DNA of 32,000 nt from Pyrodictium abyssi (GCF_036323395.1 NZ_AP028907.1:960001-992000); one strand, 5' to 3'. Numbered from the stretch's first letter, positions 1 to 32,000 are shown. Numbers and translations: made by a program. Notes: generated by a model from the letters alone, not told the origin.

Positions 1-801
1 GGTAATGTTCACGTATGTCGGCGGGTAGAGGCCGGCATAAGCGGCCTGCACTATTACGGCCTTAAAAGCGTCTACAAGGGACGGAAGTATCTTGTCGACG
101 CCTGCAACCACTATGTGCTTCCTAGGTATGCCGGCCACGAGTCTTATATTGCCCTCGTTCTCCACAAGAAGGACAGCACCAGTGTCTGCGGCTATAGCAT
201 TAGCGCCGGTAATCCCAACGTCGGCCGTAGTGAGTTTTGCTCTTAGGAATTCGCGTATGGATGCTACCAGCTCTTCTGGGCTAGAAGATGAGATGTCCAC
301 CCCTAGCTTCTCGGACAGTAGCCTGGCAACAGCATTTCTACTCATATGGATTGCCGGTGCGATGGTATGCATGGGTTTGCCGCCTTCTAGCTGAACCAGG
401 AGTTGGCCTAAGTCCGTCTCCCAGACCTCGTTGCCATCCATCTCTAGGCGCTCGCGTAGACCTATCTCTTCAGCAACCATACTCTTGGACATGACTACCA
501 GCTTACCGCGGCCCACAATACGGGCCACAAGCTCTCTGGCCTCCTCCGCGCTCTCCGCAAGATACGGGTTTGCCCGGACTCTCCTAAGACTCTCCATAGC
601 AGCCTCTATGTACTCATCGAGTCTGCTTATAATTATCCTCTTGGCCTCCTCGACCTCCCTCGCAAGCCTCACTAGCTCTGGATAGCGCTCCAGCACGCTA
701 GCTACTTTCCTCTCGTTGCTCGCAGCTACTCGTGCAAGGCTCTCCTGGAGAGCCGGGTCTCCTAGCGCTCTGTATATATTCCGGAGGGTATCAGCTAGCA
801 A
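1..801 (-). CDS. LUD-domain protein (LutB/YkgF-like lactate-utilisation protein), 3' end cut by window edge
   Basis: Absent from the ORF track because it runs off the window. My reverse-strand translation from TTG at 801-799 gives an open 267-codon frame (LLADTLRNIYRALGDPALQESLARVAASNERK...GKLVVMSKSMVAEEIGLRERLE...GKPMHTIAPAIHMS...VGITGANAIAADTGAVLLVENEGNIRL...PTYVNIT) that resembles DUF162/LUD proteins. The + strand ORFs 92-394, 288-494 and 431-685 are S/T/A-rich antisense artefacts. Start codon is uncertain. Confidence 0.6.
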   Translation of the reverse strand, partial: MLADTLRNIYRALGDPALQESLARVAASNERKVASVLERYPELVRLAREVEEAKRIIISRLDEYIEAAMESLRRVRANPYLAESAEEARELVARIVGRGKLVVMSKSMVAEEIGLRERLEMDGNEVWETDLGQLLVQLEGGKPMHTIAPAIHMSRNAVARLLSEKLGVDISSSSPEELVASIREFLRAKLTTADVGITGANAIAADTGAVLLVENEGNIRLVAGIPRKHIVVAGVDKILPSLVDAFKAVIVQAAYAGLYPPTYVNIT

Positions 802-805
802 AAAC

Positions 806-1786
806 TCACACCTCTTTGCCGCGGAGAAGCGTTTTCGAGAGAACAAGAGATATGTCAACTATAGTCTCGCCACTGGCTACCCTCGAAAGGCTAACATAGC
901 ATATAGGGCACATAGTCACAATAGTGGACGCCTTTTCTCGGAGCTCATTCAGCCTCGTGGATGCTATCCTTGCAGCCAGCCTAGGTGAGAGAGCTTCAAC
1001 AGGACCACCACAGCAGTAAGTCATCTTGCCGCTACGCCGCGGCTCCAGCACAGTAACACCAGCAGCCTCTAAGAGACGTCGCGGCTGCTCCACAACACCC
1101 AGGGCCCTGGCGTAGAGACATGGATCATGCACGACTACAGTGTCTCTCTGCTTCCCTGGCGCCAGCAACGCTTTACCTGCAAGAGCCTCATCGAGAACCT
1201 CTAGGTAGTTCACAACCTCCACGTCGAAGCCGTCGATGTACTCCGGGTAGACGTGACGCAGCATATAGGTAGTATGGGGATCCACCGTTATCAGCTTCTC
1301 TACACCGCGTCTCTGTAGCCTGTCGTGCACCTTCGCTGCGTGCTTCTGAAAGGCGTCCTCTAGCCCCATATCGTACAGTATAACACCAGTATACATGTCG
1401 TCCTCATAGAGGTACGCGTAGTCTACCCCAGCTCTAGCCAGCAGCCTAGCTATCGACGCGAGAATGTTCTCTGCGAGCTCCACCTCCCTCCTATCCGGCC
1501 GGATGACTGCTCCAGCAAGTCCAGTCAGCCTCGAAGACGCTGCCAGCCTGAGAACCCTGGCCAGCCTACTGTCCTCCAGCTGCTCTAGAACAGCCACAAG
1601 GCTCTTTATATACGGCATAAGCTGGTACATGACACCAGTGTAGAGGAATACACGGCCACTACGAGGCAGATCCAGCGGCTTAGCCCAGCGATAAGCTATA
1701 TCGCGCGGCGCTGGTACAGGGAGCCCGGTGCGTAGAGTATTCTCAGCCATAATCGATAGAATAGAGTCCACGTCCACGGCTCTCAC
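806..1786 (-). CDS. CCG-domain Fe-S oxidoreductase subunit (GlcF C-terminal half / LutA / HdrD-like)
   Basis: 326-aa ORF with cysteine-rich CCG-type motifs (VVVHDPCLYARALG, MTYCCGGPVEAL, MCPICYVSL). It overlaps the upstream ferredoxin ORF by 4 nt, which suggests translational coupling. Confidence 0.75.
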   Translation of the reverse strand: MRAVDVDSILSIMAENTLRTGLPVPAPRDIAYRWAKPLDLPRSGRVFLYTGVMYQLMPYIKSLVAVLEQLEDSRLARVLRLAASSRLTGLAGAVIRPDRREVELAENILASIARLLARAGVDYAYLYEDDMYTGVILYDMGLEDAFQKHAAKVHDRLQRRGVEKLITVDPHTTYMLRHVYPEYIDGFDVEVVNYLEVLDEALAGKALLAPGKQRDTVVVHDPCLYARALGVVEQPRRLLEAAGVTVLEPRRSGKMTYCCGGPVEALSPRLAARIASTRLNELREKASTIVTMCPICYVSLSRVASGETIVDISLVLSKTLLRGKEV

Positions 1787-2115
1787 CCCCGAATGGCCAC
1801 CTCTATGGGGGACCCAGGTAGCAGCTCACCGCGATTGCGGAGAACGCGGACAACTCTCACAATACCGGCAACGTCCACGGAAATAGGGCACTTAGTCGTA
1901 CACGCTCTACACATGAGGCATGAAAAGATGGATGCAAGAGCCTCGCCGGAGACCGGGGCCTCGCTGGCGAGCAGCTGGAGCGCTATAGCAACACGGCCTC
2001 GAGGACCATAACCGCGGTGAACACCGTGAGGAAGGGTAGGGCATACAGCTTCGCAGAACCCGCAGTAGAGACAACGCTGGGCTTCTCGGAGTGCAGTCTC
2101 CCGGAGACCCGTCAC
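1783..2115 (-). CDS. 4Fe-4S dicluster ferredoxin-domain protein (GlcF N-terminal-half-like)
   Basis: 110-aa ORF with two CxxCxxCxxxCP motifs (CLYCGFCEAVCP, CLMCRACTTKCP). It lies between the FAD oxidase and the CCG protein on the same strand. Confidence 0.8.
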   Translation of the reverse strand: MTGLRETALREAQRCLYCGFCEAVCPTLPHGVHRGYGPRGRVAIALQLLASEAPVSGEALASIFSCLMCRACTTKCPISVDVAGIVRVVRVLRNRGELLPGSPIEVAIRG

Positions 2116-2122
2116 GGCCAGG

Positions 2123-3538
2123 CTACACCACCTTCCCCGGATTCAGTATCCCCTTCGGATCGAACACGCGTTTAATCATCCTCATCAACTCCAAAGCCTT
2201 AAGAGAGCCAAGAGACTCCAGCTCCATCCTCAACCCGTCCTTCTTCATAACGCCGATACCATGCTCGGCGCTAACAGTCCCACCCAGCTCCACAGCAAGC
2301 TTCATAACATCGAAGAACCACGCCTCAACCCTCCTCTTCGCATCGGCATCCTCTGGGTCAAAGCCTACAGCAGGATGCAGATTGCCGTCACCTATATGGC
2401 CTCCAAGCATCATGGGTAGACCATACTTCTCCTCGAGCCTACGCAGCCCCTCAACAGCTTCGGCGAGACGGGAAGGAGGAACAGCAATATCCTCAATATA
2501 GACAAGCACCCTCTCACTACCTGTAAGGCTTCGTGCAAGAGCTACTTGTGCAGGGAAGAGGCTTCTACGGAGATCGAATAAACCTCTACGGTTAGCCTCG
2601 TCTAGGCTTCCTGCCGTATAGACAAGGCTGGCACCGCTCCTCCGCATAATGTTCTCTAGCTGTGCAAGCACCCTACTGGTAGCCTCACGGTTAACGTCTA
2701 CACTTACAAGGAGCATGTGGCCTGCTACTTTCTGAGGCCAGCCGAGAAACTCTACAGCCCTCTCAACGGTGCAGTTATCCATAAACTCCATTATCAGCGG
2801 CTGGAGCCTCTCCTCCTTGATCTCCACGGCAGCTTCCACGAGGTCAGCTAGCTTATCGAAAAAGGCTAGTACAGTGACAACAGCCTCGGGCGCAGGTATT
2901 ATGCGGAGAGTAGCCTCGGTAACAACAGCGAGTGTGCCTTCGCTGCCAACAATAAGCCTTACGAGATCATAGCCTTGCCTACATTTAACAGTCTTGCACC
3001 CAACCCGCATAACGGTGCCATTCTCGTCTGGTAGGACTATCTCGAGGCCCAGCACCCAACCCCTCATAGTACCATACTTGGCTCCCCGCATTCCACCAGC
3101 TCCACTATTCACCGCACCGCCTACCGTGGCAACAGACGAGCTAGCAGGATCCACGGGAAACATATATCCATACCTGGCAAGCTCTATATTGAGATCGTCG
3201 ATCCTTACACCGGGCTCAGTAACAGCTATGCCGTCAACTACGCTTACGTGCTTCACTCTGTTCATTCTCTCAAGACTGAGTACAACACCGTCTGAGGGTA
3301 GGGCGGACCCCGAGAGACTCGTAGCAGACCCTTGCGGGTAGACTTTGATGTCATGCTGGTATGCGAAAGCAAGAAGCCTAGACACATCGGATGCATTCTC
3401 CGCCAGAACCACGGCGGTGGGAAGGCTGTCAGGCTCTAAGCCTGTAGCCTCGCGGGAGTACAGCCTCACTATAGTGGGATCAGTTACAACCTTGTCCTTG
3501 CCAAGTAGCCTTTGCAGCTTCTCGCCAACAGTATTCAT
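2123..3538 (-). CDS. FAD-linked oxidase, GlcD / D-lactate dehydrogenase family
   Basis: 471-aa ORF. The N-terminal part resembles an FAD-binding PCMH-type region (VVLAENASDVSRLLAFAYQHDIKVYPQGSATSLSGSALP). The C-terminal part (GTVSAEHGIGVMKK...FDPKGILNPGKVV) is typical of GlcD/D-LDH. Confidence 0.85.
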   Translation of the reverse strand: MNTVGEKLQRLLGKDKVVTDPTIVRLYSREATGLEPDSLPTAVVLAENASDVSRLLAFAYQHDIKVYPQGSATSLSGSALPSDGVVLSLERMNRVKHVSVVDGIAVTEPGVRIDDLNIELARYGYMFPVDPASSSVATVGGAVNSGAGGMRGAKYGTMRGWVLGLEIVLPDENGTVMRVGCKTVKCRQGYDLVRLIVGSEGTLAVVTEATLRIIPAPEAVVTVLAFFDKLADLVEAAVEIKEERLQPLIMEFMDNCTVERAVEFLGWPQKVAGHMLLVSVDVNREATSRVLAQLENIMRRSGASLVYTAGSLDEANRRGLFDLRRSLFPAQVALARSLTGSERVLVYIEDIAVPPSRLAEAVEGLRRLEEKYGLPMMLGGHIGDGNLHPAVGFDPEDADAKRRVEAWFFDVMKLAVELGGTVSAEHGIGVMKKDGLRMELESLGSLKALELMRMIKRVFDPKGILNPGKVV

Positions 3539-3796
3539 TGCCCTGCCAGCCTCGCGCCCCTGAGGCGGAAACCGTGGAAGAATCTCCGAGTCACGCGGGA
3601 GCCTAGTGGTACTGGTAGCACACTAGCGTAAGATATAATGTTTACTCACTGTAATATAGAATAGTGATGAATATTGTGGGCCAGGCACAATAGAATAGGG
3701 TGCAAGTGGAGGAAAACACTAGCATAACTACGGGAGGCGTGTGTTCACGGTATCCCTACAAGCTAGGACGGATTGATAAGTAGGAGGGAGAAGGTG

Positions 3797-3873
<77 letters not shown>

Positions 3874-3920
3874 CCCGGTTCCCCGGCGGCCGTGTTTGGC
3901 AGGAGAGGCTTGCCCGAGGT

Positions 3921-3931
3921 TTTATCAAGTT
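3921..3931 (-). promoter_or_regulatory. Candidate promoter element upstream of tRNA-Asn (plus-strand TTTATCAAGTT, read as AACTTGATAAA on the gene strand)
   Basis: AT-rich 11-mer 49 nt upstream of the mature tRNA-Asn 5' end. An identical 11-mer lies 39 nt upstream of tRNA-Met. Confidence 0.4.
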
Positions 3932-4081
3932 TACGCGCACTGGAGATGTAATGGGCGAGGTAGTCTCCCATGCTGGTGATTGTGCTGTAGATAAGGTTAT
4001 GTGCTGATAAGACGCATCAAGGTACTGCTGGGTAGAATCGTGGGACAAGGGGAGAATGGGGTGTGGACCGGGGCCCAGCGA

Positions 4082-4158
4082 TGGTGGGCCCGGGGGGATT
4101 CGAACCCCCGACCACCCGGTTATGAGCCGGGCGCTCTGCCGGGCTGAGCTACGGGCCC
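4082..4158 (-). tRNA. tRNA with CAU anticodon (elongator tRNA-Met, or tRNA-Ile2 if C34 is agmatinylated), CCA encoded
   Basis: Reverse-strand cloverleaf: GGGCCCG-TA-GCTC-AGCCCGGCA-GAGC-G-CCCGG-CTCATAA-CCGGG-TGGTC-GGGGG-TTCGAAT-CCCCC-CGGGCCC-A-CCA, 77 nt. The acceptor stem starts with a paired G1-C72 rather than the A1:U72 pair typical of archaeal initiator tRNAs, so I call it a non-initiator. Confidence 0.85.
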
Positions 4159-4196
4159 ATACACCCATGATACTAGTCTGGGAGCCACCGGCGGGC

Positions 4197-4207
4197 TTTA
4201 TCAAGTT
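4197..4207 (-). promoter_or_regulatory. Candidate promoter element upstream of tRNA-Met(CAU) (same 11-mer TTTATCAAGTT)
   Basis: Exact copy of the 3921-3931 motif, in the same orientation relative to the tRNA gene, 39 nt upstream of the mature 5' end. Confidence 0.4.
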
Positions 4208-4428
4208 ATCGGTTACATCAGCCGGATGGATGTATTATCCGGTCTACGGGTACCGTGTAGAGTTGATGAGCGTCACAATGGTTATGGGATAATACACCGG
4301 TATTAGGACATCCAGTGCGAGAGCTGAAAGATATATAACGAAGCCATGGAGTGGCGTGGCCATAACCTCAACTACATTGGCGTACACTTACTAGCACGGA
4401 GCAGAACTCCTAGTGGGGTGTGTTGTGT

Positions 4429-4617
4429 ATGGCTTGTGAGAAGGCTGTGAAGGTTCGTGACCCGACTACTGGTAAGGAGGTAGAGCTAGTACCCATCAAG
4501 GTGTGGCAGCTAGCCCCCAGGGGCAGGAAGGGCGTAAAGATAGGCCTATTCAAGAGCCCAGAGACCGGCAAGTACTTCCGCGCTAAGGTGCCAGACGACT
4601 ACCCAATATGCAGCTAA
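4429..4617 (+). CDS. cren7: Chromatin protein Cren7
   Basis: [62 protein letters not shown] matches the Cren7 signature I recognise ([32 protein letters not shown]). The track ORF starts at GTG 4420, but the ATG at 4429 is the more likely start. Confidence 0.9.
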
Positions 4618-4656
4618 CAAGAGAGAAACTAGCAGTAAAATCACCGCGATTATCTA

Positions 4657-4663
4657 TTTTCTT
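4657..4663 (+). terminator. T-rich tract downstream of cren7 (TTTTCTT)
   Basis: Oligo-T run about 40 nt after the cren7 stop. Archaeal terminators are oligo-T tracts. Confidence 0.35.
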
Positions 4664-4753
4664 CGCTATTGGTCTTAGGCTTCATGCTGTTAGGGTATCT
4701 TGGGTTAGCCCTATTGGCCCTGCAATTAATGGCTACTTCTCCGGGCAGCTGGT

Positions 4754-5251
4754 ATGAGCTGGGACTGGCTCCTGCCAGTAGCCTATCTAGCCTATACGAG
4801 GAGTAGGCTAGACCAGTCTGAGCTCGCACGACTGCTTGGAGTACCGGGGTCTATGGCGAAGAAACTGTTGTGGGCGGCTATCCGGCACGGATTCGTAAGG
4901 ATGGATAATGGTTTTATCGATATAACGATGAAGGGGGCTAGGCTCGTGGAGAAGGTCTGGTATGTTGCAAGAGCCTCTAACAGGTTTGTGTTTGTGATGC
5001 CGGGGCGTCTGGTGATAGTCTTCGTAAGGCCTCGGCGGGGCCTACGAGCCTATAGTATAACAGCTAGACTAGCGTGTAATGTTTATGCCGCCTTGGCTAG
5101 CGGTGTAAGTACCCCGCGTGAGATCTCGTCGAGGATTGGCGTGCACCCGAAGACGGTATCGCTGGCTATACGGGCGCTCCGTGTACTCGGCTGCCCGGGT
5201 GCCTGTTGCGTACTCGTGGGCTTGTGTAGCGGGCTGAGCGGTAAGGAATAA
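4754..5251 (+). CDS. Hypothetical protein with two helix-turn-helix-like segments
   Basis: 165-aa ORF. The segments LDQSELARLLGVPGSMAKKLLWAAIRHGFV and STPREISSRIGVHPKTVSLAIRALRVLG look like (w)HTH motifs. I did not recognise a family. Confidence 0.4.
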   Translation: MSWDWLLPVAYLAYTRSRLDQSELARLLGVPGSMAKKLLWAAIRHGFVRMDNGFIDITMKGARLVEKVWYVARASNRFVFVMPGRLVIVFVRPRRGLRAYSITARLACNVYAALASGVSTPREISSRIGVHPKTVSLAIRALRVLGCPGACCVLVGLCSGLSGKE

Positions 5252-5300
5252 ACCCCTCCCCGGCTAGCCTAGAGGCATGGGTTGAACCCCCGGCTGACCC

Positions 5301-5318
5301 GCGCGGGGAGCGCGGGGA
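5301..5318 (+). repeat. Perfect tandem 9-mer GCGCGGGGA x2 in the tRNA-Trp upstream region
   Basis: Read directly from the sequence: gcgcgggga gcgcgggga at 5301-5309 and 5310-5318. Confidence 0.8.
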
Positions 5319-5355
5319 TGAGCGTCATGGTGGGCCCTGAGAAGCGTGCCTGGAT

Positions 5356-5490
5356 GGGCCCGTAGCTCAGCCAGGCAGAGCGCCGGGCTCCAGACCCCGG
5401 AGCCGGTCCACAAGGCGCTGGGTCTGTCGAGCCCCTGGATGAGAGGGAGAGACCCGGCGGTCGGGGGTTCAAATCCCCCCGGGCCCACCA
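5356..5490 (+). tRNA. tRNA-Trp (anticodon CCA) with a 58-nt intron at the canonical 37/38 position, CCA encoded
   Basis: 5' exon 5356-5393: GGGCCCG-TA-GCTC-AGCCAGGCA-GAGC-G-CCGGG-CT-CCA-G. 3' exon 5452-5490: A-CCCGG-CGGTC-GGGGG-TTCAAAT-CCCCC-CGGGCCC-A-CCA. The joined exons give a 77-nt cloverleaf. Confidence 0.85.
5394..5451 (+). other. tRNA-Trp intron (58 nt)
   Basis: Gene length (135 nt) minus mature tRNA length (77 nt) gives 58 nt. The intron segment GGAGCC is complementary to GGCUCC, which spans the 3' end of the anticodon-stem 5' strand and the anticodon (C34 C35). That pairing is as expected for a bulge-helix-bulge splice substrate. The junction can slide by 4 nt because ACCC occurs at both borders. 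Confidence 0.75.
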
Positions 5491-5645
5491 TGCCTACTCG
5501 CCGCGCCGTCTACTCTTCTCTACCCCCTTGTACCTCTCAGTGCATCCATCGCGCCGTCTATGCCTCTTGTTATGGTGTGGCAGCTTCTCTGGTACTGTGT
5601 CCTTCTGCGGCGGTCGGGGGTTACTGTCTTTAGCCCGGCAGAGGC

Positions 5646-6932
5646 ATGCCTGGCCACGTAGGAGGTGTAAGGGGCACGGTGGCGAGCAGGGTGAAGGACC
5701 CAGCTCTAGCGGAGAAGGGTATGCTCCAGATAGAATGGGCAGAGATGCACATGCCGGTAGTAGCCAAGTTCATCAGAGAGAGGTTTGTCCGCGAGAAGCC
5801 GCTTCAGGGCGTGCGTGTTGGCGCGGTTCTCCACGTGACCAAGGAGACGGCCACGCTGGTCCGCACTCTGGCTGCTGGCGGTGCAGAGGTCCGGCTAGCT
5901 GCAAGCAACCCGCTAAGCACACAGGACGATGTCGCAGCCGCTCTCGCGCGCGAGGAGAACATAGAGGTCTGTGCATGGCGCGGGATGAATGAGGAGGAAT
6001 ACTTTTCGTGTATCCGCTGGGTGGCTGAGTGGAGGCCAAACATAGTTATAGACGATGGCGGCGACCTACACGCGATGCTCCACAAAGAGTACCCGGAGAT
6101 AGCTGATGGGGTTTGGGGAGGCACGGAGGAGACTACTACTGGTGTGATAAGGCTTCGCGCCATGGAGAAGGATGGTGTGCTAAAGTACCCGGCTATAGCT
6201 GTCAACGATGCCCGCACTAAGATGATGTTCGACAATAGGTATGGTACCGGGCAGAGCACCATAGACGGCATACTAAGGGCAACCAACATACTCTTCGCGG
6301 GCAAGGTGGTAGTAGTCGCTGGCTACGGCTGGGTTGGCCGCGGCATAGCTCTCCGCGCACGGGGCATGGGCGCCCGCGTCATAGTCACCGAGGTGGACCC
6401 GATAAAGGCTCTAGAGGCTGTCATGGATGGCTTCGACGTAATGTCGATGAAGGAGGCTGCCCGCTACGGTGACGTGTTCATAACAGCGACGGGTAACAAG
6501 AAGGTGATACGCCGGGAGCACATCGAAGTGATGAAGGATGGTGCTATACTAGCTAACGCTGGCCACTTCAACGTAGAGATATGGGTGCCTGATCTCGAGG
6601 AAATGGCGGTAGCGAAGCGGGAGGTGAGGCCCTACGTCACCGAGTACCGGCTAGCAGATGGCCGCAGGATATACCTGCTAGCAGAGGGCCGCCTAGTGAA
6701 CCTAGTAGCAGCCGAGGGCCACCCCAGCGAGGTAATGGACATGAGCTTCGCGAACCAGGCGCTCGCAGCAGAGTACCTAGTCAGGAACCGCGGCAAGCTG
6801 GAGCCAAAGGTCTACGTGGTACCCAGGGAGATAGACGAGGAGGTTGCACGCCTCAAGCTAAAAGCCATGGGGATAAGCATAGACGAGCTAACCGGGGAGC
6901 AGAAAGAATACCTATCCAGCTGGCAGCTCTAG
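5646..6932 (+). CDS. ahcY: S-adenosyl-L-homocysteine hydrolase (adenosylhomocysteinase)
   Basis: 428-aa ORF with hallmark AhcY stretches: [46 protein letters not shown], the NAD-binding GYGWVGRG, and GHFNVEI. Confidence 0.95.
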
Positions 6933-7215
6933 GTTCCAAGGGCTTCGCGTGCACCCGGTCACCGTTTCGCGGGTATTTTAGGGGCCGAGAATCAGTCCTC
7001 CCTTCTCTACTACACGGGGGCTGTGAAGTCTTACAGCCGATCCGAACCCCGCGCCCATGTATGGGGGATGGCGAGTTTCGCCCCTCTAGAGCCCCCACAT
7101 ATCGCTGCTAGCAATGGGTACTGGGCTTGTCGGCCGATGAAGACTACGCCAGCGTCGGAGCCACAGCCAGCCGGGCAGTGAAGAGTGACTTGGCTCCGAG
7201 GCGCGCTGCGGAATT

Positions 7216-8019
7216 CTACTCTGTTCTAGGCTCTTCTACGAAGCGCCAAGCCTTCTTCGACGCGTCGAAGTAGATTAGTCCTGCCTCTTTAAGCCTCTGG
7301 AAGAGCGTGTACTGGGTATCAGTTAGTAGTAGCTTTATCTCGTCGTCGTTAGCGGTCGGGAGCTGCTCCACTTTCTCGCGGAAGTTCTCCCAGAAAGCCC
7401 GGTCAACGGCTACCCGTTCTCCCCCTATATCGAGTATTAGGGCGCCCTCACGCCTCAGCTTCTCGAAGAACGCGTCGCGGTCCCTGAGCCACTGTACGTC
7501 ATGCTCAAAGACTACTCCCTGCTCCCGGAGCCTCTCTATAGCAGAACGCCTCCTAGCCCGCTGATAGTGCTCTTTCCTCTCCGAGGCTTGCTGGGGCTGA
7601 ACCCGGGCAATCGTGCCCTCACGGCGGCGCTGGCTCTCTAACGCCTCTTCGAGGCTCTTAACGCGTTCCTCTAGCGACTCGAGCCGTTCAATAGCCTCAG
7701 CCAGCTTTGAGGACAGCGAGTCTATCTTGGCAGTCCACGGGTTAACCATATCCTGGATGCGCCGCTCGAGCCTGGCAACGAGCTTCTCCAGGTCCGGCGG
7801 GACAACCTCTATCTTTTCGCCAGTGGCTATCTCCCTAAGCTTCTCAGATACTATGCGCTCCACGAGCGCCTCTATGTTATCGCCCTCGACGAGACCGAGC
7901 TCCCTCATGATGAGGTAGCGTAGGTAGTCGGACACCAGGGGGAATCCTTCCTGTCTAGCCCTCTCCTCTAGCTCGCGGTAGATACTGTCCGGAAGCCTAA
8001 TGGCGACAACACGTGGCAT
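7216..8019 (-). CDS. Ribbon-helix-helix (CopG-like) N-terminal domain protein with a long coiled coil and an uncharacterised C-terminal domain
   Basis: The ORF track gives 7216-8055. The internal ATG at 8019 yields MPRVVAIRLPDSIYRELEERARQEGFPLVSDYLRYLI, a typical RHH beta-alpha-alpha start. A heptad-rich stretch follows (LEKLVARLERRIQ...AEAIERLESLEERVKSLEEALE), then a roughly 110-aa unassigned domain. Confidence 0.55.
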   Translation of the reverse strand: MPRVVAIRLPDSIYRELEERARQEGFPLVSDYLRYLIMRELGLVEGDNIEALVERIVSEKLREIATGEKIEVVPPDLEKLVARLERRIQDMVNPWTAKIDSLSSKLAEAIERLESLEERVKSLEEALESQRRREGTIARVQPQQASERKEHYQRARRRSAIERLREQGVVFEHDVQWLRDRDAFFEKLRREGALILDIGGERVAVDRAFWENFREKVEQLPTANDDEIKLLLTDTQYTLFQRLKEAGLIYFDASKKAWRFVEEPRTE

Positions 8020-8252
8020 AGCAACCACTCTCGCGGAATACAGGCGTCCCGGCATAGCTAGTTGGAGGCAGGGCGTAGGCCCGGGCCCTGCCAGAGGATA
8101 GGATAGAGCTAGGCGAGCCCTAAATTCGGGTTAAGCCTCTCTCGTAGAGCGCGGGGCTGTGCTGAAGGCTGTACTCGCCGAGGCAGCTATGTGGACACCT
8201 TTAAGTGCTGAGCCCCCGCCCTAGCGGCTCCTCCTGGGGTGCAGGAGCATCC

Positions 8253-8732
8253 TTGAAGGCGAGGGTAACGGTGCTAGTTCACGACGTGTCGAGCGCCCAG
8301 CGTTTGATAGACATAGCTAAGCTAGCCTACGGGCTCGGCTTCACCCACCTAGTCGCTACAAAGGTCTATGGCGCGGCAGCGTCGAGTGGCGTGCCCGAGG
8401 CTACGCGCCTAGCGCTGAGGCTAGGCAGAAGCTTCTCAGTACTACCGAGCGTGAAGGATGCTATAGAGCTGCTTGCGCCAGACAAGGTGGTCGTGGTCTC
8501 GAGGGAGTATGGTGAACCGGTAGAGCCCTGGAGCTACGCGGAGAAGCTAGCCGGTAGCCAAGGAGGCGTACTGATAGTATTCGGAGGCATAGACGCCGCC
8601 CCAGGAAAGGATGTTGCCGGCCTAGGTGAAGCGGTCTACCCGGTGGGCGCTGAGGCTAGGCTGACGCCAGTAGCCGAGGCAGCTCTATTCCTCTACCCGC
8701 TGTCTAGGATACTTTCTCAAGAAACCTCCTAA
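8253..8732 (+). CDS. Small SPOUT-superfamily-like (SpoU/TrmH knot-like) protein of unknown substrate
   Basis: The alternating beta/alpha pattern ends in LIVFGGIDAAPGKDV...AVYPVGAEARLTPVAEAALFLYPL, which resembles SPOUT motifs 2 and 3. The track ORF starts at GTG 8205. TTG 8253 (MKARVTVLVHDV) is preceded by AGGAG and fits the first beta strand better. Family assignment is tentative. Confidence 0.45.
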   Translation: MKARVTVLVHDVSSAQRLIDIAKLAYGLGFTHLVATKVYGAAASSGVPEATRLALRLGRSFSVLPSVKDAIELLAPDKVVVVSREYGEPVEPWSYAEKLAGSQGGVLIVFGGIDAAPGKDVAGLGEAVYPVGAEARLTPVAEAALFLYPLSRILSQETS

Positions 8733-9654
8733 CCTCCCACGCTATAGCCTCTGCTAGTGGGACGGGGACCGCCTCGCCAACCTGGTTGTACTGCTCGTCC
8801 TTGCCTCCAAGGAACACGTGGTTGTCCGGGAACCCCATCAGCCTTGCCTGCTCCCTAACAGTGAGGAACCTGTCCTCGTACGGGTGTATAAACCTGCTCG
8901 AGCCGAGTACTGTCGGTGCGTGGCGCCTCGGGTCGAGCCTTATGAGGTTAGGATAACGGCGCCCCTCAGCCCCCTCGTAGTATATCAGTGCTTGGCCCCA
9001 GCGTAGCCTCGCTATTCGGCGTGCCTTCCGGGGACTCAGTGACGGCGGCTCGTGGTTCAGTACATCGCTGCTACCAGGCTCCGGGAGACCCCGGAGAGCC
9101 TCCTCCACAGTTATCCTGCGCGGGAGCTTCCGTGGCCTAATCCTGATGTTGGAGATGAATACACGTAGCCTGTGGCTAGGCGTGCCGTAGTCCTCGGCCG
9201 CCAACACGTTGAAGTATATCTCGGGGTAACCGGCCTCAGCAAATATGCGGCGTAGCTCCTCCTTCACGTCTAGTATGCCAGGGACGTTCTCCATCACGAA
9301 TACCTTGGGCTTTAGCTCGCCCACTATCCTGGCGAAGTGGAGGGCCAGCTGCCCGGCTGGGTCCTGGTACAGCCGGTCTATAGGGTTCTTCATGCGCCGC
9401 GGGTTTGCCCCAGTATACGGCTCACACGGCGGACTCCCTATGACCACGTCAGGGCGGCCCACAAGCTTCTCGATGAGCGCTCCAGTCACCTCCTTTATGT
9501 CCATGGCTAGGGCCACTGCCTCGGGGAAGTTGGCCTTGTAGCTACGGATCGCAGCAGGGTCATTGTCTATGCCCAGAAGTACCCGGAACCCAGCTCGTCG
9601 GAACCCTTCTGCAAACCCGCCAGCGCCGCTAAACAGATCTACGAGGCTTGGCAC
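8704..9654 (-). CDS. dcm: DNA (cytosine-5)-methyltransferase
   Basis: Recognisable C5-MTase motifs: [27 protein letters not shown] (catalytic Cys), [47 protein letters not shown]. Confidence 0.9.
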
Positions 9655-10171
9655 TGTTGATTTCAGCCTCCAGTAGGGCTATGTACTGCCTTATGATCTG
9701 TATTCGTAGCTCTCTATCCTGATCGGGGACCAGCATCGTCCCGCAGCGTGGGCACGCAAACTCGTGGTCTAGCGCCTCCTCAAACGTATACTTCGTGCCA
9801 TCGGTCGGGCATACGTAGTAGTGTATGCTCTCCTCGCGCTCCAGCAGCATCTGGAGCCTCTCAAGAGTAGCGCGTTTACGCGCCTCTATTATAGCCGGAA
9901 GCCCCTCGTAGTTTATCCTCCAGTAGAAGATAAGCCTGTTCTTCTCAGGATGCTTCTGCCTACGGTATACGGCCAGCCCCTTCTCCGCAAGGAGGTTGAG
10001 AGATCGCCGTATAGCATTCAGCTTCAGCCCCGTCTTCTCGGCCAGGTCTATCTCCGAGAGTTCGCCACCCTCCTCGTAGAGGGCCTGGAGCACTATGCGC
10101 GCGTCCCGGTCTATCAGCCTCTCTATGAACGTGTAGAGCTTCTCCAGCTCGCTGCTACTGGTCATTTCCAC
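9629..10171 (-). CDS. tfe: Transcription factor E (TFE alpha, TFIIE-alpha homologue)
   Basis: 180-aa ORF. It has an N-terminal winged-helix region ([46 protein letters not shown]...FYWRINYE) followed by a zinc-ribbon-like segment ([30 protein letters not shown]). Confidence 0.75.
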
Positions 10172-10189
10172 AGCGCACCCGGTATAGTA

Positions 10190-10759
10190 CTATTTATCCT
10201 CTTCCAGGCTTACTACCTTTTTGCCGCGGCGCGAGGGCACTATCCTCACACGCGCACCGGGGAATTCTACATGCAGCTCTTCTCCCCGGTAAAGCCTATC
10301 AAGGAACACAGCTAGCGCGGCCACCTCGCTGTGCGGCTGGTTCCCAATAGCCACGTTATAGTCTGCAGCCTCGTAGAAGAAGGGAGGCACCTTCTCAGCT
10401 CCAACCACTATAAGCTTAGGCCTGGGACTAGCCCTTATCTCGTCTATAACATCGTCAACGTGGAGCCCGTACATGGTGAGGTGTATGACCTCCCCGCCGC
10501 TCCTCTTCCAGTCGGAGACGTAGCGCCTACTACTAACACCACATAGCAGCTCCATCGAGCCGCCCCACCGCTCTAGGACGCCCTGGAGCGAGTCCATAAC
10601 GTGGTCGTCGCAGACGTCCCCTAGGACAAACCCGTTAGCCCCGAAAGCGCGGGCCACGAGGCCCACGTGCGTCGTTATTCTCTTGTCGCGCTGTGGCCGA
10701 TGGCCTATCCTCAGCACGTAGACCCGGCCGTACCTCTCAGCAGGGTGGCCACCCGGCAT
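10190..10759 (-). CDS. trm56: tRNA (cytidine56-2'-O)-methyltransferase aTrm56 (SPOUT)
   Basis: [34 protein letters not shown] matches the conserved aTrm56 N-terminus (LRLGHRPERDKRVTTHV.L.ARAFGA). The ATG at 10759 overlaps the hflX 3' end by 49 nt. An in-frame GTG at 10717 would cut the overlap to 7 nt. Confidence 0.85.
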
Positions 10760-11889
10760 AGCAGCCTGCCCACGCCCTCACCAGTCGCGGCGGAGACGGG
10801 TATAACTCCCTGGAGCCCAGGGTAGACGGACTCAGCCATGGCCTCTATTAGGCCGAGTATGCGCTCCAGGTCGCTCCTGTCGTGGACCAGGTCAACCTTG
10901 TTAGCCGCTATCAACATGGGTTTGTCCACGACGCCTATTCTGCGGAGTGTGTCCAGGCCCTCACTGAGCTTCTCAGTTATAACGTACTCGTCCTCCGAGA
11001 CGTCGAGCACGTAGAGTATGAGGTCGGCATAGGCGGCCTCCTCTAGTGTCGAGTGAAAGGCCTCTATTATCTCGGGCGGTATCCTGGAGATGAACCCTAC
11101 TGTGTCGACCACGGCGAAGCGTAGCCCGTCAAAGCTCGTGGCCTTGACCTTGGGGGATATAGTGGTGAAGTACTCGGGGCCTGCTGGCTTCTTCTCGCCG
11201 CTAATTCTGTTAAACAACGTGGTCTTCCCGGCGCTAGCGTAGCCGACTATAGCTACGTGTGGTAGCCCCGCGCTCCTCCTCTTAGCCCTCTCTATCTCGC
11301 GGCGCCTCCTTAGCTCCTGTAGCTCGCGGCGTATCCTAGCTATGCGCGAGACCATGTACCGGTAGTAGGCGTCTACAGCGTAGCCGCCAGGGCCGAGGAA
11401 GCCTGGCAGCTCCCGCATCTTAGCGAGCCTTATGGCCTCCTTTATCACGGGTAGCTGGTGTTTGAGCCTGGCGAGCTCTATCTGTAGCTTGGCCTCCCGG
11501 CTACCAGCGTGTAGAGCGAATATCTCGAGTATGAGCAGCGTCCTATCTATGGCATCTACCCGTGCCTCGCGTACTACGCGGAAGTACTCTCTGGGCTTCA
11601 GCTCGTCGTAGACTACTATTCTGGCGTCCTCGTCGCCGCGGAGAGGCTCGGCCTTCGCGGCCAGCTCCTCGAGCTTAGCCTTACTGAAGAGCCTGGACCT
11701 CGACACTGGCCGGTACCGTACAACGTCTACCACAGTGTAGCCAGCTGTCTCTAACAGCGCATAGGCCTCCCTCTCCTCCCAGCCAGTCAGCCTCCGGGGT
11801 AGAGCCAGTAGAGCCCGTCTCAAGGCCTGTTCACGCATCCCTCGGGGCATCGAGCAATGAACAGCTCCTCTAGGCCGTGAAAAGGTCAT
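10711..11889 (-). CDS. hflX: GTPase HflX
   Basis: HflX-type N-terminal domain ([29 protein letters not shown]) plus G motifs: G1 [13 protein letters not shown]3 DTVGFI, G4 NKVDL. Confidence 0.9.
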
Positions 11890-11970
11890 CTACAGAAACC
11901 AGGCTATAGACCTATGCGGCGCTCTCTAGAAAGCCGGAACGACGTCAAACATGAATAGGGCAGTGGGCTG

Positions 11971-12591
11971 CTAGTCTTCGCGTAGCTCGGCTATATCGCC
12001 GAGGGTAAGGTAGAACTCGCTCTTCCGGCCGCTCGCTAGCGGCTCTTCCTCCTCCTCTACGACGGGCTCTAGCAGCTTAACGCCAAGCACGCGTTCAAGC
12101 CTCATAGCCAGGTCTATGGGGGGCACCAGTGTACCGGCTTCAATCCTCTTTATCACGTTCTCGCCGACCTTCACCTTGATAGCTAGCTCCTTCTGTGAGA
12201 GGCCGAGCCTCTCGCGGGCTCTCCTAACCCTCTCAGCATAGTCCTCGACAACCTCATAGCGCTCTATAGCCCCTAGGCCGGGTCCGCGGCGCCTCGGGGG
12301 CTTACGCGGCTGCTGGCGTGTCGAGGGGCCGGCGGCAGGCCGTGGCTCCGTGTGCCGCGGGGTAGGCGGTGTAGCTGGCCTCGCGGGCTCTGGCCTCTCT
12401 CTACGCGGTGCTATGCGGAGTCGCAACGGCTCGTCGGTGCCAGTGCGAGTAGCGCGCGACATGTAGCGGCGGTAGCAACGCTCGCACACAACCATCTCGG
12501 TCGTCTCGACTACTATGGTGTAGCTCCTGCCCTCTATCGGCATGCCGCACATCTCACAGTATATTGGCTCGCGGCGCCTCTGTAGAGGCAT
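11971..12591 (-). CDS. mbf1: Archaeal multiprotein-bridging factor 1 (aMBF1): zinc ribbon + HTH-XRE domain
   Basis: N-terminal Cys4 ribbon (CEMCGMPI...VCERC) and C-terminal XRE-type HTH (RVRRARERLGLSQKELAIKVKVGENVIKRIEAGTLVPPIDLAMRLERVLGVKL). A Pro/Arg-rich linker separates them. Confidence 0.8.
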   Translation of the reverse strand: MPLQRRREPIYCEMCGMPIEGRSYTIVVETTEMVVCERCYRRYMSRATRTGTDEPLRLRIAPRRERPEPARPATPPTPRHTEPRPAAGPSTRQQPRKPPRRRGPGLGAIERYEVVEDYAERVRRARERLGLSQKELAIKVKVGENVIKRIEAGTLVPPIDLAMRLERVLGVKLLEPVVEEEEEPLASGRKSEFYLTLGDIAELRED

Positions 12592-12682
12592 GCTGGAGTA
12601 TCACCACCGTACTCACGGGGCGTAAACCATTATTTAGGTCTTCATAGAGTCTCTTAATATAGGTGCATGGTGGCGCTAGGGT

Positions 12683-13888
12683 ATGCAGCACCGCAGCGTC
12701 GATAATGAACTCACAAAGGACTACATATACTACCTCGAGCGAAGAATACGAGAACTTGAAGCCGAGAGGTCAGAGCTACGCCGCGAGCTACGCCGATACC
12801 GTATGGAGGTAGACAAGCTCCTAAGCCCGCCGCTAATAGAGGCGATGGTGCTCAGTGTCCTCCCCGACGGACGCGTTGTCGTGAAGAGCAGTACTGGGCC
12901 TAACCTCGTAGTGAATGTGTCGTCAAACGTAGACGTGTCCAAGCTGGTCCCCGGGGCATACGTAGCTCTAAACCAGCGAGGCTCAACCATAGTAGAAGTC
13001 CTCCCGGAGCGTGAAGACCCATACATAAAGGCTATGGAGGTCACTGAGAGGCCAAAGGTGACGTTCGACGATATAGGTGGACTTGAGGAGCAAAAACGCG
13101 AGCTCTACGAGGCCGTGATACTGCCGCTAGTGAAGCCTGAGGCTTTCCGCGAGCTGGGCATAGAGCCGCCTAAGGGCGTGCTCCTCTATGGCCCGCCTGG
13201 CTGCGGTAAGACACTCCTAGCGAAGGCCGTAGCAGCGATGAGCAATGCTACGTTCATACGCGTTGTGGCGTCGGAGTTCGTCCACAAGTACGTAGGCGAG
13301 GGCGCTAGGATAGTACGTGAAGTATTCAAGCTAGCCCGTAAGAAGGCGCCGAGCATAATATTCATAGACGAGATAGACGCGATAGCAGCCAAAAGGATAG
13401 ACGTAGGCACTAGTGGTGAGCGCGAGATACAGCGCACGCTTATGCAGCTACTAGCAGAGCTGGACGGCTTTGACCCGCTAGGCGACGTCAAGGTAATAGC
13501 CGCGACGAACCGGATCGACATACTCGACCCAGCGCTGCTGAGGCCAGGCCGCTTCGACCGGCTCATCTACGTGCCGCCGCCAGACGAGCATGGCCGCCTA
13601 GAGATATTCAAGATACACACGAGGAGGATGAAGCTGGCAGAGGACGTAGACCTAGCATACCTGGCCAGGATAACTGAGGGGGCGACAGGCGCGGATATAA
13701 GAGCAATAGTGATGGAGGCAGGGTTCTCGGCGCTGCGCAACAACCGCAAGCACGTAACCATGGAGGACTTCATAGCAGCTGTCGAGAAGGTGATGAAGAA
13801 GAGGCGCCGTCCCTACGTAGACAACCCGGAGTACTTCGAGAACAACCCCATAGCCAGCGTGAGCGAGAACGCTGTAATGCACATCTAG
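12683..13888 (+). CDS. pan: Proteasome-activating nucleotidase (PAN, AAA+ ATPase)
   Basis: N-terminal coiled coil ([30 protein letters not shown]), an OB-like segment, Walker [14 protein letters not shown], Walker [10 protein letters not shown], and second-region-of-homology [20 protein letters not shown]. Confidence 0.9.
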
Positions 13889-14571
13889 GTGCCGGCTTCT
13901 CTGCCGGCCTCTCTGTGGATTTTGCGGTACCTCGCCCAGATAGACCCCATTCTCGAGACCATGCGGCTCCAGGTCTTCTTGTCAACCTCCTCGTAGTGGA
14001 TATCCGCGCGGCCGTCGCGGTGTACACGGTAGCCCTTCTTGAGGTACAGTTTCCCGTCCCGTGTAGCGAACACAGTACAGTAAGTCAATAGGCACACAAT
14101 GGGCTTCGCATGCTTCCCGTACTTCTCGAGTGTGCACGAGCCCTCCCCCACGTCGAAGAATATGCAGCGGCCCATTGTCTCGGTGTCTAGCCTATAGATG
14201 CGGACCCAGCCACCTGGCGTACGGATGAGCTCGCTCGGCTGCCTGGTTATACGGTCCCTTACCTCCCCCGGTAGCCAGCGCAGCTCGTTCTCGACGATGA
14301 ATGCCCCGCTTCTTATAACGCAGCAGCGGTTACAGCCCCGTGGACACTCCATCTTGTAGGCGTCGCGTAGAACACTCTCCCCTATCTCCTCGAAGACTAG
14401 CATGTTCACGTGCGTCCCGGGTGTAGGCTTAAACACTGCTAGTAGCCTCTTGAGCCGAGGGCTGTAGTAGACGCCCTGGAACCAGCGCTTAAGCCGTGCT
14501 GCCTCTCTCAGCGTGTATATGTTCCAGGCCTTATCCCTCCCGGGCTCTTTTAGCACGTACACCTTGCCCAT
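13885..14571 (-). CDS. YkgJ-family cysteine-cluster (putative Zn/Fe-chelating CxxCxxCC-type) protein
   Basis: 228-aa ORF with [10 protein letters not shown] plus downstream Cys residues ([21 protein letters not shown]), as in UPF0153/YkgJ proteins. It shares a CTAG stop with pan. Confidence 0.5.
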
Positions 14572-14620
14572 TGCTCCTGCACCTTGGACGCGGTACAGCT
14601 GGGGTATCGGAGCACCCCCG

Positions 14621-15100
14621 TCACGTGGGCGGCCCCGCTGCAGATTCTCTAAGGAGTCTGCAGACCTCCTCTACCACTCCCCGCGGGAGCCTGGCCACTA
14701 TGCTTCTTATGCTGCGCCAGTGGCTCCACTCACCGTGGCTGCGGAGACCCCCGCTAAAGCTACGCGGTATATGCAGAATCTCGTGGACCAGCACAGACAC
14801 CATTTCGCGGCACGAAAGCCCCGCGAAGTTCTCGGATACCAGCTCGATGACATACATGGGCTCGCAGAGGCCTAGCCTGGTAAAAGGCGAGGGGAGCCCC
14901 CAGATGCGCGCGTAGGCGCGCGTCCGGGACCCCGTGCTCCAGGCGGCGTAGACCCTGCTAGTATCAATGTAGTCCAGCCCCATAGCCTCTACTAGCATAC
15001 GGATGGCCTCCTCTAGCCTCCGGTCCCGCTTGTACTTCACCCTCGGCAAGGCCCAGGCCGCACCACGCTCGCAGCAGCCTGTATCGCAGAATGTAGACAC
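14621..15100 (-). CDS. Small putative zinc metalloprotein/metallopeptidase (HExxH)
   Basis: 159-aa ORF with LVHEILHIPRSFSGGLRSH (HExxH plus a downstream His), preceded by a YARIWGL...VIEL segment. The layout resembles SprT/DUF45-type minimal metallopeptidases. Function is not established. Confidence 0.5.
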   Translation of the reverse strand: MSTFCDTGCCERGAAWALPRVKYKRDRRLEEAIRMLVEAMGLDYIDTSRVYAAWSTGSRTRAYARIWGLPSPFTRLGLCEPMYVIELVSENFAGLSCREMVSVLVHEILHIPRSFSGGLRSHGEWSHWRSIRSIVARLPRGVVEEVCRLLRESAAGPPT

Positions 15101-15185
15101 TCCAGGGAGGACCGCCGAGCGGAGAGACCCCCTGGGGCTAAAGAGCTGCCAGGCAGCGGCCTATAGGCCAAAAACAGTGCCGGTG

Positions 15186-16340
15186 TTAGCGGCGCCTCCT
15201 TCTGCGCCTCGTCTCCTCCTCTGTAACCTCGTAGGCTCTCACGCCGACACCAAGCAGCTTGCGGAACACGGCGTCGAGGAACTTTACGTGGAAGCCGCGT
15301 TGGCCTACGAAGGCGCCGAACTCGTCGCTCTTAACCTTCACAGCCAGATATGGGCCCTCGAAGTCGGCGTCAACAACGTGCTTGTATATCCAGCTCACAG
15401 GGTGTATAGCCCGTATTATGTTCGTGAAGTCTAGGGTCAGCTCCACAGCGCGTAGTCTTAGCTCGGTATCCTGCTCAATCTTCTGTATCCTCTCGCCGCC
15501 GCGGCCAACCAGCCTGCCCAGGTAGCCCTCCTTGACGAGTATCAGCGCGTCCGGCACGTGCTCTGCCGTTATTTCGAACTGCTTCTTAGCGTCGATGAAC
15601 TCTACTACGGTTATCACGTCGGCGTCAGGCGCGTATATCCTAGCAGCCTCCATTACCCGCTTCTCGACCTCGTTGAGCGGCCGGTTCCTCATCCTCATCT
15701 CTATCAACAGCCTTATGCCGCGGCGTGCGCCGGGACGTACTATGTCCTTCAGCCCTAGGTCTATCACCTTGGCGTTCTCCTCGCCTATCAGCACCTCCCG
15801 CATCACAGTAGCGCCGTCGCGCTCCACGTTGTGAGGCTTCTGGAACACCGGGTCACCCGCTATGATGAACTTGCTGTTACGGCCGATCCTCATCAGTATC
15901 TCTACGCTGCTCTCCGGCGGTATGTTCTGGGAGTCATCGAGGAATATTATCGAGTCGTCGAACGTCCTGCCGCGGAGGTAGTGGGTGTCGGCGAACATTA
16001 TCCTGCCCTCGTCTATGAGCTTCTCGACCTCCTTCCAGTCGATGAAGCCTGCCAGTATGTCGCGTAGGTAGGCCGACACTATGTCGTAATACTGCTGGCC
16101 TAGCTCTTGCGCGGTCAGCTCGCGGCCTGTGACAACGTCTACCACCGGCCTCGATATGATGAGCCTCTTGTACTTGCCCTCGAGCACAGCGTCGATGCCG
16201 TAGAGTACGCTGAAGAGGCTCTTACCGCTACCAGTCGGGCCGAAGAGACCTATTATCTCGTACTCGTCGCTGGTTAGAGCCTCGAGCATCTCCTCCTGGC
16301 CAGGGCTCATAGGCTTAAGCTTCTCCAGCAGCGCCCCCAT
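15186..16340 (-). CDS. PhoH-like ATPase fused to C-terminal KH RNA-binding domains
   Basis: PhoH motifs: Walker A GLFGPTGSGKSLF, LDDSQNIPP (DEAQN-like), IIAGDPVFQ. C-terminal KH-like GxxG segments: LVGRGGERIQKIE, FVGQRGFHVKFL. The protein ends in a poly-Arg tail (RRRRRRR). Confidence 0.8.
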   Translation of the reverse strand: MGALLEKLKPMSPGQEEMLEALTSDEYEIIGLFGPTGSGKSLFSVLYGIDAVLEGKYKRLIISRPVVDVVTGRELTAQELGQQYYDIVSAYLRDILAGFIDWKEVEKLIDEGRIMFADTHYLRGRTFDDSIIFLDDSQNIPPESSVEILMRIGRNSKFIIAGDPVFQKPHNVERDGATVMREVLIGEENAKVIDLGLKDIVRPGARRGIRLLIEMRMRNRPLNEVEKRVMEAARIYAPDADVITVVEFIDAKKQFEITAEHVPDALILVKEGYLGRLVGRGGERIQKIEQDTELRLRAVELTLDFTNIIRAIHPVSWIYKHVVDADFEGPYLAVKVKSDEFGAFVGQRGFHVKFLDAVFRKLLGVGVRAYEVTEEETRRRRRRR

Positions 16341-16465
16341 TGTTCTCCCACCTCGTCAGCCCCTTCGCGGCATCTTATCCATCTAGACTAGTGTGGGGCA
16401 GCCAAACAAGCCCTTATCAATCTTCTAGACCCCGCTGCAGGGCTGTACCCGCCGGGGGATACGAG

Positions 16466-17116
16466 GTGACGGCGCAGAGTAGAGAGACAGGCTGGTGGGA
16501 AGCCAAGAGAGAAGCCTGGGAGAGGCTCTGGGAGGATCTCAGGATAGGCTACCTGGACGACGACATCCTAGACGTGCTGGTGGAGATATTCCTACGGCCC
16601 CGCAGCTACTCTAAGAGCAGCTGCTCCGGCAGGATAACAGTGATAGACGCCAAGTACCCCTGGGCCAAGGACGACACTATGACAGTCTTCAAGAAGCATA
16701 GCCCGGTGAGCTACGGGGAGATAGAGAGGGTGCTATCGAGGCCCTGGGCGCACCGCCTCTGGCTAAGCGTACAGGGGCCCATATACCACGTGTACGTGGA
16801 GAGCCTCTCCGAGGCCGAGGAGATACTAGCAGCAGCGCGCGAAGCCGGGTTCAAGCACAGCGGGGTAATGGTCCTAGGCGAGACGCCCCTAGTAGAGCTC
16901 CGCACCGGAGTGCGTGCAGACGTACTGCTAGCTGACGATGAACGCCTCATCGTGGAGGGTGAGGCGCTGCGCCGCGTAGTCGATGTGGCCAATGACGTGC
17001 TACGCCAGGCTAAGGAGAGGAATCGGAGACTGCTGGAAGCCCTGCGTAAGAGAAGACCATCAGAGCTATGGAGGCCAGCGGAGGAGAAGGCTCGGCAGCT
17101 AGGCCTCCTAGGCTAG
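16466..17116 (+). CDS. taw3: tRNA wyosine-derivative methyltransferase Taw3 (TYW3 family)
   Basis: Contains the TYW3 signature SSCSGRITV and LWLSVQGPIYHVYV...AREAGFKHSGV. The track ORF starts at TTG 16340, on the same base as the divergent PhoH start. The in-frame GTG at 16466 (VTAQSRETGWWEAKREAW) leaves room for a divergent promoter. Start is uncertain. Confidence 0.7.
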   Translation: MTAQSRETGWWEAKREAWERLWEDLRIGYLDDDILDVLVEIFLRPRSYSKSSCSGRITVIDAKYPWAKDDTMTVFKKHSPVSYGEIERVLSRPWAHRLWLSVQGPIYHVYVESLSEAEEILAAAREAGFKHSGVMVLGETPLVELRTGVRADVLLADDERLIVEGEALRRVVDVANDVLRQAKERNRRLLEALRKRRPSELWRPAEEKARQLGLLG

Positions 17117-17179
17117 CATGCGACACGGCCCTGCAAGTCTAGCTGACTCTTCTTTAACCTCCAATCGTATCCATAATGC

Positions 17180-17656
17180 ATGGAACCGGGGTGTGTCTCA
17201 GCGTTGAGCGCAGAAGCCCCACCCGAGGAGCTACGCATCTCGGACGTGATGACCGTTAACGTGATCACGTCTCGGCCCGACGAGACAGTAGTTGACGCGG
17301 CCCGTAAGATGGCTGAGAACGACGTGGGCAGCGTAGTCGTAGTAGATGATAGGGGCACTATACTCGGGATAGTGACTGAGGGCGACATAGTGCGCCGCGT
17401 AGTAGCCCGCGGCCTTGACCCCTCTAAGACGCTAGTAGGCGACATAATGACGCAGAACCCCGTCACTATATACGAGGACGCGACGCTCGCAGCAGCGGCG
17501 GAGTACATGAGGGAGAAGGGAATAGGCCATCTACCCGTAGTGAACGAGCACGGCAGACTCGTCGGCATAATATCACGTAGCGATATAGTCCGTCTAGCGC
17601 CGGGCCTTATCGAGGTACTCTACCTGCGTAGAGGCGGAGAACGGGCCCAGGAGTAG
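17180..17656 (+). CDS. CBS-domain pair protein (2 CBS motifs), first of five
   Basis: ISDVMTVNVITSRPDETVVDAARKMAENDVGSVVVVDDRGTILGIVTEGDIV and VGDIMTQNPVTIYEDATLAAAAEYMREKGIGHLPVVNEHGRLVGIISRSDIV are canonical CBS motifs. No other domain is present. Confidence 0.85.
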   Translation: MEPGCVSALSAEAPPEELRISDVMTVNVITSRPDETVVDAARKMAENDVGSVVVVDDRGTILGIVTEGDIVRRVVARGLDPSKTLVGDIMTQNPVTIYEDATLAAAAEYMREKGIGHLPVVNEHGRLVGIISRSDIVRLAPGLIEVLYLRRGGERAQE

Positions 17657-17745
17657 GCGGTGTAAGGGTAGCAGTCGGCTCTGCTGCCCGCATAGTCATC
17701 ATGCTACGGAAGAGATTTTACTCGAACAATACCTAGTACATAACT

Positions 17746-18567
17746 ATGGTGTTGGGCCTGGATGCTCGTATAGCGGATATCTTCTCGCCACGATATCCAT
17801 ACGTACTCCCCGACGCCGGTTTCGGGGAGCTGCGCCGCATAGTGAGAGAGCAGCGCGTCAGGATGATACCCGTAGTAGCCGATGAGAGGACCATGAAGCT
17901 TCTAGGCATAATACGTAGAGGAGCCCTGCTCCTCGCAACCGGCACCAAGGTCGAGATAACAGCGAAGGACCTGCTAGAGGACCAGGTGGTCACACTACTA
18001 CCTTCTGGTAGTATAGTTGAGGCGGCACGCCAAATGCTCCGCGTTGATGAGTGGTATGCCCCAGTGACCGATGAAGAGAGGCGGCTCCTAGGAGTGCTCG
18101 GCCTAGAAGACATAATACGCTACATACTAGAAAAACACATGGATAAGCTCCAAAGGCCGGTCTCCGACGTAATGGAGACCAAGATAGTCTACGTCGAGCC
18201 CGACACTCCGATCTACAAGGTATGGCAAATGATGCTCTCCCGCCGCCTAGCAGCTCTACCTGTGATAAAGAATGGGAAGATAATCGGTGTGATCGCTGAG
18301 CATGACTTGATAACTCATGGCTTCACACGTCCCGATTTCGAGTCCTCTTCTGGTCACCGTAGGGGCCCCACAGTGGGGGAGGTAATGTCTACTCCTGCTG
18401 TGACTATTGAGCCAGACACGCCTCTATCCGAGGCGGCAAGACTCATTGTTGAACGGGACATAGGGAGGATATACGTAGCCGATAGTAGTGGTATGTTGCA
18501 GGGAGTTGTAGACCGTAGCGATGTAGTGGCAGCCTGGCTTAAAGCTATGGGTATAAGGCCATTATGA
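17746..18567 (+). CDS. Four-CBS-motif protein, second of five
   Basis: Four successive CBS motifs ending in GIIRRGALL, GVLGLEDII, GVIAEHDLI and GVVDRSDVV. No other domain was recognised. Confidence 0.85.
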   Translation: MVLGLDARIADIFSPRYPYVLPDAGFGELRRIVREQRVRMIPVVADERTMKLLGIIRRGALLLATGTKVEITAKDLLEDQVVTLLPSGSIVEAARQMLRVDEWYAPVTDEERRLLGVLGLEDIIRYILEKHMDKLQRPVSDVMETKIVYVEPDTPIYKVWQMMLSRRLAALPVIKNGKIIGVIAEHDLITHGFTRPDFESSSGHRRGPTVGEVMSTPAVTIEPDTPLSEAARLIVERDIGRIYVADSSGMLQGVVDRSDVVAAWLKAMGIRPL

Positions 18568-18652
18568 AATCTAATTTATTATCCACTATAGATATACCTA
18601 AAGCATGGAGTACGGGGCCAAAACACTATGGATATATACCCTGGCCTCCAAG

Positions 18653-18660
18653 TTTTATAT
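18653..18660 (+). promoter_or_regulatory. TATA-box candidate (TTTTATAT) for the third CBS gene
   Basis: AT-rich octamer 78 nt upstream of the ATG at 18738, inside the only long AT-rich gap of the CBS array. Confidence 0.45.
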
Positions 18661-18667
18661 CGTGTTC

Positions 18668-18684
18668 GTGTACATTGTGTACAC
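18668..18684. promoter_or_regulatory. Perfect 7-3-7 inverted repeat GTGTACA-TTG-TGTACAC (candidate operator)
   Basis: Read directly from the sequence. It starts 8 nt downstream of the TATA candidate, roughly where a transcription start would fall. An extra GTACAC copy follows at 18685-18690. Confidence 0.45.
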
Positions 18685-18737
18685 GTACACGGTTTAGGTC
18701 GATAACAGTCCATGTGTCGCGGAGGTGATGTATTGGC

Positions 18738-19682
18738 ATGAGAATGGCGCCAGTAATACCGCGTAGAAGGCCAGAGGGTATAAGGTGGCTCAGAAGCGAT
18801 GGCACGCCGAACTTCAGCGACCGTATACACAGGAGTGAGGGCGATGCCAAGATACTCGCCAAGCGCCCAGTATACACGGTCACCAGGACTACTACCATAC
18901 TCGGTCTCGCCGAGGGCATGAGCCGGTACAACGTAAGGGCTATGCCGGTGGTTGTGCCAAACCAGGACAAGCTAGAGGGTATAGTGACAGCAATGGATCT
19001 TGTGAGCTACCTAGGCGGAGGCGAACTATACAACATAGTCGTCAACCGGCACAAAGGGAACATATACTCCGCCCTCCTCAAGGAGCACGTATCATCAATA
19101 ATGAATCCGAACCCAGTCTATGTGACTGTTGCAGAGAAGCTTCCCAAGATACTGGAGATAATGGTAACTAAGAACGTTGGCGTTGTCCCGGTAGTATTCG
19201 AGGATGGAACCCTATGGGGCATAATAACAGAGCATGACATAGTGGAACACCTGGCTGAGAAGACCGTGGGCCGCAAAGTCTCAGAAGTAATGACCAGCAA
19301 TGTGATAACCATAGACGCAAGTGCAACCATAAAGGAAGCCGCAGAGATGATGATAAGATATGGTGTGAGACGTCTACCAATAATAGAGGACGGCGCTATC
19401 TGGGGCATGATAACGGCCAAGGACATAGTAAGGTTCTTCGGAAGCCACGACGTCTTCAGGTTCACCGAGACAGACAGCATGGAGGAGGCGCTAAAAGCCC
19501 CCGTGAAGCTAGTCGGCCTCAGCGGCTACGTAACCATAGACCCCGACGCCGATGTAGGCGAAGCAGCCACGCTAATGAAGGAAAAGGGTGTAAGCAGCCT
19601 ACTCGTTGTAAAGGATGGGCAGCTCGCCGGCATCATTACTGAAAGGGACGTGCTCTACGCACTGGCGACGTCGCCGCCGTAA
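18738..19682 (+). CDS. Four-CBS-motif protein, third of five
   Basis: Four CBS motifs ending in GIVTAMDLV, GIITEHDIV, GMITAKDIV and GIITERDVL. There is a roughly 35-aa basic N-terminal extension whose start is uncertain. Confidence 0.85.
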   Translation: MRMAPVIPRRRPEGIRWLRSDGTPNFSDRIHRSEGDAKILAKRPVYTVTRTTTILGLAEGMSRYNVRAMPVVVPNQDKLEGIVTAMDLVSYLGGGELYNIVVNRHKGNIYSALLKEHVSSIMNPNPVYVTVAEKLPKILEIMVTKNVGVVPVVFEDGTLWGIITEHDIVEHLAEKTVGRKVSEVMTSNVITIDASATIKEAAEMMIRYGVRRLPIIEDGAIWGMITAKDIVRFFGSHDVFRFTETDSMEEALKAPVKLVGLSGYVTIDPDADVGEAATLMKEKGVSSLLVVKDGQLAGIITERDVLYALATSPP

Positions 19683-19755
19683 GCTCTCCTACACCCTGGC
19701 TGTTACCCTAATAGCCGCCCAGGTAGTACCAGAGGCTGCTCCTCTCATGCTCCGA

Positions 19756-19760
19756 TTTTT
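19756..19760 (+). terminator. Oligo-T tract (TTTTT) downstream of the third CBS gene
   Basis: T5 run 74 nt after the stop at 19682, in an otherwise GC-rich spacer. Confidence 0.4.
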
Positions 19761-19819
19761 CCAGGCCGTGTTGCTAGAGTTCATGTCTCTTCACACACGT
19801 GCAGAGGGATGAACCAGAC

Positions 19820-20665
19820 ATGAAGTATCCACGTATAGAAGAATACATGTCTTCACCCGTGGTAGTAGTTAGCCCGAACGATAGCCTCGCTCGTGCCAGA
19901 AGGCTCATGATAAGGTACCGTATAGGCAGGCTGGTCATAGTTGATGAGCAGGATAGGCCTATAGGCATGTTGACTAAGTCTGACTTCCTCCGCTTGGCCT
20001 CGGGGCAGCTCACTCGCCGCCCCCTAGAGTCCATAATAGTAAAGGAGATCATGAGCGATAATCCTGTGGTTGTTCGGTCAGACCGGTCGCTAAGGGAAGC
20101 TGCGAGGCTAATGCTGCAGCACAATATAGGCGGGTTGCCCGTGGTGGACGAAAACGGCAGACTAGTTGGAATGATAACTAAGACCGATGTTGTGAGGGCT
20201 TATGCCGAGAAGCTGCGCGGAAAGTACATGGTCAAGGAGTATATGTATAGTGATGCGCCCCAGGCGTCGCCCAGCCATAGCGTGGCGTACGTGGTAGAGC
20301 TGCTGGAGAATCACCCGTCTCGCCGCGTACTAGTCGTTGATGGGAATGAGCTCGTGGGCATAGTAGCGCCGAGCGACATAGCCTTCATAAACTATATGCC
20401 GAGCATTTCTAAGGGTAAGAAGACCTCCAGAAGGTTCGCCGAGCTCCCGAAGGGGCGTATAGGCCCTGTCTACGAGTACTTGCTCCCAACGGCCCAGGAC
20501 ATAATGACCCCTGACCCGATAACCGTCGGCCCCGACGAGGACCTGGCGACAGCGGCACAGCTGATGATAAGGCATGGGTTTAGCTCGGTCCCAGTGGTTG
20601 ATGATGGAACCCCGCTGGGAGTCGTGGTTAAGCATAATATTCTGAGGGCGATATCAGAGACATAA
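19820..20665 (+). CDS. Four-CBS-motif protein, fourth of five
   Basis: The track ORF begins at GTG 19799. The ATG at 19820 (MKYPRIEEYMSSPVVVVSPNDSL) sits directly at the first CBS motif. The four motifs end in GMLTKSDFL, GMITKTDVV, GIVAPSDIA and GVVVKHNIL. Confidence 0.85.
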   Translation: MKYPRIEEYMSSPVVVVSPNDSLARARRLMIRYRIGRLVIVDEQDRPIGMLTKSDFLRLASGQLTRRPLESIIVKEIMSDNPVVVRSDRSLREAARLMLQHNIGGLPVVDENGRLVGMITKTDVVRAYAEKLRGKYMVKEYMYSDAPQASPSHSVAYVVELLENHPSRRVLVVDGNELVGIVAPSDIAFINYMPSISKGKKTSRRFAELPKGRIGPVYEYLLPTAQDIMTPDPITVGPDEDLATAAQLMIRHGFSSVPVVDDGTPLGVVVKHNILRAISET

Positions 20666-20723
20666 CTACGGGTGTCCTTGGAACCGCGAAGCCAAGGGAA
20701 CCCGGAAGGGAGGTGTAGACGCC

Positions 20724-21536
20724 ATGGCCGTGGCCAGGAAGGCCCGGGACATAATGCAGACAGACTACCCGGCTGTAGACAAGGATGAGACACTCGAGCA
20801 TGCTGTGCGCGTCATGAAGAAGTACGATAGCGACCGCGTGCTAGCTTTCGAGGATGAGAGACTCGTAGGTATAATGACTAAGAAGGACATAATGATTAAG
20901 CTGGCTACGACTCGTACCTGGAACGTGGCAATCGGTAGAATGCACGTGTCGAGCTTCATGACGCCCGACCCCAAGACTGTGGAGCCCGAGACAGATGTGG
21001 GTGTGGTTGCCCAGCGCATGGTGGACGAGAATGTAGGGAGCTTCCCGGTAGCCGAGAACGGGAAGGTTGTTGGCCTAGTGACGCGCTGGGAGATAGCCAA
21101 CCTAGCTGGGGAGGTAGGAGCCGACGTTAAGGCGGTAGATGTGATGGTCACTGTGCCAGAGGTACTAAGGACCACTAACAAGGTGCTGCATGCTAGGCAG
21201 CTCCTGCTACGCTACAATGTGCTCTTCCTACCAGTGCTGGACGAGGAAGGCCGGCTGGTGGGCTACATAACCGTTGACGAGATTGCTGACGCTTTCCTGG
21301 CATTCCACGATATAGTGCCAGAGAAGTATCGCAAGGAGCGTATAGAGCACCTCCTGGTGGACGACATAATGAGGCTACGCCCGCCAACGGTGACGCCGGA
21401 CAGCAGTGTAGCCGAGGTACTGGACAAGATGAAGGTGAAGAAGTCTAAGGGCGTAGTAGTAGTGCATGAGGGCAAGCTGGTAGGCATAATAACGCTTAAT
21501 GAGCTAGTCAAGCTAGTAGCGATGAGAAGCCAGTAG
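20724..21536 (+). CDS. Four-CBS-motif protein, fifth of five
   Basis: GGGAGGTG lies 8 nt upstream of the ATG. The four motifs end in GIMTKKDIM, GLVTRWEIA, GYITVDEIA and GIITLNELV. Confidence 0.85.
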   Translation: MAVARKARDIMQTDYPAVDKDETLEHAVRVMKKYDSDRVLAFEDERLVGIMTKKDIMIKLATTRTWNVAIGRMHVSSFMTPDPKTVEPETDVGVVAQRMVDENVGSFPVAENGKVVGLVTRWEIANLAGEVGADVKAVDVMVTVPEVLRTTNKVLHARQLLLRYNVLFLPVLDEEGRLVGYITVDEIADAFLAFHDIVPEKYRKERIEHLLVDDIMRLRPPTVTPDSSVAEVLDKMKVKKSKGVVVVHEGKLVGIITLNELVKLVAMRSQ

Positions 21537-21683
21537 ATCCTCTCATGCCCGTGGCCATTCTTTCTCTTTAGCCCCTCCGGGCCAGCGGGTTTGAGCTGCG
21601 GCAGGCTGCGTATAAGAGGGGTTTCCCTGCCTACCTCAGTTCTTTTGGGCTAAAGGGAGGCAACGGGGAGGCGGCGTAGCCCC

Positions 21684-22208
21684 TTGTCGCCAAGGCTTGA
21701 GGCTAGGCTGAGAGCTGCTAGGTTCATAGTGGACTCTATGCTGGGGAGTTTAGCGAGATGGCTGAGGATGATAGGCTGTGACACGGTGTACGCTAAGGGG
21801 TGGCATGACTCGCGGATAATCGAGGAGGCGGGGAACTCCCGCCGGATAATAGTCACGAGGGACCGTGGCCTCTTCAACAGGGCGCGGCGGCGCGGCCTAG
21901 ACGCAGTGCTCGTGAGCGACGACGTTGCCAGGGCTCTGGCTGTCCTCAGTCTCCGGTACGGCATCCCCCTCGAGATAGTACCGGAGCGGAGCCGCTGCCC
22001 GGTCTGTAACAGCCCGCTCCGCAGCGCCTCGAAGGAGGAGGTCAAGGGCAGGGTGCCGCCCAGGGTCTACGAGGCCTACGACGAGTTCTGGGTATGCACG
22101 GGCTGCAGCCAGGTGTACTGGCGCGGGGGCCACTGGAGGGGTATAGAGGAGACCCTCCGTGAGGCCCGCCGGTGGGCTGAGAAGCTCCGCTCCAAGAGGC
22201 GGCGGTGA
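21684..22208 (+). CDS. Mut7-C (DUF82) PIN-like RNase-domain protein with C-terminal zinc ribbon
   Basis: RFIVDSMLGSLARWLRMIGCDTVY is the characteristic Mut7-C start. The C-terminus carries CPVCNSPL...CTGCSQVYWRGGHW. The TTG start at 21684 is uncertain. Confidence 0.7.
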   Translation: MSPRLEARLRAARFIVDSMLGSLARWLRMIGCDTVYAKGWHDSRIIEEAGNSRRIIVTRDRGLFNRARRRGLDAVLVSDDVARALAVLSLRYGIPLEIVPERSRCPVCNSPLRSASKEEVKGRVPPRVYEAYDEFWVCTGCSQVYWRGGHWRGIEETLREARRWAEKLRSKRRR

Positions 22209-22504
22209 GCGATCGAGGGCCTCAGCACCAGGGATGGGGCTCAGCCGCGTCTGCAGTCTGCATCCCGCCGCTGTGGCTAGAGCAGCGCCGGCGCCGGTTT
22301 ATTAGCTAGCCGCGGTCCCTGGTGTAAGAGTGGGTGGGCCTGCACGACCCCTGGAGCGGCTCCAGGCTCTAAGGGCCGCCGCGACCCCAGGTAGCGGTTT
22401 TGAGGCGCCTACAGGGCTCTATGTGCTCGGTATTTACTCCGTGGTGTGTGGCTGGGAGAAGCCCTCTAGGCAGAGGATGGTAGCCCTCTGGAGTGTGGAG
22501 CGAG

Positions 22505-23242
22505 ATGCCGGACATACTCAATGCTACTGCGGCGTTCTTCGCCGATTATGGTACGATAGTGGGCGCGTTCTTCATAGCGCTTGTGAGCAACGCTATACCC
22601 TATATGACGGTCCCTTACCTGATAATCATCGCCGGGTACGGTGCAGCGCTCACGAATACTCTTGACAAGCTGCTGGTTGCTATAGCGGGTGGCGTGGGCG
22701 CGGGCCTGGGCAAGGTAGTGGTCTACCTGCTAGGCCGCGGCGTGCACAGTATACTGCCCGAGCATACTAGGGAGAACGTGGAGCTGTTCGCGAAGGCCTT
22801 CCGCCGCGGCGTGTTCATCGCGGTCTTCCTGTTCGCCGCGCTCCCTCTGCCCGACGATATACTCTACATACCCGTGGGCATGACGGGCTATAGCCCGGTA
22901 CTCTTCTTCATAGCGGTGACGCTCGGCAAGATAGTGATAACCTCTCTCGCGGTGCTCTTCGGCGACGTGGTGGCGTCGCTAGTAGGCTCTGGGCAGGGCG
23001 GCTTCGACCCTAGAGTTGTAGCGGGCCTGATCATAGGCAGTATAATAGTCACCATCATAGTGGCTAGGATGAACTGGAAGCGTGTCATAGAAGTCTACAA
23101 CGAGGAGGGCCCAGTCCTCGCCCTCGTAGAGATGATAAAGCAGGTATTCCTGGCTATGCTCCCCTCCTCTGCAGCCAAGAAGGTCGAGAGCAAGATAGAT
23201 AGTCTAATAGATAGTCTAGTAAGAGCACTGCGGAGCCGATAA
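22505..23242 (+). CDS. DedA/VTT-domain-like integral membrane protein
   Basis: Multiple hydrophobic helices (GAFFIALVSNAIPYMTVPYLIIIAGYGAAL, VFIAVFLFAALPLPDDILYIPVGMTGYSPVLFFIAVTLGKIV, VVAGLIIGSIIVTIIVA). I take the ATG at 22505 as the start, 12 nt inside the track ORF. Confidence 0.6.
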   Translation: MPDILNATAAFFADYGTIVGAFFIALVSNAIPYMTVPYLIIIAGYGAALTNTLDKLLVAIAGGVGAGLGKVVVYLLGRGVHSILPEHTRENVELFAKAFRRGVFIAVFLFAALPLPDDILYIPVGMTGYSPVLFFIAVTLGKIVITSLAVLFGDVVASLVGSGQGGFDPRVVAGLIIGSIIVTIIVARMNWKRVIEVYNEEGPVLALVEMIKQVFLAMLPSSAAKKVESKIDSLIDSLVRALRSR

Positions 23243-23903
23243 CCAGCAGCGTAGGGGCCAAAGAGGAGGACGCACCCCTCTTTTCCGCCCCGCTTTGGGG
23301 CCTTGCGGCGGAAATGCCAGCATCTACGCCAGTAACCTGTGCCTGCTTCATAGCCGTCGGCGCGGCTACTGGCACGGCGCCGGCTCTAGGCGGCTCTCCG
23401 GGGTTTGGCTCGGGGTTTAGAAGGTGTAGCGGGTCCACAATGGTGTCCGCTTGGCTGCTCCTGCGGAGTGTCTGCTCCTGGCTAGGGGTAGTGTTAGCGC
23501 TGCTAGTGTCTCCCCCGGGGGGCGGGCTCTTAGCCAGCTCCGGGGGTGCGACGCGTAGCACGGCTCTGCAGCCGGCCGTGTCTACTACCAGTTCTAGCCC
23601 GGTGTTGAGCGGCAGAGCCGTGGCCGTGTAGGCTCTGAGGCATGTATCGTTGAGCTGCTCTACCTGGAGCGGGACGATATAGGCGTGCGCTTCGCTGAGT
23701 CTTGCCTCGACGTGTGTAGCGGTGCTGGGGCCTAGGCATATGGTGATGGCTGCCCGGTAGCCGGTGGCTACGCCGGGTAGGGGCTCAACTAGCTCGGCAA
23801 CGGCTGTGGCTTGTAGGCTGCAGGTGGAGTTGTCTATGCTCACTGCAACCGGGGCTAGCGCGTAGAGGAGTACCGCGAGGTGTAGTACAGCGGTCGCCTC
23901 CAT
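23154..23903 (-). CDS. Orphan predicted secreted/membrane-anchored protein (signal peptide, Cys-containing ectodomain, S/T/P-rich stalk, C-terminal TM helix)
   Basis: The track ORF (to 24173) overlaps tmcA. The internal ATG at 23903 gives MEATAVLHLAVLLYALAPVAVS, which is signal-peptide-like. The ectodomain has four Cys and N-x-S/T sequons (NST, NDT, NTT). A PPPGGDTSSANTTPSQEQ stalk follows, then LAPTLLVIGSAVLLLDYLLDYL. I recognised no homology. Confidence 0.45.
   Translation of the reverse strand: MEATAVLHLAVLLYALAPVAVSIDNSTCSLQATAVAELVEPLPGVATGYRAAITICLGPSTATHVEARLSEAHAYIVPLQVEQLNDTCLRAYTATALPLNTGLELVVDTAGCRAVLRVAPPELAKSPPPGGDTSSANTTPSQEQTLRRSSQADTIVDPLHLLNPEPNPGEPPRAGAVPVAAPTAMKQAQVTGVDAGISAARPQSGAEKRGASSSLAPTLLVIGSAVLLLDYLLDYLSCSRPSWLQRRGA
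23195..23218. repeat. Perfect tandem 12-mer ATAGATAGTCTA x2
   Basis: Read directly from the sequence (23195-23206 and 23207-23218). It encodes IDSL-IDSL on the + strand and LDYL-LDYL on the - strand, inside the overlap of two convergent ORFs. Confidence 0.85.
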
Positions 23904-23959
23904 AGCGGCTCTTCCTTCGCGCCCCGGTAAGAGTGCAGGTGAGGTGGTCCCGCGGTATA

Positions 23960-26164
23960 TTATGCTAGCCTGTTGTGCTGCATCGCGGCGAGCTGCTCTA
24001 GCACCCGGCGTAGACTCTCCCGGGCCTCCTGGAGGGATACGCGGAGCCCGGCAGCTATGTCGCTCATGGTCTTGCCCTGGAGCACCCGCGCGGCCACGAT
24101 CCAGCGGTCCTTCTCCTCGAAGGGCTCCCGGAGCCCGCCGCTGGCCAGCACGTGGTTGACCAGTAGTAGCCACAGCACGTCGAGCACAGCCTCTACGTCT
24201 AGCTGGCCCTCGAGGGCCCGGCTTAGGCGGTGCCGCTGTTCCTCGGTGAGGCCTGCTAGCGGCTGCTGGGCTAGCTCCGGGGCGCCCTCGAGGACGGCTG
24301 CGTAGGCCTCGGCTGTGAGGCCCCGGTAGAGGCTGTGCCCGGCTAGGAGTAGCTTCCGCAGCGTATCCCGCGCAGCGGTTAGGACCACCTCTTCGCCGAG
24401 GCCGGATAGGGGCCTGGCCACGGCTATGTTGTGCTCTCCGGTCGCCTTGCTGGGCAGCGGCGACACGTAGACCACGTAGAAGCCGTTGCGGCGCCAGAAG
24501 CCGAGCACATCCGGCTGCCCGAAGACGGCACCCAGCCAGTCCAGCCCCATGCCACGGGCCTGCTCCTCCACGTAGCCTAGTAGGCGGGTGCCTAGCCCGC
24601 GGCGCTGTAGCCCGGGGTGCACAGCTATCCTGACCACGCGTAGGCCCCGGGCCCTGGTGGCGCTTGGCGACGCTTGCGCCAGGAGGTCCGGCATTATCCG
24701 GGCCTCGTAGGCGGTGTCCCAGTCCTCCAGGGAGGCGTCTACGACGGCCACGGGCGTGTCGTCGGCTAGGAGCGCGTAGAGACGGTGGTGCGGGGCATCG
24801 AGGATGAGCGCCAGGTCGTCCGGCTCGTTCCGGTAGTGGGCCTGCACCAGTATCCCGTAGACCCGCGACAACAGCGTGTAGTCGTCCGCCAGCTTCACCC
24901 GGTCCAGCTCGAGGGCCTCGAGCCTCCCTGGGGGCCAGCGCGGCGGCGGGGGAGCCTCGGCCCGGAGCATGAACGTCTCATAGAGCCACTCCTCCAGGGG
25001 GTCGCCCGGCGGGTAGCGGACCGGGTGCTCCAGCCATACCACGAGCCGGGGCTCCGGCAGTATCGCCTCCACCATCTTCGCGAGTACCCGGCCGCTCCCC
25101 TCGTAGCCGTGTATCGTCGTGGCTGCTAGCAGCCTGGGGCTGCGGGATGCGAGGCGCCTCAGCCTCATCGGCCCGAGCGCCGCGGCCTCGTCCACTATGG
25201 TGAAGGCGCCTGGCTCCACGCGGTCCGGGGTATGGTAGCGGAAGTGGAACCAGGGCCCCGCGACGCCGAGCACGAGGCCGCCGCGCTCCATGGTCCAGTG
25301 GCGTACCCCGAGCCTGGCCAGCGCCGCGCCGAGTACCCGGAAGAACCCCTGTACGCTCCCGGGGCTCGGCGCGGTGACGGGGACGAAGCCGACCATGTGG
25401 CTAGCCGCGAGGTAGGCTGCTACCAGGCCTAGTAGCCCCGACTTGCCCCGGCCACGGTCCCCGGTGACGAGCACGCTGCGGCCTCTCCTACGGATGTGGA
25501 GGACTATCTCGTCCAGCGCGCGGGCCTGGTCGAGAGTGGCGGCCGCCTCTAGAAGGCGGCGGTGGACCGGGCTACGGGCCCGGTAGCTCTCGGGGCCCGG
25601 CGGCGCCTGGGCCCGGCCCGGCGGCAGCGCCTGCCGGTACACGATGCTGGCGTCGTAGTCGGCCCAGAACAGCGCCCTCGCGGCGCCTAGCCTGTTGACC
25701 AGGTAGCGGCGGTAGGCGCCTATGCTCTCGTCTCCGCCGGGCCTCCACTCCCCCAGAGGCGGCACGGCCAGCGCTACCACGCCGCCGCCACGCACGGTCT
25801 CAGCAGCAGCGGCCAGCAGGTTGGGCCGCAGGAGCCGCGGCACGACGAGGACTACGGCGCTGTTCTCGGTCCCGAGCAGCCGGTCTATTGCGCCCGGGCT
25901 CTCGAGCCTGCTGCAGTCGCCCCGGAGGGGCTCCCGGGCCTCGCGGGGCGCTATGCAGAGCACGTCGCCGTACACGTCGCGGAGGATGCGCGCTAGCAGG
26001 CTCCCCGCGTAGACCGGTGAGACGGAGTGGAGCACCACCAGGCCACGGTACCCGCCGGTGGCCTGTAGCTCCTCTAGCCAGCTCCGGAGCGCTGCAGTGA
26101 TACCGGCCACTGTCCTCTGCCCCAGGGGCCGTGGAGGGCTCTCGGCATAATAGCCTCGGCTCAT
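23960..26164 (-). CDS. tmcA: tRNA/RNA cytidine N4-acetyltransferase TmcA (Nat10/Kre33 homologue)
   Basis: 734-aa ORF. It has a helicase-type Walker A (VTGDRGRGKSGLLG), a DEAA Walker-B-like motif (FTIVDEAAALG) and a GNAT acetyl-CoA motif (RIAVHPGLQRRGLGTRLL). Size and domain order are typical of TmcA. Confidence 0.85.
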   Translation of the reverse strand: MSRGYYAESPPRPLGQRTVAGITAALRSWLEELQATGGYRGLVVLHSVSPVYAGSLLARILRDVYGDVLCIAPREAREPLRGDCSRLESPGAIDRLLGTENSAVVLVVPRLLRPNLLAAAAETVRGGGVVALAVPPLGEWRPGGDESIGAYRRYLVNRLGAARALFWADYDASIVYRQALPPGRAQAPPGPESYRARSPVHRRLLEAAATLDQARALDEIVLHIRRRGRSVLVTGDRGRGKSGLLGLVAAYLAASHMVGFVPVTAPSPGSVQGFFRVLGAALARLGVRHWTMERGGLVLGVAGPWFHFRYHTPDRVEPGAFTIVDEAAALGPMRLRRLASRSPRLLAATTIHGYEGSGRVLAKMVEAILPEPRLVVWLEHPVRYPPGDPLEEWLYETFMLRAEAPPPPRWPPGRLEALELDRVKLADDYTLLSRVYGILVQAHYRNEPDDLALILDAPHHRLYALLADDTPVAVVDASLEDWDTAYEARIMPDLLAQASPSATRARGLRVVRIAVHPGLQRRGLGTRLLGYVEEQARGMGLDWLGAVFGQPDVLGFWRRNGFYVVYVSPLPSKATGEHNIAVARPLSGLGEEVVLTAARDTLRKLLLAGHSLYRGLTAEAYAAVLEGAPELAQQPLAGLTEEQRHRLSRALEGQLDVEAVLDVLWLLLVNHVLASGGLREPFEEKDRWIVAARVLQGKTMSDIAAGLRVSLQEARESLRRVLEQLAAMQHNRLA

Positions 26165-26194
26165 GCCTTCCTAGTGTGTGGAGGCAGCGCTGCT

Positions 26195-27307
26195 ATGCAG
26201 GCCGAGCTAGAGGTGTTCTTCAGGCTCCTCAAGAGGCTCTCCGACGCCTTCGGCGTGTCGGGCTACGAGGACGAGGTAAGAGGCATAGTCATAGACGAGC
26301 TGCGCGAGGCGGCCGACGAGCTACGCGTCGACAAGCTCGGCAACGTCATAGCTGTGAAGAAGGGCGAGCGCGGCGGCATCAAGGTCCTCTGGGACAGCCA
26401 CATGGACGAGATAGGCTTCTTCGTTAAGAGCATCGATGACCGGGGCTTCATCTACCTCTCCCCGGTCGGCGGCTGGAGCGAGCGCGTGCTGCCGGGCCAG
26501 AGGGTCCGGATACTCACCGACGACGGCCGCATAGTCCGCGGCGTCATAGGGATAAAGCCGCCGCACCTAATGAAGCCCGAAGAGAGGAACCAGGTAGTCC
26601 CGCTCGACAGGCTCTTCGTCGACATAGGCGCGTCGAGCCGCGAGGAGGTCGAGCGCGCCGGGATCCGGGTCGGCAGCCCGGTTGACCTGGACCGCGAGGC
26701 TATGATGCTGCTGGGCGACCGGGTGACCGGCAAGGCCTTCGACGACAGGGTAGGCGTGGCCGTGCTGATAAAGGCGTTCAAGGAGATAGACGGGTTCGAG
26801 CCCACGGTGTACCTGGTGGCCGCCGTCCAGGAGGAGGTCGGGCTGAAAGGCGCCCGCGTCGCAGCCCAGCAGATCGGCCCCGACGCGGCGATAGCGGTGG
26901 ACGTGACCACGGCTAACGACGTGCCGGGCGTGGAGCCGAAGGACCAGGTGGCCAGGCTCGGCGGCGGCCCCGTGATCAAGGTGGCTGACGGCAGGAACGC
27001 GTCCGGGCTGATAGCCCACCCGAAGATGCTCCGCCTGCTCATAGAGGCGGCGCGGAGCGAGGGCATACCCCACCAGCTCAGCATACTACCCGGAGGCACC
27101 ACGGACGCGACAACGATAGCCCTCACCGGCGAGGGCGTGCCGAGCGCAGTGGTAGCGGTGCCCACGCGCTACATACACAGCCCGGTAGAGCTGCTAAGCC
27201 TAGGCGACGCCGTCAACGCCGCCCGGCTGGTCATGGCGGCGACCCGGCGCATGACCCGGGAGTGGTACGAGCGCGAGATACTCTGGGGCGCCCGGCTCAA
27301 GGCCTAG
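26195..27307 (+). CDS. M42-family (TET/FrvX-type) aminopeptidase
   Basis: LLKRLSDAFGVSGYEDEVRGIVIDEL...DKLGNVIAVKKG...SHMDEIGF...GKAFDDRVG...VQEEVGLKGA...RYIHSP is the classic M42 motif set. The ATG at 26195 is preceded by GGAGG. The track start at GTG 26174 is less likely. Confidence 0.85.
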   Translation: MQAELEVFFRLLKRLSDAFGVSGYEDEVRGIVIDELREAADELRVDKLGNVIAVKKGERGGIKVLWDSHMDEIGFFVKSIDDRGFIYLSPVGGWSERVLPGQRVRILTDDGRIVRGVIGIKPPHLMKPEERNQVVPLDRLFVDIGASSREEVERAGIRVGSPVDLDREAMMLLGDRVTGKAFDDRVGVAVLIKAFKEIDGFEPTVYLVAAVQEEVGLKGARVAAQQIGPDAAIAVDVTTANDVPGVEPKDQVARLGGGPVIKVADGRNASGLIAHPKMLRLLIEAARSEGIPHQLSILPGGTTDATTIALTGEGVPSAVVAVPTRYIHSPVELLSLGDAVNAARLVMAATRRMTREWYEREILWGARLKA

Positions 27308-27399
27308 CCCCGCGGAGCCGGCGCCGCCCCCGCGTAGCGCCCGCCGGTTTTCCGTGCAGCCGGGGCCACTCTCCCCTCTGGTAGGAGGCAGGGCCAGTC

Positions 27400-28956
27400 A
27401 TGGAGACGGGTATCGAGGAGAAGCTCCGGGAGCTGCGCGAGCTCCGCCGCCGCGCCATGGAGGGCGGCGGGCCCGACAAGGTGAGGCGGCAGCGCGAGAA
27501 GGGCAAGCTGCTAGCCCGCGAGCGGATAGAGGCGCTCCTCGACCCCGGCAGCTTCCAGGAGATAGGCTGGCTGGTGACTACGCGTAGCAGCCTCTTCGGC
27601 CTCGACAAGAGCCGGGTGCCCGGCGACGGCGTGGTAGCGGGCTTCGGCCGGGTCGACGGCCGCCCGGTCTACGTGTTCGCCCAGGACTTCACGGTGATGG
27701 GCGGTAGTATAGGCGAGATGCACGCCGAGAAGATAGTGCGCACCATAGAGCTGGCGGTGAAGAGCGGCGTCCCCGTCATAGGCATGTGGGACTCCGGCGG
27801 CGCCCGCATCCAGGAGGGCGTCGCCGCGCTCCACGGCGTCGGCCGGATACTCAACGCGATTATACAGGCTAGCGGCGTGATCCCCCAGATATCGCTCGTC
27901 CTCGGCCCCTCGGCGGGCGGCGCAGCCTACGCCCCAGCCCTCATGGACTTCACGGTGGTCGTCGACCGGATAACCTACATGTTCATAACCGGGCCCGACG
28001 TCGTGCGGGAGGTCACCGGCGAGGACGTGGGCTTCGAGGAGCTAGGCGGCGCGCGGGTGCACAGCGAGCGGAGCGGGGTCGCGCACTTCCGCGCCTCTAG
28101 CGAGGAGGAGGCCTTCGAGACCGTCCGGCGGCTCCTCAGCTACCTGCCCGACAACAACGAGGCGCTCCTCCCCATAGAAGACACCGGGGACCCGGTGGAC
28201 CGCCAGGACCCAGAGCTCGACGCCATCATACCCCCGGACCCGATGAAGCCCTACGACGTGAGGGAGGTGCTGGAGCGGGTATTCGACGCCGGTAGCCTGC
28301 TCGAGGTCCAGAGCGAGTGGGGCACAAGCATAGTGACCGCGTTCGCCCGGCTCGGCGGCATACCGGTCTGCGTGGTGGCTAGCCAGCCCCTGGTGATGAG
28401 CGGCGCGATAGACATAGACGCGTCGTGCAAGGCGGCCCGCTTCGTGAGGTTCTGCGACGCCTTCAACCTCCCCGTGGTGACGTTCGTGGACGTGCCCGGC
28501 TACATGCCGGGGACGAGCCAGGAGCACGGCGGCATAATAAGGCATGGTGCTAAGATGCTCTACGCGTACGCGGAGGCCACGGTGCCGAAGATAACCGTGG
28601 TCCTCAGGAAGGCGTACGGCGGCGCCTACATATCCATGGGGAGCAAGTCGATGGGCGCGGACCTGGTCCTCGCCTGGCCCACAGCCGAGATAGCCGTGCT
28701 CGGCGCGGAGGCGGCTGTGAGGATACTCTACCGCCGCCAGCTAGCCCGGGCCGAGGACCCGGAGAAGCTGCGCCGCCAGCTGGTAGAGGAGTACCGCAGG
28801 ACGTTCCTCAACCCCTACCGGGCGGCCGAGCTGGGCCTCATCGACGACGTGATAGAGCCCCGGGAGACCCGGCCGAAGCTCTACCAGGCGCTGGCCGTGC
28901 TGCTGAAGAAGCGGGAGCACAGGGCCCCCAGGAAGCACGGGAACATACCGCTCTAG
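27400..28956 (+). CDS. pccB: Acyl-CoA carboxylase carboxyltransferase subunit (PccB/AccD-like; acetyl/propionyl-CoA carboxylase beta)
   Basis: 518-aa ORF with carboxyltransferase hallmarks: GKLLARERIEALLDPGSF, VFAQDFTVMGGSIGEMH, SGGARIQEG, GPSAGGAAY, DVPGYMPG, and ITVVLRKAYGGAYI. Confidence 0.9.
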   Translation: METGIEEKLRELRELRRRAMEGGGPDKVRRQREKGKLLARERIEALLDPGSFQEIGWLVTTRSSLFGLDKSRVPGDGVVAGFGRVDGRPVYVFAQDFTVMGGSIGEMHAEKIVRTIELAVKSGVPVIGMWDSGGARIQEGVAALHGVGRILNAIIQASGVIPQISLVLGPSAGGAAYAPALMDFTVVVDRITYMFITGPDVVREVTGEDVGFEELGGARVHSERSGVAHFRASSEEEAFETVRRLLSYLPDNNEALLPIEDTGDPVDRQDPELDAIIPPDPMKPYDVREVLERVFDAGSLLEVQSEWGTSIVTAFARLGGIPVCVVASQPLVMSGAIDIDASCKAARFVRFCDAFNLPVVTFVDVPGYMPGTSQEHGGIIRHGAKMLYAYAEATVPKITVVLRKAYGGAYISMGSKSMGADLVLAWPTAEIAVLGAEAAVRILYRRQLARAEDPEKLRRQLVEEYRRTFLNPYRAAELGLIDDVIEPRETRPKLYQALAVLLKKREHRAPRKHGNIPL

Positions 28957-29420
28957 CCCCGCTCCTCGCACTTTATCCTCGCGACTACGCCTCCCCTGTC
29001 TACGCCCCTCCCGGCCTCGGCTATCTCCTCGACTACGCCGTGGCAGGGGGCGTGAACCTCGTTAACCATCTTCATGGTCTCGAGGAGGGCTATGACCTGG
29101 CCCTCTGTGACCCGGTCGCCCACCCTGGCCCGGGCCTCGACCACCTTGACCGGGAGCCGGGCCCGTATAGCCCCCGACTCGTCGACCGAGACCAGCCAGT
29201 CCTCGCGGCGGCCCCGCGTCCTCTGGCCCCTGTGGACGGCGCCGGGCCGGAGCGAGGCCAGGTGGTAGCTCCCGTACGGGGTCTCCAGGACGTCGCCGAC
29301 GAGCCGCGCCTGGATGGTGACTATCCGGCCGCCTACCTCGAGCCGGGCCTCGTATAGCCCGGGCGCGGTCTCCCGCAGCTCTAGGAGCCTAGCCCCTCCA
29401 GGGCGGCCATGGCCACCCAT
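28953..29420 (-). CDS. accB: Biotin carboxyl carrier protein (BCCP)
   Basis: The C-terminal biotinyl domain carries the biotinylation motif LETMKMVNEVHAP (E-x-M-K-M). It overlaps accC by 32 nt and shares a CTAG stop with pccB. Confidence 0.85.
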   Translation of the reverse strand: MGGHGRPGGARLLELRETAPGLYEARLEVGGRIVTIQARLVGDVLETPYGSYHLASLRPGAVHRGQRTRGRREDWLVSVDESGAIRARLPVKVVEARARVGDRVTEGQVIALLETMKMVNEVHAPCHGVVEEIAEAGRGVDRGGVVARIKCEERG

Positions 29421-30873
29421 AGCTGTGGCTCACCACTGCGAGCCGGGGTGCGGCCGCAGCGCCTCCGCGGAGCCCGTTGCCGTGGGCGTGTAGCTGGGAG
29501 GCTATAGCGGCTGCGAGCGCGCGCCTCTCCTCCGCGGCCTCTAGCAGCTCGGGGAGCCGCTCCTCGAGCAGGGTTGTCGAGTACTCGCCGTCGGCGAACC
29601 AGGGGCTCTCCACCACGACGCGGAGCAGGTCGAGGTTGGTCTCGACCCCGGCCACCACCATCTCGCGGAGCGCGGCCCGGAGCCTAGCCACGGCCTCGCC
29701 CCTGTCCATGCCCCTCGCTATCACCTTGGCGAGGAGGGTGTCGTAGCGGCTCGAGACGCGCTGGCCCTCCTCGACGCCCGAGTCTACGCGGATGCCGGGG
29801 CCCCGTGGCTCCCGGTACCTGGTGACCACGCCCTCGGAGGCCTGGAACCCGGCCCAGGGGTCCTCGGCGTAGATCCTCGCCTCTATCGCCCAGCCGTGGA
29901 GCCGGACGTCGCTCTGGCGTAGCGGCAGCCGGTTCCCCGCCGCCACGAGGAGCTGCATCTTGACTATGTCGACGCCGGTGACCTCCTCTGTGACACCGTG
30001 CTCCACCTGGAGCCTCGTGTTGGCCTCTATGAAGTAGGCGTTCCCATGCCGGTCCACGATGAACTCTACGGTGCCGGCGCTGGTGTAGCCCACGTGCTCG
30101 GCCAGCCGGAGGGCGTAGCCCAGGAGCCTCTCCCGTAGCCCGGGGATCCTCTCGGCCAGGGGGCTGGGCGCCTCCTCGACCACCTTCTGGCGGCGGCGCT
30201 GGAGCGAGCACTCCCTCTCGTAGAGGTGGAGGACCCTGCCGTCCTCGTCGCCGAGGACCTGGACCTCGATGTGCCGCGGCGCCTCTATGTAGCGCTCCAC
30301 GTAGACCTCGCCGCCGTCGCCGAAGCCGAGCCTCGCCTCGACCGCTACCAGCCTGTAGAGGCTCGCCGCCTCGCCGGGGCGCCGGGCCACCCTCATGCCG
30401 CGGCCGCCGCCGGCCCTGGAGGCCTTGAGCACCACGGGGTAGCCTATCTTCTCGGCGCAGGCCTCGGCCTCCTCGGGACTCGTGGCCCGGCACCAGGGCA
30501 GCGTCGGGACGCCGAGCCTCTCAGCCAGCGCCTTGGCGCTCGCCTTGTCGCCCAGCATCCTCATGGCCTTGGGGTGTGGCCCGGCCCAGGAGAGCCCCGC
30601 GTCGAGCACCCTTTCGGCGAACTCGGGGCTCTCGGAGAGGAACCCGTAGCCCGGGTGCACCACGTCCGCGCCGGTCTTGACCGCAGCCTCTATGATGGAG
30701 TCCATGTCGGTGTAGCTCCTCACGGGGACCGAGACTATGCCGGCCAGGACGTGGGGGCTAGCACGGTCGGCATCCTCGTATATCGTGACTGGCTCCCAGC
30801 CGAGCTCCCGCGCGGCACGGGCCACGCGGATAGCGACTTCGCCGCGCGCCGCTATCAGCACCCTCCTGGCCAC
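29389..30873 (-). CDS. accC: Biotin carboxylase subunit
   Basis: RVLIAARGEVAIRVARAARELG, HPGYGFLSE, an ATP-grasp region (GYPVVLKASRAGGGRGMRV) and EANTRLQVEHGVTE. The track ORF extends to 31035, across the AT-rich promoter. The GTG at 30873 (VARRVLIAARGE) matches the usual N-terminus. Confidence 0.9.
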   Translation of the reverse strand: MARRVLIAARGEVAIRVARAARELGWEPVTIYEDADRASPHVLAGIVSVPVRSYTDMDSIIEAAVKTGADVVHPGYGFLSESPEFAERVLDAGLSWAGPHPKAMRMLGDKASAKALAERLGVPTLPWCRATSPEEAEACAEKIGYPVVLKASRAGGGRGMRVARRPGEAASLYRLVAVEARLGFGDGGEVYVERYIEAPRHIEVQVLGDEDGRVLHLYERECSLQRRRQKVVEEAPSPLAERIPGLRERLLGYALRLAEHVGYTSAGTVEFIVDRHGNAYFIEANTRLQVEHGVTEEVTGVDIVKMQLLVAAGNRLPLRQSDVRLHGWAIEARIYAEDPWAGFQASEGVVTRYREPRGPGIRVDSGVEEGQRVSSRYDTLLAKVIARGMDRGEAVARLRAALREMVVAGVETNLDLLRVVVESPWFADGEYSTTLLEERLPELLEAAEERRALAAAIASQLHAHGNGLRGGAAAAPRLAVVSHSYGWPWPPWRG

Positions 30874-30924
30874 GGCCCTGGCACCCTTCCCCGATTCAAC
30901 ACGACCAAACCATGTATCTAAACG

Positions 30925-30938
30925 CTTATAAATATAAG
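30925..30938. promoter_or_regulatory. Palindromic TATA-like element CTTATA-AA-TATAAG between divergent accC and birA
   Basis: This is the only AT-rich block in an otherwise roughly 70-85% GC region. It lies 24 nt upstream of the birA GTG (30962) and 52 nt upstream of the accC GTG (30873). Confidence 0.5.
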
Positions 30939-30961
30939 GCTTAAGGCGGGAGGCGAAAGCC

Positions 30962-31705
30962 GTGTACGACAGTGGACGTAGATACGTTTGTATACCCCGG
31001 GGTATCACCGGGGCAGGGGCAAGACGCCTAGCCATAGAGGTCTACGACACCCTGGAATCCACCATGGACACGCCGCCCCCACGCTTCCCCGGCGTGACAA
31101 TAGCCCTCGAGCAGACAAGGGGCCGCGGCCGCCGCGGTAACACCTGGACAAGCCCCCGCGGCGGCGCCTGGCTAACAATCCACCTCCCCGGCCCTCCGCC
31201 CCAGGCGGCGCCCAGCCTCCTTCCAGTCGCCCTCGGCGGCTGCCTAGCCGAGGCCCTCGAGCAGCTCCCCGGCGTAGAGCCAGGGGCGATAAAGGTCAAG
31301 TGGCCCAACGACCTCTACACGGCTCGGGGCAAGCTAGCCGGCATACTAGTCGAGACAGCCGGCGACACGCTCCGGGTAGGCATAGGCGTCAACGTCTACA
31401 ACCAGGCACCGCCCGGCGCCGCGCGGCTAGCAGACCACGGCTACCGAGGCCCACTAGCCCTCGTATACCTAGCAGTAACAGAGGCAGTACTCACCTCCCT
31501 AGAGCAGCCACACCGGGGCCTACAGGCGGCAAGGGAGAGAGACATGCTCAGAGGCCTCCATGTAGTGCTAGAGACGCCTACCGGCAGGCTAGCCGGAGTA
31601 GCCAGGGGCGTCACTGACACCGGGGCACTCGCCCTAGAGACTAGCGAGGGCATAGTAGAGGCCTACTGCTGCACCGTACTGACGTGGAGAAGGCTCCCAG
31701 GCTAG
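30962..31705 (+). CDS. birA: Biotin--[acetyl-CoA-carboxylase] ligase (class I BPL, no N-terminal HTH)
   Basis: Contains the biotin-ligase signature TRGRGRRGNTWTSPRGG (GRGRxGRxWxSPxG), then KWPNDLY and GILVE. Length is 247 aa from the GTG at 30962. Confidence 0.8.
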   Translation: MYDSGRRYVCIPRGITGAGARRLAIEVYDTLESTMDTPPPRFPGVTIALEQTRGRGRRGNTWTSPRGGAWLTIHLPGPPPQAAPSLLPVALGGCLAEALEQLPGVEPGAIKVKWPNDLYTARGKLAGILVETAGDTLRVGIGVNVYNQAPPGAARLADHGYRGPLALVYLAVTEAVLTSLEQPHRGLQAARERDMLRGLHVVLETPTGRLAGVARGVTDTGALALETSEGIVEAYCCTVLTWRRLPG

Positions 31706-32000
31706 CACAGCGGCGCCGCGACAGAGAGGATATTCGCTAGCATCTGCGACATAACTTAACAGTGAGTGGAGAGGCCGGTCAGAGCATCAGGCGGCATCGC
31801 GGAAGGGAACTGGTAGTAGCCTAGGCCCCTGGAGAAGGGGGAGAGATGCTCCGAACACTCGAAGAAGACCGCGGGCTCTACCGGCCCTCATGGGGCTCAT
31901 AGGTTACTGCAAGGGGTCCAAGCGTCGGGTTCACTGTGACACCGAGGATTTCGTCTACTATCCCCAGCCGCAGTCGAGGTTAATCTCGTAGTATGCGGCG

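What the first reader, a model, noticed from the sequence alone, without database searches (positions are those of the whole stretch)
17180..21536. Five consecutive co-directional CBS-only genes (18 CBS motifs in 4.4 kb) with no effector domain
Seen in sequence:
- One 2-CBS protein is followed by four 4-CBS proteins, all on the + strand.
- They are separated by gaps of 89, 170, about 137 and 58 nt.
- None carries a channel, enzyme or DNA-binding domain.
- Most motifs keep the G-h-h-(T/S)-x-x-D ending (GIVTEGDIV, GIITEHDIV, GMITKTDVV and others) that contacts the ribose of adenosyl ligands in characterised CBS modules.
- The paralogues are strongly diverged, so this is an old, maintained array rather than a recent duplication.

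Established knowledge: CBS pairs form Bateman modules that sense AMP/ATP/SAM and usually regulate a fused or partner protein. Four-CBS stand-alone proteins resemble the gamma subunit of AMPK.

Inference: the array could encode a set of interchangeable or hetero-oligomeric adenylate/SAM sensor subunits for an unidentified partner. Gene 5 has a strong SD and only a 58-nt gap, so genes 4 and 5 are probably co-transcribed. Gene 3 has its own TATA and operator. I know of no described system made of a tandem CBS-only array.
Basis: partly seen in the sequence, partly recalled or inferred. Interest (0 to 1): 0.72.

Follow-up and report, generated by a model that had tools for sequence, protein, structure and literature searches.

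The report
Ribosome hibernation gene cluster sriABCD
The five CBS-only genes are a Pyrodictium copy of the archaeal sriABCD operon described in 2026, whose four proteins plug and protect idle ribosomes, preceded by a small CBS gene that accompanies the operon in many archaea; it is a known system, not a new one.

Summary
Five co-directional ORFs (17180-21536) carry 2+4+4+4+4 = 18 Pfam CBS domains and no other domain.

The array is no longer undescribed. Genes 2-5 are one-to-one orthologues, in the same order, of SriA, SriB, SriC and SriD of Methanosarcina acetivorans (PDB 9znf/9zng/9zni; Nissley et al., Nat Commun 2026). These are ribosome hibernation factors. SriA and SriB block the large-subunit A/P sites, peptidyl transferase centre and exit tunnel. 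SriC and SriD block the small-subunit mRNA and tRNA paths.

Evidence here:
- Forward and reciprocal best hits agree for all four genes.
- Profile HMMs trained only on methanogens give the same assignments.
- Alignments are collinear over the full length.
- The basic SriC ribosome-binding loop is conserved.
- SriB has a conserved, predicted-disordered N-terminal extension, shorter than in M. acetivorans.
- The same gene order occurs in 21 of the fetched loci, across three archaeal phyla.

Gene 1, a CBS pair, is the first gene of sri clusters in 47 of 77 archaeal loci. Outside Thermoproteota it usually carries a zinc ribbon. A Mut7-C RNase gene follows the cluster in several Thermoproteota families. 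I found neither neighbour discussed in the papers I read. They are the only possibly new element.

The parts
17180..17656 (+). Gene 1 ('U'): stand-alone CBS pair, 158 aa. It is the first gene of the cluster and a ribbon-less counterpart of the CBS-pair plus zinc-ribbon gene that precedes sri clusters in other archaea (MA4647 position).
   Evidence: Two CBS domains, both with the canonical T/S-x-x-D motif. A small CBS-pair gene is first in the cluster in 47 of 77 archaeal loci. The alignment shows a C-terminal CxxC..CxxC ribbon in the non-Thermoproteota copies and none here. Homologues at 42-52% identity are also sri-linked.
17746..18567 (+). sriA orthologue, 273 aa, 4 CBS. Predicted blocker of the large-subunit A/P sites.
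   Evidence: Best PDB hit is 9znf chain 4 (SriA), E 2.9e-25, collinear 28-266 against 22-260. Methanogen-only A profile scores 176 bits against 94 for the next model. Reciprocal best hit 89 against 73 bits.
18738..19682 (+). sriB orthologue, 314 aa, 4 CBS.
   Evidence: Best PDB hit is 9znf chain 5 (SriB), E 2.5e-48, with MJ1225 second. B profile scores 254 against 126 bits. Reciprocal best hit 169 against 64 bits. AF2 model pLDDT 88.5. Best structural match is MJ1225, TM 0.79/0.89.
18738..18845 (+). SriB N-terminal extension (residues 1-36). Inferred to be the element that enters the peptidyl transferase centre and exit tunnel.
   Evidence: The motif R-P-E-G-I-R-W-L-R-x-D-G-x-P-N-F is invariant or nearly so in 46 homologues. 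'PNFSDRI' aligns to MaSriB 'PSFKSRI' at residues 47-53. pLDDT is 50-56 over residues 1-30, against more than 90 in the core.
19799..20665 (+). sriC (ARC-P) orthologue, 288 aa from GTG. The likely true start is the ATG at 19820, giving 281 aa. 4 CBS.
   Evidence: Best PDB hit is 9zni chain 6 (SriC), E 3.7e-31, collinear 13-285 against 3-280. C profile scores 215 against 143 bits. Reciprocal best hit 112 against 71 bits. CBS1 and CBS2 keep T-x-x-D.
20393..20488 (+). SriC ribosome-binding loop (residues 199-230, YMPSISKGKKTSRRFAELPKGRIGPVYEYLLP).
   Evidence: It aligns to MaSriC 191-225. It is 32 aa with net charge +5, against 35 aa and +5 in M. acetivorans.
20724..21536 (+). sriD (ARC-A) orthologue, 270 aa, 4 CBS. 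Predicted blocker of the small-subunit A site and mRNA channel.
   Evidence: Best PDB hit is 9zng/9zni chain 7 (SriD), E 2.8e-30, collinear 6-263 against 18-270 with indels of 1-3 residues. D profile scores 176 against 128 bits. Reciprocal best hit 112 against 76 bits.
17153..17159 (+). TTTAACC, a TATA-like element about 21-27 nt upstream of the gene 1 start codon. Candidate cluster promoter (inference).
   Evidence: A TTAAACC element sits 22-27 nt upstream of the U start in L001 and L004.
18653..18696 (+). TTTTATAT box overlapped by a 19-nt imperfect inverted repeat in the sriA-sriB spacer. Possible internal promoter and operator, or a leader hairpin (inference).
   Evidence: Not conserved in the L001, L004 or L082 spacers.
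18721..18728 (+). Shine-Dalgarno-like GGAGGTGA, 9 nt before the sriB ATG.
20708..20715 (+). Shine-Dalgarno-like GGGAGGTG, 8 nt before the sriD ATG. Fits co-transcription of sriC and sriD.
21684..22208 (+). Mut7-C (PIN-like) RNase gene directly downstream. A conserved neighbour of the last sri gene in several Thermoproteota families; any functional link is unproven.
   Evidence: PF01927 at 1.3e-48. In the same position in L001, L003, L004, L008, L013-L016, L018 and L082.

Best explanation
Genes 2-5 are the sriA-sriB-sriC-sriD cluster of a Pyrodictium (closest to P. delaneyi). By homology to the characterised M. acetivorans and Methanolobus proteins, they are ribosome hibernation factors. When energy is low, SriA sits in the large-subunit A and P tRNA sites, and the disordered N-terminal tail of SriB threads past it into the peptidyl transferase centre. 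On other ribosomes, SriC occupies the small-subunit P/E sites, using a basic loop that holds the 16S 3' end, and SriD occupies the A site, decoding centre and mRNA channel. This silences idle ribosomes and protects them from nucleases. Adenine nucleotides bound in the CBS pockets (AMP stabilising, ATP releasing) are the likely switch.

Shown here: orthology, gene order and conservation of the ribosome-binding elements. Inferred from the orthologues: ribosome binding, pairing and nucleotide control.

Gene 1 is a separate small CBS-pair gene that habitually heads sri clusters. Its role, perhaps sensor or regulator, is unknown.
For: - Each of the four genes has a different best PDB hit, full length and in gene order: 9znf chain 4 (SriA), 9znf chain 5 (SriB), 9zni chain 6 (SriC) and 9zng/9zni chain 7 (SriD), with E-values from 2.9e-25 to 2.5e-48. 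The entry titles were confirmed.
- Reciprocal best hits from the M. acetivorans sequences are all correct.
- Profiles built only from methanogen loci, defined by gene position, assign g2 to A, g3 to B, g4 to C and g5 to D, with margins of 48-128 bits and E-values from 1e-52 to 1e-76.
- Alignments are collinear with only small indels.
- The SriC loop keeps its length and +5 charge.
- The SriB extension is present, strongly conserved and predicted disordered.
- SriC CBS1 and CBS2 keep T-x-x-D, the two sites that hold AMP in ARC-P.
- The same order, U-A-B-C-D, is found in Pyrodictiaceae, Fervidicoccaceae, Methanomicrobiales, Methanobacteriaceae and Methanococcoides.
- Published function: operon structure, translation inhibition, knockout phenotype, cryo-EM sites, and 529 species with syntenic sriA-D (PMC13454478); AMP/ATP control (doi 10.64898/2026.01.19.700304).
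Against: - No experiment exists for any Thermoproteota Sri protein. The published work is on Methanosarcinales.
- The SriB extension is about 23 residues shorter than in M. acetivorans. With my own profile only 14 residues align to MaSriB 27-56, just under the paper's cut-off of more than 15 residues for the long form. How far it reaches into the exit tunnel is therefore uncertain.
- SriA here has lost the T/S ribose contact in all four CBS domains.
- The reciprocal margin for SriA is narrow, 89 against 73 bits.
- The intergenic spacers are long (89-170 nt) and there is a possible internal promoter, unlike the tight operons of Methanoregula.
- Thermoproteota are reported to use the fused factor Dri. 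I could not check whether this genome also has one.
Confidence: 0.85

Rival explanations
1. The proteins are Sri orthologues by descent but have diverged in function in Pyrodictiaceae. They might be general adenylate sensors or regulators of another process, with ribosome hibernation carried out by Dri or another factor.
For: The SriB extension is shorter and borderline under the paper's criterion. SriA has no canonical ribose-contact residues. Dri is said to predominate in Thermoproteota. Other Thermoproteota keep only A-B-C or B alone, so the set is evolutionarily plastic.
Against: The ribosome-contacting elements are the best conserved parts: the SriB motif is invariant in 46 homologues and the SriC loop keeps its charge. 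The full four-gene order is retained. The alignments are collinear.
Confidence: 0.08
2. This is the first reader's model: interchangeable AMPK-gamma-like sensor subunits that regulate an unidentified enzyme or kinase partner.
For: The fold resembles AMPK gamma (TM about 0.7). Nine of the 18 CBS domains keep the ribose-contact motif. MJ1225, the second-best hit for gene 3, was deposited as 'a putative archaeal homolog of g-AMPK'.
Against: Identity to AMPK gamma is only 13-17%. No kinase or scaffold subunit lies in the window. Every gene has a much closer, position-specific match to a ribosome-bound Sri protein. The Sri proteins have distinct, non-interchangeable sites.
Confidence: 0.04
3. They are CBS-tetrad transcription factors (HhpR type), or CBS-containing defence or second-messenger receptors (DS11 anti-phage, CbpB c-di-AMP receptor).
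For: Weak NCBIfam hits to HhpR (52-81 bits), DS11 (34-65 bits) and CbpB (34-79 bits).
Against: All of these are far below the curated cut-offs of 520, 260 and 125 bits, and reflect shared CBS domains only. There is no DNA-binding domain and no defence-island context: the neighbours are housekeeping RNA and protein-metabolism genes.
Confidence: 0.02

Closest known systems
SriA-SriD, single ribosomal subunit inhibitors of Methanosarcina acetivorans (Nissley et al., Nat Commun 2026, PMC13454478; PDB 9znf, 9zng, 9zni)
   Same: Four separate 4-CBS genes in the order A-B-C-D, with one-to-one reciprocal orthology. SriB has an N-terminal extension and SriC has a basic loop. A dual-CBS gene lies immediately upstream, as MA4647 does.
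   Different: Different phylum (Thermoproteota, Pyrodictiaceae). About 23-35% identity. The SriB extension is about 23 residues shorter and has its own conserved motif. SriD lacks the N-terminal extension. SriA has no T/S ribose contacts. The spacers are wider. The upstream gene has no zinc ribbon. A Mut7-C RNase gene follows the cluster.
ARC-P / ARC-A of Methanolobus (Zhu et al., bioRxiv 2026, doi 10.64898/2026.01.19.700304)
   Same: ARC-P and ARC-A correspond to SriC and SriD. They form a small-subunit blocking pair switched by AMP and ATP. Window SriC keeps T-x-x-D in CBS1 and CBS2, the two AMP sites of ARC-P.
   Different: Window SriD has T-x-x-E rather than an Asp in CBS3, where ARC-A anchors AMP with D176, and it has a canonical CBS1, where ARC-A has Asn. 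The arginine pocket proposed for ATP could not be mapped.
Dri, dual ribosomal subunit inhibitor of Pyrobaculum calidifontis (PDB 9e6q, 9e7f)
   Same: The same CBS-tetrad building blocks. The N-lobe resembles SriA and the C-lobe resembles SriC, with the same ribosomal sites.
   Different: Dri is a single protein of about 655 aa with two fused tetrads. Here the tetrads are separate genes, and SriB and SriD are extra partners.
HibA / AHA (SriA-like tetrad fused to an HPF/RaiA domain)
   Same: A SriA-related CBS tetrad that binds the large subunit.
   Different: [quoted passage not shown]
MJ1225 of Methanocaldococcus jannaschii (PDB 3kh5, 3lfz)
   Same: Second-best sequence hit (6.5e-43) and best structural match (TM 0.79/0.89) for gene 3.
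   Different: 280 aa, with no N-terminal extension. The alignment starts at MJ1225 residue 7, opposite gene 3 residue 38. It therefore resembles the 'SriB-short' form.
AMPK gamma subunit
   Same: Four-CBS disc fold that binds adenine nucleotides.
   Different: 13-17% identity. It is part of a kinase heterotrimer, and no alpha or beta subunit genes are present here.
TA0289-type CBS pair fused to a zinc ribbon (PDB 1pvm, 2qh1, 3ghd), compared with gene 1
   Same: Gene 1 hits Ta0289 at 1.9e-14. The genes at the same cluster position in Euryarchaeota have this CBS-pair plus CxxC..CxxC architecture.
   Different: Gene 1 ends about 20 residues after CBS2 and has no cysteine motif.

Membership tests
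Sri (SriA-D) ribosome hibernation factors | Each protein consists of four tandem CBS domains with no other domain | tested here: met
   Pfam finds 4 CBS stretches in each of genes 2-5 and nothing else above cut-off.
Sri (SriA-D) ribosome hibernation factors | Each protein falls in the subfamily of one specific Sri (best model or hit; the paper uses E < 1e-35) | tested here: met
   Forward best PDB hits are distinct and in order. Reciprocal best hits agree. Methanogen-only profiles give A 1.2e-52, B 1.4e-76, C 2.1e-64 and D 1.2e-52, each the top model. These are my own profiles, not the published ones, and no tree was built.
Sri (SriA-D) ribosome hibernation factors | Genes clustered and co-directional in the order sriA-sriB-sriC-sriD | tested here: met
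   The same order is seen in 21 fetched loci.
Sri (SriA-D) ribosome hibernation factors | SriB long form: N-terminal extension with more than 15 residues aligning to MaSriB 27-56 | tested here: inconclusive
   A conserved, predicted-disordered extension of 33-36 residues is present. With my profile only 14 residues fall in the reference stretch and 19 more lie N-terminal to it. True short forms have 2-4 residues.
Sri (SriA-D) ribosome hibernation factors | SriC long form: long, positively charged small-subunit-binding loop (MaSriC 191-225) | tested here: met
   32 aa with net +5, against 35 aa and +5 in M. acetivorans.
Sri (SriA-D) ribosome hibernation factors | SriD loops that engage the decoding centre; SriA surface that contacts H69 and uL16 | tested here: inconclusive
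   Only collinearity could be tested. Indels are 1-3 residues and linker lengths are preserved. The contact residues are not given in the text I could read.
Sri (SriA-D) ribosome hibernation factors | Conserved SriA-SriB and SriC-SriD interface residues | not tested
   The residue lists are in figures and supplements that are not held.
Sri (SriA-D) ribosome hibernation factors | Binds ribosomes, inhibits translation and protects rRNA in stationary phase | not testable with these tools
   Shown only for M. acetivorans and Methanolobus.
ARC (SriC/SriD) nucleotide switch | T/D ribose-contact pairs at the AMP sites: ARC-P CBS1 and CBS2, ARC-A CBS3 | tested here: inconclusive
   SriC CBS1 and CBS2 are canonical T-x-x-D. 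SriD CBS3 is T-x-x-E.
Dri | A single polypeptide of more than 500 aa with two fused CBS tetrads | tested here: not met
   The window has separate ORFs of 270-314 aa with stop codons and spacers of 58-170 nt between them.
HibA / AHA | CBS tetrad fused to an HPF/RaiA domain | tested here: not met
   No HPF/RaiA hit in any of the five proteins.
AMPK gamma subunit | Part of an alpha/beta/gamma kinase complex, with sequence membership in the gamma family | tested here: not met
   Fold similarity only (TM about 0.7, 13-17% identity). No kinase genes in the window.
TA0289-type CBS-pair plus zinc-ribbon family (gene 1) | C-terminal four-cysteine zinc ribbon after the CBS pair | tested here: not met
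   Gene 1 and the other Pyrodictiaceae and Staphylothermus copies lack the CxxC..CxxC segment present in the 17 non-Thermoproteota copies aligned.
HhpR / DS11 anti-phage / CbpB | NCBIfam curated score cut-off | tested here: not met
   Scores of 34-81 bits against cut-offs of 520, 260 and 125.

The most novel reading that the evidence does not exclude
The sri module may be larger than the four published genes. A small CBS-pair protein (zinc-ribbon-bearing in Euryarchaeota and DPANN-like lineages, ribbon-less in Pyrodictiaceae) may be an ancient, conserved fifth component that senses nucleotides or redox state and controls when Sri proteins engage ribosomes. An RNA-acting enzyme placed after the cluster (Mut7-C RNase in Desulfurococcales-type Thermoproteota, RNA ligase in Archaeoglobales) may be a functional partner in ribosome or RNA turnover during dormancy.
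Probability: 0.3. Interest if true: 0.55.

Novelty: new member of a known kind. Interest (0 to 1): 0.3.

Why it matters
Its value is comparative. It is a hyperthermophilic Thermoproteota version with a shorter but very strongly conserved SriB tail and a nucleotide-site pattern different from the methanogen proteins. That makes it a natural test of which features of Sri-ribosome recognition are universal. The conserved neighbours, the leading CBS-pair gene and the trailing RNase or RNA ligase, offer concrete, testable candidates for the still unknown regulation of Sri binding. The authors themselves flag that regulation as open.

Tried and rejected
- Exact-sequence look-up of gene 3, and later of P0257, found nothing on record.
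- The Sri paper's supplementary tables, which would show whether Pyrodictiaceae were catalogued and list interface residues, are not held.
- The sigma-70 promoter and intrinsic-terminator scan is not meaningful for an archaeon. It found 4 sites against 3.3 expected, and no terminators.
- A strict regular expression for the CBS motif missed the diverged motifs. I replaced it with a motif-by-motif table.
- I tried to show that gene 1 is a sequence orthologue of the euryarchaeal upstream gene using a profile HMM. It scored 115 bits on the U model against 80 on the next. The control failed: an unrelated stand-alone CBS pair scores 100 bits and another 164. The link is therefore positional only.
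- Gene 1 homologues at E about 1e-17 sit in unrelated contexts.
- A U-anchored homologue search returned only Archaeoglobi, so it gave limited independent sampling.
- The TATA box and inverted repeat before gene 3 are not conserved in relatives.
- HhpR, DS11 anti-phage, CbpB, Dri, HibA and AMPK-gamma membership were considered and rejected.
- The GC jump at 24-31 kb is not a foreign island. The syntenic Hyperthermus locus shows the same rise over the same gene.

Full report
**Observation.** The window carries five consecutive + strand ORFs at 17180-17656, 17746-18567, 18738-19682, 19799-20665 and 20724-21536. Pfam finds 2, 4, 4, 4 and 4 CBS stretches, with E-values from 6e-37 to 2.5e-65, and no other family above its curated cut-off. 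NCBIfam gives only sub-threshold hits caused by shared CBS domains. The gaps are 89, 170, 116 (137 if gene 4 starts at the ATG at 19820) and 58 nt. The 4-CBS paralogues are 23-28% identical to one another. The only correction concerns the [T/S]-x-x-D ribose-contact motif, which is intact in 9 of 18 domains, or 12 if T-x-x-E is counted. The distribution is uneven: gene 1 2/2, gene 2 0/4, gene 3 4/4, gene 4 2/4, gene 5 1/4.

**Identification.** A sequence search of the PDB gave an unexpected pattern. Each 4-CBS gene has a different best hit, full length, and the hits follow the gene order:

| Window gene | Best PDB chain | Chain length | E-value |
|---|---|---|---|
| Gene 2 | 9znf chain 4 | 270 aa | 2.9e-25 |
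| Gene 3 | 9znf chain 5 | 339 aa | 2.5e-48 |
| Gene 4 | 9zni chain 6 | 281 aa | 3.7e-31 |
| Gene 5 | 9zng / 9zni chain 7 | 280 / 274 aa | 2.8e-30 |

. These entries are the Methanosarcina acetivorans 70S ribosome in complex with SriA and SriB, with SriD, and with SriC and SriD. They come from Nissley et al., Nat Commun 2026.

That paper describes four 4-CBS genes in one operon, named in gene order. All four inhibit translation in vitro. Deleting them lengthens the lag after extended stationary phase and depletes the small subunit. SriA occupies the large-subunit A and P sites, and the disordered N-terminal extension of SriB runs past it into the peptidyl transferase centre and exit tunnel. SriD occupies the small-subunit A site and decoding centre. 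SriC occupies the P/E sites, with a beta-hairpin loop that holds the 16S 3' end. sri genes occur in 1,636 species of 15 phyla, and 529 species have sriA-D in syntenic order. A parallel preprint names the SriC/SriD orthologues ARC-P/ARC-A and shows AMP bound in ARC-P CBS1 and CBS2 and in ARC-A CBS3, with ATP releasing the complex from the ribosome.

**Membership tests.**
- I rebuilt the paper's approach with independent data. From 80 genome loci fetched around SriB homologues, I defined A, B, C and D sets purely by gene position, in 15 methanogen loci with no Thermoproteota, and built profile HMMs.
- The window proteins each score best on their positional counterpart: A 176 bits (next 94), B 254 (126), C 215 (143) and D 176 (128), with E-values from 1e-52 to 1e-76.
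- Reciprocal best hits from the M. acetivorans sequences back to the five window proteins are all correct: A 89/73, B 169/64, C 112/71 and D 112/76 bits.
- The alignments to the solved chains are collinear, with indels of 1-3 residues.
- The paper's SriC test is met. The region aligned to MaSriC 191-225 is 32 residues with net charge +5, against 35 residues and +5 in the reference.
- The paper's SriB test is borderline. There are 33-36 residues before the first CBS. The motif R-P-E-G-I-R-W-L-R-x-D-G-x-P-N-F is invariant or nearly so in 46 homologues. Its C-terminal part aligns to MaSriB 47-53. AlphaFold2 gives pLDDT of 50-56 for residues 1-30, against more than 90 for the core, which is the behaviour reported for MaSriB. 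However, the extension is about 23 residues shorter than in M. acetivorans, and only 14 residues align to the reference stretch with my profile, against a cut-off of more than 15.
- Foldseek places the gene 3 model closest to MJ1225 (TM 0.79/0.89). SSO3205, SriA, SriD, AMPK gamma (about 0.7) and Dri follow.
- Dri, HibA/AHA, HhpR, DS11 and CbpB membership all fail a defining feature.

**Source and synteny.** The closest named relatives are Pyrodictium delaneyi (gene 1, 97%), P. occultum (gene 3, 84%), Hyperthermus butylicus (75%) and Pyrolobus fumarii (62%). A Hyperthermus MAG (L001) shares the whole neighbourhood: PhoH-KH, TYW3, the five CBS genes, Mut7-C, a VTT-domain protein and TmcA.

Across the fetched loci, the order 2-CBS, A, B, C, D occurs in 21. 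These come from Pyrodictiaceae and related MAGs, Fervidicoccaceae, Methanomicrobiales, Methanobacteriaceae, Methanococcoides and an unclassified archaeon. Other Thermoproteota (Aeropyrum, Acidilobaceae, Caldisphaera, a Sulfolobales MAG, some Desulfurococcaceae) have only A-B-C. Several Desulfurococcaceae have SriB alone. Methanobrevibacter has B-D.

**Mechanism.** The best-supported explanation is that this cluster encodes a ribosome hibernation system that works like the M. acetivorans one, in two alternative pairs. SriA and SriB act on the large subunit. SriC and SriD act on the small subunit. Adenine nucleotides serve as the signal. Orthology, order and conservation of the ribosome-contacting elements are shown here. 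Ribosome binding, pairing and nucleotide control are inferred from the orthologues.

The nucleotide-site pattern suggests that SriB (4/4 sites) and SriC (CBS1 and CBS2, as in ARC-P) are the likely sensors. SriA (0/4) is probably not one.

Operon structure is inference only:
- A TTTAACC element lies about 21-27 nt before gene 1, and similar elements sit upstream of U in L001 and L004.
- Shine-Dalgarno motifs precede sriB and sriD.
- A T-run follows sriD.
- A TTTTATAT box overlapping a 19-nt inverted repeat lies in the sriA-sriB spacer. It is not conserved in relatives.

**Gene 1 and the flanks.** Gene 1 is not one of the published Sri genes. The paper mentions only that a dual-CBS gene, MA4647, lies immediately upstream and is not co-transcribed.

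In my SriB-anchored loci, a small CBS-pair gene is the first gene of the cluster in 47 of 77 archaeal loci. It frequently overlaps the next gene by 4 nt. Outside Thermoproteota it carries a C-terminal CxxC..CxxC zinc ribbon, as in the TA0289 and 3ghd type proteins. In Pyrodictiaceae, Fervidicoccaceae and Staphylothermus it lacks the ribbon but keeps the helix after CBS2. Homologues of gene 1 at 42-52% identity are again sri-linked. Starting instead from the ribbon-bearing gene in two Archaeoglobales genomes, the next gene is SriB-like and an RNA ligase follows.

The caveat is important. Sequence does not discriminate these proteins from generic CBS pairs, because controls score as well on the U profile and weaker homologues sit in unrelated contexts. 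The link between the Thermoproteota and euryarchaeal genes is therefore positional only.

A Mut7-C RNase gene directly follows the last sri gene, whether that is D or a lone B, in ten Thermoproteota loci as well as in the window. This could be simple retained synteny. None of the four hibernation papers I searched mentions either neighbour, and one of them discarded hits shorter than 200 aa.

**Verdict.** The target is now known to be the ribosome, and the system was published in 2026. I rate this locus a new member of a known kind. It has modest lineage-specific differences, plus a possibly undescribed pair of conserved neighbours that deserve a proper phylogenomic test.

Noticed in passing
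window 17180-17656; loci L019-L077 (first gene of each cluster): A small CBS-pair gene heads the sri cluster in 47 of 77 archaeal loci, often overlapping the next gene by 4 nt. Outside Thermoproteota it has a C-terminal CxxC..CxxC zinc ribbon; in Pyrodictiaceae, Fervidicoccaceae and Staphylothermus it does not. The hibernation papers I read do not discuss it beyond noting MA4647.
   Followed up: partly
window 21684-22208; L001, L003, L004, L008, L013-L016, L018, L082: A Mut7-C (PIN-like) RNase gene sits directly downstream, on the same strand, of whichever sri gene is last (SriD or a lone SriB) in several Thermoproteota families. It may be retained synteny or a functional link to RNA turnover.
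   Followed up: partly
L086 5001-7633; L087 5001-7606: In Archaeoglobus sulfaticallidus and A. neptunius the zinc-ribbon CBS-pair gene is followed by a short SriB-like gene and then an RNA ligase (PF09414), with touching or overlapping junctions. This looks like a three-gene unit.
   Followed up: no
loci L025, L037, L043, L044, L048-L051, L061, L066, L076; window 18568-18737: The largest spacer in the cluster is usually between sriA and sriB: about 100-300 nt in many methanogen loci and 170 nt here. U-A and B-C-D are tightly packed or overlapping. This hints at a conserved two-part organisation.
   Followed up: no
L005-L007, L009-L011, L021, L022, L081; L012-L018: Many other Thermoproteota keep only sriA-B-C, with no sriD and mostly no leading CBS-pair gene (L081 keeps it), or keep a lone long-form SriB. 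SriC is said to need SriD as a partner in M. acetivorans, so these reduced sets may work differently.
   Followed up: no
PDB 3kh5/3lfz against window 18738-19682: MJ1225, long known as a putative archaeal gamma-AMPK homologue of unknown role, is the second-best sequence hit and the best structural match of the SriB orthologue. It lacks the N-terminal extension, so it looks like the 'SriB-short' class.
   Followed up: partly
window 24000-31000; L001 12000-15000: GC content rises from about 0.55-0.60 to 0.66-0.73 over the TmcA/NAT10-type RNA acetyltransferase gene and beyond. The syntenic Hyperthermus locus shows the same rise, so it is a conserved property and not a recent foreign insertion. 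The cause is unknown.
   Followed up: partly
window 14621-15100 (-): A 159-aa ORF matches the Pfam 'putative phage metallopeptidase' family (3.9e-16). It sits among housekeeping genes (proteasome-activating AAA ATPase, PhoH-KH, TYW3).
   Followed up: no
L081 4084-5970: In one Fervidicoccaceae locus an NFACT-family gene (ribosome quality control) lies immediately upstream of the U-A-B-C cluster on the same strand.
   Followed up: no
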